Below are positions 1-64,000 of a DNA stretch of 64,000 nt, piece by piece (position 1 is the stretch's first letter; each line of letters opens with the position of its first letter). The notes under the pieces were generated by a model that made no database searches, had not been told where the DNA came from, and saw only the letters and a list, made by a program, of their open reading frames with translations. The stretch is taken from positions 1,376,001 to 1,440,000 of the forward strand of contig CAWGTN010000002.1 in NCBI GenBank assembly GCA_963825525.1, written 5' to 3'. The stretch is from an uncultured Chloroflexia bacterium (GTDB lineage: Bacteria > Chloroflexota > Limnocylindria > QHBO01). The translations under genes and the position numbers were made by a program.

Positions 1-1036
1 GCTGCGTGACCGGATGGAGGTCATCCAGCTTCCCGGCTACACCCAGCTGGAGCGGGTAAGGATCGCCGAGCGATTCCTGGTGCCGAAGCAGCTGGAGAAC
101 CACGGGCTGACCGAGGACAACCTGAAGTTCGAGGAGAGCGCGCTGGTTCGCCTCATCCAGGCGTTCACGCGTGAGGCCGGGGTTCGAAATCTCGAGCGCG
201 AGATCGCCAACGTCGCGCGCAAGGTTGCGCGTCGGGTCGCGAGCGACGCGACGACCAAGGTCGTGGTCAAGCCGGAGGATCTCGAGGAGTACCTCGGGCC
301 GGGCCGCTTCGAATACGGCGAGCTCGAGGCCGAGGACCAGATCGGAATGGTCACCGGGCTCGTGGTCAGCGACGCGGGCGGCGACATCGTCCAGGTCGAG
401 GCCACCCGCATGGACGGAAAGGACGACTTCCTGCTCACCGGCCAGCTGGGCGACGTGATGAAGGAGTCGGCGCGTGCCGGGATGAGCTACATCCGGGCCC
501 GCACCAAGGAGCTCGGGATCGATCCCGGGGCCTTCGAGAAGAGCACGGTCCACATCCACGTCCCCGCGGGCGCGACGCCCAAGGATGGACCGAGTGCCGG
601 CGTGACCATGGCGACCGCCATGGCCAGCCTGCTGACGGGCAAGCCGGTGCGGCGTGACCTGGCCATGACGGGCGAGATCACGCTTCGCGGCCGGGTCCTG
701 CCGATCGGCGGCCTGAAGTCCAAGCTGCTCGCCGCGCACCTGGCGGGCGTGAAGACGGTGCTCATCCCGAAGCGGAACGAGAAGGACCTGGTTGACGTGC
801 CCGACGAGGTTCGGCAGCAGCTCCGCATCGTTCCGGTCGAGAACATGGACCAGGTGCTGGCCGAGGCGCTCATCGATGCGCCGCGGTCGGCGGCCCGGAT
901 CAAGGCGGAGCGGGACGAGCGTCAGCAGCGCGTCGCGCGACGTCCTCGACGGCCGCGCAAGCGAGCTGGAGATGCGCCGATCCCGGCCAGCGGCGACCAG
1001 CCGTCAGACCAGCCGCCGGCCGGCCAGCCCGCCTAG
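1..1036 (+). CDS. lon: Lon ATP-dependent protease, C-terminal part (5' truncated by window)
   Basis: PKDGPSAG catalytic Ser motif, [21 protein letters not shown] Lys motif, YTREAGVR-like [12 protein letters not shown]. Confidence 0.97.
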
Positions 1037-1072
1037 GGTCCCGATGTCACCGGGGCGGCGCACCGCGCCCTG

Positions 1073-1136
1073 CTCGATAGATCGAGCCGGATTCACGGGA
1101 GACGTGGATCCGGCTCACTTCCCTCGATCCATCGAG
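1073..1136. repeat. Two-core (half) CGA-N4-TCG array
   Basis: CTCGATAGATCGAG 1073-1086 and CTCGATCCATCGAG 1123-1136, 50 bp apart, with an internal hairpin GAGCCGGATTCAC/GTGGATCCGGCTC. Confidence 0.7.
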
Positions 1137-1163
1137 CCGCCCGATCGACCGGGACGCTGACCC

Positions 1164-2123
1164 ATGGACTACAAGGACTACTACGCGATCCTCGGCATCC
1201 CGAAGACGGCGACCCAGGCCGAGATCAAGAAGGCGTACCGCAAGCTGGCTCGTGAGCTTCACCCCGACACGAACAAGGATCCGGGGGCCGAGAAGCGGTT
1301 CAAGGAGGCGAACGAGGCACATGCCGTCCTCGCCGATCCCGAGAAGCGCAAGCAGTACGACGAGCTCGGAGCGAACTGGCAGGCCTACCAGAACACCGGG
1401 TACGGCTCGGGCGGTTCGTCCGACTGGGCCGGCTTCGGAGGCGCCCCGGGCGGCACGCGCTGGACGTATCGATCGGCGTCGCCCGATGAGATGGGCGGGT
1501 TCAGCGACTTCTTCCGCCAGTTCTTCGCCGGCGGGGCGACCGGTGCGTCCGGCGGCTCCCCGTTCGGATCGGCCGGCGGATTCGTGGACCTGGGTGGCAG
1601 CGCCCGAGCGCGATCGATTCCATCGGCACAGGCGACCGCGGAGGTGACCCTGGCCGAGGTCGTGACCGGTGCCGAACGGATGGTCAACGTGAACGGCAGG
1701 CGCCTTCACGTCAAGATTCCCGCCGGCGTCAGCGACGGCTCGAAGGTCAAGCTGAGCGGCGCCCTCGACGGCGGTGATCTCGTCATCAACGTCAAGGTCC
1801 AACCCGATGCGCGCTTCCAGCGAGACGGCACCGAGCTTCGGGTGGACGTTCCGCTGACGTTGTCCGAGGCCCTGCTCGGCGCCGAGATTCCCGTCCCGAC
1901 GCCGACCGGCAGCGTCAAGCTCCGCATCCGCCCCAACACCCAGAACGGCCAGGAGATCCGGGTCAAGAACCGCGGCCTGCCCAAGCGCGGATCGGCGCAG
2001 AAGGGCGACCTCGTGGTGACCACCCGCGTCGTCCTGCCCAAGCTCAGCGACGAGGCACGGGATCGACTCGCCGAGGTCCTGGCCACGGAGCCGCAGCCCG
2101 ACCCTCGAGGTTCACGATCGTGA
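1164..2123 (+). CDS. DnaJ-class co-chaperone lacking a zinc finger (CbpA-like)
   Basis: J domain with HPD, G/F-rich linker, DnaJ C-terminal domain, no CxxCxGxG. Confidence 0.92.
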
Positions 2124-2320
2124 CCGCGCTCGGACTGACTCACCACTGGGACTACCGGCCAGTTCTTGGCCGATTTCCCCGCGCTGGGGACGAACAGCGA
2201 GGCAGAAGGGCGCAACCTGGCCGTTTCTCGCTCGCCCGTGGGAAATCCGGCCACCGGGTGGCCGTTGGTCCCACCACAGGGACAGCGCTATCGGGGCGGA
2301 GGGGCAACGGTGCAAACGCC

Positions 2321-4981
<2,661 letters not shown>

Positions 4982-5019
4982 TCGGCCCGGTGGTTCCGCG
5001 CGCGATCGTGCGTGGCCGT

Positions 5020-5194
5020 CGATAGATCGCGGGAAATACGCGCGGAGCGCCCACTACGCGCGGAAGCTTCGATATATCGAGCGGCTTCGCGCGTGAGGTG
5101 CGCGGGGGCGTGACCTTCACGAGCGGGACCCATCGATAAATCGAACAAAGCGCACGCAGATCGTCGGCTGCGTGCAGTTCCCGCCGATCAATCG
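5020..5194. repeat. Four-core CGA-N4-TCG array (family 1)
   Basis: Cores at 5020, 5070, 5134, 5185 (spacing 50/64/51). Confidence 0.85.
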
Positions 5195-5376
5195 AGAGAT
5201 CGGCGGAACAACCCCGACGAGGTGCCATCCCCGCAGCCCAGGTTGGCCGATGTGGTGCACCCACGCACTCATCTCGCCGGTTGGAGCGACCCATCAAGCG
5301 GCAGACGGGGTAGGATTTGATTCCCTCACCGGCCCGCCGGAGCGTGGCCCAATCCCCTGGCAAGGAGATTTCCTCA

Positions 5377-7185
5377 GTGACCCGATCCCCCCGTCTTCGA
5401 CGTCTCGCGGCGCTCGGGACTGCGATGGCCATGATCATGACCATGGCCGTACCCGCTGCCCTCGCGAAGAATCCGAAGCCCCCGATCGACATCCAGATCC
5501 TGGGACTCAACGACTTCCACGGTCAGCTCGAAGCCGTTCCTGCGACCTCCACCTCCGGCGCCCGCATCGGCGCGCTCCAGGGAACGTTCCCCAACCAGAC
5601 CTGCATTCCCGGCGGGACGCCGAACTGCATTCCGGCCGGTGGCGTCGAGTACCTCGCGACCCACGTGGACCAGCTTCGTGCCACGAACCCGAACACGGTG
5701 TTCGTCTCGGCCGGTGACCTGATCGGCGCGACGCCGCTGCTGTCCGCGCTCTTCCACGACGAGCCCAGCATCGAGGCCATGAACCTCATGGGCCTCGACT
5801 ACAACGGCGTGGGCAACCACGAGTTCGACGAGGGCATCTCCGAGCTGCTGCGCGTGGCCTATGGCGACGAGAGCGCCAAGGGATACACCCCGGCGCGAGC
5901 GGATGGCTGCCATCCGGTTGACGGCTGCGGCGACGGCGACGGCTACGCCGGCGCGAACTTCCCCTTCCTGGCGGCCAACGTCGTCTACAAGGCCAGTGGC
6001 AAGACCATCTTCCCGCCGTACGCCGTCCACAACTTCCCCGGTGGCGTGAAGGTCGCGTTCGTGGGTATGACCCTCGAGGGGACGCCGCTGATCGTCTCAC
6101 CCGACGGCATCTCGTCCGTGAACTTCCTCGATGAGGCCGAGTCGGTCAACGCGCTCGTCCCGCATCTTCAGCGACGCGGCGTCGAGGCCATCGTGGTCCT
6201 GCTTCACGAGGGCGGCAGCGTGGCCGCGTCCGGCAACGGAGCCGGAAGCGTCAGCACCATCAACAGCTGCACGAACCCGACCGGCGCAATCCCGGAGATC
6301 GTGCCGATGATGGATGACGCCATCGACATCGTGATCACCGGCCACACGAACTGGGCCGTGAACTGCCTCATCGACGGCAAGGTGGTGACCGGTGCTGCGT
6401 CGCAGGGTCGCCTGATCACCGACATCGACGCCAGCATCGACCGCAAGAGCGGCGACTTCGTGCCGGGCTCGATCACCGTCAACAACCGGATCGTCACCCG
6501 AGACGTGGCTCCGGCTCCCGCGCTCACCAACCTGATCGCGGAGTACAACGTCGTCGCTGCGCCGATCGCGAACGTCGTCGTTGGCGAGACCACGGCACCG
6601 TTGGACCGAACGACGGCTCCCGGCGGCGACTCGTCTCTCGGACGCCTGATTGCCGATGCACAGCTGGCATCGGCGCAGGCTGCCGGCACCGGCTCGCAGT
6701 TCGCGCTCATGAATCCGGGTGGCATCCGCGCCAACCTGGATGCGGGTGACATCACCCACGGCGAGGCGTTCAGCGTTCAGCCGTTCAGCAACATCCTCAC
6801 CACCATGACGTTGACCGGTGCGCAGATCGACACCGTGCTCGAGCAGCAGTTCACTGTGAACAGCGGATCGAGCATCGGGAATGCTCGCACCACCATCCTC
6901 CAGGTGTCCGATGGCTTCACCTACACGTGGGACGCATCGGCACCCGGCGGCAGCAAGGTGGATCCGAGCTCGATCAAGCTCAACGGTGTCACGCTGAACC
7001 CGGCATCCTCGTACACGTTCACCGTGAACAACTTCCTTGCCACCGGTGGCGATGACTTCCCGGCACTCACGCTGGGAACGAATCTCATCACCGGCGCGGA
7101 CGACCTGGTTGCCCTCGAGGCGTACCTAACGGCGAACGACCCGTACACGCCGATCGCGACGTCGAGGATCACCCGGCTGAACTGA
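5377..7185 (+). CDS. Secreted bifunctional metallophosphatase / 5'-nucleotidase
   Basis: Signal peptide, NDFHG, AGD, GNHEFD, GHT, NPGGIR motifs; AAGGAG upstream of GTG 5377. Confidence 0.93.
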   Translation: MTRSPRLRRLAALGTAMAMIMTMAVPAALAKNPKPPIDIQILGLNDFHGQLEAVPATSTSGARIGALQGTFPNQTCIPGGTPNCIPAGGVEYLATHVDQLRATNPNTVFVSAGDLIGATPLLSALFHDEPSIEAMNLMGLDYNGVGNHEFDEGISELLRVAYGDESAKGYTPARADGCHPVDGCGDGDGYAGANFPFLAANVVYKASGKTIFPPYAVHNFPGGVKVAFVGMTLEGTPLIVSPDGISSVNFLDEAESVNALVPHLQRRGVEAIVVLLHEGGSVAASGNGAGSVSTINSCTNPTGAIPEIVPMMDDAIDIVITGHTNWAVNCLIDGKVVTGAASQGRLITDIDASIDRKSGDFVPGSITVNNRIVTRDVAPAPALTNLIAEYNVVAAPIANVVVGETTAPLDRTTAPGGDSSLGRLIADAQLASAQAAGTGSQFALMNPGGIRANLDAGDITHGEAFSVQPFSNILTTMTLTGAQIDTVLEQQFTVNSGSSIGNARTTILQVSDGFTYTWDASAPGGSKVDPSSIKLNGVTLNPASSYTFTVNNFLATGGDDFPALTLGTNLITGADDLVALEAYLTANDPYTPIATSRITRLN

Positions 7186-7205
7186 CAACCGTCAGTCATC
7201 ACGTG

Positions 7206-7234
7206 AAGGGCCGGCCCACAGGGGCCGGCCCTTT
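7206..7234 (+). terminator. Intrinsic terminator hairpin
   Basis: AAGGGCCGGCCC-ACAG-GGGCCGGCCCTTT after the nucleotidase stop. Confidence 0.65.
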
Positions 7235-7277
7235 GCACGTCCGTCGCCGGTCGGGCCGGGCCGCGGTTCCGGCCCAT

Positions 7278-7454
7278 CGATTTGTCGAGTGGAATGCCGC
7301 GGGAACCCTCCAGCTGAGTGCTGAATCCCCGATCTATCGAGTCATCGTGAGCGTGAGGGGCCCGTGGACGTGCTGGTTACGCTCAGGGTCTGCCGATATA
7401 TCGAGGGATCGACACGCAGATCATCGGCTGCGTGAAAATCCCCGCGATATATCG
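7278..7454. repeat. Four-core CGA-N4-TCG array (family 1)
   Basis: Cores at 7278, 7330, 7394, 7445 (52/64/51); CACGCAGATC(G/A)TCGGCTGCGTG shared with the 5020 array. Confidence 0.85.
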
Positions 7455-7489
7455 AAAAGCCGCGAGAGAGCACCGACCACGCGGCCGCC

Positions 7490-7906
7490 TCAGCGATGCT
7501 TGCGGCGTCGCCCGGCGGGAGTCGGCTTGGGACGCTCACGCTCCGTCCGCCGGGGAGGCGGGACGAATCGGCGGCGCCGAATCTCGTCGTTCGCGGCCGC
7601 GATGCGCGCCGGGAATCGGACGAAGGTGGCGTGGGCCGCGAATCCCATCCCGGTCAGCACGATGATGAGCTGCAGGATGAACGGGACGCCGATGACCACG
7701 AGGAGCGGGATGACGCCCCAGGTCACGATGATCGGCCAGAAGATCCACTCGTGGAGGGCAAGCAGCTCGGGATATCGCCGATAGCGGCGCCCCGCCACGT
7801 TGTAGACCACGATGGCGCCGATGGAGATCAGGATCCCGGCCACCCACATGAGGGTGAAGAGATCGGGATACGTCGACGGAGTGAAGGGATCGGTGAGGAC
7901 GTTCAT
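7490..7906 (-). CDS. Small membrane protein
   Basis: About 3 hydrophobic helices, basic tail; TAGACT -10 box 9 nt before ATG. Confidence 0.75.
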   Translation of the reverse strand: MNVLTDPFTPSTYPDLFTLMWVAGILISIGAIVVYNVAGRRYRRYPELLALHEWIFWPIIVTWGVIPLLVVIGVPFILQLIIVLTGMGFAAHATFVRFPARIAAANDEIRRRRFVPPPRRTERERPKPTPAGRRRKHR

Positions 7907-8010
7907 CGGCCGCGGAGTCTAGCATGGCTCCGCCGTCCGACGGCCCGGGCGTCGCTATACTTCACGTCCCCCGAGCTTCTCAGACCACGCACGCACCACG
8001 AGGACGTTGA

Positions 8011-9558
8011 TTGCGCGCCCTGCTCTCCGTCAGTGACCGAGAAGGCATCGTCGAGCTCGCGAGGGGCCTGCTCGATGCCGGGACCGAATGTTTCGCCACC
8101 GATGGGACCCGGGCCCACCTCGAGGAAGCCGGCCTGGAGGGAATCCGACCCGTCTCCGAGCTGACGGAGACGAACGAGATCCTCGGCGGCCGCGTCAAGA
8201 CCCTCCATCCCAACATCTTCGCCGGCCTCCTGGCGCGCAGGGATCAGCCCGATCATCTCGCGCAGCTGGCGGAGCATGGCATCGAGCTGATCGACATCGT
8301 GGTCGTGAACCTCTACCCCTTCGCCCAGACCATTCGGCAGGCGGGGACCAGCCTGGACCAGGCGCTCGAGAAGATCGACATCGGCGGTGTCGCCCTCCTG
8401 AGGGCCGCCGCCAAGAACTTCCCTGGCGTCGCCGCCGTCAGCACGCCCACCCAGTACGCATCGGTCCTGCGCGACGTGAAGACCCAGGGCAGCGTGAGCC
8501 CGGAGACGCGGCAGAAACTGGCCGGTGAGGCGTTCGCCATGACCGCCGCCTACGACGCGCAGATCGCGAGCTATCTCAACGTCAGCGCCGGCCAGGTCTT
8601 CCCGAGCCGCTTGACCATGGTCGTCGAGAAGAAGGCCGACCTGCGCTACGGCGAGAACCCGCACCAGCTCGGCGCGTTCTACACGGACCCGGCCCACTCC
8701 GGCGGCAGTATCAGCGCCGCGCACCAGATCGCCGGCAAGGACCTCAGCTTCAACAACCTGCTGGACCTCGATGCCGCGTGGACCATCGCCAGCGACTTCA
8801 AGACGCCGGCCATCTCCATCGTCAAGCACGGGAATCCGTGCGGCCTGGCCAGCGTGGTGGACCTTGCCGAGGCATTCCGCCTGGCGCTCGAGGGTGACAG
8901 TGTGAGCGCGTACGGCGGCGTCATCGGCTCCAACCGGACGATCGACGAGGCGGCGGCCCGCGCCATCCGCCCCGGCTTCTTCGAGGCCATCGTCGCGCCC
9001 GGCTACACGCCCGAGGCGCTCGAAATCCTGCGCACCAAGCGCGGCTTCGAGATCGTCGAGGTCCCACCGGCGGAGGATGACTCCGATGAGCTTGGCATCG
9101 GCAAGTTCGACTTCAAGCGCATCGGCGGAGGCGTGCTGGTCCAGACCATCGACAACCTGGAGGAGGATCGGGACACGCTCCAGCCGGTGACCCAGCGACG
9201 CCCCACCCTCGAGGAGCTCACCGACCTGCTGTTCGCCTGGCGGGCCGTGCGCCACGTGAAGTCGAACGCGATCGTGCTGGCCAAGAAGCACGCCATGGTC
9301 GGCATGGGCGCCGGGCAGCCGAGCCGCGTCGTCAGCGTCGAGGTCGCCCTCCGCAAGGCCGGCGAGCGTGCCCCGCTCTCCGTCATGGCATCGGACGCCT
9401 ACTTCCCGTTCCCGGACGGCATCCAGATCGCGGCCCAGGCCGGCGTGACCGCCATCATCCAGCCCGGCGGATCCATCCGGGACGAGATGGCAATCGAGGT
9501 GGCCGACCGTCACCATATGGCGATGGTCTTCACCGGCCGGCGCCACTTCAAGCATTGA
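8011..9558 (+). CDS. purH: Bifunctional AICAR transformylase / IMP cyclohydrolase
   Basis: RALLSVSD, GRVKTLHP, IDIGG, LRYGENPHQ, IIQPGGS, RHFKH. Confidence 0.98.
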   Translation: MRALLSVSDREGIVELARGLLDAGTECFATDGTRAHLEEAGLEGIRPVSELTETNEILGGRVKTLHPNIFAGLLARRDQPDHLAQLAEHGIELIDIVVVNLYPFAQTIRQAGTSLDQALEKIDIGGVALLRAAAKNFPGVAAVSTPTQYASVLRDVKTQGSVSPETRQKLAGEAFAMTAAYDAQIASYLNVSAGQVFPSRLTMVVEKKADLRYGENPHQLGAFYTDPAHSGGSISAAHQIAGKDLSFNNLLDLDAAWTIASDFKTPAISIVKHGNPCGLASVVDLAEAFRLALEGDSVSAYGGVIGSNRTIDEAAARAIRPGFFEAIVAPGYTPEALEILRTKRGFEIVEVPPAEDDSDELGIGKFDFKRIGGGVLVQTIDNLEEDRDTLQPVTQRRPTLEELTDLLFAWRAVRHVKSNAIVLAKKHAMVGMGAGQPSRVVSVEVALRKAGERAPLSVMASDAYFPFPDGIQIAAQAGVTAIIQPGGSIRDEMAIEVADRHHMAMVFTGRRHFKH

Positions 9559-9562
9559 GCCG

Positions 9563-10558
9563 ATGAACCCGAGAGCCCCCGTCGACAAGATCATCATCGC
9601 CGAGGCGATCCGCGCCACCGAGGCCGGGGCCATCGCCGCCGCGCGCCTCATGGGCCGCGGTGACCGCGACGGCGCCGACCAGGCGGCCGTGACCGCCATG
9701 CGCAAGGCCATGGACGACGCCGACATCAGCGGCACCATCGTCATCGGCGAGGGCGAGCGCGACTCGGCGCCGATGCTCTACATCGGCGAGAAGGTCGGCA
9801 ACCCGGACGCGGCAATGTCGGTGGACATCGCGGTGGATCCGCTGGAGGGCACGAACCTGGTGGCCACCGGATCGGCCAATGCAACCGCGGTGCTGGCCGC
9901 GGCAGAGCCGGGCGGCCTGATGCACGCGCCGGACACCTACCTCCAGAAGCTCATCGTGGGGCCGATGGCTGCCGGTCACGTGGACATCAACGACCCGATC
10001 GCCACCACCCTGAACACCATCGCCGAGCGGCTGGGACGCGACGTGTGGGACCTGACCGTCGTGATCCTCGAGCGGGAGCGGCACGAGGAGCTCATCGCCG
10101 AGGTCCGCGCGGCCGGCGCCCGCATCAAGCTCATCGGCGACGGAGACCTGACCGCGGCGATCAGCGTGGCGGTGTCGGGCACCGGCGTGCACGCCGTGAT
10201 CGGCACCGGCGGCGCTCCGGAGGGCGTGCTGTCGGCGGCGGCCCTCAAGTGCCTGGGCGGCGAGATCCAGGCCAAGTTCCGATGGCGATCGGACGAGGAG
10301 AAGGAGCGCGCCCGCAAGATGGGCGTGGACGTGGACGACACGGAACGCGTGTACTGGACCGATGACCTGGCATCTGGAGATCACGTGGTCTTCTGTGCCA
10401 CCGGCGTGACCGATGGCGAGCTCCTGCGCGGCGTCCGCTTCTTCGGCGGCGGCGCGCGCACCCATTCCCTGATGCTCAGCTACCAGGGCGGCCTGGTGCG
10501 CTTCATCGACACTGTCCACATGTGGGACCCGGGCAACCCGCCGAAGGTGCGCCTTTAG
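9563..10558 (+). CDS. glpX: Class II fructose-1,6-bisphosphatase
   Basis: VIGEGERDSAPML, DPLEGT, GGAPEGV, ATGVTDG. Confidence 0.97.
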   Translation: MNPRAPVDKIIIAEAIRATEAGAIAAARLMGRGDRDGADQAAVTAMRKAMDDADISGTIVIGEGERDSAPMLYIGEKVGNPDAAMSVDIAVDPLEGTNLVATGSANATAVLAAAEPGGLMHAPDTYLQKLIVGPMAAGHVDINDPIATTLNTIAERLGRDVWDLTVVILERERHEELIAEVRAAGARIKLIGDGDLTAAISVAVSGTGVHAVIGTGGAPEGVLSAAALKCLGGEIQAKFRWRSDEEKERARKMGVDVDDTERVYWTDDLASGDHVVFCATGVTDGELLRGVRFFGGGARTHSLMLSYQGGLVRFIDTVHMWDPGNPPKVRL

Positions 10559-10562
10559 CGGC

Positions 10563-11066
10563 TCATTCGGAGGTGATCCGGACGGAAGGGCCGATGGAAC
10601 TCACGTCAATCTCCAGCCTCAGACCGGCAACGACTCCCGTTGCGTCGCTCGCCAGCCGCTGGCCCATCCATTCGCGAACCGCATCGGCCTGCTCGCCGGA
10701 GCCGAGGATGTCCGGCACGGTGCCGGCGAGGAATCCCCTCGCCAGATCCAACTGACGTTCTGGGTCGTCCACATCCGAGAGGTCGGTCGATGCGAGGATC
10801 TCTCGGACGCCGGCCGCGTCTCCGGTGAACTGGACGTGATACGTGCCCTCCCCGACCTGCGACATGTCCACGGTGCATCGCACTGACTGCGCTCCGGCGG
10901 GCTCTGCCCCCGGGGAGTCGCAGGTAAAGCTGTGCTCGGCCCAGAAGGCGCCAGCCTCGTCCATTGAAAGCGGAAGGGGATCGCCTAAGGGAACGACGCT
11001 CGCGGGGGGAGGCATGGGCGCGCATGCCGCGAGTAGCAGTGCCGCGAGCGCAAAGACATATCTCAC
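10563..11066 (-). CDS. Putative lipoprotein
   Basis: VRYVFALAALLLAAC lipobox from GTG 11066. Confidence 0.65.
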   Translation of the reverse strand: MRYVFALAALLLAACAPMPPPASVVPLGDPLPLSMDEAGAFWAEHSFTCDSPGAEPAGAQSVRCTVDMSQVGEGTYHVQFTGDAAGVREILASTDLSDVDDPERQLDLARGFLAGTVPDILGSGEQADAVREWMGQRLASDATGVVAGLRLEIDVSSIGPSVRITSE

Positions 11067-11107
11067 CGGATCACTCCAGTCGGCCTGCGTCCCGCGTGGT
11101 TCCGGGG

Positions 11108-11650
11108 TCAGCTCAGGCCGGCGGCCGACCTCGGGTCCGACCAGTCTGGACCGCCGACACGCAGGACTTCCTGATTCGCCACGGTGGCGAGCAGGTCGGC
11201 GACCGATACCTCGACCCGCAGGTCCGAGCAGTTCCGCCACGGAAGCAGGTTCGGATCAAGCTCGGCAATCGGCTCCAGCGCGAATCGCCGCTCGTGGAGT
11301 CGTGGGTGCGGCACGATCAGGTCGTGCTCGGTATCGGTCACGCACAGGCCGTCGAAGCTGAGGATGTCCAGGTCGATGACGCGCGGGCCCCATCGGCGAC
11401 CCTGGGGATCGCGACCCAGGGCCAGCTCGAGGCGCTTGAGCTCCCGCAGGAGTTCGATCGGCGACAGATCGGTCTGCAACTCGAGGGCGGCGTTCAGGAA
11501 TCGCGGCTGATCGAGCGAGTCTCGCGGAGCACTGTCGTAAAGCGAAGAGACACTGGCCACCAGGCCGTGTCCCCGCAGCTCGGCCACCGCGGCACGGAAT
11601 GCCACGGCAGGCTCACCCAGGTTTCCACCAAGTCCGATAAAGGCGCGCAC
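11108..11650 (-). CDS. folK: 2-amino-4-hydroxy-6-hydroxymethyldihydropteridine diphosphokinase
   Basis: IGLGGNLG, FLNA, RWGPRVIDLDIL, VPHPRLHERRF. Confidence 0.95.
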   Translation of the reverse strand: MRAFIGLGGNLGEPAVAFRAAVAELRGHGLVASVSSLYDSAPRDSLDQPRFLNAALELQTDLSPIELLRELKRLELALGRDPQGRRWGPRVIDLDILSFDGLCVTDTEHDLIVPHPRLHERRFALEPIAELDPNLLPWRNCSDLRVEVSVADLLATVANQEVLRVGGPDWSDPRSAAGLS

Positions 11651-11784
11651 AGTGCCCGCACTCTAGCCGATTCCCGGTAATGGTCCGATAATCGCGCGGC
11701 GCTACGGTCACTCGAACACCGAGGCGCTCGCCGCGGGGGGCGCGACGACGACATCGGCATCTCTTCGCACAGGAGACCGGTGGA

Positions 11785-14700
11785 TTGTCGGATATCAAAT
11801 ACGCCTACCCGCTGATTCTCAACAAGGTCGCCTCGCCCCAGTACGCGACGCCGACGCTTCGCCGCGCGCGCCTTCTGGAGTGGCTGGACAAGGCGTCCGA
11901 CTGCCGCGCCGCCGTCATCGCGGCCGATGCGGGCTACGGCAAGACCACGCTGCTGTGGCAATGGGAGCGCGAAGCGCAGGTACCGGTGTACTGGTACAAG
12001 CTCGACCGCAACGATCGGGACTGGACGTTCCACATCAGCTACCTGATCGAGGCGATCAGCAAGCGCCATCGCGGATTCGGTCGGCGGGCGCACTCGATGC
12101 TGCAGCAGCTTGGCGGACCGGGATCGGCACGGCCGGGCGTCGCTGCGTACCTGCTGGCCGAAATGCACGAGCAACTGACGGAGCCGTGCACCTTCATCAT
12201 CGATGACTGGCAGTACGTGAACTCGGCCACGGAAGTTCGCGGGCTGTGGAACCAGATCCTCCGTGACGCTCCACCGACCTGCCGCTTCATCTTTGCCTCG
12301 CGGGCCAAGCCGGGACTTCAATTCGCACGGTTCAAGACGCACTCCGGCTACGCCGAGCTTCGAACCGATGCCCTGCGCTTCACCGAAGCCGAGATCGACG
12401 AGCTGTTCCGCGACATCTACAACGACCCGCTGGACCCGACCGAGCTCGTCGAGCTGGAGCGGCGAACGGAAGGCTGGGCCGCGTCGCTGCAGCTGGTCGA
12501 GGTCTCGCTCCGCGAGCGCACGACACCCGAGGGCCGGCGCGACTTCATCCAGTCCATCACCGCGACCACGGACAGCGACCTCTTCGACTTCCTGGCCGAG
12601 GAGGTGCTCGACCAGCAGCCCGAAGAGACGCGGAACTTCCTGCTCACCACGTCCATCCTCCAACAGATCACACCGGAGGTGGCCGAGCGGCTGGCAGGGG
12701 TGCACGACGGCCGTCGCGAGCTGACCGAGCTCGAGCACCGCGGCCTGTTCACGAGTCGCCTGGACGAGGAGCGGTTCCGATACCACAACCTGTTCCGCGA
12801 GTTCCTCGAGCGGCGGCTCATCAGCGAGCGCTCGGAGGCGGAGGTCATCGGCCTGCATATTCACGCGGCCTCCTACTTCGAGACGACGGAGCAGTGGCCC
12901 GAGGCCATCCATCACTACCTGCGAGCCGGCCTCCACCGTCAGGCCGCGCGACTCATCGCCAAGCACGGTGAGGCAGTCGCAGAAGAAGGTCGGCTTGGGC
13001 TCGTGGACGTCTGGATCCGTCAGCTCCCCGCGGAGGCAATCCGACAGAACGCGCGATTGAGCCTCCTATTTGGAGAGACGTCGGGCATGCGGGGCGACTG
13101 GGATCTCGCCCTTCAGGCGCTCACCCGAGCTCGAGCCTATTTTCAGAAGAAGGGTGACAAGCGGCTTGAGTCGCTAGCGTGCTTGAAGCTCAGTTCCGTC
13201 TATTCGAACTACGGCGACAGCGAATTGTCAGCCGGTATCGCGGAGTCGGGCGCTGCCCTCGTTCCTGCTGATGCAGTCGGAACCCGGCTACGACTCGAGG
13301 GCAACCTCGCCATCACCAAGCTGTGGTCGGCGCAACCATACGATCTCGTTGTAAGGGAGTGTCAACGCATCGCAGTGGAGGCCGCGGCTAGAGGTTTCGA
13401 TCACTTTGCTGCGATCGCCCTTCACAATGCGGGCGGCATTCAACTCAGGATGGGACGTGCCCAGGAGGCCGTGACCAACCTTGAAAAGGCTGCAAAATTT
13501 TGGTCGGGCACACCCACGAATCCATTTGCCGACAACTCCGAACTAGTCGGCGCACTGCTCGTAGCCGGACGTGCCGACCAGGCGCGGAAGATCGCAGTGG
13601 AAGCTGTAGAGAGAACACGGCCATGGCCACGACCTCACAGTGATGCGCTCTACGGGCATGCCGCTGTGTTGCTGCACGAGGGCCTGTTCGACTCCGCGGT
13701 CGCGGCGCTTAACGAGGCCGCAGCAACGCCCGCAGTCCTCGGAGCCGCTCACGGCCCAACTCATGCTCGTCTAGTTGAGGCGCTCTACCTCGCTGAGGCT
13801 GAGCCGTCAGTGATCCTCGATTGTTGTCAGTCGCTCAATGCGGGACCCGTCGATTCGCGTTACTCATCCGAGATTGCCCCCGCTGTAGGTATCGGAGTGC
13901 ACTTAGCCGGAGGCTGCGGAAAACGCTGCCAAGACGGCTTGGCCGGTCTGCACCAGTCGGCGGCTCAGGGCGGCCAGTTTCTCGCTATCACTGGAGCCGT
14001 CAAGCTGGGCGTGCTTGGCCTCGATCACGGTGGAAAACGGGATGTCATTGCAGCGTGGCAAGCGGTCGCGCTTGCCGACCAGCACGGCTACTTGCCAATC
14101 CTGAAGTGGTGGGTCAGACGCTACGTGTCGACATCGAGGGCCGCCGTTAGTCTGCCGAACGGAGCGGACCTGATTGCTCGCCTTGTCGAGGCTGACCCGG
14201 AAGGGTGGCGGATCCCGGCCGCTCAACTCCTCCCGCTCCTGTCAGGAGCCGCGCGGTCCACCGTCCTGTCCTGCGTAGCTCGGTATGCCAATCGGGAAAC
14301 GGTGGATGCCCTGAGCGATGTGCCCGGCCAGGACGTGCTCGAAATACGCCAAGCGCTTCGCACATCCCAGGCAGCTCGTCTCTTCCTGCGAACGATGGGG
14401 GGCATCAGTCTCAGGCGTGGGTCATGGGACGGTCCGGCAGTGCACATCGCGAAGCGGCGTGTTCGCGCTCTACTCGCTGTCTTGGCCGCGCATTCGCACA
14501 CCATCCTGACGCGCGACCAAGCGCTGGATCTCTTGTGGCCAGACGCGGATGCGGACTCTGCGATCAACAGTTTGAACCAGACGGTCTTCCAGCTTCGCCG
14601 ACACCTCGACCCCGGGTACAGGGGAGGGGAGAGTCCGGAATACATCATGAGTTCAGCGGAGTCGGTGGGACTGTCCTCTGACTTGATTCGAACTGACGTC

Positions 14701-15138
14701 GATGAGATCAAGCGACTTGCGCTGCGGCTCACCACAGCAAGTTGGGTTGAACGGCAGGGTGTTGCGCGCCGCCTCACTCACCTCGTTAGGGGGGAGTTTC
14801 TCGCGGACCTGCGCTACGAGTCTTGGGCATCCCGCCTCCAGGGACAGGTGCACCAGTACGTTCGATCGTGCCTGCTGCCGATCGCCAACGGAGCAGGCTC
14901 GTCATATGACAACGATGTTGCTCTTGAGGCCGCCTCGGCCCTGGTGAGCATCGATCCATTCGATGAGGCCGCGACATTAGCCTTGGCCGAATGCCTCTCT
15001 GCGGGGGGACGTCGTGTGGCGGCGCGCGACCTCCTATTGGACTTTGCAAGGCTCATACGGGACGAGCTGGACGAACCGCCGTCAGAAGCCGTCGAGCGAG
15101 CAGCCGAGCGAAACGGGACCGCTGCTATCAAGTCCTAG
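11785..15138 (+). CDS. MalT-like STAND ATPase / TPR / wHTH-BTAD transcriptional regulator
   Basis: AGYGKTT P-loop, IIDDWQ, LRFT..E, TEGWAASL, FRYHNLF; helical repeat middle; C-terminal LWPD/TDVD/IDPFDE BTAD-like region. Confidence 0.88.
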   Translation: MSDIKYAYPLILNKVASPQYATPTLRRARLLEWLDKASDCRAAVIAADAGYGKTTLLWQWEREAQVPVYWYKLDRNDRDWTFHISYLIEAISKRHRGFGRRAHSMLQQLGGPGSARPGVAAYLLAEMHEQLTEPCTFIIDDWQYVNSATEVRGLWNQILRDAPPTCRFIFASRAKPGLQFARFKTHSGYAELRTDALRFTEAEIDELFRDIYNDPLDPTELVELERRTEGWAASLQLVEVSLRERTTPEGRRDFIQSITATTDSDLFDFLAEEVLDQQPEETRNFLLTTSILQQITPEVAERLAGVHDGRRELTELEHRGLFTSRLDEERFRYHNLFREFLERRLISERSEAEVIGLHIHAASYFETTEQWPEAIHHYLRAGLHRQAARLIAKHGEAVAEEGRLGLVDVWIRQLPAEAIRQNARLSLLFGETSGMRGDWDLALQALTRARAYFQKKGDKRLESLACLKLSSVYSNYGDSELSAGIAESGAALVPADAVGTRLRLEGNLAITKLWSAQPYDLVVRECQRIAVEAAARGFDHFAAIALHNAGGIQLRMGRAQEAVTNLEKAAKFWSGTPTNPFADNSELVGALLVAGRADQARKIAVEAVERTRPWPRPHSDALYGHAAVLLHEGLFDSAVAALNEAAATPAVLGAAHGPTHARLVEALYLAEAEPSVILDCCQSLNAGPVDSRYSSEIAPAVGIGVHLAGGCGKRCQDGLAGLHQSAAQGGQFLAITGAVKLGVLGLDHGGKRDVIAAWQAVALADQHGYLPILKWWVRRYVSTSRAAVSLPNGADLIARLVEADPEGWRIPAAQLLPLLSGAARSTVLSCVARYANRETVDALSDVPGQDVLEIRQALRTSQAARLFLRTMGGISLRRGSWDGPAVHIAKRRVRALLAVLAAHSHTILTRDQALDLLWPDADADSAINSLNQTVFQLRRHLDPGYRGGESPEYIMSSAESVGLSSDLIRTDVDEIKRLALRLTTASWVERQGVARRLTHLVRGEFLADLRYESWASRLQGQVHQYVRSCLLPIANGAGSSYDNDVALEAASALVSIDPFDEAATLALAECLSAGGRRVAARDLLLDFARLIRDELDEPPSEAVERAAERNGTAAIKS

Positions 15139-15171
15139 TGGACTACGGCTCAGGCACGACGCGGAAAGGGG

Positions 15172-15200
15172 TTGACTCGGATCCTAAGGCAGGATATCGT
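15172..15200 (+). promoter_or_regulatory. Sigma70-type promoter upstream of the peptide genes
   Basis: TTGACT-N17-TATCGT, followed by GTACT repeats at 15199-15228. Confidence 0.55.
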
Positions 15201-15368
15201 ACTGCCCATCGATAGTACTTTGGTACTTCGACAAATACCGTGGGACGCCGTGATCCGCCAGCCGAATTTGGGCACTTGGGCTGTCGGGGAGCAGGTAGTG
15301 CAACCGACCGTTCCGTCACGGAGTGTGTCGGTTGTTAACCAATTCCGCGCAGAAGAGGGCACCTTCTG

Positions 15369-15395
15369 ATGACCAATCTCACCAAGGGCTGGTAA
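15369..15395 (+). CDS. 8-aa micropeptide MTNLTKGW
   Basis: GAGGG RBS 9 nt upstream; in-frame TAA at 15336 makes this the only ATG; shares [K/R]GW end with the next peptide. Confidence 0.5.
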   Translation: MTNLTKGW

Positions 15396-15418
15396 TCCAG
15401 CCGGACTAGGAGATCAGC

Positions 15419-15517
15419 ATGCGCATGTTCGCTAGACGGCTCGCGACGCTGATTCCAGCCCTACTTTCGCTCGTGGCTTTAGCTCTAGCTGGAGGCGCAG
15501 GCTTCAGGGGTTGGTAG
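15419..15517 (+). CDS. 32-aa signal-peptide-like precursor MRMFARRLATLIPALLSLVALALAGGAGFRGW
   Basis: AGGAG RBS 6 nt upstream; basic N-region, hydrophobic H-region, short GAGFRGW tail. Confidence 0.78.
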   Translation: MRMFARRLATLIPALLSLVALALAGGAGFRGW

Positions 15518-15559
15518 GCGGGAATGCTAGACTGCCAAACCGCATGAAGCGGTATCGAA

Positions 15560-16999
15560 TTGGTGGATAGCGGAGTCCGTCGCCTAGTCATCGCGACCGC
15601 AACCGCCGCAATTATCACAATTGCGGCGGTTGTGTACCTATTCCCGCTGAACGACGCAATCGGCGGCCCTCCAGGACTAGTGTTCTGGGTCATCGCGACA
15701 CTTGTCGCGAGTGCGCTACCGGTCCAGTTGCCACGAGGAACCGTCGTTTCCGTTTCTGCTTCGCCGGTGGTGGCGGCTTTCATACTTGGCGGTCCCCTGG
15801 CAGGCGTCATCGTCGCAGCCATCGGTTCGACTGACACTCGTGAGCTTCGCGGCGAAGTGCCGTGGTACGGAACGCTCTATAACCACGCGTCGATCGTCCT
15901 CGCCGTGGCCACCGCAGCGATCGTGCACCAGGCTCTGCTGGAGGTCAGTCCACCGGACGCAGGCGCGGAAATCGCCTACTCACTGCTAGCGGCCCTGGTA
16001 GCAGGAGTTGTCCTCTGGCTCGTGAACTGGACCCTAAGTGTCGGTGCGGTAAGCGTCCGGACGGGGGTTCCAATCCGAACGGTGTGGGCTCAGGACGTCT
16101 CCGGCATCGCTCTCACCATGATTGGGCTCGTCCCGCTGGCGTGGCTGATGGCTCAAGTCTTCGAACTCCCTCACGGCGCGGGTTGGTGGGCAACCGCACT
16201 ATTTGCGATTCCCCTCTTCACCACTCGCTTGGCGTATGCGAGGTATGTCGAGACGCGGCTGCTGTTCGAGCAGACCATCCAGGCACTGTCGAAGGCCGTC
16301 GACGCACGCGACCGGTATACCCGTAACCATTCGAGTCGCGTGAGCCGGATCTCGGAGGCGATGGCGCGGGTGATGCGGCTGCCCGAGTCCGAGATCGAGA
16401 AGATCACGTGGGCCGGGCTGCTCCACGACATCGGGAAGATCGGCATCCGCGACAACATCCTGCTGAAGGAAGGGCCGCTCGACAAGGAGGAGCGGACGAC
16501 CATGAATCGGCACCCGCGGATCGGCGCCGAGATCGTGGCACCCGCCACCCAGCTGCGGGGCGAGGCCCCGCTCATCCTGGCCCACCACGAGTGGTTCAAC
16601 GGATCGGGCTATCCGGAAGGCACCGAGGCGCTGGACATTCCATTGGGCGCCCGAATCATGACGATCGCCGATGCCTACGAGGCGATGACGAGCTCGCGCC
16701 CCTACCGCAAGACGCCGCTCACCCACGAGCAGGCCGTGGATCAGCTGGAGAAGTTCGCCGGCATCCAGTTCGACCCGGACATCGTTCCCATCCTGATCAA
16801 CCTGGACCGCAGCATCCTCGATCGGCCGCCCGACAGCCCCGACGAGCTCCCGACCATGCTGCATGATCCCGATCCCCGCGACACCGGCACCGACGCCGAT
16901 GCGCCCGGCGACCAGGTGATCGCTGCCGCCAAGCCGCCGGCCGAGTCCCCTCCCGATCCCCGAGCGAGGCCCACGTTGGCCTCGGACGATGTTTCTTAG
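15560..16999 (+). CDS. Membrane-sensor HD-GYP phosphodiesterase
   Basis: About 7 N-terminal TM helices; HSSRV, LHDIGKIG, HHE.FNGSGYP, IADAYEAMTS.RPYR, QFDP. Confidence 0.93.
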   Translation: MVDSGVRRLVIATATAAIITIAAVVYLFPLNDAIGGPPGLVFWVIATLVASALPVQLPRGTVVSVSASPVVAAFILGGPLAGVIVAAIGSTDTRELRGEVPWYGTLYNHASIVLAVATAAIVHQALLEVSPPDAGAEIAYSLLAALVAGVVLWLVNWTLSVGAVSVRTGVPIRTVWAQDVSGIALTMIGLVPLAWLMAQVFELPHGAGWWATALFAIPLFTTRLAYARYVETRLLFEQTIQALSKAVDARDRYTRNHSSRVSRISEAMARVMRLPESEIEKITWAGLLHDIGKIGIRDNILLKEGPLDKEERTTMNRHPRIGAEIVAPATQLRGEAPLILAHHEWFNGSGYPEGTEALDIPLGARIMTIADAYEAMTSSRPYRKTPLTHEQAVDQLEKFAGIQFDPDIVPILINLDRSILDRPPDSPDELPTMLHDPDPRDTGTDADAPGDQVIAAAKPPAESPPDPRARPTLASDDVS

Positions 17000-18911
17000 C
17001 GCAATCGTCCTCGCGCTGATCGTCGGCGCACTTGCCGGGGGGTCATTTCCCAGGATCGCCGATCTTCGCCTCCGCTGGAGTCTCCTCCTCGCCGTCGCTC
17101 TGGGGCTGCGTCTGCTGGTCGGCGTGAGTCGCGAGATCGCGATCCTTCCCGAGATCCCCGCCGGTGCGGCGGTGCTTGCCGCCTACGGCCTCATCCTCGC
17201 CTGGCTGTGGTTCAACTGGCGCGTACCCGGGCTCCAGATCGCAGCCGTCGGCATCGGCGCCAACCTTCTCGCCGTCCTCGTCAACCAGGGACAGATGCCG
17301 ATCTGGTCGGCCGCCTACTTCTCCGCGGGGTTCACCGAGGCCGATCTCGCCAACGACGCCTTCCATTTCCTGCTGCGAACCGATTCCATCGCCGGCTTCG
17401 TCGCCGCGGGCGGCCTGTTCGGCGACGTGATTCCGCTGCCGATCCCGTACATCCGCGACGTGATCAGCATCGGCGACGTGCTCCTGGCTCTCGGGATCTT
17501 CTGGGCCATCGTGTATTCGATGACGCGAGTCGATGCACCCACCCGACGCGCGGTTGCGATCGGCTCGGTTGGACAGCGTCAGCCTGCGGCCGGCGCGTTC
17601 CAGAGCGGGCTCGTCTACGCGCAGGCATCCGCCATCCCGGCCGATGCGGGCATCCCGACGGCCGACGGTGAGGCGGCGCCGCGGTCACAGTCGCCGTACC
17701 TGAGACTGGTGCGCAACCGGAACTTCTCACTGCTGTGGGTCGGTCAGCTTGTGTCGCTGCTGGGCGATCGCATCCACGTCATTGCGCTCGGGGCACTGGT
17801 CGCGGGCCGTGGCTCGGCACTCGAGGTCGGCCTGACATTCGCCGCAACCGCGGTGCCCAGCGTGATCCTGGGTCCGCTGGCCGGCGTCCTGGTCGACCGA
17901 TGGGACCGGCGCGTGACGATGGTCGCCTGCGACGTGGTCCGCGCGGTTCTCGTGCTGGCCGTGCCGTTCGCGTTCGAGATCCACATCGGCCTGGTCTACG
18001 CCTCAGCCTTCCTCATCGCGACGGTGACACTCCTGTTCCGGCCGGCGAAGACGGCGGTCGTGCCCGCCATCGTGGACGAGAAGGACCTGGTGACCGCCAA
18101 CTCGGCGATGTCGGTGCCGGAGACGGCGGCCGACCTCATCGGCTTCCCGGTGGCCGGGCTCATCGTGACCGCGTTGAGCGGCGTGATCGGCGCCGCATTC
18201 ATCCTGGATGCCGGGACGTACGTGGTATCCGCCGTCCTCATCTGGGCGATGCTCATCCCGCGCCAGGTTGCCGAGCCGGCCGAACGGCTGTCCATCGGCG
18301 GTGTGTGGCGCGAGATGCGCGAGGGGTTTGCCTTCCTATGGGCCGAATCGGCGCTGCTCTCGAACACGTTGCTCTCCACGCTGGCCCAGGTCGCGGTCGG
18401 CGCGGAGATCGTCGTCAGCCTCCTCTACGCACGGGACGTCGTGGCTCGCGGCGCGATGAGCTTCGAGCAGATGTACGCGCTCCTGCTCACCGCCATCGCG
18501 GTCGGGAGCGTGGTGGCCGGCGTGGCGGTCGGCGCCATCGGCGATCGAATCCCCAAGGGACCGATGGTGATCGCGGGCTTCCTGGGAATGGGGCTGTCCC
18601 TTGTCGCGGCGGGGCTCGTCACCGATCCGATCCTCGCCATGATCGCGTTCTTCTTCACCGGCGCGACGAACATGCTCTTCATCATCCCCACCGTGACGCT
18701 GTTCCAGCAGCGGACGCCGCAGCGCCTGATGGGCAGGGTGGTATCGAGCCGCCAGGCGCTGGTCTTCGGGTCGATCGCAACCTCGATGGGCCTGTCCGGC
18801 TGGTTGGCCGGCATCCTCGGACCGGCCGCAGTGCTGATGATCAGTGGCGGCATGTGCGCCGCGGCCGGGGTCATCGGCATCGTGGTGCCGCCCATGCGGA
18901 ACGCCCGCTGA
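16989..18911 (+). CDS. DUF5317-like membrane domain fused to an MFS (DHA3/macrolide-efflux-like) transporter
   Basis: N-terminal GANLLAVLVNQGQMP...GDVI...SIGD; C-terminal NFSLLWVGQLVSLLGD, GVLVDRWDRR, MGRV; a single uninterrupted ORF. Confidence 0.82.
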   Translation: MFLSAIVLALIVGALAGGSFPRIADLRLRWSLLLAVALGLRLLVGVSREIAILPEIPAGAAVLAAYGLILAWLWFNWRVPGLQIAAVGIGANLLAVLVNQGQMPIWSAAYFSAGFTEADLANDAFHFLLRTDSIAGFVAAGGLFGDVIPLPIPYIRDVISIGDVLLALGIFWAIVYSMTRVDAPTRRAVAIGSVGQRQPAAGAFQSGLVYAQASAIPADAGIPTADGEAAPRSQSPYLRLVRNRNFSLLWVGQLVSLLGDRIHVIALGALVAGRGSALEVGLTFAATAVPSVILGPLAGVLVDRWDRRVTMVACDVVRAVLVLAVPFAFEIHIGLVYASAFLIATVTLLFRPAKTAVVPAIVDEKDLVTANSAMSVPETAADLIGFPVAGLIVTALSGVIGAAFILDAGTYVVSAVLIWAMLIPRQVAEPAERLSIGGVWREMREGFAFLWAESALLSNTLLSTLAQVAVGAEIVVSLLYARDVVARGAMSFEQMYALLLTAIAVGSVVAGVAVGAIGDRIPKGPMVIAGFLGMGLSLVAAGLVTDPILAMIAFFFTGATNMLFIIPTVTLFQQRTPQRLMGRVVSSRQALVFGSIATSMGLSGWLAGILGPAAVLMISGGMCAAAGVIGIVVPPMRNAR

Positions 18912-18939
18912 ACGAGCGATCTGCTACTCTGCGCGCGCC

Positions 18940-19194
18940 GTGGGACTGATTCTCGACCTGGCGGTCGCGGCCCTCGCGCTGCTCGTCATCGCTTCGCTGG
19001 CCATGCTGGCCTGGACGCTCGGCATCAGTGCCACGAGGGCGACCCGCGAACGGCGGCGGCAGGTCGAGGAGGATCGCCGATCCATCGCGCGGACGGAAGA
19101 ACGCGTTCGGTCCGCCGCCCGACGAACGTCGGCCAAGCTGGCTGAGCTCGCGGCGCGAACAACACCGACACCTGGAGAGCGACCCGACGCATGA
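18940..19194 (+). CDS. Small single-TM protein
   Basis: Hydrophobic N-terminus then coiled region; TACTCT box before GTG; overlaps next gene ATGA. Confidence 0.55.
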   Translation: MGLILDLAVAALALLVIASLAMLAWTLGISATRATRERRRQVEEDRRSIARTEERVRSAARRTSAKLAELAARTTPTPGERPDA

Positions 19195-19499
19195 CGAAGA
19201 GCAGCCAGACGCCGAAACCTGAGGATCGCGCCGAGCGCGGATACCGAGGGGCACTCCCCGCGCAGGATGACCACCTCGCCAAGCCGTGGATTCTGACCGT
19301 GGCCGCCATCTTCCTGCTGGTGCTTCTCCTGTCCCTCGTGGGAATTCCGTCCTCCCTGATCCCCGATCCGACACCGGTGCCTCTGCCCTCGACCCCCGCT
19401 TCCAGCTCGGTCGAGCCCTCGGCTTCGGCTTCGGGGTCGGTGTCTGCTTCGCCTTCCGCTTCGGCTTCGGCTTCGGCTTCGGCCAGTCCTTCGCCGTAG
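19191..19499 (+). CDS. Small membrane protein with Ser/Ala/Pro-rich tail
   Basis: GGAGAG RBS, one TM helix, GGCTTC tandem repeats encoding SASASA. Confidence 0.65.
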   Translation: MTKSSQTPKPEDRAERGYRGALPAQDDHLAKPWILTVAAIFLLVLLLSLVGIPSSLIPDPTPVPLPSTPASSSVEPSASASGSVSASPSASASASASASPSP

Positions 19500-19512
19500 G
19501 GTCGGCGCGAGC

Positions 19513-19687
19513 CGATGTTTCGGCTGCCGCGTGGCCCTGAAGCCGTCGCCGGCGCCCCTGCGCCGATATTTCAGGCGCCCGTCCTCGTGAGACGCGCCCC
19601 GGGGCGCCCTCCACGCTCACCACCGACCGAAATATCGGCGGCACGGCGCCTGAGGAACCCGGAGGCCACCGCCCGGCCGAAATATCG
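19513..19687. repeat. Four-core array (family 2, GCCGAWATWTCGGC)
   Basis: Cores at 19513, 19564, 19628, 19678 (51/64/50); about 140 bp is a near-identical direct repeat of the 20509 array. Confidence 0.9.
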
Positions 19688-19728
19688 GCGTCGGGCGTCT
19701 TGGCACTCCGGGGACCGACCCGGCCTGC

Positions 19729-20427
19729 TCAGCCCACGGTCTGCGGCATTCTCCGCGGACGGATCCACAGCAATCCGTCGGCTCCCAGTGGCCGACCGCC
19801 TCTGATGGCGCCCAGCACCTCTCGTGATGTCCCGGGGAGTGCGGTCCCCACGAGCCGAGCGTGGGGCTCAAGGGCTGCGCGATTCCGCCTCGTGTCCTCG
19901 ACGGCCATGACCAGACGCACCGGCCGTTCGTGGCGCGCGGCGAGGTAGTCTCGCTTCTGCACGTTGCGCCGATACTGCGCCTGGAAGTCGACCAGCCTTC
20001 GGTCGATCTCGATGTCGATGATCTCGAGCGGGCCGTAGAGCACGACATCGCATGCCTCCCCGTGCTCGCCGGCGGGCAACTCGAGCGCCACGGTCCAATG
20101 CTGGGTGGCCAAGCGTCGGATGTGTTCCGCAACGGTGAGCTGACCGCTGTCGCGGAGGCCGATCGGGCGGGCGCGGTAGGCGCGCAGAACGATGTCGATC
20201 CCCACGGCTTGCCCCACCGCGCAGATCGTGGAGATGCTGACGCCGGGCTCGCCAAACTCCACGCGGCGCTCGGTGTCGGGCGAGACACCGGCTCTCCGGC
20301 TCGCGGTCACGCGAGTCATTGCCTGCTCCACCCGAGCGAGACGAATCTCCTGGCCGATCGACCCCGCCTGCGCGCGAGCCCGGCGTGCCCCGGCCCTCCG
20401 CTGGCTGGGGCGTGTGACGTGAGCCAT
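19729..20427 (-). CDS. XRE-HTH protein with putative PD-(D/E)XK-like C-terminal domain (paralog 1)
   Basis: IRLAR..AM....ASRRAGVS....RVEFG HTH; LRD.GQL, E-x10-D-x12-E-x-D, DFQAQYRR, VEDTRRN, DGLLW. Confidence 0.8.
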   Translation of the reverse strand: MAHVTRPSQRRAGARRARAQAGSIGQEIRLARVEQAMTRVTASRRAGVSPDTERRVEFGEPGVSISTICAVGQAVGIDIVLRAYRARPIGLRDSGQLTVAEHIRRLATQHWTVALELPAGEHGEACDVVLYGPLEIIDIEIDRRLVDFQAQYRRNVQKRDYLAARHERPVRLVMAVEDTRRNRAALEPHARLVGTALPGTSREVLGAIRGGRPLGADGLLWIRPRRMPQTVG

Positions 20428-20508
20428 TCGGTGATCTTGCCGATGGGGACGTATCCGCGGCTTACCGGCGGGTTGTTCGGAATGGGCTTTCGGCCGTTTC
20501 CGGCGCGC

Positions 20509-20682
20509 CGATATCTCGGCCGCTTCGTGGCCTGGGCTTGATTCCGGCGCCCCTGCGCCGATATTTCATGCGCCGGTCCTCGTGAGAGGAGCCCCGGGGC
20601 GCCCTCCACGCTCACCACCGACCGAAATATCGGCGGCACGGCGCCTGAGGAACGCTCGGGCCACCCCCCGGCCGATATATCG
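20509..20682. repeat. Four-core array (family 2)
   Basis: Cores at 20509, 20559, 20623, 20673 (50/64/50). Confidence 0.9.
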
Positions 20683-20803
20683 GCCCGCGGCGAAGCGCCT
20701 AACCGTCACAGTGTTGTACGGAATCCGGACAGGTGCCATACTCACGCGGCTGCTCATCCCTGCGGGTTGACGAGCGCACCCACCACTGGAGGGCGGAATT
20801 CAG

Positions 20804-22290
20804 TTGGCCGAGACTCAGCGATCCGTGCTTGTCGTCGACGATGACGCCGATATCCGCAAGCTGCTCGAGGACCTCCTGACCGAGGAGGGTTACGCGGTCC
20901 GCCTGGCACCCGACCGGCGCCGAGGCGGCCGAACAGATCACCGCGGACCTCCCGGACCTCGTGCTGATGGACGTCAAGCTCCCCGACCAGGACGGCATCA
21001 CCCTGCTTCGGCAGCTGAAGCGCGAGCACAGCGAGCTCGAGGTCATCGTGATGACCGCGTTCGGCGGCAGCTCGAGCGCCATCAAGGCCATGGAGCACGG
21101 GCGCGTATGACTACGTCACGAAGCCCTTCGAGATCGACGACCTGCTGGCCACCTTCAAGCGCGTGTTCGAGCACGCCGACATGAGCAACGAGGTCAGCGC
21201 CCTTCGCCTCGAGCTCGGCAAGCGCGAAGCCGAGCGCGAGCGGATCGTCGGCAGCAGCAAGCCGATGCTCGAGGTCTTCAAGCTCATCGGCAAGGTGGCC
21301 CCGTCGGACGCAACCGTCCTGATCACCGGGGAGTCGGGCACCGGCAAGGAGCTCATCGCCGAGGCGCTGCATCGGGCCAGCAAGCGCAACCCGCATCCGC
21401 TCGTCAAGGTGAGCTGCGCCGCGCTGCCGGAGTCGCTGCTGGAGACCGAGCTGTTCGGCCACGAGAAGGGCTCGTTCACCGGCGCCATGACCATGCGCAA
21501 GGGCCGATTCGAGAGCGCCAACAAGGGCACGATCTTCCTCGACGAGATCGGCGAGATGACGCTGGGCACCCAGACCAAGCTGCTGCGCATCCTCCAGGAG
21601 CGCGAGTTCGAGCGCATCGGCTCCAACACGCCGATCAAGATCGACATTCGCGTCATCACGGCCACGAACCGCAACCTCGCCGATGAGGTCAAGAACGGCA
21701 AGTTCCGCGAGGACCTCTACTACCGGCTGAACGTCATCCACATCCACATGCCGCCGCTGCGCGAGCGCAAGGACGACATTCCGCTGCTGGTCGAGCACTT
21801 CCTGGTGAAGTTCCGTCACGCGGCGGGTGCCATCCCCACGGCCATCAGCGAGGAGGCGCTCGAGCGGCTGGTCGACCACGACTGGCCCGGCAACGTGCGC
21901 GAGCTCGAGAACGCGATCGAGCGGGCCGTGGTGCTGTCGCGGGGCAACCCGATCACGGTTGAGCACCTGCCGTTCAGCGAGGATCGCGGGGCCCCGGAGC
22001 GTGCCACGTTCGCGGAACGGCGAACCAAGCTCGAGGGTGACGAGGCCGCGCTCTCCGGTCGGCGCGACGCCCTCGACGCGGACGAGGCCGACGCCGATGC
22101 GCGGGACGCCGCCGACACCGAATCGAACGGCGATGGTGCGTTCAAGGCGCAGGTGTCGGCGCTCGAGCGACAGCTGATCAAGGAGGCCCTGGATCGGGCC
22201 GGCGGGAACCGCTCGAAGGCCGCCGAAGACCTCGGGATCTATCGGCGCCTCCTGTACGCCAAGATCAAGGAATACGGGCTGGGCGAGTAG
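20804..22290 (+). CDS. NtrC/AtoC-family sigma54-type response regulator (frameshifted near 20915 and 21100)
   Basis: Receiver VLVVDDD/LMDVKLP/KPF, GESGTGKE, ELFGHEKGSFTGA, WPGNVREL, Fis HTH. Confidence 0.9.
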
Positions 22291-22351
22291 TAGTCCGGCG
22301 TTTTCGGGCTCGGGTCCGGGGCTCGGGTCCGGGGTCGGGGCTCGGCGTCTT

Positions 22352-22526
22352 CGATATATCGCGGGAAATGCACAGGAACGGTCCGCCGCCGCGCCGTTCC
22401 CTCGATACTTCGAGCGCCTCAACGCTGGAAGGGCTCGCGGGCGCGCACTTTACGCTCCGCAGCACTCGATAGATCGCGGGTTCCGCCCTCGAACACGCCG
22501 CCAAGTGACAATCCCGCGATCTATCG
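22352..22526. repeat. Four-core array (family 1)
   Basis: Cores at 22352, 22403, 22467, 22517 (51/64/50); perfect inverted repeat CTCGATAGATCGCGGG / CCCGCGATCTATCGAG. Confidence 0.88.
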
Positions 22527-22582
22527 AGCTGAGCGGAACCTGGTAAGCGGCCGAAAATTGGCGCCCGCCACACTTCCAAGGC

Positions 22583-23284
22583 ATGAGATCCCGTAGCAGC
22601 CGACGAAGAGCGCGCGTGCAGAGCGAACGCATCGGCGCAGAGATCACGCTCGCGCGGACGACGTTGGCGATGTCGGCGGAGCGGGTTGCCGCGAGAGCCG
22701 GCGTATCGTCGTCGACGGTGTGGCGGATCGAGCGCGGAGAACCGGGCCTGACGCTCACCTCCATTTCCGCCGTGGCCGAGGCCGTCGGACTCGACCTCGT
22801 GCTCCGGGTGTACCCCGGAACCCCGCCTTCACTGAGGGACACGGGACAGCTCGAGCTCGCTGAGCTCATCGTCACCCGCGCCGCGCCGACTTGGCAGCCG
22901 ACGATCGAGCTGCTGGTCGGTCAGCACGGTGAGTCCATCGACCTTGCGCTGTTCGGCTCACTCGAGGTTTGGGCCGTGGAGATCGAGCGCATGGCAACGG
23001 ACTTCCAGGCTCAGTATCGAAGGGCCGATCAGAAGCGAACGACGTTGGCGGCGGGGCATCAGCGCCAGACGCGTCTCGTGATGGTGGTCGAGGACTCGCG
23101 TCAGAATCGGCGGGTGATGGGAGCGCACCGGGATCTGATCGGACGAGCGCTTCCGGCGGGCTCGCGCGAGATCTTCCAGGCACTGGAACGCGGCGTGCCG
23201 CTGGGCCGCGACGGGCTGCTGTGGGTTCGCCGGCCTCGCAGGCCTCGCAGGGCTGGGCCAATCCCAGCGGGGTCTACTCGATAG
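22583..23284 (+). CDS. XRE-HTH protein with putative PD-(D/E)XK-like domain (paralog 2)
   Basis: Colinear with 19729..20427: AGVSSSTVWRIERG, LRDTGQL, IDLAL..VEIER, DFQAQYRR, DGLLW. Confidence 0.82.
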   Translation: MRSRSSRRRARVQSERIGAEITLARTTLAMSAERVAARAGVSSSTVWRIERGEPGLTLTSISAVAEAVGLDLVLRVYPGTPPSLRDTGQLELAELIVTRAAPTWQPTIELLVGQHGESIDLALFGSLEVWAVEIERMATDFQAQYRRADQKRTTLAAGHQRQTRLVMVVEDSRQNRRVMGAHRDLIGRALPAGSREIFQALERGVPLGRDGLLWVRRPRRPRRAGPIPAGSTR

Positions 23285-23453
23285 ATCGAGTGCAAGTGCA
23301 CGTGAGGGCCCGTCTGAGTGCCGTTCCCGCGATATATCGACTGTCGCTACGCTTAAGCCGCACTCGGACGGGCGCTGCACGCTCCCAGCCCTCCGATATA
23401 TCGAAGGAACGCCGCGCGGATCGGCCTCTATGGGAACTGCCCGCGATTTATCG
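23279..23453. repeat. Four-core array (family 1)
   Basis: Cores at 23279, 23330, 23394, 23444 (51/64/50); the first core contains the TAG stop of paralog 2. Confidence 0.88.
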
Positions 23454-23539
23454 AGAGAATCGGGCCCAGCACAGCCCCGGTGGTATCCTTCTTGCCACTC
23501 CAACAGGCACGAAACACCACGAAGGGCGGAAATTTCCCC

Positions 23540-23848
23540 ATGTTCAGCCGCGTTCGAATCGCGATCAGATTCTTCTTCGTCGGGCTGGCCGTCGGAGTGC
23601 TCCTGGCCCCCCGCAGCGGCGAGGCAACTCGCCGAATGGTGCGTGAGAAGGCCGACCGCATCCTCAACGACGTCCTGGATGCTGCCTCGCTCGGCACCGT
23701 CGACACCGGAGGCGAGGGTATCGACGAAGAGGCCGATGCACCACGCCGCGCCACGCGCTCCGCGAACGGTGGCCGCACCAAGAGCCGTGCCGCCAGCACC
23801 AGCGCGAGCACCGGCGCAGGCACGAGCACCAGCGCCCCGGCGAGCTGA
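23540..23848 (+). CDS. YtxH-like protein
   Basis: FFVGLAVGVLLAPRSGEATR motif. Confidence 0.75.
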   Translation: MFSRVRIAIRFFFVGLAVGVLLAPRSGEATRRMVREKADRILNDVLDAASLGTVDTGGEGIDEEADAPRRATRSANGGRTKSRAASTSASTGAGTSTSAPAS

Positions 23849-23876
23849 GCCACCAACCTCAGACGTGATCTGACCG

Positions 23877-24568
23877 ATGCGCTGGCCGCGTTCCCCGCGG
23901 CCTCGCAATTCGGAGGAACGTGCCGCCCGCGATCGGGAGCGGATGGTGTCGGATCAGCTCGTGGCGCCGCGGGATCACCGACCCGGAGGTGCTTGCCGCC
24001 TTCGAGCGGGTTGAGCGCCATCGGTTCGTGGACGACGGCGACCCCTACGGGGACCACGCCCTTCCGCTCGGCTCCGGCCAGACCATCTCCCAGCCGTACG
24101 TCGTCGCGCTGATGACCGCCGCGGCACGACCCGCAACGGGTTGGGCCGATGCCCCGGTCCTCGAGATCGGGACCGGCTCCGGGTACCAGGCGGCCATCCT
24201 GGCGCGAGCTCGGGGCCAGGGTCGTCAGCATCGAGCGTCACGCGGACCTGGCGGACTCGGCGCGCCGGCACCTGGCGGAGACGGGCCACGGCGAACGTGT
24301 CGCGGTCATGGTCGGTGACGGCAGCCAGGGATGGGTGACGGGCGCGCCGTATCGGGCCATTTTGGTCACCGCCGGTGGCCCTGCGGTGCCACCGCCACTG
24401 CTCGAGCAGCTTGATGAGATGGGCGGGCGGCTCGTCATGCCCGTCGGCGACCGCGAGCACCAGGTGCTGACGCTGGTCGAGCGGAACGGCGAGGAGTTCA
24501 CGACCCGAGACCTTGGCGCGGTCGTGTTCGTCCCCCTCATCGGCGAGCATGGTCACTCGGCGAGATAG
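23877..24568 (+). CDS. pcm: Protein-L-isoaspartate O-methyltransferase (frameshifted)
   Basis: [35 protein letters not shown] across frames. Confidence 0.9.
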
Positions 24569-24637
24569 CGGTCGTGTGGTTACTGGCACACGGCGTGCAT
24601 CGGTTAGCGTGAACGCCCAACTCCCTTCCAGGAGAAC

Positions 24638-25165
24638 GTGACCGTGACCTACGACAATCGCAACGATCCGCGCGACCCCGTGGACCCGGCTGATCCGGTG
24701 AATCCGGTGGACAGCGAGACCCGCGTGGTCGAGCGCCAGACCTACGTCGAGCGCGAGCGGCCGGTGGCCGAGCCCGTCGCCGCACAGCCGGCCGCCGCAC
24801 AGCCGGCCGGCAGCCAGGTGAACGTGAACTCCGGCCAGCCGACGTACGTGGAGCCCGTGAGCGGCGGACCGCTGTACTACGTTCGCCGCGTGCTCTCGCT
24901 GCTGTTCGGGATCCTGGCCGTCCTGCTCGGCCTGCGGATCCTGATGCTGCTCCTGGTTGCGAACCAGCAGAACAGCATCGTTGACTTCGTCTACGGCGTC
25001 ACCGAGCCGTTCGTCGCGCCGTTCCGCGGCATCTTCCAGTTCAACGAGGTTCGGGCCGGGGACGCAACGCTCGACGTCGCAGCACTCGTCGCGCTGATCG
25101 GATGGCTGCTCGTCTACCTGCTGCTCATGGCGATCCTGCGGCTGGGAGATCGCGACCGGGTCTAG
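24638..25165 (+). CDS. YggT-family membrane protein
   Basis: FVYGVTEPFVAPFRGIF, LDVAALVALI. Confidence 0.75.
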   Translation: MTVTYDNRNDPRDPVDPADPVNPVDSETRVVERQTYVERERPVAEPVAAQPAAAQPAGSQVNVNSGQPTYVEPVSGGPLYYVRRVLSLLFGILAVLLGLRILMLLLVANQQNSIVDFVYGVTEPFVAPFRGIFQFNEVRAGDATLDVAALVALIGWLLVYLLLMAILRLGDRDRV

Positions 25166-25173
25166 GACCGGGT

Positions 25174-26466
25174 CTAGAGCGGGGGCAGCTCCAGCGCGCC
25201 GCGCTGCGAGGGCCGCTGGGCGCCTACCTCGGCGGCTCGCCCGGAGCCGATGACCCCGGCCCTCGCCAGCTCCTCGTCGTAGACGGCCTGGATCCGCCGG
25301 ACCTGGGCATCGATGCTGAACCGCCCGGCCACGGTGGCATACCCCGCGCGGCCGATCCGCTCGCGCAGCGCCGGGTCGGCCAGCAACCGGCCGATGGCCG
25401 CGGCCAACGCGTCAGGATCCGAGGGCGGGACCAGCAGGCCGTCGACGCCATCGGTGATGACCTCCGGGATGCCGCCGACCGCGGAGGCCACCACCGGGCG
25501 GCATCGGGCCATGGCCTCGAGGATCGAGATGCCCTGGGCCTCGCGCAGGGACGGAATGACGGCCACGGTGAGATCCCCGGTGAGCGAGGCGATGTCCTCG
25601 CGTCGCCCGGTGAAGACGATCCGCCCCGCGACCGCGGGGCCCGAGAGCAGCGGCTCGCTCGCGCAGCGCATCGGCCTCCGAGCCCTCGCCGACGATGGCA
25701 AGCCAGGCATCGGGCGCCGCGCGAAGGATGGCCGGCATGGCGTCCACCAGGTGACGCTGCCCCTTCTCCGGCTCGAGCCGGGCGACGACGCCGACCAGCG
25801 GCGCGTCGGCCGGAATGCCGAACTCGTCACGGATCCCGCACGGCGCCGGCGCCACCGCGAAGCGCGAGAGGTCCACGCCGTTCGGAATCACCGAGAACGC
25901 GCGCCCCGACCCGCCCCTCGGCCCGGACCTTGCGCCCGATCGAGTCCGACGGGACGATCAGCCGATCCATCCGCGGCGTCAGCTGCGCGAGCAGCTCGGT
26001 ATCGGCCGCCGATCGCACCCGGGACGAATGGACGGTGGCCATGATGACCGGCGTGCCGGCCGCGACGGCCGCCTGCGTCCCGATGACCTCGGCGCGATAC
26101 ATGTGGGCGTGAACGAGGTCGACCTCGTGCCGTTTCATCCAGGCGGCAAGCTCGGGGACTGCACGTCCGTCATCGGGTTCGTAGAGGATGTCGACCGCGA
26201 CGCCCAGGCGCCCGGAGCCGCTGCACGGCCGAGCCGGCGGAGAGCGAGAGCGCGCGAACGTCGTAGCGCGAACGGTCCAGCCGCAGGAGCAGGCCGGTGT
26301 ACGACTCCTGCGCGCCGCCGTTGCCGCCGGTGGCCAGCAGCTGGAGGATCCGTGGTCGCGGATGGCTCTTTGACCGATGAATGCGACGGTGCCTGGTGTA
26401 CGTCGCCCCGGCGATGGCGCCCTCGTGATCGGGCGATCCTGCCCGCGTGGGGCGCTTGCTGTTCAC
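25174..26466 (-). CDS. Family 4 glycosyltransferase (frameshifted)
   Basis: GGAQ, LVHAH, IPNGVD, VARLEPEKG, EAQGISILEAMA, VGGIPE across frames. Confidence 0.88.
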
Positions 26467-26553
26467 CGCTCGATCGTACGGACGGCCGCTCTGCCCGTCA
26501 AAGCGCTCCCCCGCGGCAGTACCAATGACTCATGGCCGCCGAGCGGGCAAGCG

Positions 26554-26952
26554 ATGTTCACTTCGCTCATGCGGTGGATCAGCGATGGCGCACCGATCGA
26601 GCGAATGATCGAGCGCTCAAGCCGATTGACGGGGGACGAGCTCCGCGCGCTCGCCGAGCGCTACGACGACCAGCTCAGCCACTCGCTGCGTGCCCCGGTC
26701 GCCGCGGATCTCAGCTTCGGCATGGCGTGGGACATGCTGCCGCCGCAGGTCCATGGCCTGTGCGACGTCGTGGCCGATGCGGCCCGCCGGGCCGGACTGC
26801 CGCCCCCGGTGGCGATGCGGGCCTGGCAGGCCATCGCCGATGCCATGACCGCGCGCCTCTTCCCCGACCTGCCCGCGCCGTCGATCGAGGCGCTCGACCG
26901 GCCGTGGCACGAAGTCGCGGACGCTCAGTCGGCCTGGTGCCAGGTGTCGTAG
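26554..26952 (+). CDS. Hypothetical helical protein
   Basis: ORF with host-like codon use between GT4 and the metF-like gene. Confidence 0.5.
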   Translation: MFTSLMRWISDGAPIERMIERSSRLTGDELRALAERYDDQLSHSLRAPVAADLSFGMAWDMLPPQVHGLCDVVADAARRAGLPPPVAMRAWQAIADAMTARLFPDLPAPSIEALDRPWHEVADAQSAWCQVS

Positions 26953-27722
26953 GCCTCGCCGACGACCGTATCGAAGCGCAGGCCCATCAGCACGATCCCG
27001 GCGAACCCCGCTTCGCGAGCACGCACCGCTGCCGCCTTCGCCGCCCGCCAGCCTTCCGCGCGTGCCTCCTTTTCGCCCAGGCCGTGAAGCCGTCGGCGCA
27101 GGTCGTCGGTGATCGGGATGGCGCCGACGGACTCCAGCCGCCGCACCCAGCGCTCGGTGAACGGCGGGGTGATCTCGAGGTAGACCGGCGGGTCCTCCGG
27201 CCGCAGCTCGAGCCGATCCGCCACTTCCTGCACGGTGTCCGGGTCCATGACCGGACCGGTGGTCAGGAACTGGGCACCAACGTCAACCCGGCGGCGGAAC
27301 ATCCATCGGCGTGATCGGGTGCTCATCCCGACCTCGAACTCGACCGGCGAGACCGACGGCTGGAGCTTGCGCAGGTACTCGACGATCTCGTAGCTGTTGC
27401 TCCAGTGCTCGACCTCGGGAAGCATGTCGCCCTGCACGACCAGGAACGAGGTCACGCCGTTCGCGATGGCGCCGCGCACCTCCGACTCGATGGCCAGGAT
27501 GTTCCGATCGCGGGTCGAGCACACGACGGTGGGCCGAACCGCCGGGACGTCATGGGTGATTCGGGCGGCAAACGAGTACGGCGAGACGCGGACCTGCTTG
27601 AACGGGTTGTCGGTGATCAGCACGTCACGCCACCGACCCCGCAGCTGGAGATGGGTCATGCTCGGGAGGCGAGGCGGGTTCACCTCCACCATCTCCACCC
27701 AGTCGCGCCCCTCGGACAGCAT
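26925..27722 (-). CDS. Methylenetetrahydrofolate reductase-like protein
   Basis: ITDNP, STRDRN, VVQGD, GAQFLTT; coupled to metE. Confidence 0.72.
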   Translation of the reverse strand: MLSEGRDWVEMVEVNPPRLPSMTHLQLRGRWRDVLITDNPFKQVRVSPYSFAARITHDVPAVRPTVVCSTRDRNILAIESEVRGAIANGVTSFLVVQGDMLPEVEHWSNSYEIVEYLRKLQPSVSPVEFEVGMSTRSRRWMFRRRVDVGAQFLTTGPVMDPDTVQEVADRLELRPEDPPVYLEITPPFTERWVRRLESVGAIPITDDLRRRLHGLGEKEARAEGWRAAKAAAVRAREAGFAGIVLMGLRFDTVVGEAYDTWHQAD

Positions 27723-29899
27723 CAGTGAGCTGCGCGAAGCTCGCGCGCGGCCGACACCATGTCACCCAGCTGCTGCTCGATCTCGTCCCAGCGACGGGTC
27801 TTGAGCCCGCAGTCGGGATTCACCCACAGATCGGTCGTGTCCATGAACTCGCGGAAGTGGTGGAGCCGATCCGTCATGACCTCTCGACCCGGCGTATGCG
27901 GCGAATGGACGTCGAAGACGCCGGGGCCGATCTGGAGGTGGCCATCGGTGAAGAGGCCGTAGAACTGGCGGATGTAGCTGTCGTCCTTCGAGCGGCTGAA
28001 CTCGACCGATGCCACGTCCACGCCGGCGTCCGACCACAGCGGCACGATATCGCCGAAGTCTCCGTAGCACATGTGCGTGTGCATCTGGACGTTGGCCGGC
28101 TGGTTGAACACGTGGTTGAGCGAGGCTCGCACGCCGCGGGCGTAGACCTCGCGGAGTCGCGGGGCATCCTCGGTGGGAAGCGGCCAACGCTCGCGGACCG
28201 CGGGCTCGTCAACCTGGATCACCCGCGCGCCGGCAGCCACCAGATGGCCGACCTCTTCGGCAATGGGGTGCCCGACCGCCCAGAAGAGCCGATCATCCGG
28301 CACGCCCGGAGGTCGGAAGCTCCAGTTCACGATGGTGACCGGGCCGGTGAGCATGCCCTTGACCGGCTTGTCCGTTGCGTCCTGGGCGACGCGCCACTCG
28401 TCGACGGTCATCGGCGCCGAGATGGACGGCGGCGCGGCCAGGATCGGGGCCCGGACGCAGCGCGACCCGTACGAGAGCACCCAGCCGTTGTGGGTGGTGT
28501 GGAAGCCGTCCATCTGCTCCGCGAAGTACTCGACCATGTCGGTGCGCTCGAACTCGCCGTGGACCAGGACGTCCAGGCCCATGCGCTCCTGCCACGCGAC
28601 CGAGTCGGTGATGAGGCGCGACATGGCGGCGTTGTACCCGTCACGGTCGAGCTCGCCGCGACCAAGGCTGACCCGCAGCTGGCGGACCTCGGTGGTCTGG
28701 GGAAGCGATCCGGTGGTCGTGGTCGGATAGGGCGGCAGGTTGAGATCGGCCTGTGCCTGCCGTCGATCGTCACGCGACGACCGCGTTGCCAGCGACCCGA
28801 CCTCGGGCCACTCGACGGGCGGCGGCTGCGGAACCTGAGGAGCCGTACCGTCCGCCAGCGCCGCCGGCCATGCCGCAAGGGCGCGTGCCTTCTCGCGGGC
28901 GAACTGGAACCCGGCGGGGAGATCCTCGCCCTCCACGGTGACGGGCAGGAACATCAGGCTGGTGGATGGGACGAGATGCATCAGGCGACCGTCATCCGCC
29001 CCGTCGAGCGCGGCACGGGCGTTGTCGAAGTCATCCGGCCACACGCTGCGGCCATCCATGACGGCCACGACATGCTCCGGCTGCGCGTCCCAGGCGGCCG
29101 TCCCACGCAGCGACGCGACCGCCGAGACCGGCACCTGGACCGCCAGGCCGGCGCGGCCCAGCGCCTCGACCGTCTCCGGTGAGGCCTGGCCGAACTGCAC
29201 GGTCACGATCGGTGCGGCGGCGAGGTTGAGAAGCTCGCCGGCGGTGGCATAGGCGGCGTTGCGCAGGGCGATATCGGCGGCGTCCATGACCATGCCCAGG
29301 CACGGCTCGTCCAGCTGGAGGCGGAACGACGGATCATCGGCGGCGTGATCGCGTACCCAGGTCCAGATCGCCTCGCCAGCGGCACGGGCGAGGTCCTCGG
29401 CGTCAAGCGCCGCGTCGATCTTGCTGAGCTTGATGAGCGAGTACGGGCCCAGGATGGCCCACGTGGTGTCGGCGTCGCCGGTGGGCTCGCGCCACGGCAG
29501 CGGGCGGAGGGTGGCGATCGGGCGCTCGATCTCCGGCACGACGTAGTGGTAGTTCGTGTCGAACCACTTCGTCATCTCCCAGGCCTCGCGGTCGGGCGTG
29601 CCGCGGGCCAGGTCGGTGAGCACGTCAAAGGCGTCGGCATCCAGGCGGGCGGCCTCGTTCTCGGGAGCGATCCCGAGCATCAGCGCGGTCTCGAGGACCT
29701 CGTCATAGAGGAAGTAGTCGTCAACCGCGGAGCCGATGGCGTCGCGCTGCTCGTCGAGGTGCGCCTGCCGCAGCTCGGTGATGCGGGCGGAGAATGCATC
29801 GGCATCCATGCGTCCCGACCACGCACGCTCCAGCGTGCGCTTGAGCTCGCGATTGGGACCGATGCGTGGGTAGCCGGTGAGCCGGGCGTCAATATTCAT
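27722..29899 (-). CDS. metE: Cobalamin-independent methionine synthase
   Basis: GYPRIG..RELK, EMTKWFDTNYHY, HGEFERTDMVEYF, KGMLTGP, HTHMCY, VNPDCGLKTR. Confidence 0.96.
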   Translation of the reverse strand: MNIDARLTGYPRIGPNRELKRTLERAWSGRMDADAFSARITELRQAHLDEQRDAIGSAVDDYFLYDEVLETALMLGIAPENEAARLDADAFDVLTDLARGTPDREAWEMTKWFDTNYHYVVPEIERPIATLRPLPWREPTGDADTTWAILGPYSLIKLSKIDAALDAEDLARAAGEAIWTWVRDHAADDPSFRLQLDEPCLGMVMDAADIALRNAAYATAGELLNLAAAPIVTVQFGQASPETVEALGRAGLAVQVPVSAVASLRGTAAWDAQPEHVVAVMDGRSVWPDDFDNARAALDGADDGRLMHLVPSTSLMFLPVTVEGEDLPAGFQFAREKARALAAWPAALADGTAPQVPQPPPVEWPEVGSLATRSSRDDRRQAQADLNLPPYPTTTTGSLPQTTEVRQLRVSLGRGELDRDGYNAAMSRLITDSVAWQERMGLDVLVHGEFERTDMVEYFAEQMDGFHTTHNGWVLSYGSRCVRAPILAAPPSISAPMTVDEWRVAQDATDKPVKGMLTGPVTIVNWSFRPPGVPDDRLFWAVGHPIAEEVGHLVAAGARVIQVDEPAVRERWPLPTEDAPRLREVYARGVRASLNHVFNQPANVQMHTHMCYGDFGDIVPLWSDAGVDVASVEFSRSKDDSYIRQFYGLFTDGHLQIGPGVFDVHSPHTPGREVMTDRLHHFREFMDTTDLWVNPDCGLKTRRWDEIEQQLGDMVSAARELRAAH

Positions 29900-29969
29900 G
29901 GGCGCACATCATGAAGGGAACGGACGAATCGAGCCACCCCCCTCGTGGCAGAGCTCGACAAGGACGATC

Positions 29970-31299
29970 ATGAAGATCGAATGGGTCAATCACGCCTCGT
30001 TCATCGTCGAGCACGACGGCGTGAGGATGATCAGCGATCCGTGGCTGGAGGGCCTGGCGTTCGACCACGGGTGGGCCCACCTGGTCCCGACGGCGATGCG
30101 CTACGACGACTTCGCCACGATCACCCACATCTGGATCTCGCACGAGCATCCGGATCACTTCGCGCCGCGCAACCTGCTGGCCATCCCGGAGGAGCATCGG
30201 CGTCGGATCACGCTCATGTTCCACGAAGGGGTGGACTTCCGCATCGGCGCCTTCTGCCGTAACGCGGGCTTCGGGAAGGTCCTCCAGCTGCGCTCGGGCA
30301 GATGGGAGCAGCTGGCGGGTGACCTGCGGGTGAAGTGCGCGGACCAGGGAGGCGACACCTGGATGGCCGTGCGATCGCGCGACACGACCCTCCTCAACCT
30401 CAACGATGCGATCTTCGCGTACCGATGGCGGATCCAGGCGCTGCGGCGCAAGGTCGGCGCACCCATCGACGTGCTCCTCTCGCAGTTCAGCTATGCGAAC
30501 TGGGTTGGCAACCCGGATGAGCCGATGCGCCACCGGGCGGAGGCGACCGAGATGCTGCGCCGCCTGCGGACCCAGATGGAGGTCCTGCGGCCGCGCTACG
30601 CCATCCCGTTCGCGAGCATGGTTCGCTTCTGCCATGCCGAGAACGCGTACCTCAACGAGGCGATGAACCGGGTCGAGACGGCGAGCGAGGCAATCGCGGC
30701 CACCGGGACCACACCTGTCGTGCTCTACCCCGGCGAGACCTGGGAGGTCGGTGCGCCGCACGACAGCGAGGCCTCGATCGCCCGCTACCGGCCGCATTAC
30801 GAGGCGGTAGCCGAGCAGGAGCTGGTCGAGTCGCCGTCGGTGCCGATCGAGGAGCTGCAGCGACTGGCCCAGCGGTTCTGGCGAATCATCCGGCGCCGCA
30901 ATCCCTCGTGGACGTTGTGGCTCGCGGCCAAGGCCGGGCGACTGGAGCCGACGCGAGATCTGGCTCTGGGATCACGATCGCGCGGTGGAGCTGTCGCCGG
31001 ACGGCACGCTCACGGAGGTGGGAATCGGCGAGGAGGCGAGCGACATCGCCATGGGATCGGGTTCGCTCGCCTACCAGCTCCGCTACCTGTGGGGCGGCTC
31101 CACGGTCCAGGTCAACGGCCGATACCGGGTGCCCCCGGGCGGGAGCCATGCCCGATGGCTGCGGCTCGTGAACCTCGCCACCCTCAACAATCGGGGCTGG
31201 ACACTCATGCGCTACGCGTGGGGAGCCGCCGGCCGCCAGCGCGACAAACTCGAGCGTCGCTTGGGCCGAGCATCGCGGTCGGAGCCTGCGGCGCCATAG
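29970..31299 (+). CDS. Metallo-beta-lactamase-fold hydrolase (UlaG/CMAH-like; frameshift near 30960)
   Basis: NHAS, SDPWL, ISHEHPDH, LNLND, PFAS. Confidence 0.78.
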
Positions 31300-31363
31300 C
31301 GCGCCTCGCGGTTTGTGTCGCAGCGCACCGTGTCCGCCTTGACGGGCGGCGCATCATCGCCGC

Positions 31364-31546
31364 ATGAAGGCACTGCTCGTCCTGACCCTGGTCGTCCTCA
31401 TCATCGGCGGTGGCTTGAAGATGGCGGGCGTGCGGCTGCCCCTGATCGACTTCCCGCTCGGCGGCATAGGTGGACCGGGCACCGGACCCGGAATGCCGGA
31501 TGTCCAGATCGAGGCGCCCGGCTTCGGTGACTTCACGGCCCCGTAG
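31364..31546 (+). CDS. Small membrane/secreted protein
   Basis: Hydrophobic N-terminus, 60 aa. Confidence 0.5.
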   Translation: MKALLVLTLVVLIIGGGLKMAGVRLPLIDFPLGGIGGPGTGPGMPDVQIEAPGFGDFTAP

Positions 31547-31601
31547 CTGGCCGCCCGGATCTCGAGACCTCCCCCTGCGGGTCAGCGAGTGACATGCCAG
31601 G

Positions 31602-31913
31602 TCAGGAGAGGATGAGGATCGAAGCCGTGTTCGCGGCAAAGCCGATGACGCCCAGGCTGGTGGCAGAGGCGCCACCCCAGACCAACAGACGTGGGAAACG
31701 GCTCGCGCTGACGACCAACAGGCCGATGGTCAGCAGTAGCACGGATGCCTTCGCGATGAGTACGCCGCCAAGCCCAGCAGCGTGGTAGAGGACGGTCGCA
31801 ATGCCGTTGCTTTCGAGACCGATCCCAAACCGGCTCACGCCGAGCGTGAACGTGAATGCGTCCGCAAGCTGTGCGACGACAATCCCGAAGAGAATGAACC
31901 GGACGGTGAACAC
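31602..31913 (-). CDS. Small 3-TM membrane protein (DUF5658-like)
   Basis: LAD..T, ESN, K motifs within TM segments. Confidence 0.6.
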   Translation of the reverse strand: MFTVRFILFGIVVAQLADAFTFTLGVSRFGIGLESNGIATVLYHAAGLGGVLIAKASVLLLTIGLLVVSASRFPRLLVWGGASATSLGVIGFAANTASILILS

Positions 31914-32042
31914 GCTAGTTCAACAGCACGAATTGGGCCATCAGTCCCGGGTGGCAACTGGCCCATCAGGCCCATGTGCCACTGCGGGCCGAGCACCTGA
32001 TACTTCAGGCGACCGAGCAAGCCCACTACGAGGTCCGAACTC

Positions 32043-32201
32043 ATGCAGTACCTGCCGCTATTCCTGCTCTTCATGGCCACCCTCATCGCCGCATACTTCT
32101 ACCTCGAGCGGGCGAAGGCGCGCCCGAAGACCACTGATGTCGACGAAGCCACCGAGCCGGCAGCCCCAGCAGCTCCAGCCTCGACGGAGCAGGGCGAGTA
32201 G
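32043..32201 (+). CDS. 52-aa single-TM protein
   Basis: MQYLPLFLLFMATLIAAYFYLERAK..., GAGGT RBS; not in the ORF track. Confidence 0.55.
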   Translation: MQYLPLFLLFMATLIAAYFYLERAKARPKTTDVDEATEPAAPAAPASTEQGE

Positions 32202-32461
32202 TCGAGTTTCTCGCACCCAATCATTCCCCGAGAATGGCGGAACAAACTACCGAGTCAGCGCTGAACGACCGATAGACGGCATCGCAATGTTCGATACCTC
32301 CGCGGGGCGTCTAACATCCGGGGCAGACCGCTCGCGTTGCCCAGAATTCGGGGTAGCCTCCAATTTCAAGCCTAAGTCGACGAAGGCCTGCACCTGAGAG
32401 GCCAGCCCGACCCCTTCGACGAACGACTAACACGCCGCGTGCTTCGCTCGCGCCGCTAAAT

Positions 32462-33895
32462 GTGCCTAGGCCGTCGGCTTTGACCTTAGCGCCGGTCCTC
32501 TTGGCGCTCGCATTCGTCCTGAACGTGTATGTCGATTCCGGCGAGGTCCTAGAAACGCTGCCGCGCCCACTTGCGATAGCGGCGGGATTGGCAGCCGGGC
32601 TGCAGGTCCTCGGGACCATTCTCCTGCGATCGGTGCCGCGGGGCGCCGTCGCCGCGGTGCTCGCGCTTGTCTCGCTCGTTCACCCGATTGGCCTGGTGCT
32701 GCTAGTGGCGGCCGGCCTCATTAGTCGAATCCTCACCCGCCGCGGGCTCCTGAAGGTGCCGGTGGGCGTGGTCGGTGTGCCCATCGCGCTGCTTTTCGCC
32801 GTCTCGACGGTGCGGGTCGTGACTGGCCCTGCGTTTGACATCCGCGACTTGACCAACCCAACGGCCGCCACAAGCACCCGATCAGACCTACCAGACATCT
32901 TCACGGTCCTATTGGATGCCTATCCGCGAACCGACACATTGGCGGGTTTCGGCTATGACAATACCTGGTTCGAGGTTCAACTGGCCGCCCGAGGGTTCGA
33001 TGTTGCACCACGATCTCGGAGCAACTATGCGTGGACGTACCTGGTCCTGCCGACCACCTTCCACATGGCGCACGCTGACGACATCGCAAGCCTAAGTCCG
33101 CCGCCCGGATCCCGGACAGAGCAGCGACGCGCGATCCGGGAGGCCATGAGCCATACGCCGGCCACCGCCAGAATGCGGGAGGCTGGGTATCGCGTGGTGT
33201 CCGCAGGGCTCCCAGGAAGCTCCCTGACGCTGCGCGATGTGGACGAGTATCGAGGTGACACCAGCATTACGATCTTCGAGCATCAGGTCCTCGAGCGGAT
33301 GCTCATCGGTCGGATCATGGAACCTATCGTGCTGTCGGCTTATCGAGACCGGACACTAAACACTTTCAACCTGATCGAGGAGGTCGCCGACGAACCGGCT
33401 TCCACCTTCATGTTCGCGCACGTGCTAAGTCCGCACGTGCCTTTCGTATTTGACCAGGCCGGCGGCATGCCACAGCCCCAATGTTCGCCGTCATGTAATC
33501 GCTACCGCCTTCGAGTTGACGAATCGGGAATGGACACCCAGGAATTCAACACTGCGTACGCCAACCAAGTTCACTACCTCAACGGACGAATGTTGGCGGT
33601 GATCGACACCATTCTCGAGAAATCGCCCGACGCCGTGATCGTCCTGTTCTCAGACCATGGCTCACGCTCCAGTCATGATGTCGCGGATGAGTGGTACTCC
33701 ACGCTATTCGCCGCGCGCACGCCTGGGCACCCCAATCTATATGGTCCCGAACCAAGGTCCATCGAGATCTTCCCGCGCCTGTTTGGCGCGTACTTCGATG
33801 ACGAAGTGGTGATTCCTCCTGACACCAGCTTTCAGTCCCCGTATCGCAACCAGTTGCCTCTGACGACTGAGCCGTGGCCGAGTCGCGTTCCCTGA
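32462..33895 (+). CDS. Membrane-anchored sulfatase / alkaline-phosphatase-superfamily protein (copy 1)
   Basis: N-terminal TMs; LLDAYPR.DTL, SNY.WT, H..SPH.PF, SDHG. Confidence 0.82.
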   Translation: MPRPSALTLAPVLLALAFVLNVYVDSGEVLETLPRPLAIAAGLAAGLQVLGTILLRSVPRGAVAAVLALVSLVHPIGLVLLVAAGLISRILTRRGLLKVPVGVVGVPIALLFAVSTVRVVTGPAFDIRDLTNPTAATSTRSDLPDIFTVLLDAYPRTDTLAGFGYDNTWFEVQLAARGFDVAPRSRSNYAWTYLVLPTTFHMAHADDIASLSPPPGSRTEQRRAIREAMSHTPATARMREAGYRVVSAGLPGSSLTLRDVDEYRGDTSITIFEHQVLERMLIGRIMEPIVLSAYRDRTLNTFNLIEEVADEPASTFMFAHVLSPHVPFVFDQAGGMPQPQCSPSCNRYRLRVDESGMDTQEFNTAYANQVHYLNGRMLAVIDTILEKSPDAVIVLFSDHGSRSSHDVADEWYSTLFAARTPGHPNLYGPEPRSIEIFPRLFGAYFDDEVVIPPDTSFQSPYRNQLPLTTEPWPSRVP

Positions 33896-34060
33896 CAAGG
33901 GAGGCGCAAACCGAGCAATGGGCGCCTGGTACGAATGGAATCAGGGCGAGGTGATCGCCGAGATCGCAAGTCCGGACGGTCGAATAGGACGTTTGGACCT
34001 TGCCGCCGATTCCACACTGCGGCAGACTGCGCTCGCACGTGTCTCAAGGGGAATCATCTC

Positions 34061-34234
34061 GTGGTATTTGCGTATCTCGACCCGGCAGCAGGCGGCATGA
34101 TCATTCAGTCGATCGTTGCGCTCGCAGTTGCCTTGCCATTCATTCTTCGGGCCCAGATCACTCGGGGCCTCGATCGTATTCGCGGTCGGAACGCCGTCGC
34201 GAAAGCAGAGGACCAGGAGTCCTCGACGGACTGA
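34061..34234 (+). CDS. Small AYLDP-motif membrane protein
   Basis: VVFAYLDPAAGGMIIQSIVA; AAGGGG RBS. Confidence 0.7.
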   Translation: MVFAYLDPAAGGMIIQSIVALAVALPFILRAQITRGLDRIRGRNAVAKAEDQESSTD

Positions 34235-34333
34235 CGCCTCGAAGACCGACAGGCGCGCCGTCGCTCGTCGGCGAATTCGGCCGTCGCGGGTTCGGGCTTC
34301 TCACGGGCCAATTCGAGGTGTCCTGAGGTGGCG

Positions 34334-35657
34334 ATGCAACCGACGAAGAGGACCGTCTATGTGGGCATGAGCGCGGACCTCGTGCACCCCGGCCACCTCA
34401 ACATCATCGCGACTGCTCGCGAGCTCGGCGAGGTCACCATCGGCCTGCTGACCGACGCCGCGATCGCCAGCTACAAGCGCCTGCCGTACATGAGTCTCGA
34501 GCAGCGCCGGGTCGTGGTCGAGAACATCCAGGGCGTCGCGCGCGTGGTGCCGCAGGAGACCCTCGACTACGAGCCGAATCTGCGGCGCTACAGGCCCGAC
34601 TTCGTCGTGCACGGGGATGACTGGCAGGACGGCGTCCAGGCCGCCACTGCGGCAGCGAGTGATCGACGTCCTGGCCGAGTGGGGCGGCGAGCTCGTGGAG
34701 GTCGCCGTACACCCAGGGAATCTCGTCGACGCGCGCTGAACCAGCTCGCTGAAGGAGATCGGCGTCACGCCGACCGTCCGGATGCAGCGCTTCCGGCGCC
34801 TGCTCGAGGCCAAGCCGCTGATCCGCCTGCTGGAGGCGCACAACGGGCTGACCGGCCTGATCGTGGAGCGAACGAGCGTCGAACCGAGCACGGGCCGCGG
34901 GAGTTCGACGGCATGTGGCTCAGCAGCCTCACCGACTCGACCGCCAAGGGCAAGCCGGACATCGAGGCGGTGGACGTGACCTCGACGCAGTCCAGACGGT
35001 GAATGACATCGTCGAGGTGACCACGAAGCCGATCGTCTACGACGGCGACACCGGCGGAAAGCCGGAGCACTTCGTGTTCACGGTGAAGACCCTGGAGCGA
35101 CTCGGCGTGTCCGCCGTGATCATCGAGGACAAGGTCGGGCTCAAGAAGAACTCGCTGTTCGGCACCGATGCGCAGCAGATGCAGGACTCCATCGAGTCGT
35201 TCTGCGCACCGCATCGGCGCCGGCAAGAAGGCGCAAGGTCACCGACGAGTTCATGATCATCGCCCGGATCGAGAGCCTGATCCTGGGCCAGGGCGTGGAT
35301 GATGCGCTGACCCGCGCGCACGGCCTATATCGACGCCGGAGCCGACGGGATCATGATCCACAGCAGCCAGCCCACGCCGGACGAGATCCTGGAGTTCTGT
35401 GCCGAGCTATCGCGGGCCTTCCGAGGCGCGTGCCCGCTGGTCGTCGTCCCGATCGACCTACAACAGCCATCCACGAGGACGAGCTCGAGGCAGCCGGCGT
35501 CAACATCGTCATCTACGCCAACCACTGCTGCGGAGCGCGTATCCGGCCATGGTGGCCACGGCGCGAGTCGATCCTGGAGCACGGGCGGTCGCTGGAGAGC
35601 GACGAGGCGCTGATGCCCATCAAGGAGATCCTGCGCCTCATCCCCGGTGGCTCGTGA
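34334..35657 (+). CDS. pepM: Cytidylyltransferase-phosphoenolpyruvate mutase fusion (frameshifted)
   Basis: DLVHPGH (HxGH), VHGDDW, EAHNGL, DGDTGG, diagnostic [10 protein letters not shown]. Confidence 0.93.
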
Positions 35658-36802
35658 TCGCAGCCGGCCGACTTCTACGAGTCGATGCGGCGCCACGGGC
35701 TCACGTACTTCACCGGCGTCCCGGATTCGCTCCTCAAGGACCTCTGCGCCTACATCAACGACCAGGTTCCGGCCGGCCGACCACGTGATCAACGCGAACG
35801 AGGGATCCGCGGTCGGCCTCGCAGCGGGCTACCACCTCGCGACGGGCAAGGTCCCCGTCGTCTATCTGCAGAACTCGGGCATCGGCAACGCGATCAACCC
35901 GCTGCTGTCGCTGGCGGATCCGGCGGTCTACGCGATCCCGATGCTTTTGATCATCGGCTGGCGCGGCGAGCCCGGCGATCGAGGACGAGCCGCAGCACGT
36001 CACGCAGGGCCGCCTCATGGACGGGCTGCTCGAGGCCATCGGCATGCCGTTCGAGGTCATCGGCGCCGACACGGATGACTACCGCCGAGCATCCTCGGCC
36101 GTGCTTGCCGAGGACTTCGGTCGCGGGTGCTGATCGCGCGCGTTGCTCGATCCGGAGGGAACGTTCGCAGCGCTATGCGCTCAGACAACCCAGGAATCCG
36201 ATTGGCCGAGTTGACGCGCACCGGGTGCGATCGGCTCGTCCTGGCGGAGCTCGCAGCCCGACGACATGCTGGTCTCGACGACGGGCATGACCTCGCGCGA
36301 GGTGTTGGCGTACCGGGAAGCGGCAGGAGGGCCATCACGATCGCGACTTCCTGACCGTCGGGTCCATGGGCCACAGCTCGCAGATCGCGCTCGGCATCGC
36401 CCAGCATCGCCCGCGCAGCAGGTCTTCTGCCTCGACGGTGACGGCGCGGTGATCATGCACATGGGCAGCCTCGCGATCATCGGCACGCAGCGGCCGACCG
36501 AACCTGCGCCACATCGTCATCAACAACGGTGCGCACGACTCCGTCGGCGGCCAGCCGACGGCCGCTCAGCAGATCAACCTGTCGGCAGTGGCATCTGCTT
36601 GCGGCTACGCGTACGCGGAGTCGGTTTCCGACCGTGACATGGCGCTGAGGCTCTCGACCGCCTGAAAGAGCACCCGGGCCCGACAATGCTGGAGATCCGC
36701 GTCGCCGGCAGTCCCCATACGGAAGCCGGGCGGCCGACGACGACACCCCACCAGAACAAGCTCGCCTTCATGCAGGCCATGGGTGCTCGTGAGTCCGGGT
36801 AA
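35654..36802 (+). CDS. ppd: Phosphonopyruvate decarboxylase (frameshifted)
   Basis: [58 protein letters not shown]. Confidence 0.92.
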
Positions 36803-37948
36803 CGCGTGGGAGTACCGCAACCCGGTCAACGTCGTGTTCGGGGCGGGGCGGCTGGACGAACTGGGCGACCACACACGTGGTCGTGCCCTGGTCGTGACGT
36901 CGGCCGGCACGACCGGCCGCGGAGTGACCGGCCGCGTCGCCGATCTGCTCGCGCACGAAGGGTCGGTGGTCTATGACGGCGTGGAGTCGAATCCGACGCT
37001 CGCCCAGGTCGGAGAAGCCATCTCCATGGCACGCGAGGAGCAGGTCGACATGATCGTCGCCATTGGTGGCGGAAGCTCGCTCGACGTGGGCAAGGTCCTG
37101 AGCCTCGCGCTCGTGGCGCCGAGCTTCGCGCTGGGCGACCTGGTGACAGGCGAGCACCCATGGAATGACATTGAGCCGCTACCCCTGGTCGCAATTCCCA
37201 CGACCGCCGGCACCGGAAGCGAAGTGACGCCCACGGCCACACTCTGGGACGGAGATGCGCTGAGGAAGATGTCAGCGACGACACCGCGGCTGTTCCCCAC
37301 GACCGCCCTCATCGATCCGGAGCTTGCGTTGTCACTTCCGTGGGAGGCCACGCTCGGGCCGGGACTCGACGCATACTCGCAATGCTTCGAGGCCATCTGC
37401 AATCGAAACGCGACCCCCCTGACGACACACCTCGCGGAACGTGGTCTGAGCCTGGTGCCGCGAGCCTTGCGACGGCTGCGCACCGACCCCACGTCCATCG
37501 ACGCCCGAACCGAGATGGCGGAGGCCGCACTGCTGTCCGGCCTGGCGATCAGCCAGACTCGCACCGGCGCTCGGGCATTCGATGTCATACCCGATCACCG
37601 CCCACTTCGGCGTCCCCCACGGGCTCGCCTGTGCGCTCGCGCTGCCGGCGGTTTTGGCCTTCAACCTCGAGACCGATGACGGACGCCTCGCGGACGTCGC
37701 GGCTCAGACCGGCCTCGATGGTCCTGACGCCCTGGTGCCAACGCTGCTCGACCTGTATGGCGAGCTCGGCGTTGCCGATGCGATCCGACCGGGCGTGCCG
37801 GACATCCGTGCGCTCAGGGCATTCGTGCCGGAGATGCTCACTGCGGGCCGAGCCGACAACAACATCCGTCCGGCTGATCAGGCCGATGTTGCCGAAATCC
37901 TTGCAGTGACCGACGGCGTGGTTCCAGCCCGGGCAAGGTGCATCGTGA
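36783..37948 (+). CDS. Fe-containing alcohol dehydrogenase, probable phosphonoacetaldehyde reductase (frameshifted)
   Basis: GGGSSLDVGK, PTTAGTGSEVT, SYPIT..FGVPHG; follows ppd. Confidence 0.85.
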
Positions 37949-39105
37949 ACCTTCCCGGACTGGCCTTCTTTCGCGAACAGGGTGCGATGCGGGCGTTCGA
38001 AAGCGCAGGACCCGGCGTTTCGCGAACTGGTCTTCTACTCCGAGGGCGCGGGTGACTGGCCGCACATCGGGCCGGTGATCCAGGCGCTCCTCGCCGAACA
38101 CGACCAGAACATCAGCTACCTGAGCTCCGACCCGACGGATCCGGGGATGAGCATCAAGGATCCGCGGTTCCGTGCCTTCGCGATCGGCTCGGGGACGATC
38201 CGCACGATTCTCTTTGCTCGGATGGATTGCAGGCACTTCGTCATGACCCTGCCGGACCTGGGCAACCTGTGGTTGAAGCGCTCAGTGCATCCGGTCCACT
38301 ACATCTACCTGTTCCACTCGATCAACAGCAGCCATACGGCCTACCGACCGGGCGCGTTCGACGAATTCGACACCGTTCTGTGTGTGGGCCCGCACCATGT
38401 GGACGAGATCCGCAAGACCGAAGCCCTCCACGACCTGCCCGCGAAGCAGCTGGTGGAGCACGGGAGCGCCAAGCTCGACACGGTGCTGGCCCAGTTCGCC
38501 GACGTGACCGACTCTCCGGAGCGCGCCGCGACCTCCGAGATCCTGGTGGCGCCGACCTGGGGTGACAGCTCGCTCATCGAGCGGCCGGTGGGGCGGGAGC
38601 TCATTGACGCGCTGGTGACCTCCGGTTTTCGAACGGTGCTGCGATTGCACCCGATGACGGTACGGCGGCTACCGGAACTCGTCGCGGACCTGCGCCGCGC
38701 CTATCGTGACGAGCCGCTGTTCCGTCTCGAGGACGACATGAACGTCACCGAGTCATGGCTCCGATCCGATCTGATGATCAGCGACTGGTCGGGGGCCGCG
38801 ATCGAGTACGCCTTCGCGCTTCTTAAACCGGTCATCTACGTAAATACGCCCGCGAAGATCCTGAATGATGACTGGGAGCGGATCGGTGCCGCAGTCGTTC
38901 GAGGCGAGCATTCGGAGCCAGATCGGCCACGTCGTGGAGCCCGAGGCAGTGGCCGAGGTCCCAAGGGTGATCGAGTCGGCACTTCGCGATACGGATGGCA
39001 TTCGCGACCGGCTCCTCTACTGCGCGGTCACGCCACATCTTCAACGTCGGCGAAAGCAGCCGGGCAGCGGCCGAGTTCCTGGTGTCGCTGGCCACCCCGC
39101 GTTGA
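37945..39105 (+). CDS. CDP-glycerol:glycerophosphotransferase-family (TagB/F-like) protein (frameshifted)
   Basis: VFYSE, FHS..S.H..Y, APTWG, LRLHP, MISDWSG..IEY. Confidence 0.75.
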
Positions 39106-40632
39106 GCGAGGTAGCCGCCGAGGTCGGTCGGCCACGATCAGGCACGGCCGAGCGACTGCTGCTGATCGGGCAACCGTTCCTGTTCGCGCTAGCCGCGATC
39201 GCCGAGGCGTATGTCGCGGTGCCCACGACGATCGAGTCGCTCGCGCGACCGACCCTGACTGTCCTGGCCTTCGTTGGTGGGGTGCTCATCGTTGCGCGGC
39301 TCGTGACCCGAGGCTGGGTGTGGGCGACGCTCATCACAAGCTTGTTCGTCCTCTTCTCATTCCGGCAGCTCGTTCTTGCGCTCGCCATCGCGGCGGCGGT
39401 GGCGTCTTGGCCCTTGCTCATGGGATTGCGTGGCGTCACCGGTCTCCCGCCGCCGTCGCCGACAATCCCGAGGAATGTGGCGCGCGCCAGTGGCATCTTC
39501 AGTTTGGCGCTCGCGCTGATCATGACCGTGGGCGCAACGCGCGCGGCACTGGCGGGGCGTCCCGAGATGCACCTACCGCAGTACGCGGGTGCCGGGAGTG
39601 GCGGCCCGAGCATCTACCTGGTGCTGTTGGACGGATACCCGCGAGCTGACACGTTGCAGGAGACATTTGGTATCGACAATCAACCCTTCCTGGACGAGCT
39701 GGCTGGCTTGGGCTTCAGCGTCTCTGACGCGGCCAGGACGAACTACAACAAGACATGGCTCACCCTCGCGTCAATGCTGAACGGCGCATACATCGAGGAT
39801 CTGCTCGGCGATCAACCACTCCCCGCCGATGCTCCCAGTGAGCTCCGCTGGCTCCACACCTTGATCGACGAATCGAGCATCCCGAACATGCTCCGCGACC
39901 GGGGATACCTGCTCGCGACGGTGCCGTCACCTTATCTATCGACCGCGCTCACGAGTGCGGACGAGGTTCGCGACGGGGGGACTCTCAATGAGTTCGAGGT
40001 CAAGCTGCTCTCGTCGTCGCCATGGGCCACCGTGTTTCGAGATCAGGTCGCTTCCGTACTCTATGGCGGCCAAAGTCGGCAGGTCGATTGATGCCTTGGA
40101 GAGCACCTTGGACATCGCCGAGTCGAAGTCGTCCAATCCCCTGTTCGTGCTGACTCATGTCCACAGCCCTCACCCTCCATTCGTACTGCGGCCGAGCTCC
40201 AACAGTGGGCAAACATCCGTTCCGGACTGCTTTCCCGATTGTTCGTTGTGGGAGGCACGCACAGAGTTCATGGGTATAACTCCTCGACGAATACCGCGCC
40301 GGCCTGAGTCTCCAGATCGAGGCGCTCAACGAGCGGGTGTTGGCTGGGGCCCGCGGAAATTGTTGCGGCGGACCCAGAATGCAGTCGTCATCCTGATGTC
40401 GGACCACGGCACCCGGTACTCCGAGGGCGACATTGCGGAACAGTACCGGTCGTTCCTCGCCGCCCGAACGCCGGGAGCGGCTGGGCTGTTTCCCGAAGAC
40501 GAGTCGCCGGTGAACATTCTCCGGCGACTCATGGCGGCCTACTTCGGCACGGATGTCGAGGCGCTGCCGTTCCAATCCTGGAGTCTTGAATGGGCCTTCA
40601 ATCTCCGACTCACGCCGATCCTCCAGGATTGA
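39102..40632 (+). CDS. Membrane sulfatase-like protein (copy 2, frameshifted)
   Basis: LLDGYPRADTL, NYNKTWL.LASML, H..SPHPPF, SDHG. Confidence 0.8.
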
Positions 40633-40743
40633 TCTCGGTGTTGTGGGACGATCGGACTAGTTACCGTTCGAGTCTGCCGCGAATAGCCTCCGAAGTCCCA
40701 CCACCCGCACCGGACCATCTCACCAAATGTGCGCCACGAATCC

Positions 40744-42309
40744 ATGAACACGGCTGACACGCCCCCAACGTGGCGACGGCTACGAGGCATACCCTGGCAC
40801 CCGGGGCTCTTCGCGGCGTCGATCGTGCTCGCGTACTGGCTCGACACGGTGGTGAGCCCGTATGCCGCATTCCGATCCCTGGTCGTCGCCGTCATCGGCG
40901 CCGTCGTCCTGACCTTGGCGTTCTGGGCACTGACACGCAACATCGCGCGCGGCGGGATTGTGGCCAGCGCGGTCATCGGTCTCCTGTACAGCAAGCACCT
41001 TGCGGAGTTCGGGTTCGATGTCCAGGAGCTTGCGCCGACCTGGCTGTTCATCACATGGATCATTGCGATCGCCGCAGTGGCCGTTTTGGCGATCCGCATG
41101 CTTCGGAAGCGAGCGGCACAATGGCCGGCCGGCCGCGTGAACGCGGTATTGAACTGGGGCGGCGCGCTCTATCTCGGGTCGACCATCGCCATGGGGCTGC
41201 TGTCGGGCAAGTTCGCATACGCTGCCGGCGAATTGGACCAGGGCGTTCCGCTGGCGGATGCCGCAAGTGAGCCGATCACGCTCGCCGACCCAACCTCACC
41301 GGACATCTATCTCATCCTGCTGGACGGATATCCAAGGGCTGACGTCCTTGCCGAAGCCTTCGACTACGACAACACCGACTTCATCGCCGCGCTTGAGGGG
41401 CGGGGGTTCACAGTCGCTACCGAGAGCCGGTCTGACTACCTGTGGACGCGTCAGTCGCTGGCGTCGATGCTCCACATGGACTACGTCGAGCGGATCCCTG
41501 GCTTCCTGGACGTCCTCGAGGGGCGGGCGCCACAGAATCCGACTCTGCGCGAGCTCGCCAATCAGAACCCCGCGTTCACGGTGGCACGGGACCACGGTTA
41601 CCAGGTCGTGGCCACTGCTTACGAGTTCGAGGAGCTCGCTTTGCGACAGGCGGACGTGTATGTCGATCCGGGGTACCTGAATGAGTTCGAGTTCAAGCTG
41701 CTCGTATCCACGTTCATCGGCGACGCGATGGCCCTAGTGGCCCCAGACTTCGCATCCGCGCAGCACCGCGACTGGATCGATTATCAGCTTGGCGCGCTGG
41801 GCGAGATCGCCGATACCGGCAGCAGCGGCGACCCGCGCCTCGTGCTCGGCCACATCCCGGCGCCGCACCAACCAACGGTCTTCGGCCCAGACGGGGAGGC
41901 GGTCGTGGTCCCGATCAGCCGATACTTTTTCGCTGATTCGCCGCTCGAGCGCGGAGAGCCCGCCGACGAGTTCGCTGACAAGTACCGAGACCAGCTTGGC
42001 TACCTGAACGAACGATTCCTCGAGATGGTGGACGACATTCTCGCCAATTCGGCTGAACCGCCGGTCATCGTGCTCTGGGCAGACCATGGATCGGCATCGC
42101 AGGTCGACTGGGTCGTCACGACCCCGGACGAGGCCGAACCCCGTGCCCTGCGTGAGCGCACAAGCGTCCTGTTCGCCGCCCTCACGCCGGGTGAGTCAGG
42201 AGTCTTTCCGAACGACATCACACCGGCGAGCATCTTCCGGTTCCTCTCCGACAGCTATTTCGGCACTGAGTACGGGCGGGTGCCGTCGTATGGTGGCTAC
42301 GGCGATTGA
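40744..42309 (+). CDS. Membrane sulfatase-like protein (copy 3)
   Basis: LLDGYPRADVL, DY.WT..SLASML, HIPAPH, ADHG. Confidence 0.85.
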   Translation: MNTADTPPTWRRLRGIPWHPGLFAASIVLAYWLDTVVSPYAAFRSLVVAVIGAVVLTLAFWALTRNIARGGIVASAVIGLLYSKHLAEFGFDVQELAPTWLFITWIIAIAAVAVLAIRMLRKRAAQWPAGRVNAVLNWGGALYLGSTIAMGLLSGKFAYAAGELDQGVPLADAASEPITLADPTSPDIYLILLDGYPRADVLAEAFDYDNTDFIAALEGRGFTVATESRSDYLWTRQSLASMLHMDYVERIPGFLDVLEGRAPQNPTLRELANQNPAFTVARDHGYQVVATAYEFEELALRQADVYVDPGYLNEFEFKLLVSTFIGDAMALVAPDFASAQHRDWIDYQLGALGEIADTGSSGDPRLVLGHIPAPHQPTVFGPDGEAVVVPISRYFFADSPLERGEPADEFADKYRDQLGYLNERFLEMVDDILANSAEPPVIVLWADHGSASQVDWVVTTPDEAEPRALRERTSVLFAALTPGESGVFPNDITPASIFRFLSDSYFGTEYGRVPSYGGYGD

Positions 42310-43812
42310 GAACGAGGGCCGGTACCGCGTTCAGACTGGTCAGCCCGTCGGCGTTGGTTGTGGCCATGGTCCTGGTGTTGCTGGATGGCCACTCCGCACC
42401 GCTCTCGGACGCACTGGCGACCGCTCATCGTTGGCGTTGCAGTCGACGCTCATCCTGCAAGTCGCAGCGACGCTGGCGCTGCGCGACCGGCTTCGTGGAA
42501 CGTACGTCACCGCCATCATCGTCTCGGGCGTGCTTGGCCTGTTTGCCGTCACGGGCATCCTGCTGGTCCTCCCGGTCTGGTGGTGGGCGGTCGGCGCGAA
42601 TCGGAGACGGACCGGTCGAGCGGCCGCGCGACCGTTCCCCATGGCGTGGATCGGGCGGGCCGGGGCCATCTTGGCAGGTGTCTTCCTACTCCTCTCGATC
42701 GGCCGAGTCGCGGTGGCGTTCAACCCGCTGGTGCCCGACGCAGCGCCACATCGGCGTAGAGCTGCCCGGGTCGGGCGGTCCCGACATCTTCGTTCTCATC
42801 CTGGACGGATATCCTCGAGCTGACACGCTCGCCGAGGACTTCGGCATCGACAACACCGACTTTCTCTCGGGCACTGGAGAGCGACGGGTTCGTCGTCGAT
42901 GACGCGTCGCGTTCCAACTACATGAAGACATGGCTCAGCGTCGCGTCCATGCTCCACTTGCGGTTCGTTGATGACATCCCGATGCTCCGAGAACCCGACA
43001 CTGGATCCGGCCGGGCAGCACCGACTCGCAGGCCGAGCCATCGAACAGGCGCCGTTCGCCGATGCCCTCCGCGGCCGCGGGTACGAGATCGTCGCCATCA
43101 CCTCGTCCTTTACCGAGACGGACCTGCTGACTGCCGACCGCGTCCTGGATTCCGGGCAACCGACCTACTTTGAAAACTACGTGATGGGGACCACGATGGT
43201 CGCCCGGATCGTGGATTCGGTCGCGCCCGGGTTGCTCGGCGGGCTCCAGGTCGAACAAGCCGATGACGGTCTCACTCACCTGCGAGAACGTCGCGCGAGA
43301 GCAATCCGCGCAGCCGCTCTTCATGCTTGCGCACATCGAGGCGCCACATACGCCGTTTGCCGTGGATGCGGCCGGAGATCCGGTCGCCGATGCCCGATTG
43401 CTACCCTGTCTCGTGCTCGGCGTTCGACCACTACTTCTCCGTCCTGGGCATGACGCGGAGTCGAGTACCGCGAGAGGCTCGAGGGCTATCTGGCCTATAC
43501 CAATCGGCATGGTGCTCGATTCGGTCCATGAGCTCGTGCAAGCATCGGCCAGAGGCTGTCGTCCTGGTGCTGTCCGATCACGGTTCCCGCTACGACGCGG
43601 ACGACCCGCAGGAGCATTTCCGGAATCTTTTCGCGGCGCGAACCCCAGGGATCGAGGGCGTGTTTCCGCCTGGGACACACCTCGTGAACGTGTTTCGGCA
43701 TCTCTCGAACGCATACTTCGATACTGACTTCGAGCCGCTGCCCTACCGGGCCTTGTTTTCGGACGGACTCCTGCTGAATCTGGTGGAGGTCGACGTCGCG
43801 CCAGCCGACTAG
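42306..43812 (+). CDS. Membrane sulfatase-like protein (copy 4, frameshifted)
   Basis: ILDGYPRADTL, NYMKTWLSVASML, HIEAPH.PF, SDHG. Confidence 0.75.
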
Positions 43813-43827
43813 GGAGGCCCGGGATAC

Positions 43828-45121
43828 TCAGCGCGCGGTGGGCTCCAGGTGGGCAACGAGGCGTTCCGCCAGCTCGATCGAGTAGTTCTGCCCTCGGTCG
43901 TGCGGATACACCTGGAACATGTTGGCCACGTAGAGGCCCGGGATCGGGGTGTCGAAGGGCGGAATGTGATCGCGATACGCGGTCGTGACGATCGGCTGGG
44001 CGAAGGGCGCGCTGAACGACCAGCGTTCCGTGACCCACGATCGATCGAAGCCGGGAGCGATGCGCGCCAGGTGCGGAATGTAGGCGTCGACGATCTCGTC
44101 CAGCGACATGCTGAAGAGCGGGTCGTCCATCGGCCGATAGTTGCCGAGGTAGACGAGGTGACGGCCGCCATAGTCCGCGGCTGGCTGGTAGTTCGTGTGC
44201 TCCACCAGGGCCAGGAACGGGAAGCCGGGATCGTTCACGTTCATCCAGTACGAATCGGTCAATGGCCGGTCAATGGCGAGGATGAGGCAGTGGGCGCCGG
44301 ACGCTCGCCGCCACTCGTGACGCGCGCGGTAGTCGTCGGGGATCCCCGGAGCCAGCCGGCACGTGAGGGTGCGTTGGCAGGGTCGATATAACGAGGTCGA
44401 ACGCCGCTTCGTCCACAGCCGTTCGAACTCGCAGGTCGGATGACGCTGGGCCCCGCCCTATCTCGATCACAGCGGTCGAGAGACGCAGCTCGCCCCGCAT
44501 CGCCGCGATCCGCTCAGCGAGTCGATTGTAGAAGCGCTGGAAGCCACCACGCAGATAGCCGAGCTCAGCGCTGCGATCGTGGACACGAGCCCAAAACCAC
44601 GGCATCGCAATCTCCTCCGCCGCCGCACCGAACTTGCCCTGCAGCAGCGGACCCCACACGACCTCGTAGGCGCGCTCGCCCATCCGTCGCCGGATCCAGG
44701 TTGCCGCGCTCTGTCCCTCGAGCGACGACGGCTCCCCGAGGGTGCGGAGATGGGCCAGCGCCGCGCCCATGCGCATGCGGTCGAGCGGCGGGAGCGGCGA
44801 GAAGCGCAGCAGGCTCATCGGCGAGTCGAGCTGGTGGGCACGGCCACCGCTGAAGGTGACCGTGCGTGGCCGGGACCACGTCAACGCGTCGCCGAGCCCA
44901 AGCTCGTGGATGAGAGCGATCGCGAACCGATCCGAGCGGAAGAGGTGGTGATAGAACTTCTCGAGCCACATCTCCGGCTCGATCTCGAACCCGGCTGCGA
45001 GGCCGCCGGGCAGCGACTCGCGCTCGTAGACGGTGACGCGATCGCCGCGTTGCGACAGCCGCAGCGCCACGGTCAGTCCGAGCGCACCCGCGCCAAGGAC
45101 AGCGACGCGCCGATCGCTCAT
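43828..45121 (-). CDS. FAD-dependent oxidoreductase (HemY/amine-oxidase-like, glycan-locus type; frameshifted)
   Basis: VAVLGAGALGL, GGLA, EKFYHHLF, YP.DRGQN. Confidence 0.85.
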
Positions 45122-46574
45122 GGGCAGCGCTCGAGGAGCACCTGCTTCTCGTCCCGGAGGACTTCGCACCAGCCGGCGTCGGTCGCCGCACCACGCGCGA
45201 TCGCCGTTTCCGGCGGGAAGAGGAGCCAGTCAGCGCCGCCGTACCTCCCCAGGATGGCCTCCCAGCCGGGGTCGGCGGCCCGGATACTCGAGTAGTCCTC
45301 AAGGATGGCCTCCGGATACATGTCGTTGCGCCCGTCGACGAAGACGCGGCCGCCGGTCGGGTGCAGCCGGTTGATGACATAGCCCGCCCAGCCGTACTCG
45401 GCCACCACACGGGCATCCGGATCCATCGCCACGAGCCGGTCGACGGCCGTCGCAGGGAACGCATTGTTGGCGACGTCGAGGCTGGCGGCATCTGGATCGC
45501 GCCGGCACGAGGATCACCCACGCCGCAATGATCACCACGAGACCGACCGACATCTCCATGATTCGCCGGCCCATGACGACCGCTGCCGGATGCTCGCGAC
45601 GTGCGGGCCGGCGAGGTAGGTACGCGTCGAGGGTATGCGCCAGCGTTGGCATGGCGAGGAGCGCGGCCAGCGGTGCGTTCCGAAGAGCAACCAGTCCCAT
45701 CGCGATTCCAACATAGGAGAGGAACTTCAGCCATCCCGGCCCCGACCGGCCCGCCACGGCAATCGCGACGATCAACCCGAGGAAGGCGAGATGCGCCGGA
45801 TCGTGGAAGTCGGGTGACTGCCACTCCTGGATGTTGGCGAGCCCCCAGTCGCTGCCGTCTACGTAGCGGAGCGGGTAGAACAGGCCGGCAGGCCCGGCAG
45901 GGGTGGCCATCGACGCCAGGCCGGAGCCGAGTGTCGCCATCGAGCATCCATCCGCGGGCGTGCGACATCGGGGTCCTGCCGAGGAGCGTGAAGAGCAGAT
46001 AGGCGCCAACGACGCCAAGGCCGATGACGTAAAGCCCGTGCAGGTTGGCCCACGCGATGAACAGGGGGATGAGCAGGAGGGATCGCATCGGACGATCCCT
46101 CCGCAGGCTCATGAGCACCACCAGCTCGATGGCCAGCAGGAGCCATGAGATCGCCTGCGGACGCGCCGTGACGTAGGGGAGGAAGACCAGGGCCGCGAGG
46201 GTCGCCGGGAGGGCGACGGCGATCGTACGCAGGCCGCGACGGGAGAGGGACAGCGCGAGGATTCCGATGGCCGTGCCCGCGACGGCCCCAAACATGACCA
46301 GCGTGGGCGTCGCGCCGATCGTTGACACCGACACGTGCATGAGGACCTCGCTCAGCCACTCATGCGGCGTCCAGGGCTGCCCCTGCCAGGTAAACGAGAA
46401 CGGATCCGTGCTCGGGACGCCTGACTCGGCAATGAGCTTCCCCGCGGTCAGGTGCCAGTAGTAATCGGGATCCCCGAGACCTTTCACCAGGCTGACGGCG
46501 GCCAGGATCACGGCGAGAACCACAGCGTGGATCAGCGACGGCGAGGGAACCCAGGACGGCAGTCGAGCTTGCAT
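45118..46574 (-). CDS. Polytopic membrane protein, GT-C-like (frameshifted)
   Basis: DPDYYWHL, PHEWLSE, RPQAISW, WANLHG, EWQSPDFHDP, FVDGRNDMY. Confidence 0.75.
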
Positions 46575-46639
46575 TCGGCGCGAGTCTAGCCGGTGACGGT
46601 ACGCACCAGCACTGACCCGAAAGGGCTACCCATCGGCGA

Positions 46640-47668
46640 GTGCCGCGTGCAGTAGGCTTCCGCCTCGTGGACTCCCGACGCCTCACTCGCAACATCGGCG
46701 GCTGGGCCGTGCTGGCCCTCGGGGTCGCTGCGGTCGTGCTTGCCGCGATGCGCGCTGAGCAGCAGCTGGCCGCGATCAACTTCAACGCATTCGATGACTG
46801 GCGAACCTACGCTCGGGCGGTTGACCGCTGGCTGGCCGGCGAGCCGATCTACGCCCCAACCCAGGTCACGGGGTCATACCAGCTGCGCGACACTCTCCTG
46901 ACCGGATTCACCTACCCGCCGGCGGCAGTGCCGCTCCTCGCGCCTTTCGCAGCGGGCACGGCCGGGCTCATCGCGTGGATCTCCGTCAACCTCGGCACGT
47001 TCATCCTGGGGGTAGTCGCCGTGCTTCGGCACGAGCTGGGTGGCGTCGGTCCGCTTGCGATCGGCATTGCGCTCATCGGCGCGGCGGTCTTTCCCCCATT
47101 TGGGAACGCAGTCGTATCCGGCAACCTGAACCTGGGCATCGCCGGCCTTTTCGCATGGCTTTGGGTCATTCGCGCGCAGCGGCTGACGGCCGGAGTGGCG
47201 GGCATCGGAGCGGTGCTGAAGCTCTTCCCGGGCCTCCTTGCCGCGTGGCCGATGCGCCATGACGGTTGGCGCAGCTTCGGAATAGCGGCAGGCTCAGGTC
47301 TTGCCGTTGTCCTCGCGACCCTGCCGCTCGTCGGTGTGGCGTCGTGGGTCGACTTCGGCCGGGCGCTGCTCAACGCGCAGCCCGAGTGCTCGCCGCAAAG
47401 CTTCTCGATCGCCTGCGGGCTGGATGGCGCGGTTGGGCCGTCCGCCGCGCGTCTGGTTGGGGTCGTCGTCTCTCTCGCCCTGGTTGTCATCACGCTTCGT
47501 GTCAGGTCGCCGTTTGTGGCGTACGCAGCGCTTGCGGGTGCGCTGCTCGCGCCGGTGGTGGACATGCATCCGCACTACTGGCTGTTCGCCTGGATCGTGG
47601 CGTTCGTGGGCGTGGCGCGCGGGATGGGACGAAGGGCACACCGCGAGCTCGTGCCGAGGCCAGCATGA
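46640..47668 (+). CDS. GT87 (DUF2029)-like glycosyltransferase
   Basis: DDW..Y, FTYPP, GN, LKLFP; multi-TM. Confidence 0.8.
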   Translation: MPRAVGFRLVDSRRLTRNIGGWAVLALGVAAVVLAAMRAEQQLAAINFNAFDDWRTYARAVDRWLAGEPIYAPTQVTGSYQLRDTLLTGFTYPPAAVPLLAPFAAGTAGLIAWISVNLGTFILGVVAVLRHELGGVGPLAIGIALIGAAVFPPFGNAVVSGNLNLGIAGLFAWLWVIRAQRLTAGVAGIGAVLKLFPGLLAAWPMRHDGWRSFGIAAGSGLAVVLATLPLVGVASWVDFGRALLNAQPECSPQSFSIACGLDGAVGPSAARLVGVVVSLALVVITLRVRSPFVAYAALAGALLAPVVDMHPHYWLFAWIVAFVGVARGMGRRAHRELVPRPA

Positions 47669-48531
47669 GGAGGAACGCGGCGAGGATCGGCCCCCTGATC
47701 GTGATGGGGATTCTCTCCGGCATCGCGGTCGGGGCGGTGGTCTTCGGCCTGGAATCGTGGACGCTGGAGGACATGCACGTCTACCTGGAGGCGGCGCATA
47801 GGCTGCGGGCGGGCGAGACCCTGTACTCGACCACGAATCCGCTCGCGGCCTACCAGTACGCGCCGTGGTTCGCCGCCGCCTGGGTTCCCTTCACGTTTCT
47901 GCCGGAGACCATGGTCGCCGTGGCGTGGTCGGTTGTCCTCGTCGCGGCGTCGTTCATCAGCGTCCGTCCGCTGCTCGCGAGCCGGTCTGCGCCGGCGCTG
48001 GCGTTGGCGCTGCTCATGTTTCCAATCCTCCTCTTCTCGTCCGCGCGCAGCGGCAACGTGCAGCCGATCCTCATTGCCGCACTCGTTACCGGACTCGAAC
48101 GCCGATGGGGACCGGTCGCCATTGCGGCCGCAGCGTCACTCAAGGCGTTTCCGCTCGCGTTCGCCTTGGTGTACCTCGGCCGTCGCGACTGGCGACGCTT
48201 CGCGATTACCGTCGGCCTGACGGCGCTGATCGTGGCGCCTATGCTCGTCTTTGATCTGGAGCGCTACACCGTCGACGGCCCACGAGCCGGAACGCTGTAC
48301 GACATCTCGCCAATTGCCTACGCGATTCCCGCCGCCGGCCTGGCCCTGGTGACAATTCTTCTCGCAAGGCGACGGTCTCGTCACGCCTGGCTGGCCGCCG
48401 CAACCACCGTCGTCGTGGGGCTACCCAGAATGCTGAGCTACGACATCACATTCCTTCTGGCCGGGACGACGACCCGCCTCACGACACCTGCAGCGGACGA
48501 GGATGTGGCCGGGCGCGGGATGGTCGGCTGA
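47665..48531 (+). CDS. GT87-like glycosyltransferase
   Basis: DMHVY, YQYAPWF, GNVQP, LKAFP. Confidence 0.78.
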   Translation: MRRNAARIGPLIVMGILSGIAVGAVVFGLESWTLEDMHVYLEAAHRLRAGETLYSTTNPLAAYQYAPWFAAAWVPFTFLPETMVAVAWSVVLVAASFISVRPLLASRSAPALALALLMFPILLFSSARSGNVQPILIAALVTGLERRWGPVAIAAAASLKAFPLAFALVYLGRRDWRRFAITVGLTALIVAPMLVFDLERYTVDGPRAGTLYDISPIAYAIPAAGLALVTILLARRRSRHAWLAAATTVVVGLPRMLSYDITFLLAGTTTRLTTPAADEDVAGRGMVG

Positions 48532-48545
48532 TAGTGTCACCGCCG

Positions 48546-49577
48546 ATGTCCGCAACCTCCACGCTGCTCGCCATCGCAGGCCGACGTCGCTTCCTCATTC
48601 GACTGTCCGCCGCGGCGCTGGTCGTCTATATCGCCATCGTCGTGTCCCTCGGCTTCCGCGGCGACTGGGCGATCGATTTCACGTGCTGCTACCAGCAGGC
48701 AGGGCAGCGCCTCTTGGACGGCGGCGATCTGTATGCCTGGAGCGAGACGTACACCTTCCGGTACACGCCCTGGGCGGCGGCGTTGCTCACGGTCTTCACG
48801 CCATTCCCGGAGTGGATGGCCATCTTGCTGTGGCTCGCCATCAAGGCCGTGGTGCTGGTGGCCGCCGCCGCCCTGTTCGCGCGAGCGTGGGCAGGATCCG
48901 ACCGAACGTTCGCCTTTGGCCTGGCGGCGTTCTTCCCGCCGGCGATGCATGACCTCATGATCGGCAACGTCAGCGCCTTCACGCTGGTGGTGGAGATCAT
49001 GCTGCTCCGGCTGCGGCCGGCCATCGCCGGCCCGGCTTTCGGCCTCCTCCTCCTCCTTGTACCCAAGCCGCACTTGGTGCCGATCCTGGTTTGGCTGCTC
49101 ATTCGCCAGTCGCGAACCGGGCTCATGGCCCTGGGCGTCTGTGCCGCCGGCGTGCTGGTCGGCATCGGCCTGTTCGGCCTCGAACCGTGGCTGGGCTTCG
49201 TCGACACCCTGCGCGAGCCGCTCGGGCGGGACTTCACGGCCAACATCGGCCTCTCCGGCTTGCTCGGGCCTGTGGGCGTTGTCATCTCCGCGGTTCTTGC
49301 AGCCGGGCTGTTCGCCATGGCGGTGCAGCGGCGCGGATCGGAAGGCCTCGGATACGCGATCCTGTCGGGCATCGTGCTCGGTCCGTACACGTTCATCCAC
49401 TACTTGGTCGGGGTGCTGGTGGCCGCAGAACCTTTGCTCCGCGCCCGACCTCGCCGGTTGGTCGCCTTTCCACTGCTCTATCTGATCGCACCGCTCTCGC
49501 ATGTCTGGACGGTGCTGCTCGCCGTAGTGAGCTGGGCGACGCTCCGCGACGGAGCTCGGGCCGGTCCGGATGCGTGA
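48546..49577 (+). CDS. GT87-like glycosyltransferase
   Basis: DFTCCY, FRYTPW, GNV, KPHL. Confidence 0.78.
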   Translation: MSATSTLLAIAGRRRFLIRLSAAALVVYIAIVVSLGFRGDWAIDFTCCYQQAGQRLLDGGDLYAWSETYTFRYTPWAAALLTVFTPFPEWMAILLWLAIKAVVLVAAAALFARAWAGSDRTFAFGLAAFFPPAMHDLMIGNVSAFTLVVEIMLLRLRPAIAGPAFGLLLLLVPKPHLVPILVWLLIRQSRTGLMALGVCAAGVLVGIGLFGLEPWLGFVDTLREPLGRDFTANIGLSGLLGPVGVVISAVLAAGLFAMAVQRRGSEGLGYAILSGIVLGPYTFIHYLVGVLVAAEPLLRARPRRLVAFPLLYLIAPLSHVWTVLLAVVSWATLRDGARAGPDA

Positions 49578-51198
49578 CCTGAGCGTTCGACCCCGAGTTC
49601 GGGACGTGGTGGTCCTTGCGCTCGTCGCGCTTGTCGCGCGGGTCATCGCCGGCTGGCTGGTGAGCTGGCCGCCATATACCGATCCGGGCTACTACACCCT
49701 GGTGGCGACGCGGCTGGCCGATGGATTTGGGTTCACCGTCCCGGTGCTATGGAGCTTCCTGGAGGTAGGCGGCTCACTTCCCGCCGATGCGACACTTCCC
49801 GTCGCCAGTAACGGGCACTGGATGCCGCTCACCTCAATCGTCGCCGCCGGAGCCATGGCCATCTTCGGCTCCGAATACCGCGCCGGCCAGGTCCCGATGA
49901 TCCTGCTCAGCACGGCGCTCGTACCGGCGACGTACCTCATCGGCATACGCTTCTGGCGCCAGCGATTTGTGGCGGTGGCCGGTGCACTGCTGGCAGTCTT
50001 CGCAGGGCCGTTGCTCGTGATGTATCCAACGATTGACAACTTCGCGGTCTTCGGCGCAGCTGGCTGCGCCGCGATCTGGCTCGCCTGCGAAGCCGTGGAC
50101 GCGCGTCGGCCGCTCCTGTGGCTGATCGGGTCGGGTGCGCTGGTCGGTTGCGCGACGTTGGCGCGTGTCGACGGCCTTCTCCTGGCTATCGCAACCATGA
50201 CCGCATGGGCACTCATCGCCGCTCGTCGCGGCGTCGACGACTGGCCAAGGGTTATCGGCCTGGGAGCCGCTGCGCTGGGCGCGTTCGCCATCGTCGTGGC
50301 GCCGTGGGCGCTTCGTAACGTGGCGGAATTCGGTGCGGCATTGCCGTCAGCTGGAGGACACACGCTCTGGATCACGGACTACAACGAGCAGTTCTCGATC
50401 GGCAGTGAGCCGTCGGTCGGCAACTACCTGGGTTGGGGGATCGGTCCAATCGTTGCCAGTAAGCTCGTGAGCTGGGGAGAGCTGATCGGGCGGACAGCGG
50501 TGCTGTTGGGTGGCATCTTTCTGATCCCATTCGCAGCCGGGCTGTGGCGCGAACGCCGTCGCGGAGAGCTGGCACCGTTTCTCGCCTACTTCGTGGTGAT
50601 GTTCGTGGCGATGGGGCTCGTATTCACGTTCCACGCGCCGAAGGGCGCGTTTTATCATTCCGCGCCGGCGTGGCTCCCATTCGCATTTCCGCTTGCCGTG
50701 GCGAACATGGCGCCGGTCGCAACATCAGCGGGGCGCTTCTGGCGATTCCTGCAACGTCCGCAGACGCATCGGTTCCTCGTCGTGGCCGGTCTGGTGGGAG
50801 CCGTGTTCCTGTCGATCATCGGCTCAACGATCCTCTATCAACAGTGGAGTGCTTCGCGGGCGCGCGAGCTCGCCGCGGCCGGGTTTCTCTCCTCCGGCGG
50901 CCGATCAGGCGACGTGATCATGTACAGCGACCCGGCATCCATGGCGTTGACCAGTGGGAACCCCGGCATCGCGGGTCCGTTCGACGGGTATCCGATCCAG
51001 GAGCAGGTCATCCGCGCGTTCGATGTGGCCTGGGTCGTGGTAACCATTCGACCGGGCGAGACAACCGATCCGCTTGGCTTCTGGAGGGGCGGATTGGCGC
51101 GGGATGCCAACGGCGTCCGCGCCCACTTCCTCGCGAATGAACCAGCCTTCGAGGCTGATGGCGTCCGCATCTTCCGCGTGCTGGCTCCCACGGAGTGA
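49570..51198 (+). CDS. ArnT/GT39-like GT-C glycosyltransferase
   Basis: DPGYY, HWMPL, LARVDG, PWALRN; about 11 TM. Confidence 0.78.
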   Translation: MRDLSVRPRVRDVVVLALVALVARVIAGWLVSWPPYTDPGYYTLVATRLADGFGFTVPVLWSFLEVGGSLPADATLPVASNGHWMPLTSIVAAGAMAIFGSEYRAGQVPMILLSTALVPATYLIGIRFWRQRFVAVAGALLAVFAGPLLVMYPTIDNFAVFGAAGCAAIWLACEAVDARRPLLWLIGSGALVGCATLARVDGLLLAIATMTAWALIAARRGVDDWPRVIGLGAAALGAFAIVVAPWALRNVAEFGAALPSAGGHTLWITDYNEQFSIGSEPSVGNYLGWGIGPIVASKLVSWGELIGRTAVLLGGIFLIPFAAGLWRERRRGELAPFLAYFVVMFVAMGLVFTFHAPKGAFYHSAPAWLPFAFPLAVANMAPVATSAGRFWRFLQRPQTHRFLVVAGLVGAVFLSIIGSTILYQQWSASRARELAAAGFLSSGGRSGDVIMYSDPASMALTSGNPGIAGPFDGYPIQEQVIRAFDVAWVVVTIRPGETTDPLGFWRGGLARDANGVRAHFLANEPAFEADGVRIFRVLAPTE

Positions 51199-51206
51199 TC
51201 CCTCGA

Positions 51207-52019
51207 ATGGTGAAGCGAGGCTGGGCACCGCTGTATTGGACCCTCACCCTAGTGGGTGCCATCTACTGCGGGCTCGTCCTGGTCGGGCTTGTTCCCTATG
51301 GCGGATGTACCGGGGAATTGGTCATGTGCGACGGTGCCGCCTACTACTACGCGCCGTCAGACCCGTACCGATGGGACCTGCGGCCGGAGGGCGTCGCGCC
51401 GTACCGGTATGCGCCTGCCTTCCTGGTCCCATTCGCACCCTTCGAACTGCTGCCGTGGGAGATGTTCGCCGCCACGTGGTTCGGGTTGCACGTGATTGCC
51501 TTCATATGGCTGCGTGCGGGCTGGATGATGGCGGTGCCCGGACTCCAGGACGACCTGATCCGCGGCAACGTCACGGTATTTTTGGCGGTCGCCGTCGTGC
51601 TCGCGCTGACGCGCACGGCTGCGTGGTGGATGCCGGTGTTGCTGACAAAGGTCACACCTGGGGTCGGCGCCGTCTGGCACCTCGCGCGGCGCGAGTGGCG
51701 GGAGTTCGTGATCGCGGTCGGCATCACCACCCTCGTCGTGACCGCCGGATTTATCGTGGCGCCTTCCCTGTGGACGGAGTGGTTCCGCTCGGTTGCTGCC
51801 GGCCCGGAGTCGTACGAAGTCGGGCACCCGCTGGGGCCGCTGCCGCTGCGGCTGCTCTTCGCGGTCGCGGTCGTTGCGTTCGCCGGGATGACGGACCGCG
51901 CATGGCTCTTGCCGATTGGCCTACTGGTGGCGGTTCCAGGACTGTGGCCCCTGAATCTTGCGCTGCTGGCAGCGATCCCGCGGCTTCGCGCGATGCCGGT
52001 GGCTACGGGCAGTCGGTGA
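51207..52019 (+). CDS. GT87-like glycosyltransferase
   Basis: DGAAYY, YRYAPAF, GNV, TKVTPGVG. Confidence 0.75.
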   Translation: MVKRGWAPLYWTLTLVGAIYCGLVLVGLVPYGGCTGELVMCDGAAYYYAPSDPYRWDLRPEGVAPYRYAPAFLVPFAPFELLPWEMFAATWFGLHVIAFIWLRAGWMMAVPGLQDDLIRGNVTVFLAVAVVLALTRTAAWWMPVLLTKVTPGVGAVWHLARREWREFVIAVGITTLVVTAGFIVAPSLWTEWFRSVAAGPESYEVGHPLGPLPLRLLFAVAVVAFAGMTDRAWLLPIGLLVAVPGLWPLNLALLAAIPRLRAMPVATGSR

Positions 52020-53439
52020 CCAGAAGAACGGCGACATCGTCCCGGAATGCCTCGCACCACCCGGCATCTTGGGCGGCACCCCTTACGAGCGCTGCGGCTG
52101 GCGGCATGAGGATCGCGTCGGCCCCGTACGTCGCCATTAGGCTCTCCCAGCCTTCCTCCGCATTTCGAATCGACACGAAGTCATCGAGAATCCTTTCGTC
52201 GTACATATCGTTGCGTCCGTCCACGAAGACCCGCGCTCCGGTGTCGAACAGCCGATACGTGACGTACCCACCCCACTGGTACTCCGCGACGACGCGTGCA
52301 TCAGGAGCGATCTCCTCGAGTTGGTCCACAGCCGCCACCGGGAACGTGCGTGGGATTACCACGTGGCCGGCGACAGCCGGAAGGCCAGGCACGATGATCA
52401 CCGTCGCTGCCAGGATGAGCGCGGCGGCACCGATCTCCATGACCCGACGCGCGAGTTGCACGCGCCCGGGGAGGGGCTGGACCCTCTTCTGCATTCGATC
52501 GCCCAGACCCAGCGCCAGGGTCGGAAGCACCAGGAGGCCCGCGAGAGGAACGTTTCGCGTGGCCAGCAGCGCTCCGACGACGCCGCACGCGGCCATGCCG
52601 ATCAACCAGGTGGGCGTGGCTCGCATGGCGTTGGCCAGGACCGCGAGGATCAGGCCCAGCAGACCCAGCTGGGTAGGATCGTGGAAGTCGGGGGACTGCC
52701 ACTCCGAGATGTGGCTCAGCCCCCAGTCCCCCGCATCCACATAGCGCAGCGGATAGACGAGTCCTTCCGGGCCGGCCGGCGTAACCATCGATGCCGCGAT
52801 GGCGGCTGCCAGGACGCCGAGCATCTCCCACCGCCGCGGCGACATCGGCGTGCGACCGATCAACGTGAACAGGACATAGAGCCCGAGCACACCGAGGCCG
52901 ATCACGTACAGTCCGTGCACGTTGGCCCAGATCACCATGAGCGGAATGACCAACCAAGGTCGCCATCGGCGCTCCGGTCTCATCGAGACGAGCCCGGCGA
53001 GAAGGAGACCGAGGAGTAGCCATGAGATTGCCTGGGGGCGGATCGTTGCGTACGACGCGAAGAGGTAGACGACCAGCGACGTCGCGATGGTCAACGGCAG
53101 CAGCGCCACTCCCTGGCGTCGGAGCGCCCAGGCCAGGATCAGCGGTCCGGAAATGCTGGCGACGCCGAAGAGGAAGGTTGAGATGCCCACGCCCACCCCG
53201 GCGATGAGCCAATGCATGACCAGCTCCCCCAGCCACTCGTGCATGACCCAGGACTGGCCTCCCCATGTGTATGAAAACGGGTCGGTCTGGAGCACGCCCC
53301 TCTCGGCTACCAGACGGCCCGCCATGATGTGCCAGTAGTAGTCGCTGTCCACGAGCCCGCGGGCCGTCGTCAGGATCCCGAACACGCCCGCGACGGTGAT
53401 CGCATAGATCGCGAAGGGGCTGGGCATGCGGGTTGGCAT
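52003..53439 (-). CDS. Polytopic membrane protein, GT-C-like; paralog of 45118..46574
   Basis: DSDYYWH, MHEWLGE, RPQAISW, WANVHG, EWQSPDFHDP, FVDGRNDMY. Confidence 0.8.
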   Translation of the reverse strand: MPTRMPSPFAIYAITVAGVFGILTTARGLVDSDYYWHIMAGRLVAERGVLQTDPFSYTWGGQSWVMHEWLGELVMHWLIAGVGVGISTFLFGVASISGPLILAWALRRQGVALLPLTIATSLVVYLFASYATIRPQAISWLLLGLLLAGLVSMRPERRWRPWLVIPLMVIWANVHGLYVIGLGVLGLYVLFTLIGRTPMSPRRWEMLGVLAAAIAASMVTPAGPEGLVYPLRYVDAGDWGLSHISEWQSPDFHDPTQLGLLGLILAVLANAMRATPTWLIGMAACGVVGALLATRNVPLAGLLVLPTLALGLGDRMQKRVQPLPGRVQLARRVMEIGAAALILAATVIIVPGLPAVAGHVVIPRTFPVAAVDQLEEIAPDARVVAEYQWGGYVTYRLFDTGARVFVDGRNDMYDERILDDFVSIRNAEEGWESLMATYGADAILMPPAAALVRGAAQDAGWCEAFRDDVAVLLVTDCP

Positions 53440-53630
53440 TGCACGGGAGTCTACGAGCAGCGGCGCACTCGCGATGCGGGAGCTGCTGGTACAACCCCGG
53501 AAATGCGGGCGTCGCACGAGGCGCCCCTAGTACTTCCGGCGCACAAAGTACTGTTGCTGGAATGCACAGCACGCCGACAGCATGGGCGCGAGGTCCGGTA
53601 CCAGTCCGGACCCGGTACTCAAGGGAGTCC

Positions 53631-54647
53631 ATGCCGAACGAAGCGGAGCGGGGAACCATCGGACGGTTCGACCGCATCGGCGCCGAAGCGAGCGAGCATC
53701 TCCGCGGAGAGTCTCGCCGCATGCACGAGCTTGCGGAGCAGTTCCGCGAGCAGTACCGGCGCAACCTGGAGGAGTGGATGCAGCTTCGCGCTCGCATCGA
53801 CCGCCGTGGTGGCGCGCTCCGACCGGTTGGGACCGATACCCTGCGCGCCGAGTACGAGGCCCATGGTCGCGAGCTCGCCAGCCTCCAGGGCCGCTTGAAG
53901 CGCATGGACGTGATCGCTCGGCAGCTGGACATCCTGTGGGCCTACCTCGAAGGCGCCGATGATCCGAGCGACGAGCCGGCCCTCATCGACGACGACTCAC
54001 CGGCAGCCATGAGCCTCCGGATCATCCAGGCCCAGGAGGGCGAACGCCAGCGCATGGCCGAGGACATCCACGATGGACCGGCCCAGGTGCTGACGAATGC
54101 CATCTTCCAGGTCGAGTACCTCAACCGCATGCTCGGCGACACTGACCGGGCCGCCCAGGCCGAGATCGCATTCCTGCGCGACATGCTGCGCGGCGGCCTG
54201 GACGAGGTGCGGACATTCATCACCGATCTCCGGCCCCCGTTGCCGGATGTCGGCGTGGCCGCCGCGCTCGCGGAGCGGACACAGCAGCTGGAGACGCACC
54301 ACGGGATCGTGGTGGAGGTCTCCCTGGACGGCGTCGACGATCGGCTCAGCCCCACGCAGCGCGTGTCGGTGGTGCGGATCATCCAGGAGGCCCTCCAGAA
54401 CGTTCGAAAGCACGCGGCGGCAAGCGCCATCGTCATCAAGCTGGAAGAGGACGCCATCGTCATCGAGGACAACGGACGGGGCTTCGACCTGATGCGCCTC
54501 GCATCGGGCAAGACCCGCAACTTCGGACTGCAGTTCATGCGGGAGCGCGCCGAGCTTCTCGGCGGCCAGCTCCAGATCGAGTCACGACAGGGTGAGGGCA
54601 CCCGCATCCTGCTTCGCCTGCCGGAGCAGGCTGCCGATGCACACTGA
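53631..54647 (+). CDS. Soluble HisKA_3 histidine kinase (DegS-like)
   Basis: Coiled-coil N-terminus, ERQRMAEDIHDGPAQ, QEALQNVRKHA, DNGRGF, FGL..MRER. Confidence 0.92.
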   Translation: MPNEAERGTIGRFDRIGAEASEHLRGESRRMHELAEQFREQYRRNLEEWMQLRARIDRRGGALRPVGTDTLRAEYEAHGRELASLQGRLKRMDVIARQLDILWAYLEGADDPSDEPALIDDDSPAAMSLRIIQAQEGERQRMAEDIHDGPAQVLTNAIFQVEYLNRMLGDTDRAAQAEIAFLRDMLRGGLDEVRTFITDLRPPLPDVGVAAALAERTQQLETHHGIVVEVSLDGVDDRLSPTQRVSVVRIIQEALQNVRKHAAASAIVIKLEEDAIVIEDNGRGFDLMRLASGKTRNFGLQFMRERAELLGGQLQIESRQGEGTRILLRLPEQAADAH

Positions 54648-54660
54648 GGAGGAGATTCCC

Positions 54661-55419
54661 ATGGCCACCAAGAGCGAGACCCAGACCGAGGCGACGTCCA
54701 AGGAGGACGAGCGTCGTCGGGGCGGCGACCGCCGAGCCGGCAAGACCCGCGTCGTCATCGTGGACGGCCACACGCTGTTCCGACGCGGCGTGCGACAGAT
54801 CCTTGAGCTCGAGAACGACATCGAGGTCGTCGGCGAGGCGGGCTCGGGCCGCGATGCCCTGTCCACCATCCAGGAGCTGACGCCCGACGTGGTGCTCATG
54901 GACCTGGGCCTCCCGGCGCCGAACGGCATCGAGACCACCCAGCGACTGAAGCGCGAGCTGCCGCACACCGGCGTCATCGTGCTCGCCAGCAATGACGACG
55001 AGGACCAGCTCTTCGACGCCATCAAGGCCGGCGCGGCGGCATACGTTCTCAAGGACATCGACCCCACCGACCTGATCGCGATCATCCGTCGCGTCCGCTC
55101 GGGCGAGTACCTCATCAACGACAAGGTCTTCGCCAAGCCGGCGGTCGCGTCGCGCGTGCTCAAGGAGTTCCGCGAGCTGGCCGTCTACGGGTCGGAGGCG
55201 CAGCCGATCTTCGCGCCGCTCTCACCCCGCGAGGTCGAGATCCTGGACAACATCGCCCAGGGCATGACGAACAAGCAGGTGGCCTACGCGCTGGGCATCA
55301 GCGAGCAGACCGTGAAGAACCACATGAGCTCCATCCTGCGCAAGCTCTCGGTCAACGACCGCACCCAGGCCGTGGTGTACGCCATGCGCCAGGGCTGGAT
55401 CAAGATCCCCGAGGATTGA
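54661..55419 (+). CDS. NarL/DegU-family response regulator
   Basis: Receiver (DVVLMD) plus LuxR HTH LSPREVEIL...TVKNH; GGAGGAG RBS. Confidence 0.94.
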   Translation: MATKSETQTEATSKEDERRRGGDRRAGKTRVVIVDGHTLFRRGVRQILELENDIEVVGEAGSGRDALSTIQELTPDVVLMDLGLPAPNGIETTQRLKRELPHTGVIVLASNDDEDQLFDAIKAGAAAYVLKDIDPTDLIAIIRRVRSGEYLINDKVFAKPAVASRVLKEFRELAVYGSEAQPIFAPLSPREVEILDNIAQGMTNKQVAYALGISEQTVKNHMSSILRKLSVNDRTQAVVYAMRQGWIKIPED

Positions 55420-55864
55420 ACCCGGGGCGTCACCATTGGCACGAGGGTCGCTCGCCGGAGCGGCCCTCTTGCTTGCCCGCCGCAAGTCCTGTGGCGGCGG
55501 TACGGGAGTTCCATTGGGGATTCGGGGTGCTCGACGTAGCGTTGCACCACGTCGTCACGGGTATCCGCGGCGGCCTTCATCCGAGGGGATCGGTGTCTTG
55601 GCACCGGTCCCCGGGTCTCCTCCTCCGGTGCCCAGGGGAGCCGCTCCGCAAGGGGCGGCTCTCCTGCGTTGAGGCCTGCAAACGTGTTGACCGCCGTCGA
55701 CCGAGGTGGATCGAGTGGGGTCTGGTGTATTGACAACTTCTGCCTGGCAGTCCACGGTACGGGGACCTGTCGGTGGAGAACGGGACCATTCGGCCATGTT
55801 CATTGCCGAACTGAGCCCGTACGCTGCCGACGCAAATCCTTCCGGAAAGGAGGTACGCACCCAA

Positions 55865-56050
55865 ATGGTCAAGCACTTCATCAGCACTCTTCTGGCTCGT
55901 TTCCAGAGCGAGGACGAGGAAGGTCAGACTCTCGTTGAGTACGGTCTGCTTCTCGCCCTCATCGCGATCATCGTGATCGTCGCCCTGCTGTTCCTGGGCC
56001 CGATCGTCAGCCAGCATCTTCAGCAACGTCGCGCGAACCAGCTCACGTAG
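55865..56050 (+). CDS. flp: Flp type IVc pilin (indels near 3' end)
   Basis: G/QTLVEYGLLLALIAI prepilin motif; AGGAGG RBS. Confidence 0.9.
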   Translation: MVKHFISTLLARFQSEDEEGQTLVEYGLLLALIAIIVIVALLFLGPIVSQHLQQRRANQLT

Positions 56051-56068
56051 ACGCGTCAGTCCGATTAC

Positions 56069-56107
56069 GAAGACCCCCGGGGCTTCAGGCTCCGGGGCGT
56101 CTTTCTT
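56069..56107 (+). terminator. Hairpin / terminator after flp
   Basis: GAAGACCCCCGGGGC-TTCAG-GCTCCGGGGCGTCTTTCTT. Confidence 0.7.
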
Positions 56108-56274
56108 GTCCGGCGGCTCGGTCACGCCCGCCGAGTACCAGCGCAGGGACTAGCCCACAAGTCCAGTCGTAGCGGGTTGCCGCGCGTGCGTAGACTGTTG
56201 ACCGCAGTCACAACGCTGCCTGCACCGCGAACTCATTCCGTACTCAGTCCACCCGAGCTCAAAGGGGTATATTC

Positions 56275-57185
56275 GTGAAGCGATCGAATCGCCTCGTCAT
56301 CCTGGTCGGCGTTCTGCTCGCCGTCCTTGCCTTCGTTGCCATCGTGATCCTGCTCAACCAGCGCGAAGAGGCCGTGGTTCCGGAGGAGGTCACCGAGACG
56401 GTTCTCGTCGCCACCCAGGACATCGACATCGGCGATCCGGTCACGCCCGACCTCGTGGAGGCCCAGGAGGTCCAGCCCGACGCGGTCCAGGGGACGCCAC
56501 TCACCGACGCTTCGGCCGTCTCCGGGCAGCCCGCCCTCTTTGCGATCCCCGAGGGATCCCAGGTAACGGGCTGAGGTCATCGGCGCAGGTCGGCGACGGC
56601 GTCATCTGCATCAAGTGCCAGCTCGAGCCCGGTGAGAAGGCGATTGCCTTCCAGGTGGATCGGGCAACCGGCCTCGACTTCCTGGTCAAGCCGGGCGACA
56701 CCATCGACATCGTCGTCTCGCAGCTCATCAACGTGCTGCAGGAGACGGCCGACAGTGCCGCCGAACGCCGACGAGAACGCGCCGCCGCGCTTCGAGGCCA
56801 TCCCCGGCCTGGAGGCCGCACGGTCAGTCAAGGCCATCCTCCAGAACAAGCGCGTCCTCTACGTCAGCGCAACCCGGGCGATCGCGCCCGAGCCCGTTGA
56901 CACGAACAACGACGGCGTCGATCGACGAGCTCGATGAGCAGCCCGCTGCTGCCGGCCATCGACAGCGTGATCATCGTCTTCGCGGGCACCGCCCAGGACG
57001 CGGAGGTCATCAAGTTCGCGCAGAACGACTTCAACGAGATCGGACCGCTGACCGCGATCGTCCGCAACGCTGACGATGATGCCGTCGAAGAGACGCTCGG
57101 CATCACCATCGACCAGCTGGTGAGCGAGTTCGGCCTTCGCATCCCGAACATCGTCGAGCAGCTCAACGAGGAGGCGGCCCCGTAG
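56275..57185 (+). CDS. cpaB: Flp pilus assembly protein CpaB/RcpC (frameshifted)
   Basis: TM, SAF domain VLVATQDI..G, PGEKAIA, VKPGDTID, ILQNKRVL. Confidence 0.85.
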
Positions 57186-57225
57186 AGAGGCCGACGCCTC
57201 CCTACGGTCGCCCGGAGACCCAGCC

Positions 57226-58465
57226 ATGATCAAGGTCCTCATCGTCGACGACATTCCCGAGACGCGCGACCATCTGTCGCGCCTCCTGGGGCTGGAACGC
57301 GAGATCGACGTGGCCGGCACCGCCGGCTCCGGCGAGCAGGCGATCCAGCTGTCGATGGAGATGCGGCCGGACATCATCGTCATGGACATCAACATGCCCG
57401 GCATGGACGGCATCGACGCTGCGGAGGTCATCTCCCAGCGTCTGCCGAACAGCCCGATCATCATGATGAGCGTCCATGGCGAGGCCGAGCAGCTCAAGCG
57501 AGCCATGCTGGCCGGCGCCCGGGAGTTCCTCGTCAAGCCGTTCAGCGGCGACGAGTTCGCCACGTCCATCAAGCGCGTCCACGAGCGTGAGCTCGGACGG
57601 CGCGAGCAGCTCCAGGCCACGGCCGGGATGACAACCCCGACGCCGAACGAGGGCGCGAGGCGCCGATGACCACCAGGTCATCGCCGTCTTCTCGCCCAAG
57701 GGCGGCGCCGGGCGAACCACCCTGGCCACGAACCTGGCTCTCGCCCTGAAGCGAGAGACCAACCAGCGCGTTGCGCTGGTCGATGCCAACCTCCAGTTCG
57801 GCGACGTCGGCGTCCTGCTCAACCTCAACCCGAAGAACCGGTCCGTCGTGGACGCGGTCGAGGGCGGTGAGCCGGACCGCGACATCGTCGAGTCCGTGAT
57901 GGTCGACCACTCCACCGGGATCCGCGTGCTCCTTGCACCGCCGTCCCCGGAGGGAGCGGACCTCGTCACGGCGCCCTTCATGCGAAAGATCATCGAGGGG
58001 CTGCGTGAGACTCACGATTGGGTCGTGGTCGACCTGCCATCGGGCCTCAATGATCACACCCTGGGAATCCTGGACGCGGCCGACCAGGTCATGGTCGTGG
58101 CGGCGCTCGAGATCACCACGATCAAGAACGTTCGCCTCTTCCTGGAGGTCGCGGATCAGCTCGAGTACGAGCGCTCGAAGATCCGGCTGGTCATCAACCG
58201 CTCGGATGCCTCACAGGGCATCCGAATCGCCGACGTCGAGGCGTCCATCCGGCGTTCGATCGACGGAACCATCGTGTCGGACGGACGGCTTGCCGTGCTC
58301 GCAGTGAATCGCGGCGTCCCATTCGTCGTATCGCATCCAGAGTCGCCGCTCTCGCGCGACGTCATCGCACTCGCCCGCAAGATCGCCGGCGAGGGATCCA
58401 TCACCCAAGCCCCAACCCCAAAGACCGATAAGGCCGCAAAGCGCGGACTCTTCGCACGTCGCTGA
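57226..58465 (+). CDS. cpaE: Receiver-domain + MinD-like ATPase CpaE/TadZ (frameshift near 57660)
   Basis: Receiver MDINMPGMDG; VFSPKGGAGRTT, DANLQFGD, VINR. Confidence 0.87.
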
Positions 58466-58487
58466 GCTGATTGGAAGGACGCAGCAC

Positions 58488-59936
58488 ATGTCATTGCTGA
58501 AGCGAATCGAGCGGGCCCGTCCCGCTGCCGAGGGGGAGTCGCCGGAGCCCGCTGTCCCGGCTGCCGTCCCGCCCACGGGCGAGGCTCCCCAGTCGCCGGC
58601 GCCGACACCGGGTGGTTCACCCACGACGCCGCCGCCCGCGGCACCCGCGTCGCGCTTCGCCGGGGCGATGCCGGCTCGGGAATCGTTCCGAGAAGCGAAG
58701 TTCCGCGTCCAGAATCGGCTCATCAACGAGCTGGATCCGAAGCTCGACCTGACGAACCAGGTCGAGGTCCGGCGCCAGATCGAGGAGCTCTTCGGCAAGA
58801 TCGCGGACGAGGAGGGCCTGGCCCTCACCCGTGCCGAGCGCGTCCGAATGCTCGAGCAGATCACGGACGAGATCCTGGGCCTCGGCCCGCTGGAGCCGCT
58901 GCTGCGCGACGAGACCCTCACCGAGGTGATGGTCAACGGGCCACAGCAGGTCTACATCGAGCGCGACGGCAAGCTGGAGCTCACCAACGTGACGTTCCAG
59001 AACGACGAGCACGTCATGAAGATCATTCAGCGCATCATCGCGCCGATCGGCCGTCGCGTGGACGAGTCGAGCCCCATGGTGGACGCCCGCCTGGCCGATG
59101 GCTCCCGCGTGAACGCCATCATCCCGCCGCTCTCGCTGGTGGGACCGGTCATCACGATTCGAAAGTTCTCCGCCACGCCGTTCACGGTCGACGACCTCAT
59201 CCGGTTCGGCACCGCCACCCCGGAGATGTTCGAGTTCCTGGAGGCCTGCGTGAAGGCCCGCCTCAACATCTTCGTCTCCGGCGGTACCGGCTCCGGCAAG
59301 ACGACCATGCTCAACATCCTCAGCTCCTTCATCCCCGATGACGAGCGGATCGTCACCGTGGAGGACGCCGCCGAGCTCCAGCTGCGGCAGGAGCACGTCA
59401 TCACCCTCGAGGCTCGACCGTCGAACATCGAGGGCAAGGGCGCCATCCCGATTCGCGAGCTCGTCCGCAACTCGCTGCGCATGCGGCCCGACCGCATCGT
59501 GGTCGGAGAGTGCCGTTCGGGCGAGGCGCTGGACATGCTCCAGGCCATGAACACGGGCCACGACGGCTCGATGTCCACCGGCCACGCCAACACCCCGCGC
59601 GACATGCTGAGCCGTCTCGAGACCATGGTGCTCATGTCCGGCATGGACCTGCCGTTGAAGGCCATCCGCGAGCAGATCGCCTCGGCGGTGGACCTCATCG
59701 TCCATCAGAACCGCCTGAAGGACGGCCAGCGCAAGATCACGAACATCACCGAGGTCCAGGGCATGGAAGGTGACGTCATCGTCATGCAGGACGTCTTCGT
59801 GTTCGAGCAGACCGACGTGGTCGAGGGCAAGATCCAGGGTCAGCTGAAGCCGACCGGGATTCGCCCGCACTTCGTCGAGCGGTTCGAGACGGCCGGCATC
59901 CACCTCCCGCCGAACATCTTCGGGTCGCCGTTCTGA
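58488..59936 (+). CDS. tadA: Tad pilus ATPase
   Basis: GGTGSGKTT, EDAAEL, LRMRPDRIVVGE, AMNTGHDG. Confidence 0.96.
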   Translation: MSLLKRIERARPAAEGESPEPAVPAAVPPTGEAPQSPAPTPGGSPTTPPPAAPASRFAGAMPARESFREAKFRVQNRLINELDPKLDLTNQVEVRRQIEELFGKIADEEGLALTRAERVRMLEQITDEILGLGPLEPLLRDETLTEVMVNGPQQVYIERDGKLELTNVTFQNDEHVMKIIQRIIAPIGRRVDESSPMVDARLADGSRVNAIIPPLSLVGPVITIRKFSATPFTVDDLIRFGTATPEMFEFLEACVKARLNIFVSGGTGSGKTTMLNILSSFIPDDERIVTVEDAAELQLRQEHVITLEARPSNIEGKGAIPIRELVRNSLRMRPDRIVVGECRSGEALDMLQAMNTGHDGSMSTGHANTPRDMLSRLETMVLMSGMDLPLKAIREQIASAVDLIVHQNRLKDGQRKITNITEVQGMEGDVIVMQDVFVFEQTDVVEGKIQGQLKPTGIRPHFVERFETAGIHLPPNIFGSPF

Positions 59937-60923
59937 TGCTGCCCATCATCATCGCGGGCCTCGCCGCGCTCGCCGTCGTCGTCATCGCCATCGGCATCTC
60001 GATGAGCGCCGGCGGTGGCGCGGTCGCGTCTCGGCTCGAGCGCTACGCCTCGGCAGGTGGCGGTGAGGCGGCCGAAGGTGGCGAGCGCGAGTCGGCGGTC
60101 GTCGCCGGGCTCTCGCGCGTCATGGAGCGGCAGGACCTCTCCACCCGCCTGGCCACCGACCTCGCTCGGGCCGACCTGAAGATGCGGCCGGCCGAGTTCG
60201 TCATCCTCTGGATGGTGACGCCCATCCTCTTCGTCGGCGCCGCGTTCGTCATCGGCATCGTCTTCCCGGGCTTCCAGAACATCGTCGCCCTCGTCGGCAT
60301 CTTCCTGCTTGGCATGTATGCGCCCCGCTGGTACATCAAGCGACGCCAGGCCAAGCGCATCCAGGCGTTCGGCGAGCAGCTGCCGGACACGATCACCCTG
60401 CTTGCGAACTCGCTTCGGGCGGGATCGTCGTTCCTCCAGGGCATCGAGCTCGTCACCCGCGAGGCGCGACCGCCGATCAGCGAGGAGTTCGAGCGCGTCG
60501 TGCGCGACATGCAGCTGGGCATGGCCCTCCAGCCGGCGCTCAACAACCTCGTCCGGCGCGTGGCGTCGGAGGACCTCGAGCTGATGGTCACCGCCATCCA
60601 GATCCAGAGCCAGGTCGGCGGCAACCTCGCCACCGTCCTCGACTCGATCGCGTACACCATCCGCGAGCGGATCCGGATCAAGGGCGAGATCAACACCCTG
60701 ACGGCCATGCAGCGCTACTAGCGGCTACGTCATCACCCTGCTGCCCGGTCGGCTCTGGCCGGGATCCTGTTCCTCATCAGCCCGCGCTACATCACGGCAA
60801 TGCTCGAGACGCCCCCGGAGATGTTCGGGCTGCCGATGGGCGTCATCTTCTTCACGATCGGCCTCATCAGCATGGGCATCGGCTACGTGCTTCATCCGCC
60901 GCATCGTCGATATCAAGGTGTAA
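59936..60923 (+). CDS. tadB: Tad platform protein TadB (frameshifted near 3' end)
   Basis: QLPD....LANSLRAG, QSQVGGNL, T2SSF domain. Confidence 0.9.
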
Positions 60924-61849
60924 TGCAGATGCCCCCCGAGATCATCATCGCCATCCTGGCCGCAGGCGCCGTCCTGCTGATCACCTACGGCGTCGCGGCG
61001 CGCCCGATCCGAGGATGCCGTCCAGGCACGCCTCTCGCAGCTCGTGGTCCAGCCGCGCACCGTCGAGGAGATGGAGCTCCAGCAGCCGTTCTACGAGCGC
61101 ATGGTTCGACCCATGATCCAGCGCCTGGCTCGTGCCGGTCGCCGCCAGGAAGGCGGCATGATCCAGCGCGTCGACGCGAAATTGGAGAGGGCCGGCTATC
61201 CCGGCGGCCTGCGCGGCGCCGACTGGATCGGCGTGAAGCTCATGTCGGCCATCGGCTTCGCCGTCGATCTTCTTCCTGCTCGGCACGTTCGTCCTCGGCT
61301 CGCCGGTCCTCGGCCTGCTGATGATCGCGGTCGGCGGGGCGGTCGGCTTCATCGCTCCCGAGTTCTGGCTCGGGCAAGAAGGCCGCCGCCCGATCGATGG
61401 CCATGGTCCTCCAGCTGCCGGACGCCCTCGACCTCCTGACCATCTCGGTCGAGGCCGGCCTGGGATTCGACGCGGCGCTGGCCAAGGTCGTCGAGAAGAT
61501 GGAGGGCCCGCTGGTCGACGAGTTCCGCCAGGCCCTGGCGGAGGTCCGCATGGGTCGTGCCCGACGTGACGCGCTGCGCGACGTCGCCAACCGCGCCGAT
61601 GCCCAGCCGGTGAGCAACTTCGTCGGCGCCATCGTCCAGGCCGAGCAGCTCGGCGTGCCGATCGCCAAGGTGCTCCAGATCCAGTCGAACCAGCTGCGCA
61701 TCGAGCGCCGGCAGCGAGCCGAGGAGGCCGCCGCCAAGGCGCCGGTCAAGATGCTCTTCCCGATGGTCGGCTGCATCTTCCCCACGATCTTCATCGTCAT
61801 CCTCGGGCCGGCGGTCGTGACGGTCATGGGCGGCGGGACCGGGATCTAG
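60923..61849 (+). CDS. tadC: Tad platform protein TadC (frameshifted)
   Basis: LPDALDLLTISVEAGLGFD, AEEAAAKAPVKMLFP. Confidence 0.9.
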
Positions 61850-61852
61850 CTG

Positions 61853-62567
61853 ATGCTTCCGCCGGTCCGTCCGGCCGTCCTGCTGGTCGACGACGACCTG
61901 ACGCTGCTGTCCGTCCTCTCGCGCCGCGTGAGCCGGGCCGGCTACGACGTCCGCACCGCCAACTCGGGTCGTACGGCGCTCAAGCTGCTCGAGGAGTCGT
62001 GGCCGGCGCTGCTGGTGATCGACCTCATGATGCCCGGCATGGACGGCTTCGAGCTGGCCCGCCGGGTGAAGCAGCTCGCCGACCTGCCGATCATCGTCCT
62101 CTCGGCCGTTGACGGCTCGGAGGCCAAGGTCACCGCGCTCGAGCTGTACGCCGAGGACTACGTCACCAAGCCCTTCGACCCGGACGAGCTCGTGGCCCGC
62201 ATCCAGCGCATCCTGCGCCGCGCCTCGGTCGGCAGCCCCCAGATCTCCCTTGCCGATGGCGACGTGGAGGTCGACCTGGCGACCCGGCGCCTCACCACGC
62301 CGGCCGGCACCCATCAGCTGACGCCGACGGAGGCGCGCCTGCTCCAGGTGCTCGCCTCGTCCGTCGACCGAGTGGTGCCGACCGACGAGCTCCTGAGTCG
62401 CGTCTGGACCGACGCCGATGGCGCCGACCCCTCGTACCTGTGGGTCACCGTCCGGCGCCTGCGCCGCAAGCTCGAGAGCCGATCCGGACCGCCCGCAGCA
62501 CCTCATCACCGAGCGAGGCATCGGCTACCGCCTGACCTCGATCGCGACGCCGGCCACCCGGGCCTGA
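61853..62567 (+). CDS. OmpR/KdpE-family response regulator (frameshift near 62478)
   Basis: DLMMPGMDG, DYVTKPF, LTPTE, ITERGIGY. Confidence 0.88.
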
Positions 62568-62572
62568 GCGCC

Positions 62573-64000
62573 ATGCCCCAGCTCGGGCCGTGGCTGCGCG
62601 TCGCCGGCGCATTGCTCCTGGCGGTCCTGCCGCCGCTCCTGCTCCTCACAGCCTCGCTCCTGCTGGCGGAAACCGTGCTCACGAACACGGATCCCAGCCT
62701 CATCGCGGGCTTCGTGGTGCTGACGGCCATCGCCTGGTCGCTGGCCCTGGCCATCGTCTACTCCCGCGGACTGGCGGAGGATGTCCGGTCCCTGCTTGCA
62801 CTGGCCGAACGGGGCGATCGAAGTCCCGATGCGTCGCTGGACGACGCCTACCGGCAGCTTGCCGGCACGCTGGACGAGCGCAACCGGCAGGTCGCCGCCC
62901 TGGCCACCGAATCCGCCCGCGTGCCGATTGATGAGTCCCCGCGCATGGTCGTGGCGGCCGTCGTGGCCTCCGTGCGCGAGGTGACCGGGGACGCCACCTG
63001 GCGTTGCGCGGTCCTGGCGTCGGAGAGCGAGGATCTCCTGCCGCCCGGCACCTACCACGCGCCCGCCGATCCGCTGGACGTGGAGCCGATCAGCGAGCTC
63101 GAGCAATGGGCCGCAGTTGCCGGCTCCCAGGAACCTGCCAGCCGCGTCGAGGGGCCATGGGGCGCCTTCCTGGTCGTCGGCCTTGCCGCCACCGACCGCC
63201 TGCGCGCCATCCTCTACGCCCCGGCCGAGGGCCGGCCGCCACCCACGCCCGCGGAGGTGAACCTCCTGACCCTGGTCGGGCAGCACGCGGCCACCGCGCT
63301 GGATCACTCGCTCCTGTACACGCGGGTGCGCAGCCAGGCGGACGAGCTGGACCGCATGGCCGCTGGTGCAGGCGGACTTCCTGCGCGGCGTGACCCACGA
63401 TCTCCAGACACCACTGACCAGCATCGCCGCGCTGGCCACCGAGATGCGCGCAAACCCGGAGATCCCCGAGCAGTCTCGATCCGACCTCGATGGAATCAGC
63501 CACCAGGCCGAGCGGCTGCGACGCATGGTGAGCCAGCTGCTCGTGGCCTCGCGACTCGAGGCCGGCGTCCTGACCGCCGAGCAGGAGGTCTTCGCGCTCC
63601 CGCCCGTGATCGAACGCACGTGGGCGGCACTGCGGGCGGACCGGCCGTTCGAGCTGGTCGTGGACGGGGCTCCGCACCTTGCGGTTGCCGATCCCGATCG
63701 GCTCGAGCAGGTCCTGTGGGCCACGCTGGACAACGCCGTCAAGTACAGCCCGGAGGGCTCTCCGGTCACGGTGACTGTCCGACCGGATGGAGTGGACCAG
63801 CTCACCATCACGATCAGCGATCGCGGGGTCGGCATGGATGCCGAGACCAGCACCCAGGCCTTTGACCAGTTCTTCCGGGCGAGCCAGGCACGCAAGCTGG
63901 CGCCCGGATGGAAGCGGCGTGGGCCTGTATGCCGCGCGGGGTCTGATGGAGACCATGGGTGGATCGGTCGAGATCGAATCCACCCTGGGCACCGGAACCT
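62573..64000 (+). CDS. Membrane GAF sensor histidine kinase (frameshifted, runs off window)
   Basis: Two TMs, GAF-like region, HDLQTPLTSI, LDNAVKYS, DRGVG, GxGL. Confidence 0.85.

Follow-up and report, generated by a model that had tools for sequence, protein, structure and literature searches.

Palindromic arrays dispersed through a Limnocylindria genome are probably partnered with an XRE-HTH gene of predicted nuclease fold and lie beside a 5'-nucleotidase gene as separate insertions

To our knowledge, the only long-lived, lineage-inherited partnership between the dispersed repeats of a bacterial genome and a single-copy enzyme gene to have been studied well is that of REP and REPIN sequences with their RAYT enzymes. 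Miniature inverted-repeat elements (MITEs) are mobilized by full-length insertion sequences, and integron attC sites and Xer/dif modules place imperfect palindromic sites on either side of a single gene. We know of no PD-(D/E)XK nuclease that moves DNA on its own. REP doublets have been described together with REP-associated tyrosine transposases, three per genome in P. fluorescens SBW25 (PMC3337134). REPIN-RAYT is the closest analogue of the system described here. In both, an enzyme gene has its own repeats on its flanks, each paralogue has a repeat family to itself, and each family has a single gene copy, at a chromosomal position that is conserved. In both, the repeats pair a short palindromic unit with its inverted copy and lie scattered between genes, and repeats and gene are found together in different genomes; three repeat families are present per genome, as in SBW25. 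However, the enzyme here is unrelated, combining an XRE helix-turn-helix (HTH) with a PD-(D/E)XK fold in place of an HUH/Y1 (IS200-like) transposase. The repeat unit is also larger, with two doublets spanning about 190 bp, and the copies (6 to 24 per family) are far more diverged, at about 58% identity with conservation in cores and spacing only. A search for RAYT (PF01797) gave no matches in this genome, which is 91.8% complete, while the control search was positive in 6 of 14 genomes. The arrays are a dispersed, insertion-polymorphic repeat that is paired with the XRE-HTH/PD-(D/E)XK gene and independent of the nucleotidase gene that two of them flank, and we consider it probable that this repeat has spread via the predicted nuclease.

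The features of the window, meaning the whole stretch of 64,000 nucleotides that was analyzed, are collected in Table 1. The original prediction had described two four-core arrays bracketing a secreted 5'-nucleotidase gene, and a repeat finder placed all eight cores where they had been read, with core spacings of 50, 64, and 51 bp in the upstream array and 52, 64, and 51 bp in the downstream array. Both arrays are about 200 bp long and contain four CGATnnATCG cores apiece. Within the window, CGATNNATCG occurs 19 times against 3.49 expected, a number reached in none of 100 shuffles; the core at 7278 is degenerate (CGATTTGTCG) and was therefore missed by the strict core pattern. The upstream array starts 30 bp after the clpB stop, and the downstream array ends about 15 bp short of the stop of the convergent membrane-protein gene. 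Helical phasing of the cores was considered and dropped, since neither 50 to 51 nor 64 bp is a multiple of the 10.5-bp turn. The nucleotidase reading frame scored 21.4 bits against Metallophos, slightly below the cut-off of 21.5, and its likely start is the GTG at 5377, which is preceded by AAGGAG at 5362 to 5367.

Table 1. Positions in the window of the arrays, genes, and hairpins discussed in the text (a dot in the strand column marks features without a strand)
Feature	Position	Strand	Remarks
Decayed family-1 remnant between lon and dnaJ	1067-1138	.	Two cores, 1075 and 1125
Family-3 array between dnaJ and clpB	2141-2275	.	GGCCAnTnAnTGGCC-type cores
Family-1 array upstream of nucleotidase	5011-5210	.	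Cores 5020-5029, 5070-5079, 5134-5143, 5185-5194
Linker hairpin CACGCAG-N8-CTGCGTG	5153-5174	.	Matches 7413-7434 at 21/22
5'-Nucleotidase reading frame	5317-7185	+	Pfam 5_nucleotid_C, 137 bits; signal-peptide-like N terminus by eye
Terminator-like G+C hairpin with T run, 3' of nucleotidase	7205-7234	+	Read from sequence
Family-1 array downstream of nucleotidase	7267-7475	.	Cores 7278, 7330, 7394, 7445
Linker hairpin, second copy	7413-7434	.	Matches 5153-5174 at 21/22
Membrane-protein gene, convergent	7490-7906	-	
Family-2 array, 3' flank of family-2 gene	19501-19704	.	CCGATATwTCGG-type cores
Family-2 paralogue of the HTH-nuclease gene	19729-20427	-	50% identical to family 1
Family-2 array, 5' flank of family-2 gene	20490-20699	.	
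NtrC-like sigma-54 activator gene	20804-22290	+	Frameshifted near 21100
Family-1 array, 5' flank of family-1 gene	22343-22545	.	
Family-1 HTH-nuclease gene, 233 aa	22583-23284	+	XRE HTH 5-78; PD-(D/E)XK-fold domain 88-218
Family-1 array, 3' flank of family-1 gene	23271-23472	.	Overlaps the gene's last codons

Two further details of the prediction were recovered. The family-1 HTH gene, expected some 15 kb away, begins 15.1 kb from the second nucleotidase-flanking array, and the two arrays share a 22-nt hairpin (21 of 22 positions) while their other linkers differ, linkers L12 and L23 having ordinary identities of 0.62 (rank 159 of 276) and 0.63 (rank 201 of 276). Among the 276 array pairs, a window with at least 21 of 22 identical positions was found in 11; one of these pairs is a segmental duplicate and in nine the window overlaps a conserved core, leaving the nucleotidase-flanking pair as the sole case in which it is located in a linker.

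Two readings of the bracketed gene had been offered, namely, that non-autonomous array copies had spread in trans or that the arrays were the borders of exchangeable cassettes. In the second, the arrays would be recombination sites that move the nucleotidase together with its promoter and terminator, as in attC or dif modules. One complete transcription unit is bracketed by two arrays of the same orientation, as imperfect palindromic sites bracket single genes in those modules, and the interval from clpB to the membrane-protein gene varies from 188 bp to 9.8 kb in nine genomes, with a family-3-type array inside the G021 version. Near the third HTH gene, the DNA between family-3 arrays is not syntenic with that of congeners. 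However, in two congeners, G001 and G009, the orthologous nucleotidase is in place between clpB and the membrane-protein and purH genes, with neither array there. In G001, which has the closest nucleotidase (82 to 86% nucleotide identity), the gap between clpB and the nucleotidase is about 200 bp shorter than here, and the points that correspond to window positions 7243 and 7490, which are 247 bp apart here, are separated by about 10 bp; the distance from the terminator to the membrane-gene stop is merely 15 to 25 nt or so in both congeners. Upstream of the nucleotidase, the intergenic DNA has diverged too far from that of these two genomes for the ends of the insertion to be placed. Nucleotidase orthologues occupy the same site in G001, G009, G017, and G021, and the terminator-like hairpin is kept in the first three. 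In G002, clpB and the membrane-protein gene are 188 bp apart, and this gene-less site keeps no residual array.

Metagenome contigs from four sequencing runs were also compared. A near-identical contig of 758 nt from run X11 (98% identity on the gene side) joins position 4981 to 5298 through 55 other letters, so that the nucleotidase is kept and the upstream array is absent, which again argues against a cassette. The downstream array is also present in this run, on a contig covering 7311 to 7741. Among the contigs of the four runs, none had a junction across the whole array-gene-array segment, and since no piece covers that entire stretch, this result favors neither reading. Small joints inside the nucleotidase gene were seen in run contigs as well; their sides are shorter than 30 letters, and they are probably other organisms' DNA. 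The nucleotidase is present or absent among congeners, yet this variation does not track the arrays, and 17 of the 24 family-1 arrays here occur singly. Here, then, gene presence is independent of the sites and most sites are single, in contrast to attC and dif modules. Because the nucleotidase is syntenic without arrays and most arrays are single, the two findings that the original prediction had named as its refutation, the cassette reading is unsupported, and we regard it as highly improbable. The array-gene-array unit is not mobile; the two arrays are separate insertions beside a nucleotidase gene that was already in place.

The NtrC-like gene had been read as a second gene lying between two arrays. 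Its position was correct, but the arrays on its two sides belong to different families, family 2 and family 1, and are the flanks of two neighboring HTH genes. This gene is a conserved neighbor of the HTH-nuclease gene and not a cassette. The neighborhood ntrC-like/HTH/ytxH/pcm recurs across genera, as does the neighborhood Aldedh/HTH/Nramp.

The other reading, spread of non-autonomous copies in trans, is supported as far as can be told from the sequence, the arrays being dispersed, polymorphic between species and strains, and co-occurring with the gene. A search with nhmmer found 24 family-1 arrays in the 2.58-Mb genome, and by our own GC3-based gene calls, each of the 42 arrays in the three families falls between genes, the mix of tandem, divergent, and convergent gaps being roughly that of the genome. 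Genes flanking the arrays have no common function. Each array comprises two inverted doublets of a unit of about 24 nt with a palindromic core (TCGATnnATCGA), has fixed linker lengths of 40 to 41, 54, and 40 to 41 nt, and is dyad symmetric overall. Some clustering near the partner genes was seen on contig C2, where 4 of 16 family-1 arrays lie within 25 kb of their own gene and 5 of 10 family-3 arrays lie within 10 kb of theirs.

Comparison with congeners revealed insertion polymorphism at several sites. The arrays at C2:1993842 and C2:659439 are missing from all four congeners compared; at the former, the congeners have an ATGA stop/start overlap where this genome (G000) has an insert of about 232 bp. 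The array at C1:67252 is missing from three of five congeners; G001 has it, and in G020 a different element takes its place. The family-3 array at C2:1800295 is missing from G017. At the lon-dnaJ junction, G002 has a full array where only the remnant is found here. Three of the four extra empty sites were picked for tight flanking genes, and target preference is therefore not readable from them. The four aligned empty sites showed no consistent target-site duplication: TGA is present on both sides at one, a duplication of 8 to 9 bp is possible at another, and none was seen at two. The median pairwise identity of copies is 58.5%, and the sole near-identical pair (99%) is a segmental duplicate, since its flanks are shared too. 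There is accordingly no cluster around a master sequence, and the copies are old, nothing here pointing to a recent burst, in contrast to REPIN populations.

Two explanations that do not involve the HTH-nuclease protein were weighed against these patterns. The arrays could be MITEs of an unrelated insertion sequence, with the proximity of the HTH gene coincidental. They resemble MITEs in being short, noncoding, dyad-symmetric, dispersed through intergenic DNA, and insertion-polymorphic, and in that a protein-coding element has related sequence at either end. In contrast to MITEs, no transposase was recognized and young, near-identical copies are absent; nor was a consistent target-site duplication found at the four aligned empty sites. 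Moreover, each of the three gene paralogues (100, 50, and 30% identity) has its own flanking array family, the core type follows the gene lineage in other genomes, and arrays and gene co-occur in 12 of 12 genomes (see below); we therefore give this explanation very little credence. Alternatively, the arrays could be a structured RNA, or a terminator or attenuator, transcribed with the flanking genes. Many copies lie directly after stop codons, and single-strand folds of 22 copies beat mononucleotide shuffles with a mean z of -3.8; four mutually complementary cores per array push this value up, and fold z-scores from mononucleotide shuffles of such sequences were not counted as evidence. No Rfam matches were found in window positions 1 to 26000, an RNAalifold-type consensus of the 22 copies consisted of the core palindromes only, with no covarying linker pairs, and copies score on both strands and occupy every gap type. 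A role as RNA is thus hardly to be expected.

The link between the arrays and the gene was traced through 12 genomes of the genus. In nine genomes with a gene match of E ≤ 1e-76, CGAT-type doublets numbered 24, 27, 24, 8, 8, 4, 4, 4, and 2. Doublets were absent (0) from G017, G016, and G020, where the best gene matches are weaker (4.5e-46, 3.5e-33, and 1.2e-16, respectively) and each contains an in-frame stop. The reversed-pattern control gave no doublets in any of the 12 genomes. Doublets were therefore found only where a strong gene match exists, although in G086 the best gene match has an in-frame TGA, yet eight doublets remain. The agreement of arrays and gene in 12 of 12 congeners overstates independence because these genomes are kin. 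Repeated motifs flank the gene in as many as 22 of the 38 rows of relatives' loci, and at least 13 types of core are represented. An S-T-x-x-R recognition helix is common to the proteins beside CGATnnATCG-type cores and is not found beside other cores.

The family-1 protein matched HTH_31 (31.2 bits; cut-off, 27) and HTH_3 (26.4 bits; cut-off, 23) in Pfam, and its residues 4 to 78 match HipB and C-protein structures. Pfam detected the HTH only, the nuclease domain having no detectable sequence family, and the Atlas look-alikes of the protein are nameless Chloroflexota protein clusters. In the AlphaFold2 model (pLDDT, 92.3), the C-terminal secondary structure elements are H89-99, E105-111, E118-124, E128-135, H141-159, and E162-170, which form the alpha-beta-beta-beta-alpha-beta core of the PD-(D/E)XK superfamily. 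This fold was found only by a wide VIA search, since Foldseek against the PDB was swamped by HTH matches. The modeled domain aligned with NucS 2vld_B (Z, 10.7; rmsd, 2.8; 103 aligned), 1y88_A (Z, 9.6; rmsd, 3.9; 108 aligned), and XisH-like 2okf_B (Z, 9.2; rmsd, 3.3; 109 aligned). It shares the core with PD-(D/E)XK nucleases that have a separate DNA-binding domain (NucS/EndoMS, 2vld; XisH-like, 2okf; Hjc, 1ob8), as well as invariant acidic residues on strands 2 and 3; it differs from them in that the N-terminal domain is an XRE HTH and the lysine is off its canonical place. Among 32 sequences, E109, D120, and E133 are invariant. The canonical (D/E)xK lysine is not conserved, position 135 being E, D, or I, followed by R; R136 shifts in family 3, and K151, on the next helix, is invariant. 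Because the canonical lysine is not conserved, the domain could be inactive.

The homodimer model of the family-1 protein scored 0.49 against 0.00 for the best of three controls. The mark that it passed is reached by 20 of 30 proteins solved as one-chain pairs and by 1 of 23 with single-chain structures; in the runs, made with our own alignment, contacts agreed at 77% or more and partner pLDDT was at least 77. The modeled interface (residues 54 to 82) resembles those of solved XRE/HipB dimers, and the pass may reflect that likeness.

Conservation within the arrays is confined to the cores and their spacing, both among the 24 copies and between the orthologous arrays of G000 and G001. In the latter comparison, the cores are identical at 28 of 30 positions and the linkers at 32 of 54 and 17 of 40, while the flanking coding sequence is identical at 56 of 64 and 58 of 68. 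A host-selected binding platform explains this pattern equally well: the arrays would be cooperative sites for an HTH regulator, silencer, or nucleoid organizer whose nuclease fold serves for oligomerization only, the two arrays at the nucleotidase would loop out or insulate the gene, and new copies would arise rarely, through ordinary duplication or recombination. XRE proteins are typically palindrome-binding repressors, the canonical lysine is missing, and the arrays are gone where the gene is broken, as expected of sites that lose their reader. However, some arrays are found where two genes converge or within a stop/start overlap, places in which a promoter is not expected; whole arrays of about 200 bp appear as insertions at sites that are empty in three to four congeners; the flanking genes have no function in common; and the three acidic residues are invariant. 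We consider the binding platform unlikely, although far less so than the MITE or RNA explanations.

For the preferred explanation, spread of the arrays via the predicted nuclease, we propose the following. Dimers of the HTH-nuclease protein, several of them on each array, would bind the palindromic TCGATAGATCGA-type cores, and the nuclease domain would cut or nick at or near the arrays. Through such cuts an array would now and then be copied to another gene boundary, by preference one close to the gene. Patchy gene conversion would act between neighboring arrays, and this may be the reason for the shared 22-nt hairpin. Between copying events, selection would keep cores and spacing while linkers drift. 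That the protein binds DNA, is catalytically active, and acts in trans, and the way in which the copies spread, are all predicted here from sequence and models. A bolder version, which we put forward tentatively and consider doubtful, is that the protein drives a repeat-enzyme partnership of a second kind that arose independently, being a "RAYT analogue" on a restriction-enzyme fold that would recognize and cut cores, copy arrays into gene boundaries, and make the DNA between neighboring arrays prone to gene gain and loss. The intervals meant are the clpB-purH interval and the islands of clustered HTH genes.

In the literature searched, no account was found of an XRE-HTH/PD-(D/E)XK gene paired with repeats. 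For annotation, these results are a warning that paired repeats around a gene do not make a cassette until related genomes have been compared. An uncultured soil lineage (Limnocylindria, Chloroflexota) carries a REPIN-RAYT-like architecture with an unrelated protein of HTH-nuclease fold, for which evidence of insertion polymorphism, covariation of protein and repeat, and joint loss is in hand. If the protein is active, a partnership of repeat and enzyme would have arisen more than once, and one protein with one 12-bp palindrome would offer a simple test pair for studying how repeats are copied and persist.

The window contains 19 occurrences of the core CGATNNATCG, where 3.49 would be expected, and none of 100 shuffles gave as many; the genome holding the window (G000) comprises 2.58 Mb in four contigs at 68.7% G+C. 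The original prediction described two four-core arrays with a common hairpin around a nucleotidase gene, and this was borne out as written in core positions, spacings and hairpin (see the table). Between the arrays, the nucleotidase has its own upstream region and its own terminator-like hairpin. The linker hairpin, CACGCAG-N8-CTGCGTG, is identical at 21 of 22 positions in the two arrays. Windows of at least 21/22 were present in 11 of the 276 array pairs compared; a segmentally duplicated pair accounts for one, and in nine the window overlaps a core, leaving the nucleotidase pair as the only one with its window in a linker, and its remaining linkers are ordinary. The common 22-nt patch suggests that sequence passed between the two neighbours by copying or gene conversion.

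Coordinates and properties of the genes, arrays and hairpins (bare coordinates, window positions; C1 and C2, contigs of G000)
Feature	Coordinates	Details
Family-1 array upstream of nucleotidase	5011-5210	Cores 5020/5070/5134/5185; spacings 50/64/51
Family-1 array downstream of nucleotidase	7267-7475	Cores 7278/7330/7394/7445; spacings 52/64/51
Linker hairpins	5153-5174; 7413-7434	
Nucleotidase ORF	5317-7185	5_nucleotid_C, 137 bits
Terminator-like hairpin	7205-7234	
Two-core remnant	1067-1138	Between lon and dnaJ
Family-3 array	2141-2275	
Family-1 HTH-nuclease gene	22583-23284	Flanked by family-1 arrays
Family-2 paralogue	19729-20427	50% identical; flanked by family-2 arrays, CCGATATwTCGG cores
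Family-3 paralogue	C2:2005813-2006502	30% identical; flanked by family-3 arrays, GGCCAnTnAnTGGCC cores
NtrC-like gene	20804-22290	Split by frameshift near 21100
PCMT gene	23920-24568	Frameshift-split into ORFs 23920-24318 and 24149-24568
Ribonucleotide-reductase-like gene	L003 ~2880-3310	Relative's locus; split by frameshift
Family-1 array	C2:1993842	Absent 4/4: G017, G020, G002, G009
Array	C2:659439	Absent 4/4: G001, G017, G009, G002; at stop/start overlap; possible 8-9-bp duplication
Family-1 array	C1:67252	Absent G017, G009, G002; present G001; different ~190-bp element in G020
Family-3 array	C2:1800295	Absent G017; inserted two nucleotides after a TGA

The arrays had also been proposed to delimit exchangeable gene modules. 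The order lon-dnaJ-clpB-(variable slot)-membrane gene-purH-glpX is kept in eight congeners, the unpublished genome G006 being counted in the congener tallies of both gene order and nucleotidase. The slot holds the nucleotidase in G000, G017, G009, G021 and, by DNA match, G001; the gene is missing from it in G002, G010, G014, G016 and G020, where the slot is between 188 bp and 3.7 kb long. In G001, the nucleotidase has 82-86% nucleotide identity, the clpB-nucleotidase gap is ~200 bp shorter than in G000, and the 247 bp from 7243 to 7490 correspond to ~10 bp. In G009, the gaps are ~160 and 96 bp, without an array. The terminator hairpin is conserved, and in G001 and G009 the convergent membrane gene has its stop within 15-25 nt of it; G000 has ~230 bp more at this point, which is the downstream array. 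A 758-nt contig from metagenome run X11 aligns with 4780-4981 and, with 10 differences over 501 positions, with 5298-5798; it has 55 other letters where the window has 316, so that the upstream array is absent; the downstream array is present in this run, and the upstream array is found in contigs of runs X5 and X8 at 96-97% identity. The nucleotidase is thus orthologous and at its usual place whether it is accompanied by two arrays, by one or by none; arrays were gained or lost individually. This is the outcome that the original prediction had itself set as its refutation. Given the gene in place without arrays (G001, G009) or without the upstream array (X11), a mobile array-nucleotidase-array cassette was rejected. 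Most family-1 arrays, 17 of 24, lie more than 10 kb from any other of their family, which likewise speaks against arrays as module borders; two local insertions are the best reading of the nucleotidase-flanking pair.

The clpB-to-membrane-gene interval (4981-7490; loci L017-L024) is a hot spot for changes in gene content, with sizes of 188 bp and 0.9, 1.75, 2.5, 3.5, 3.7 and 9.8 kb among congeners, and in G021 a family-3-type array lies inside it (L019 9533-9661). The clpB ORF as listed (2120-4981) extends too far 5': alignment with relatives starts only at residue ~57-68, and its first ~150 bp is the window's family-3 array.

Clean empty sites were found in congeners for four further arrays, three of which were picked for tight flanking genes, so that they are not a basis for target choice. 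In all four genomes lacking the array at C2:1993842, two genes overlap by ATGA; in G000, ...GCATGA and TGACG... are separated by an insert of ~232 bp, whose last core supplies a new start codon. The G020 insert at the C1:67252 junction (L083, G020:C4:191950-192400) contains a repeated CCACGGGTCAA motif, indicating that one junction was struck by different elements. Conversely, two congeners carry arrays that G000 lacks or has only in part: in G010 a family-1 array separates purH from the membrane gene, a gap without one in G000, and G002 has a full array where G000 has the lon-dnaJ remnant.

A family-1 profile built from four window arrays and searched against the genome recovered 24 arrays on three contigs, whose dyad symmetry makes them score on either strand. 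Alignment of all copies revealed four ~24-nt units (core plus GGGAA...CAC) in alternating orientation, and therefore two inverted doublets per array, separated by a 54-nt linker with GCGTGAG...CTCACGC. Linker lengths are fixed at 40-41, 54 (19/24 copies) and 40-41 nt; the sequences themselves are poorly conserved (58.5% median pairwise identity), and the single pair at 99% has its flanks in common too. This pair (C1:17382-17564 and C2:1466506-1466689) is a segmental duplication or redundant assembly. When genes were called by our own GC3-based procedure, every one of the 42 family-1, family-2 and family-3 arrays fell between genes, roughly following the genome's proportions of tandem, divergent and convergent gaps, and in many cases a gene end was 5-30 bp away. 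An Rfam search of window positions 1-26000 gave no matches. In G002 (C16:121869-122267, C13:55508-56088 and C34:216253-216413), stretches of 400-600 bp contain successive doublets in steps of 50 bp or ~200 bp, so that arrays are extendable in tandem.

Families 2 and 3, with ~6 and ~13 copies, are each paired with their own paralogue. Arrays cluster near the cognate gene: on C2, 4 of 16 family-1 arrays lie within 25 kb of the family-1 gene, and 5 of 10 family-3 arrays within 10 kb of theirs. The distance from the family-1 gene to the two arrays at the nucleotidase is 15-18 kb.

Pfam detected only an XRE HTH in the family-1 product, whose named homologues are from Chloroflexota and Candidatus Limnocylindria MAGs. 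The AlphaFold2 model (pLDDT, 92.3) places an HTH in residues 5-78 and, in residues 88-218, an alpha-beta-beta-beta-alpha-beta domain, for which the closest folds were NucS (2vld_B; Z 10.7, rmsd 2.8, 103 aligned), 1y88_A (Z 9.6, rmsd 3.9, 108 aligned) and XisH-like 2okf_B (Z 9.2, rmsd 3.3, 109 aligned); Can2/Card1 nuclease domains and Hjc matched at Z 7-8, scores that may reflect common arrangement alone. Across 32 aligned sequences, E109, D120 and E133 are invariant and the canonical lysine is not in place. A homodimer model, run on our own alignment, scored 0.49 against 0.00 for the best of three controls, a level attained, among solved structures, by 20 of 30 one-chain pairs and by one of 23 single-chain proteins (contact agreement between runs, at least 77%; partner pLDDT, at least 77). 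The predicted interface, residues 54-82, is like that of solved XRE/HipB dimers, and this likeness may itself be the cause of the pass.

The closest known system is REPIN-RAYT, described in PMC3337134 as a single-copy gene flanked by its own repeats, which are inverted doublets, with one paralogue per repeat type. The architecture is alike; however, the REPIN-RAYT enzyme is an HUH/Y1 transposase, which the HTH-nuclease protein is not (none was found in the G000 genome, 91.8% complete), and its repeats are a near-identical population, unlike the family-1 copies. Since these two defining features fail, the present system is REPIN-RAYT-like in architecture, not a member. Literature searches returned no description of an HTH-nuclease/array pairing.

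Within the taxonomic family, 70 of 81 genomes (unpublished G043, G054 and G063 included) have members of the HTH-nuclease gene family, with 1-10 matches each, several clustered 3-7 kb apart. Many matches carry one in-frame stop (in a large share exactly one TGA, TAG or TAA) and could be decaying copies. Many homologues sit on contigs of only 1-3 kb, which would fit flanking repeats breaking short-read assemblies. Of 38 locus rows, including three pairs of same or near-identical loci, 15 had at least three palindromic cores on the gene flanks and a further seven an 8-mer recurring at least four times; 16 had no flank repeats by strict criteria, four of them with flanks cut by contig ends. These loci include at least 13 core types, among them ATCGGCTsAGCCGAT (L063, from G043). 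Proteins adjoining CGATnnATCG-type cores have an S-T-x-x-R recognition helix in common, and other helices occur beside other cores. Neighbour genes included no DNA methyltransferase and no constant partner. Two gene positions, ntrC-like/HTH/ytxH/pcm and Aldedh/HTH/Nramp, are conserved across genera. The window has the former, so the NtrC-like gene does lie between two arrays, as originally predicted, but as part of a conserved neighbourhood and not as a cassette. Frameshift-split conserved genes (see the table) are either assembly indel errors or real pseudogenes.

Doublets (CGATNNATCG-N38-44-CGATNNATCG) were counted in 12 genomes of the genus: 27 in G002, 24 each in G000 and G095, eight each in G086 and G001, four each in G064, G103 and G111, two in G009, and none in G017, G016 and G020; a reversed-pattern control gave none in all 12. 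The nine doublet-bearing genomes have a gene match at E <= 1e-76, uninterrupted in eight (the best match in G086 has one TGA), and the three others only stop-containing or weak matches. This co-occurrence is suggestive and not a statistical result, the genomes being kin and hence non-independent. Between orthologous arrays of G000 and G001, cores are identical at 28 of 30 positions with spacing kept, linkers at 32/54 and 17/40, and flanking coding DNA at 56/64 and 58/68; array cores and spacing are under constraint. The main rival explanation, that arrays are host-selected binding platforms and the nuclease fold is inactive, accounts equally well for constraint and joint loss, but less well for whole-array insertions into stop/start overlaps. 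We prefer to read the arrays as copies of a dispersed repeat, gained and lost whole and tied to a cognate HTH-nuclease gene whose product is a predicted nuclease.

Follow-up and report, generated by a model that had tools for sequence, protein, structure and literature searches.

How is a locus to be read in which a large regulator gene, two very small open reading frames (ORFs), a gene for a membrane HD-GYP protein and a transporter gene lie side by side in a 64-kb window (the whole stretch of DNA that was analysed, 64,000 nucleotides)? A first-pass annotation had interpreted it as a peptide-signalling cluster. The elements that it listed are present, but a putative c-di-GMP-II riboswitch, the sole recognisable signal input of the operon, had been overlooked. 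All features are collected in Table 1.

Table 1 Features of the locus. Positions are counted from the first nucleotide of the window; a point indicates that no strand applies.
Feature	Position	Strand	Basis or remark
Regulator gene	11785-15138	+	1117 aa ORF
Imperfect palindrome, candidate operator	15127-15144	.	Overlaps regulator stop codon
Sigma-70-like promoter TTGACT-17-TATCGT	15172-15200	+	Consensus scan, genus alignment
AGUAC-UUUG-GUACU, 5' leader hairpin or GTAC palindrome	15214-15227	+	Conservation, MFE fold
Putative c-di-GMP-II riboswitch aptamer (RF01786)	15236-15318	+	Rfam model match
Strong alternative hairpin, candidate terminator or sequestor	15300-15335	+	MFE folds
Hairpin CAGAAG-AGGGCAC-CUUCUG with SD-like GAGGG of first small ORF	15350-15368	+	MFE folds
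Mini-ORF MTNLTKGW, 8 codons and stop, putative leader uORF	15369-15395	+	ORF, conservation
Hairpin GGCUGG-UAAU-CCAGCC, mini-ORF stop codon in loop	15387-15402	+	Adjoins 5' side of next SD
32-aa micro-protein MRMFARRLATLIPALLSLVALALAGGAGFRGW	15419-15517	+	ORF, conservation, dN/dS
TGCTAGACT, extended -10-like motif	15525-15533	+	Between micro-protein gene and HD-GYP
MASE9-HD-GYP c-di-GMP phosphodiesterase gene	15560-16999	+	479 aa ORF; Pfam
DUF5317 (26-175) and DHA3-type MFS transporter (241-633) fusion	16989-18911	+	640 aa ORF; Pfam, TIGR00900

The large genes belong to a conserved module

The three large genes lie where they had been annotated, and Pfam and NCBIfam models support the domain assignments. 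The regulator has a MalT-like STAND NTPase N-terminus, TPRs in its centre and a C-terminal OmpR-type wHTH (Trans_reg_C, residues 892-954) with a BTAD domain (999-1107). Pfam further matched TPR_12 and, weakly, NPHP3_N/AAA_22, while the NCBIfam model MalT matched residues 10-429 (E 2.4e-77), with a score that stays under its equivalog cut-off. The HD-GYP gene probably starts at GTG 15563, which aligns with the starts of its orthologues. Its product matches MASE9 (34.1 bits, GA 24.3), HD_5 (4.5e-35) and also HD, and the catalytic motifs H288-D289, H341-H342-E343 and G349-Y350-P351 do not vary among 13 orthologues. This gene shares an 11 nt overlap with the DUF5317-MFS gene, the MFS part of which matches MFS_1/MFS_3 and TIGR00900 (8.3e-55). 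DUF5317 follows as the next gene after HD-GYP in nearly all related loci; it is unfused in loci of Bacillota and Atribacterota, and the MFS fusion was seen in this class only. Residues N92, N99, D146, S160 and D163 of DUF5317 are invariant. A Foldseek comparison with solved structures returned no match at E <= 0.001; with VIA, the highest Z was 7.4, to generic helical entries. Homologues of the regulator were found upstream in the genus loci, in loci of family f3 and in L033-L035. Judged by sequence comparison, regulator, small ORFs, MASE9-HD-GYP and DUF5317-MFS are a conserved module, and the earlier view of this gene set as a unit is borne out across related loci. Both small ORFs recur at orthologous loci far above control rates.

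A consensus scan of positions 14900-15800 detected a single promoter-like site, namely the TTGACT-17-TATCGT already annotated there; shuffled sequences averaged 0.1. In all 14 loci of the genus alignment the -35 CTTGAC is invariant and the -10 TAnnGT is conserved. Just upstream, the palindrome is a conserved block in the same alignment (consensus GGTCAA-N8-TTGACT); it is a candidate operator. The AGUAC-UUUG-GUACU element is near-invariant in the genus and paired in the MFE fold, and GTAC-N4-GTAC is retained with differing loops in family f3 and in L033-L035. It may work at the RNA level or be a DNA operator. Further downstream, all genus loci but one have TG[CG]TAGACT (13 of 14; L013 has TAAACT). 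The copy in the window, TGCTAGACT, is a possible internal promoter, which could let HD-GYP be transcribed independently of the riboswitch.

A putative c-di-GMP-II riboswitch in the 5' leader

Downstream of the promoter and ahead of the first small ORF, the full Rfam model RF01786 (1-84) matches with 51.8 bits (E 2.4e-9), which is 1.7 bits short of its GA of 53.5. This is the only match in the 2.58-Mb genome. Among 41 related genomes, 25 contain a match at E <= 0.001 and 13 one above the cut-off, and the best matches lie on the same strand, roughly 240-350 nt 5' of the HD-GYP orthologue. Three further loci in public MAGs exceed the cut-off, and orthologous copies of the aptamer score 53.9-65.3 bits. 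The aptamer helix covaries: an RNAalifold consensus of 21 sequences contains compensatory changes in 6 of 12 predicted pairs, all within a nine-pair helix. Metatranscriptome contigs of relatives (4/4 runs, 4 studies) cover positions 15239-15376, and several extend more than 200 nt further downstream, although contigs from RNA libraries are no proof of transcription or translation. The family of the aptamer suggests c-di-GMP as the ligand of this riboswitch.

The aptamer runs into a strong alternative hairpin (about -20.6 kcal/mol), the 5' arm of which is the aptamer's own conserved 3' segment CAACCGACCGUUCCG and the sequence of which is invariant in the 14-locus genus alignment. ON switches typically have this geometry, with an alternative hairpin that takes the 3' strand of the aptamer as its 5' arm. 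Without ligand, the 3' segment would be caught in this hairpin and the transcript stopped or silenced; with c-di-GMP bound, the segment would be kept in the aptamer and expression would continue, so that the element probably acts as an ON switch. It seems unlikely to us that c-di-GMP instead represses the operon, or acts at initiation of the mini-ORF only, with HD-GYP expressed mainly from an internal promoter. Such control would be in line with the tail after the hairpin, which is weakly U-rich in this genus and contains no canonical U-tract, with the scan of positions 14900-15800, which revealed no terminator-like site, with the conserved TGnTAGACT motif 5' of the HD-GYP gene and with locus L022, in which SD and mini-ORF come directly after the aptamer. 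Against it stand the geometry of the hairpin and family f3, in which the equivalent CCGACCGAC...GUC-GGUCGG stem leads into a U-rich stretch, UUUUCGUG (found by eye). Furthermore, a phosphodiesterase that is induced by its own substrate would be the simpler physiological circuit.

The next hairpin contains the SD-like GAGGG 5' of the mini-ORF ATG; the 32-aa ORF is preceded by AGGAG. The sequence AGAAGAGGGCACCTTCTGATG hardly varies across the 14 genus loci, with G as first base in L011, L012 and L014 and AGGAG in L015.

The 32-aa ORF encodes a conserved micro-protein

The second small ORF, which had been annotated with a ribosome binding site and a basic-Gly-Trp ending, is confirmed and carries a coding signature: dN/dS is 0.30 compared to 3.07 in a shifted frame (10 of 14 genus loci), and the third codon position is the most variable. 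Its product consists of a basic N-terminus, a single hydrophobic helix, a GGAG motif and a 4-residue tail. It belongs to a family of hydrophobic proteins of roughly 25-36 aa ending in ..GGA[G/S]-x3-4. Of 35 loci, 28 have this pattern 5' of MASE9-HD-GYP, compared to 17 of 2000 control stretches (0.85%), and the alignment (A3) takes in four families of the class as well as MAGs of Bacillota and Atribacterota. A search of 1.84 billion proteins gave matches in 93 clusters at E <= 0.001. In 23 of 28 inspected cluster sequences the match reaches the C-terminus, while P0013 and P0086 continue past the motif, P0005 and P0041 have one extra residue behind the match and P0063 consists of two tandem units. 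The micro-protein was not found in L025 or 5' of two distant HD-GYP genes (L041, L076), and its frame is broken in L012, L013 and L023.

With 3-5 residues past the helix, this layout suits a membrane-resident micro-protein no less well than a pre-peptide. The pre-peptide reading, in which a cut near GGAG is made, perhaps by DUF5317 as an intramembrane peptidase, and a released or MFS-exported C-terminal peptide of 4-8 residues is sensed by MASE9 and tunes the phosphodiesterase, appears improbable to us. The product does have the make-up of a signal peptide and little else, with a basic N-terminus, then a hydrophobic core, the small residues AGGAG and a short tail; within the genus, its conservation is highest in tail and GGAG. 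DUF5317, nearly always the neighbouring gene, has two invariant aspartates (GDxIP, SxGD) besides invariant asparagines, and the fused MFS domain is an exporter-type (DHA3) one. However, DUF5317 does not clearly match a solved fold, protease or other; L036 has the peptide and no DUF5317 among the ORFs scanned beside HD-GYP; and the MFS fusion was encountered in this class only, while DUF5317 stands alone in other phyla. Moreover, pheromone systems typically diversify within a lineage, whereas the tail is FRGW, VRGW or VQGW throughout the genus. RRNPP, agr and comQXPA loci likewise have a tiny ORF next to genes for a regulator with TPRs, a sensor in the membrane and a transporter. In the three large proteins, however, no known quorum-system processing or export family was hit, neither AgrB/AgrD, ComQ/ComX nor an RRNPP receptor family was matched, and the regulator is a MalT-like STAND protein with a C-terminal wHTH-BTAD.

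The mini-ORF is conserved together with the riboswitch

The motif [KR]GW-stop occurs three times in the six frames of the window, and two of these occurrences are the small ORFs. MTNLTKGW, likewise annotated earlier with a ribosome binding site and a basic-Gly-Trp end, proved to be conserved: a homologous ORF of 6-10 codons ending in [KR]-x-[WF] is present in 20 of 22 riboswitch loci compared to 18 of 3000 control stretches (0.6%), and the homologues carry SD-like motifs. The frame is broken in L015, and no such ORF was found in L030. All four loci with broken small-ORF frames (L012, L013, L015, L023) are from MAGs in which the HD-GYP gene is interrupted. In six loci of families f2 and f5, which are without the riboswitch, the ORFs listed upstream include none with a terminal W. 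Codon changes in the mini-ORF include synonymous and conservative ones (R AGA/CGA, E GAA/GAG, S AGC/UCC, G GGC/GGU), one RNA contig has R (CGG) in place of K, and positions 2-6 vary. The last codons are nucleotide-invariant within the genus (AAG GGC/AGC TGG); RNA structure alone could explain part of the conservation. A hairpin around the stop codon was predicted for every one of 20 loci (mean z -2.1; z < -1 in 14 of 20), and its 3' arms compensate, as in AGCUGG/CCAGCU of L016.

Of the roles that the first-pass annotation had considered for the 8-mer, that of a leader peptide is favoured, because the ORF is restricted to loci with the riboswitch and its final codons are part of the conserved stop-codon hairpin. 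That a mini-peptide M-x-R-E-x-x-K-G-W is a cytoplasmic ligand of the regulator's TPR region in a c-di-GMP-gated autoregulatory loop is very unlikely: TPR receptors for short peptides exist (for instance RRNPP), conservation extends to the amino acid level (K to R as CGG, Ser as AGC and UCC), and the lineages with the mini-ORF also have the riboswitch and the STAND regulator, all three being absent from the f2/f5 loci as far as these were covered (<=1.5 kb of upstream sequence), but this co-occurrence is equally explained by an ORF that is part of the expression platform, the 3' codons form the 5' arm of the conserved hairpin, and positions 2-6 are variable.

Proposed circuit and comparison with known systems

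Our preferred reading, to which we assign a probability of roughly 0.6, is a riboswitch-gated, ON-switch operon with a leader uORF, a membrane micro-protein and negative feedback through c-di-GMP. A single operon would be transcribed from the sigma-70-type promoter just 3' of the co-directional STAND/BTAD regulator gene and gated by the c-di-GMP-II riboswitch in its 5' leader. The first cistron would be the leader ORF of 8-10 codons; as its stop codon lies in a hairpin loop beside the SD of the second cistron, its translation probably opens the latter. The second cistron would provide a single-helix membrane micro-protein of 25-36 aa, with its N-terminus inside and 3-5 tail residues on the outer side, which may act in the membrane with the MASE9 sensor domain of HD-GYP and/or the DUF5317 protein. 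The HD-GYP enzyme would lower c-di-GMP and thereby close the negative feedback loop.

Ligand binding and translation together set downstream expression in systems of the Salmonella mgtA/mgtL type, in which, as here, a ligand-sensing RNA and a very short ORF share one leader. Ligand, RNA fold and peptide differ, and the uORF described here lies 3' of the switching hairpin and ends with [KR]-x-W-stop in a hairpin of its own. A precedent for the proposed membrane partnership is MgrB, a very small single-pass membrane protein that is co-regulated with the sensor PhoQ and exerts feedback on this sensor inside the bilayer. The sequences are unrelated, and the putative partner in our case is a MASE9-HD-GYP phosphodiesterase. 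The same MASE9-HD-GYP architecture is described for TM1467 and HdgA (Vnz_24090) in a preprint which proposes that MASE9 binds a ligand within the membrane (bioRxiv 10.1101/2021.11.05.467447); a word search of its main text for 'riboswitch', 'small protein' and 'MFS' gave no hit. Operons with c-di-GMP-II riboswitches, as far as they are outlined in Lee et al. 2010 (RF01786; via PMC12564702), share the aptamer class, its position in the 5' leader and a gene for c-di-GMP turnover. In contrast to these, the present operon appears to stem from a Chloroflexota-type MAG lineage, not from Clostridia, and the platform is followed by a conserved uORF of 8-10 codons with a stop-codon hairpin, a conserved micro-protein gene and then the enzyme gene. 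We found no description of the arrangement of riboswitch, uORF, micro-protein and HD-GYP in the literature searched. Since a riboswitch predicted to sense c-di-GMP precedes the small ORFs, the locus resembles an operon that degrades c-di-GMP, regulates itself and includes two unstudied micropeptides.

Gene layout and a predicted c-di-GMP-II aptamer

All elements that the first-pass annotation had assigned to a putative peptide-signalling locus were recovered in the ORF listing and by direct reading of the sequence (see table), and the gene for the DUF5317-MFS protein overlaps the HD-GYP gene by 11 nt. A purine-rich, Shine-Dalgarno (SD)-like motif is located 5' of each of the two small ORFs, in line with the ribosome-binding sites proposed for them. 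The promoter-like site is likewise present and is the sole one between 14900 and 15800 (shuffled sequences: mean 0.1). Across all six reading frames of the window, [KR]GW precedes a stop codon only three times, and the two small ORFs account for two of these.

Features of the locus and its surroundings
Feature	Position	Strand	Source
glpX-type fructose-1,6-bisphosphatase gene	9563-10558		Pfam
Regulator ORF, 1117 aa	11785-15138	+	ORF listing
Imperfect palindrome, genus consensus GGTCAA-N8-TTGACT	15127-15144
Promoter-like site TTGACT-17-TATCGT	15172-15200
GTAC-N4-GTAC palindrome/hairpin	15214-15227
Predicted c-di-GMP-II aptamer (RF01786)	15236-15318	+	Rfam scan
Hairpin overlapping the aptamer	15300-15335		predicted fold
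GGGCAC in SD hairpin loop	15357-15362
Mini-ORF MTNLTKGW	15369-15395	+	direct reading
Micro-protein ORF, 32 aa	15419-15517	+	direct reading
TG[CG]TAGACT motif	15525-15533
MASE9-HD-GYP ORF, 479 aa	15560-16999	+	ORF listing
DUF5317-MFS ORF, 640 aa	16989-18911	+	ORF listing

A predicted c-di-GMP-II riboswitch aptamer, previously overlooked, separates the promoter from the first small ORF (mini-ORF). It is the single match in an Rfam scan of 11000-20000 and the sole RF01786 match in the 2.58-Mb genome, and it covers the model in full (1-84) with 51.8 bits (E 2.4e-9), just under the gathering score of 53.5. Its positional orthologues in 13 genomes score 53.9-65.3 bits. Among 41 related genomes, RF01786 matches at E <= 0.001 were found in 25 and matches above the cut-off in 13; by family, with the window's own genome excluded, the counts were 19/24 in f1, 5/7 in f3, 0/7 in f2 and 0/1 in both f4 and f5. 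The best match lies about 240-350 nt 5' of the HD-GYP orthologue, with the two on one strand, in another 14 genomes of the genus and in four f3 genomes. Three loci from public MAGs titled 'uncultured Chloroflexia bacterium' (L033-L035) carry regulator, riboswitch, HD-GYP and DUF5317-MFS in the same order, with aptamers of 53.6-64.9 bits. Covariation consistent with RF01786 is evident when 21 sequences from the 22 aptamer-bearing loci are compared (L014 omitted): six of 12 RNAalifold consensus pairs show two-sided, pairing-preserving changes, all within a nine-pair helix (columns 26-34 with 50-59).

Away from the locus, many weaker RF01786-like matches (E 1e-4 to 1e-8) occur on contig C67 of genome G028, in G036 and on other contigs, with eight in one genome and three within 6 kb in another. 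This pattern suggests a larger c-di-GMP-II-type regulon in the class.

Further elements flank the promoter. The imperfect palindrome, about 30 nt 5' of the -35 element and across the regulator stop codon, forms together with the -35 TTGACT a series of repeated TTGAC units and may be a candidate binding site of the BTAD regulator. The GTAC-N4-GTAC element directly after the -10 is kept in the genus and in f3, including the leaders of L018-L035, with variable loops; extra GTAC copies surround the -35 in L022 and L030. It could act as a 5' stabilising stem-loop or as an operator. The glpX-type gene (Pfam E 1.1e-127), 5' of the locus, is unrelated to it.

Candidate expression platform and proposed leader ORF

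The conserved 3' segment of the window aptamer, CAACCGACCGUUCCG, can pair with CGGAGUGUGUCGGUUG to form the predicted hairpin of about -20.6 kcal/mol, the sequence of which is unchanged across the 14 genus loci. Reading by eye revealed an equivalent stem in f3 and L033-L035, CCGACCGAC...GUC-GGUCGG, followed by UUUUCGUG. The 5' arm of this hairpin is part of the aptamer, so a bound ligand should keep the hairpin from forming, and from this geometry we infer an ON switch. A consensus terminator scan of 14900-15800 returned no terminator-like site, and the tail after the hairpin is weakly U-rich in the genus. An OFF switch, or transcription of the downstream genes from an internal promoter at TGCTAGACT (15525-15533), appears unlikely. 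The motif at the latter site, between the micro-protein stop and the HD-GYP start, is present in 13 of the 14 genus loci (TAAACT in L013) and resembles an extended -10 promoter. A further copy of GGGCAC, located in the loop of the SD hairpin, was considered as a pseudoknot mimic and dropped, as it is not kept in most f3 loci.

Both small ORFs are conserved at orthologous loci, as the peptide-signalling proposal had anticipated. In 20 of the 22 riboswitch-bearing loci, an ORF of 6-10 codons ending in [KR]-x-[WF] follows the aptamer and precedes the second small ORF; the same search on random 190-nt stretches of the window matched 18 of 3000. The two misses are L030, where the aptamer is degenerate, and L015, where the mini-ORF carries a 1-nt indel and the HD-GYP gene of the same MAG also contains an internal stop. 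Six f2/f5 loci, which are devoid of the riboswitch, showed no mini-ORF. Codons vary among loci (R AGA/CGA, E GAA/GAG, Q CAG/CAA, S AGC/UCC, G GGC/GGU) and length differences are in-frame (8, 9 or 10 codons), and both kinds of change support translation of the mini-ORF.

Within the genus, however, the last codons of the mini-ORF do not vary even in nucleotide sequence. A predicted hairpin around the stop codon uses them as its 5' arm at 20/20 loci, with 3' arms that shift and compensate (mean z -2.1; z < -1 in 14/20). We read the mini-ORF as a leader uORF of the expression platform, the translation of which probably opens this hairpin, beside the SD sequence of the next cistron; its peptide may also have a function of its own. 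The C-terminal residue is W in 19 of 20 mini-ORFs, and in the micro-protein it is W in the genus only and F, L or I elsewhere. Co-varying 'matching tails' of the two peptides were rejected, since the tails are alike without co-variation.

Contigs from all four soil metatranscriptome runs compared (four studies) match 15239-15376 at >=85%; they stem from relatives, and neither uncovered parts nor depth differences between parts are informative in these runs. At 85% likeness, coverage was confined to the conserved stretch 15239-15395 and two short coding stretches. Several of the RNA contigs extend >200 nt past the mini-ORF start, and one encodes RGW (CGG GGC TGG) at the mini-ORF end. Such leaders therefore occur in RNA libraries, which does not in itself prove transcription of the window copy or translation.

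A predicted membrane micro-protein family

The second small ORF encodes a 32-aa product (micro-protein) that matched no Pfam or NCBIfam family. Of 35 assessable loci, 28 have a hydrophobic ORF ending in [AGS]-G-[GA]-[AGS..]-x2-6-stop <=350 nt 5' of the HD-GYP gene, and the same pattern occurred in 17 of 2000 random stretches. In three of the misses (L012, L013, L023) the ORF is frameshifted and its C-terminal motif is retained in a different frame, in MAGs with a broken HD-GYP gene; L030 carries a variant ending in SGASYRPF, L025 offers 228 nt of upstream sequence only, and L041 and L076 are distant HD-GYP genes. In L012, L013, L015 and L023 (few-contig MAGs G020, G003, G014 and G008), small-ORF frameshifts coincide with internal stops or fragmentation of HD-GYP and are likely assembly indel errors.

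In ten of the 14 genus loci (without the frameshifted L012, L013 and L023, and L015 with an extra codon), 22, 14 and 29 of 32 sites vary at the first, second and third codon position, respectively. The median dN/dS over 44 pairs was 0.30, compared to 3.07 in a shifted frame. The ORF lies in the same frame as the HD-GYP gene; read-through or fusion was rejected because TAG and TGA intervene.

The family alignment (27 sequences) also takes in members from loci titled Bacillota, Desulfosporosinus, Clostridiales and Caldatribacterium, where a MASE9-type HD-GYP gene lies 3' of each of them. Searching 1.84 billion representatives with the family profile yielded 93 clusters at E <= 0.001, all of 25-79 aa. 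In most of 28 cluster sequences inspected the match extends to the C-terminus; the exceptions are P0063, P0013 and P0086, the latter two continuing past the motif or usual stop, and P0005 and P0041, each one residue longer. The nearest ESM Atlas clusters are unnamed 'hypothetical proteins' of 29-32 aa (score 0.91), which serves as a lead only. The 58-aa predicted protein P0063 consists of two tandem units (..AGGAHNRW..linker..AGGAHWRW). In the Bacillota/Atribacterota loci, a conserved gene lies just 5' of the micro-protein gene (L036 2881-3519, L042 5089-5724, L037 655-912, L039 522-731); in L036 and L042 it encodes about 210 aa with a C-terminus ..ALV[RK]ND..EA..KATLDAVNR.., and in L036 only there was a weak LeuA_dimer-like match (E 9e-4), under the cut-off.

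By inspection, the micro-protein comprises 2-3 basic residues, about 20 hydrophobic residues, GGA[G/S] and then 3-5 residues, and it is predicted to be a single N-in, C-out helix. A complex prediction of MASE9 residues 1-240 with the micro-protein, each with its family alignment and run without controls, scored 0.02 against a mark of 0.32 and speaks neither for nor against binding.

Domain architecture of the large proteins

Pfam and NCBIfam bore out the earlier domain calls. The second large protein combines MASE9 (PF20972; residues 41-224, 34.1 bits, gathering 24.3), N-terminal to the HD-GYP domain, with HD_5/HD (HD_5 E 4.5e-35). Of the 41 related genomes, 39 yielded a match to it at E <= 0.001. 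H288-D289, H341-H342-E343 and G349-Y350-P351 are unchanged in 13 orthologues, so the phosphodiesterase is probably active. The third protein consists of DUF5317 (PF17248; residues 26-175, 77.7 bits, gathering 25) with two invariant Asp residues, fused to a DHA3-type MFS transporter (TIGR00900, 8.3e-55); a stand-alone homologue in L042 reached 86.1 bits. DUF5317 was considered as a possible intramembrane aspartyl peptidase of the LspA or GxGD type. Foldseek with the DUF5317 model (pLDDT 78.7) found no PDB match at E <= 0.001, and the best wide VIA match (Z 7.4) was to generic helical entries, which offers no clear relative and does not by itself show a new fold.

The regulator is MalT-like in its N-terminal half only: residues 10-429 align with MalT 2-415 (NCBIfam E 2.4e-77), at 260.8 bits compared to the MalT equivalog cut-off of 537, and a GYGKT motif is visible in the translation. 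TPR repeats follow, and the output is a C-terminal winged helix and BTAD (Trans_reg_C 29.5 bits, GA 26.2; BTAD 31.3, GA 22.1) rather than LuxR-type. In AfsR-type SARPs, wHTH-BTAD precedes the NTPase and TPR, whereas here the order is reversed (STAND NTPase, TPR, then wHTH-BTAD). No Pfam or NCBIfam family of the quorum-sensing kind (RRNPP-type receptor, AgrB, ComQ) matched any of the three large proteins; the scan covered these three and five neighbours.

Core module, regulatory add-on and proposed function

Micro-protein, MASE9-HD-GYP and DUF5317 form a core module that four families of the class share with other phyla. Nearly all loci have DUF5317 3' of the HD-GYP gene (stand-alone in L038, L039 and L042). 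L036 carries the micro-protein as well, although SecA is the next ORF scanned after HD-GYP there. The STAND/BTAD regulator, riboswitch and mini-ORF constitute a regulatory add-on that was found only in the genus, f3 and L033-L035, and not within <=1.5 kb of upstream sequence in f2/f5 loci.

With a probability of roughly 0.6, we interpret the locus as a riboswitch-gated, substrate-induced phosphodiesterase operon. Rising c-di-GMP would induce the enzyme in a negative feedback. The operon would also comprise a leader uORF and a membrane micro-protein acting together with MASE9 and/or DUF5317. The processing and export of a peptide, as put forward in the first-pass annotation, is in our view rather improbable: the micro-protein is shaped like a signal peptide, DUF5317 offers its two invariant aspartates and the MFS is of exporter type, but no recognisable processing family was found in the three large proteins, no clear solved structural relative of DUF5317 emerged and the micro-protein tail is uniform across the genus. 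It may be speculated, as a distinctly long shot, that c-di-GMP gates a peptide layer in which twin micropeptides with similar [K/R]-small-aromatic tails would let a second messenger and a self-made peptide signal control each other. The membrane micropeptide would then be a bare signal-peptide-like substrate cut by DUF5317 as a hitherto undescribed intramembrane aspartyl peptidase, and the fused MFS would export the freed tail for MASE9 of the HD-GYP enzyme to read; the cytoplasmic micropeptide would bind the TPR sensor of the STAND regulator. That the mini-peptide by itself is a ligand of this TPR region is very doubtful.

Both the c-di-GMP-II aptamer class and the occurrence of such aptamers with genes of c-di-GMP turnover are established (PMC12564702), and MASE9-HD-GYP proteins have been described (bioRxiv 10.1101/2021.11.05.467447); the main text of the latter does not contain the words 'riboswitch', 'small protein' or 'MFS'. 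Literature searches, exclusive of supplements, found no paper on DUF5317 and nothing on this arrangement for a c-di-GMP riboswitch with a small ORF, leader peptide or uORF, or for HD-GYP with a small membrane protein. They likewise gave no paper on this leader or on the micro-protein.

The feedback operon proposed here would represent a concrete and testable c-di-GMP homeostasis circuit in a poorly studied, mostly uncultured lineage, and its riboswitch plus uORF leader an expression platform of an unusual kind, open to dissection in vitro. Beyond this lineage, a tiny, predicted membrane protein accompanies MASE9-HD-GYP phosphodiesterases, and usually DUF5317 too, in three or more phylum-level groups as judged from record titles; it is a specific candidate for the ligand or partner that is missing so far.

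Follow-up and report, generated by a model that had tools for sequence, protein, structure and literature searches.

Palindrome arrays bracketing genes for HTH proteins with a predicted nuclease fold suggest a REP/RAYT-like partnership in a Limnocylindria genome

The analyzed stretch of DNA (64 kb; referred to as the window) contains two genes encoding XRE-type HTH proteins with a predicted PD-(D/E)XK nuclease fold, each of which is bracketed by two arrays of palindromic sites placed on the same strand, i.e. in direct orientation. The other neighbors of these genes within the window encode an NtrC-like regulator as well as MFS, YtxH-like and PCMT proteins. The positions of the identified features are summarized in Table 1. 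The two proteins (232 and 233 aa) share 51% identity over 203 aa (E 1e-67), in agreement with an earlier reading based on the sequence only, which described two paralogous XRE-HTH genes of ~232 aa with arrays on both sides. The stop codon of paralog 2 is located inside core 1 of array A4. Each gene is preceded, between its upstream array and start codon, by a short motif that is conserved in comparison with related loci (the GGTAAGC-N-GATAC motif of paralog 1 recurs in them), and both motifs appear from their sequence to be promoter-like.

Table 1. Features of the window and their positions.
Feature	Position	Strand	Core starts	Description	Detected by
Half array	1072..1140	+		model positions 6-76 only	nhmmer
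Solo array	5012..5197	-		subfamily 2; upstream of 5'-nucleotidase gene	nhmmer
Solo array	7270..7457	-		subfamily 2; downstream of the same 5'-nucleotidase gene	nhmmer
Array A1	19510..19695	+	19513/19564/19628/19678	downstream of paralog 1; subfamily 1, GCCGAWATWTCGGC type	
Paralog 1	19729..20427	-		232 aa; XRE-HTH and predicted PD-(D/E)XK fold; recognition-helix motif GVSPDTERRVE	
GGTAAGC-N-GATAC motif	20449..20468	-		between array A2 and paralog 1 start codon	
Array A2	20506..20690	+	20509/20559/20623/20673	upstream of paralog 1; subfamily 1	
Array A3	22349..22534	+	22352/22403/22467/22517	upstream of paralog 2; subfamily 2, CTCGATAKATCGAG type	
GGTAAGCG-N-AAAATT motif	22543..22562	+		between array A3 and paralog 2 start codon	
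Paralog 2	22583..23284	+		233 aa; XRE-HTH (residues 4-78) and predicted PD-(D/E)XK fold (residues 88-218)	
Array A4	23276..23461	+	23279/23330/23394/23444	downstream of paralog 2; subfamily 2	

Each array is ~185 bp long and contains four palindromic sites of 12–14 bp. The starts of the sites are separated by 50–51, 64 and 50 bp, which corresponds to about 5, 6 and 5 helical turns, and therefore the four sites point to roughly the same side of the double helix. At a distance of ~16–20 bp, each site is accompanied by conserved CAC/GTG motifs. A strict four-core pattern (core CGA-N4-TC[G/A]; gaps of 40–41, 54 and 40 bp) was matched in the window only at positions 19513, 20509, 22352 and 23279, while none of 200 simulated windows with preserved dinucleotide composition contained a match (mean 0, maximum 0). 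The positions proposed for all four arrays in the sequence-only reading were therefore exact. That reading had placed the variant second core in family 2, which has to be corrected: it is in the paralog 1 arrays that the second core is imperfect (CGATATTTCA, at 19564 and 20559). The cores are otherwise of the GCCGAWATWTCGGC type in the arrays of paralog 1 and of the (C)TCGATAKATCGAG type in those of paralog 2. The two families were said to share their geometry and core, as they do, but to have unrelated linkers, which does not hold, since the alignment of the four arrays showed 67% mean column identity and common motifs (TTCAC...GTG, CGTGA...TCACGC and GCAC...GTGAA).

Pfam analysis assigned the N-terminal part of paralog 2 to HTH_31 (31.2 bits; cut-off 27) and HTH_3 (26.4 bits; cut-off 23) and detected nothing else in either protein; paralog 1 scored 22 bits, under the gathering cut-off, yet it is clearly related to paralog 2. 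The nuclease-fold domain is covered by no Pfam or NCBIfam family, and searches of the two proteins for DDE, HUH and serine/tyrosine recombinase domains were negative. Structure prediction and a fold search of the C-terminal domain, an approach proposed in the earlier reading, proved informative. In the AF2 model (pLDDT 93.3, pTM 0.74) residues 4–78 resemble the HTH domains of HipB and C proteins (Z 9.6–10.9), and residues 88–218 resemble the NucS nuclease domain (2vld_B; Z 11.0, rmsd 2.8, 101 aligned residues), AF1548 (1y88; Z 9.8) and an XisH-like protein (2okf; Z 9.1). As modeled, the C-terminal domain is a PD-(D/E)XK fold with an alpha-beta-beta-beta-alpha-beta core. The likeness to NucS/EndoMS, AF1548 and XisH-like nucleases (2vld, 5gke, 1y88, 2okf) lies in this fold; they differ from the proteins described here in sequence (7–16% identity), N-terminal domain and active-site motif ((D/E)-x-K, compared with E-x-(E/D)-R).

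An alignment of 50 sequences revealed no variation at E109, D120, E133, Q142 and K151 and almost none at R136; these six residues, plus E/D at position 135, are kept in 18 of the 19 locus proteins. D120 is located on strand 2, E133-x-(E/D)135-R136 on strand 3 and K151 on the next helix. The resulting E-x-(E/D)-R motif is presumably comparable to the BamHI-like E-x-E variant, but catalysis is not assured, because the Lys of (D/E)xK is missing from its canonical place. The homodimer model obtained a score of 0.58 (best control 0.01), a mark that 20 of 30 solved homo-pairs attained, as did 1 of 23 single chains; contact agreement between runs was at least 94% and partner pLDDT at least 82. Since HipB-type dimers are solved, this result may only mirror the likeness to HipB. 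The product of the bracketed gene is thus predicted to be dimeric, with an XRE-type HTH and a restriction-endonuclease-like domain. HipB antitoxins and RM controller (C) proteins share with it the HTH fold and a predicted dimer formed via the segment following the HTH, but not the C-terminal nuclease fold. Assignment to a HipBA toxin-antitoxin or RM controller system was rejected, as there is no adjacent HipA-like toxin, restriction or methylase gene. PADLOC analysis gave weak HTH matches only.

The host, a soil bacterium of the Limnocylindria (Chloroflexota), has a 2.58-Mb genome (G000, 92% complete), in which nhmmer identified 31 array loci. Contrary to what the earlier reading had implied, the arrays are therefore not private to the two genes; even the window contains three further matches (5012-5197, 7270-7457 and 1072-1140). 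The 31 loci form two subfamilies, which match the flanks of the two paralogs. They are located in spacers between tandem (17), convergent (8) and divergent (6) genes (genome background 1340, 326 and 325, respectively) and often occupy nearly the whole spacer. Apart from the two paralogs, no recurrent gene family was found beside them. The cores, geometry and CAC/GTG motifs are conserved, while the spacers have drifted: the median pairwise identity of the arrays is 57%, and the A1/A2 pair (82%) is the most similar in the genome. The arrays are thus old, and nothing in this genome points to ongoing activity.

Of 36 other genomes of the genus, 31 were found to contain arrays, and copy numbers within the genus range from 0 to at least 75 (the latter in the relative G002). 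Outside the genus, only weak matches were found, in 3 of 24 genomes. All 17 genomes with a close homolog of the proteins (E ≤ 1e-40) contain arrays, and an intact close homolog is present in none of the five array-free genomes of the genus. One genome (G010; 86% complete, 9 contigs) carries at least 22 arrays and no nuclease-domain homolog, and arrays without an intact close homolog were found in 13 further genomes of the genus. Such genomes are weak evidence either way, since the MAGs are 56–87% complete and repeat-flanked genes assemble poorly.

As predicted by the sequence-only reading, homologs in other genomes are also flanked by arrays. Within the genus, an HMM detected arrays at 14 of 19 loci. 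DNA was available on both sides of 13 loci, 8 of which were array-positive in both flanks; visual inspection of the 5 HMM-negative loci revealed degenerate or different palindrome arrays. Among 63 metagenome loci, arrays were present upstream in 32 of 42, downstream in 43 of 53 and on both sides in 24 of 34 cases. Viral contigs gave no match. Most of the genus loci and 33 of the 63 metagenome loci are syntenic, which indicates that the gene is low-copy and mostly vertically inherited at one locus among MFS, NtrC-like and YtxH-like genes. Since most cassettes (array-gene-array units) occupy this one locus, much of the evidence for flanking, and for the tracking of array type described below, is inherited and non-independent. 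The non-syntenic cassettes L008, L013 and L016 are array-flanked as well.

The core type varies with the recognition helix, as expected if the array family tracks the protein. The following combinations of helix motif and core were identified: PDT with GCCGA, WST with CTCGA, RSTW with GCCCGA and (L/P)(G/D)TQ with ACCGA. The protein of the paralog 2 clade in G002 has an altered helix (GVAWETVARSE); all 8 of the cores flanking its gene are of the CTCGC-N4-GCGAG type, and so are 41 of the 47 dispersed arrays sampled in that genome. The arrays on the two sides of the second G002 paralog belong to a second type, spaced 51/63/51.

Comparison of related genomes revealed empty orthologous sites for whole cassettes as well as for solo arrays. 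Both cassettes are absent from G017 and G020, where the flanks are intact. At the cassette site of G010, the NtrC stop codon is followed by a solo array. A cassette present in G026 lies between two genes that are only 13 bp apart in G000. Doublets or triplets of arrays occupy 7 sites in G002, at which the G000 gaps are ~10–160 bp. In 5 of 9 cassettes (A1/A2, L005, L006, L008 and L018) the closest relative of an array is, by a clear margin, the array on the other side of the gene. No terminal inverted repeats or target-site duplications were found at 6 filled-versus-empty junctions, where the flanks are 70–88% identical and contain short GC-rich tandem repeats.

The explanation towards which we lean, by analogy with REPIN-RAYT systems, is that the HTH-nuclease recognizes and binds the cognate cores, and either drives or sustains the spread of the arrays. 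A different and rather unlikely explanation is that it is an autoregulated transcription factor, whose nuclease fold only oligomerizes or senses a ligand, with the flanking arrays acting as operators, which might loop the gene, and its regulon consisting of the dispersed arrays. The relationship of the HTH to HipB and controller-protein repressors, the predicted dimer, the palindromic and helically phased sites, the intergenic position of the arrays, the promoter-like motif that immediately follows the upstream array, and the absent (D/E)xK Lys would all fit such a role. However, the 8 arrays between convergent genes have no promoter there, the neighboring genes have no common family or theme, and an array is present at the 3' end of every gene too. 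Doublets and triplets in spacers that are short in a sister genome, a copy number that varies so widely within one genus and invariant acidic active-site residues also argue against this explanation.

It is less probable still that the arrays are MITE-like or recombination-prone sequences spread by a host process or another enzyme, and that the HTH-nuclease gene is a separate selfish or guardian gene, which only targets the arrays or resides among them. It could be a restriction-like gene for which solo arrays serve as landing pads in homing, or encode a host nuclease that keeps the arrays in check. This would account for the many arrays and the solo array at the cassette site in the homolog-free G010, for tandem clustering (arrays attract arrays) and for the gain and loss of the cassette as a unit. 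Against it, G000 has no HUH/Y1 transposase and no other gene is recurrent beside the arrays. Moreover, the co-variation of helix and core, and the match between dispersed arrays and the flanks of the resident gene in G000 and G002, are expected if the protein acts on all arrays, and the array-free genomes (5 of 5) lack an intact close homolog.

The earlier reading had also considered array-derived RNAs, a proposal that found no support. Whole arrays fold better than shuffled sequences (z −3.15 as DNA and −3.24 as RNA), so a single-strand or cruciform form might occur. The RNAalifold consensus reached only −0.44 kcal/mol, with core 2 paired with core 3 and no other pairing, and the self-complementarity of the spacers did not exceed chance (mean z −0.42, −0.84 and −0.40; n = 44). 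An Rfam 15 search of positions 19000–24000 gave a single chance match (E 0.64; 20.6 bits, gathering score 41.5). In the RNA contigs, coverage was limited to the conserved AAA+ part of the neighboring regulator gene. It is very improbable that the arrays are structured-RNA genes or leaders, or REP-like single-strand hairpins, on which the protein acts: the folding of whole arrays and the ability of all four cores to pair mutually would fit such a role, but the strongest covariation concerns the identity of core-flanking bases common to all four cores rather than helices, the element scores on both strands, and XRE HTH domains bind duplex DNA.

Spread of the arrays by the HTH-nuclease could proceed in two steps: (i) HTH dimers likely bind the palindromic cores of their own array type, with a specificity that co-evolves with the recognition helix; and (ii) the nuclease domains might, with a slightly less than even chance, cut at or near the bound arrays, so that recombinational repair between arrays copies them. 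Because the gene lies between two arrays, the second step would copy the whole array-gene-array cassette as well. The outcome would be dispersed solo arrays, tandem doublets and triplets, and gain of the cassette or its loss to a solo array. Binding, cleavage and mobilization by the HTH-nuclease are what we infer from these patterns.

Type IIS restriction enzymes and homing endonucleases likewise have separate recognition and nuclease modules, and conserved motifs whose distance from the recognition site is fixed, and homing genes spread into or beside their own target. Here, there is no methylase, and the target is doubled on both sides of the gene instead of being split. IS elements and MITEs are similar in that an autonomous unit occurs alongside many gene-less copies, with filled and empty sites in related genomes. 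They appear to differ in the features for which the searches described above were negative (terminal inverted repeats, target duplications and recombinase domains of the DDE, HUH or serine/tyrosine type), and each “end” of the present cassette is a full 185-bp repeat, the two usually having the same orientation.

The closest parallel is REPIN-RAYT, i.e. REP doublets with REP-associated tyrosine transposases (Bertels & Rainey; 10.1101/2021.07.10.451892). In these systems, as here, a low-copy enzyme gene lies between its own repeats, which occur between genes in tens of copies and are of a distinct type in each enzyme clade, and the gene is kept in the same extragenic place across species by vertical inheritance. 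Repeats also tend to be absent where the enzyme is absent, a tendency that may hold here as well. The differences are that (i) RAYTs are HUH/Y1 transposases, while the enzyme here has an XRE-HTH and a predicted PD-(D/E)XK fold; (ii) a 185-bp array of four sites with fixed duplex phasing replaces a ~20-bp hairpin doublet; (iii) no consensus hairpin is supported here and the spacers are at chance, though the whole array folds better than expected (z about −3.2); and (iv) direct, same-strand arrays bracket the gene, and gain or loss affects the cassette as a whole. No HUH/Y1 transposase (Y1_Tnp, PF01797) was found in G000, whereas control genomes gave matches. The results suggest that repeat and enzyme are partners in a manner resembling REP/RAYT, although the enzyme involved is an unrelated one.

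A literature search found no published description of this repeat-plus-enzyme system. With a somewhat less than even chance, the cassette may encode a previously unknown DNA-mobilizing enzyme, in which a fast-evolving HTH reads four phased palindromes and the nuclease cuts at CAC/GTG motifs placed at a fixed distance, with repair copying the arrays and the gene. If so, the vertically inherited pairing of a population of repeats with a single-copy replicator enzyme, known from REPIN-RAYT, would have been invented a second time and independently, here in a form that works on duplex DNA with a restriction-enzyme fold.

A strict scan of the window with the four-core pattern (cores CGA-N4-TC[G/A] separated by gaps of 40-41/54/40) revealed matches only at 19513, 20509, 22352 and 23279, whereas 200 dinucleotide-preserving simulations gave none (mean 0, maximum 0). 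The layout described in the sequence-only reading, in which each of two paralogous genes (p1 and p2) is bracketed by its own pair of arrays, was thus reproduced. The four arrays (A1/A2 around p1 and A3/A4 around p2; approximately 185 bp each) are mutually alignable, with a mean column identity of 67%. Their cores are of type GCCGAWATWTCGGC in A1/A2 and CTCGATAKATCGAG in A3/A4. Since motifs outside the cores (TTCAC...GTG, CGTGA...TCACGC and GCAC...GTGAA) are common to all four arrays, the linkers of the two array families are not unrelated, contrary to the sequence-only reading. The p1 and p2 proteins share 51% identity over 203 residues (E 1e-67).

Coordinates of arrays, genes and neighbouring features in the genome under study, G000 (window positions, unless contig C1 or C2 is named)
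Feature	Position	Strand	Remarks
Half array copy	1072-1140		HMM
Further array	5012-5197		HMM
5'-nucleotidase gene	5317-7185		Pfam 5_nucleotid_C
Further array	7270-7457		HMM
Paralog 1 (p1)	19729-20427	-	ORF, 232 aa
GGTAAGCG-containing motif, p1	20449-20468
NtrC-like sigma-54 activator gene	20804-22290		spread over three frames
GGGCTCGGGTCCGGG tandem units	22296-22340		adjoining an array
GGTAAGCG-containing motif, p2	22543-22562
Paralog 2 (p2)	22583-23284	+	ORF, 233 aa
PCMT (protein-L-isoaspartate methyltransferase) gene	23920-24568		apparently split; overlapping ORFs 23920-24318 and 24149-24568
Near-identical arrays	C1:17381-17569; C2:1466503-1466694
CCAATTCGGCCA-containing repeat, further copies	C2:2001034; C2:2004424		a few more elsewhere in G000
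Third paralog	C2:2005640-2006640		outside the window

In both genes the stretch that separates the start codon from the upstream array contains a motif, GGTAAGCG-N4-6-(G)GTAAT / GATAAG, which is kept in every inspected cassette (array-gene-array unit) of any array type (loci L001, L011, L015, L016 and L017); it may be the promoter of the gene or a site for another protein. The NtrC-like gene situated between the two cassettes has a receiver domain broken near 20900 and near 21102, with an apparent extra base each time, and one base is missing at 21102 in one DNA contig of a sequencing run (X1). This gene is either a pseudogene or affected by indel errors of the assembly. The apparently split PCMT gene, in which Pfam matches the second piece only, at profile positions 99-208, is a further hint of such errors.

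Searches of Pfam, NCBIfam, PADLOC and PHROGs with p1 and p2 gave an N-terminal XRE HTH as the sole match. In an AlphaFold2 model built from 50 homologues (pLDDT 93.3, pTM 0.74), structure comparison related residues 4-78 to the HTH domains of HipB and controller proteins, and residues 88-218 to PD-(D/E)XK nucleases: the C-domain of NucS (2vld_B; Z 11.0, rmsd 2.8, 101 aligned), AF1548 (1y88; Z 9.8) and the XisH-like 2okf (Z 9.1). E109, D120, E133, Q142 and K151 are invariant among the 50 homologues and R136 is nearly so; 18 of 19 locus proteins retain all six, together with E/D at 135. The canonical (D/E)xK lysine is missing from the nuclease-fold domain, which may carry an E-x-E active-site variant as in BamHI. 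A homodimer formed via the HTH and the following strand was predicted with a score of 0.58, compared to 0.01 for the best control (20 of 30 solved homo-pairs reach the mark applied, as does 1 of 23 single chains); at least 94% of contacts agreed between runs, with pLDDT of at least 82. Since HipB dimers are solved, this prediction may reflect only the likeness to HipB. The C-terminal domain matched no named family, its nearest Atlas clusters being unnamed Chloroflexota proteins. The protein family comprises 182 clusters at 50% identity (E <= 1e-10); source protein names and one matching genome contig assign the family to Chloroflexota, Candidatus Limnocylindria.

An HMM derived from the four arrays detected 31 array loci across G000 (2.58 Mb in 4 contigs, 68.7% G+C), 7 of the paralog-1 type (subfamily 1) and 24 of the paralog-2 type (subfamily 2). 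All are intergenic, in 17 tandem, 8 convergent and 6 divergent spacers (background 1340/326/325), and they often fill the spacer; no gene family other than the two paralogs recurs beside them. The two further subfamily 2 arrays in the window bracket an ordinary 5'-nucleotidase gene, and therefore bracketing is not exclusive to the HTH-nuclease genes. Another two arrays, on different contigs, are almost identical together with their immediate flanks, a pattern more suggestive of one segment having been duplicated than of two separate array insertions. Only three paralogs are present in G000. The third (30% identical) lies between copies of another repeat (units of approximately 45 bp, containing CCAATTCGGCCA), and more members of the protein family may have such private repeats.

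Close homologues (E <= 1e-40) were identified in 17 of 61 related genomes, all 17 of the same genus. HMM scoring of the 19 best loci from other genomes revealed that, as anticipated from the window, homologues elsewhere are flanked by arrays (14 of these 19 loci). Arrays were present on both sides at eight (L004, L005, L006, L007, L008, L009, L014 and L018), out of 13 with DNA on both sides, and on the only side with DNA at six (L003, L010, L012, L013, L019 and L021). The five HMM-negative loci (L011, L015, L016, L017 and L020) contain, by eye, degenerate or different palindrome arrays. L016 of genome G026, encoding a 46% identical homologue, is bracketed by tandem units of approximately 95 bp with ACCGATGAATCGGT-type cores (1200-1412 and 2180-2510 of the locus), repeating the bracketing idea in a geometry other than the 50/64/50 four-core array. 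Two of the scored loci come from unpublished genomes (L007 from G034, L010 from G006), and two G006 arrays are rows of the array alignment and of model R1 (see below); no claim is based on G034 or G006 alone. The wider sample combined related genomes with metagenome contigs (a single-protein search of genome contigs yielded one locus only). Among 63 metagenome loci, arrays were found upstream at 32 of 42, downstream at 43 of 53 and on both sides at 24 of 34, and those without an array are mostly more distant homologues.

Covariation within the array alignment is strongest among the bases next to the four cores, which change in concert, and core type goes with the recognition-helix motif across loci, in line with the earlier proposal that array family follows the protein: GVSPDT..RVE with GCCGA..TCGGC, GVSWST..RVE with CTCGA..TCGAG, GVARSTW.R with GCCCGA..TCGGGC, and GVA(L/P)(G/D)TQRR with ACCGA..TCGGT. 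Genome G002 is the most telling case: its p2-clade protein has the helix GVAWETVARSE, all eight flanking cores are CTCGC-N4-GCGAG, and the same core occurs in 41 of 47 distinct arrays sampled (the G002 population numbers at least 75). Arrays of a second type, with 51/63/51 spacing, flank the other G002 paralog on both sides. The spacer CAC/GTG motifs are unchanged across core types. We infer a division of labour in which the variable HTH recognises the cores, themselves variable, while a conserved part of the protein, plausibly the nuclease domain, would read or cut the conserved CAC/GTG motifs 16-20 bp away.

The best-supported reading of these data, which we hold to be slightly more probable than its negation, is a partnership between repeat and enzyme. 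HTH dimers would probably bind their cognate cores; that the nuclease domain makes breaks, the repair of which copies the arrays and the gene they bracket, is a step to which we give nearly even weight. It is unlikely that the protein is an ordinary autoregulator with the arrays as its operators.

Most loci have the same order of genes (MFS gene, cassette 1, NtrC-like activator, cassette 2, YtxH-like gene, PCMT), and 33 of the 63 metagenome loci have neighbours of this set. Because most loci keep the same neighbours, the HTH-nuclease gene is inherited mainly vertically at one place, in the manner described for RAYT genes (10.1101/2021.07.10.451892). Empty orthologous sites, for which a search had been suggested, were found. 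In G017 and G020 the same locus, with flanks intact, contains neither cassette; in G017, 45 nt separate the stop codon of the regulator from the conserved 5' region of the YtxH-like gene. Genome G010 has one solo array (without the gene) immediately 3' of its own regulator's stop codon. The G026 cassette, with its own array type, lies between two convergent genes which are 13 bp apart in G000. G002 carries array doublets or triplets at seven intergenic sites where the gaps in G000 are only about 10-160 bp. No terminal inverted repeats or target duplications were readable at the filled/empty junctions, where flanks are 70-88% identical and exact ends not definable. Short G+C-rich tandem repeats adjoin arrays at several sites (GGGCTCGGGTCCGGG units in the window; 7-25-bp units directly beside arrays at the G002 loci L051, L062 and L077), and the insertion boundaries are blurred as a result. 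In five of nine cassettes the two flanking arrays are, by a clear margin, each other's closest relatives (identity 0.82 for A1/A2 and 0.89 for L008, compared to a G000 median of 0.57), which fits either gene conversion or the copying of a single array when the cassette was formed. We regard it as rather improbable that another agent moves the arrays, the nuclease being a guest or guardian.

The co-occurrence of arrays and gene, which bears on the partnership of repeat and enzyme, was examined with a sequence-only model of 44 arrays (R1; matches per strand). Within the genus, 31 of 36 further genomes yielded arrays; elsewhere in the class, just 3 of 24 genomes gave weak matches (E >= 3e-4, among the matches listed). 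Arrays are present in every one of the 17 genomes that have a close homologue, and none of the five array-free genomes (G017, G020, G021, G032 and G033) has an intact one, the gene being split in G021. Counting against co-occurrence, an intact close homologue is lacking from 14 array-bearing genomes, most clearly G010 (86% complete, 9 contigs), with at least 22 arrays and no nuclease domain according to the family profile. The pattern is weak evidence either way, since the MAGs are 56-87% complete and repeat-bracketed genes assemble badly; moreover, related genomes are not independent samples.

The suggestion that array-derived RNAs are used found no backing, and an RNA element is highly improbable. 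A structured RNA or riboregulator was rejected as the main reading: the arrays have no match in Rfam, RNAalifold gave essentially no consensus (-0.44 kcal/mol, with core 2-core 3 pairing only), and spacer self-complementarity does not exceed that of shuffles (mean z -0.42, -0.84 and -0.40; n=44). A whole array surpasses shuffles in folding (z -3.15 as DNA, -3.24 as RNA), an expected outcome given that its four cores can pair with one another; a cruciform or single-strand form may occur but is not needed. Among 20 sequencing runs matching the locus, two are RNA (0.05-0.06 of the words); the RNA contigs cover only 20.7-22.3 kb of the window, i.e. the conserved regulator gene, and are probably from other organisms. 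Upstream activator sites of the NtrC-like sigma-54 activator were also rejected: all 127 genome sites matching the sigma-54 -24/-12 consensus (<=1 mismatch) are more than 250 bp away from each of the 31 arrays, and G017 keeps the regulator without arrays. A classical RAYT or IS200 was dismissed because G000 has no Y1_Tnp, and a phage or defence origin because no relative of the HTH-nuclease protein was found on viral contigs and PADLOC and PHROGs match the HTH only.

The first interpretation, a repeat-enzyme partnership, is thus backed overall by comparative evidence, with its mechanism inferred. It resembles REPIN-RAYT in logic (a repeat population plus a cognate enzyme), but the defining feature of REPIN-RAYT is an HUH transposase, which the enzyme described here is not, and its repeat is a hairpin doublet, unlike the array. 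To our knowledge, REPIN-RAYT is the textbook example, and almost the sole one, of repeats that a domesticated single-copy enzyme has long kept as a population in bacterial lineages. A search of titles and abstract openings in the open-access literature found no description of the array and HTH-nuclease system, which does not prove that it is unpublished. That it represents a new class of DNA-mobilising enzyme is a tentative proposal. Purified protein and synthetic arrays would allow a direct test of the claims made for it.

In this uncultured Chloroflexota class from soil, the array system seems to follow REPIN-RAYT logic with components unrelated to those of REPIN-RAYT: DNA binding by an XRE domain, a nuclease fold of the restriction type, and a 185-bp array in which four palindromes are phased. 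If the enzyme acts on the arrays, it would represent a new family of enzymes that move or copy DNA, and would offer a natural series of matched recognition-helix/DNA-site pairs for the study or engineering of HTH specificity. It would also explain the poor metagenome assembly of these genes and their surroundings, many homologues being found on contigs of 1-2 kb.
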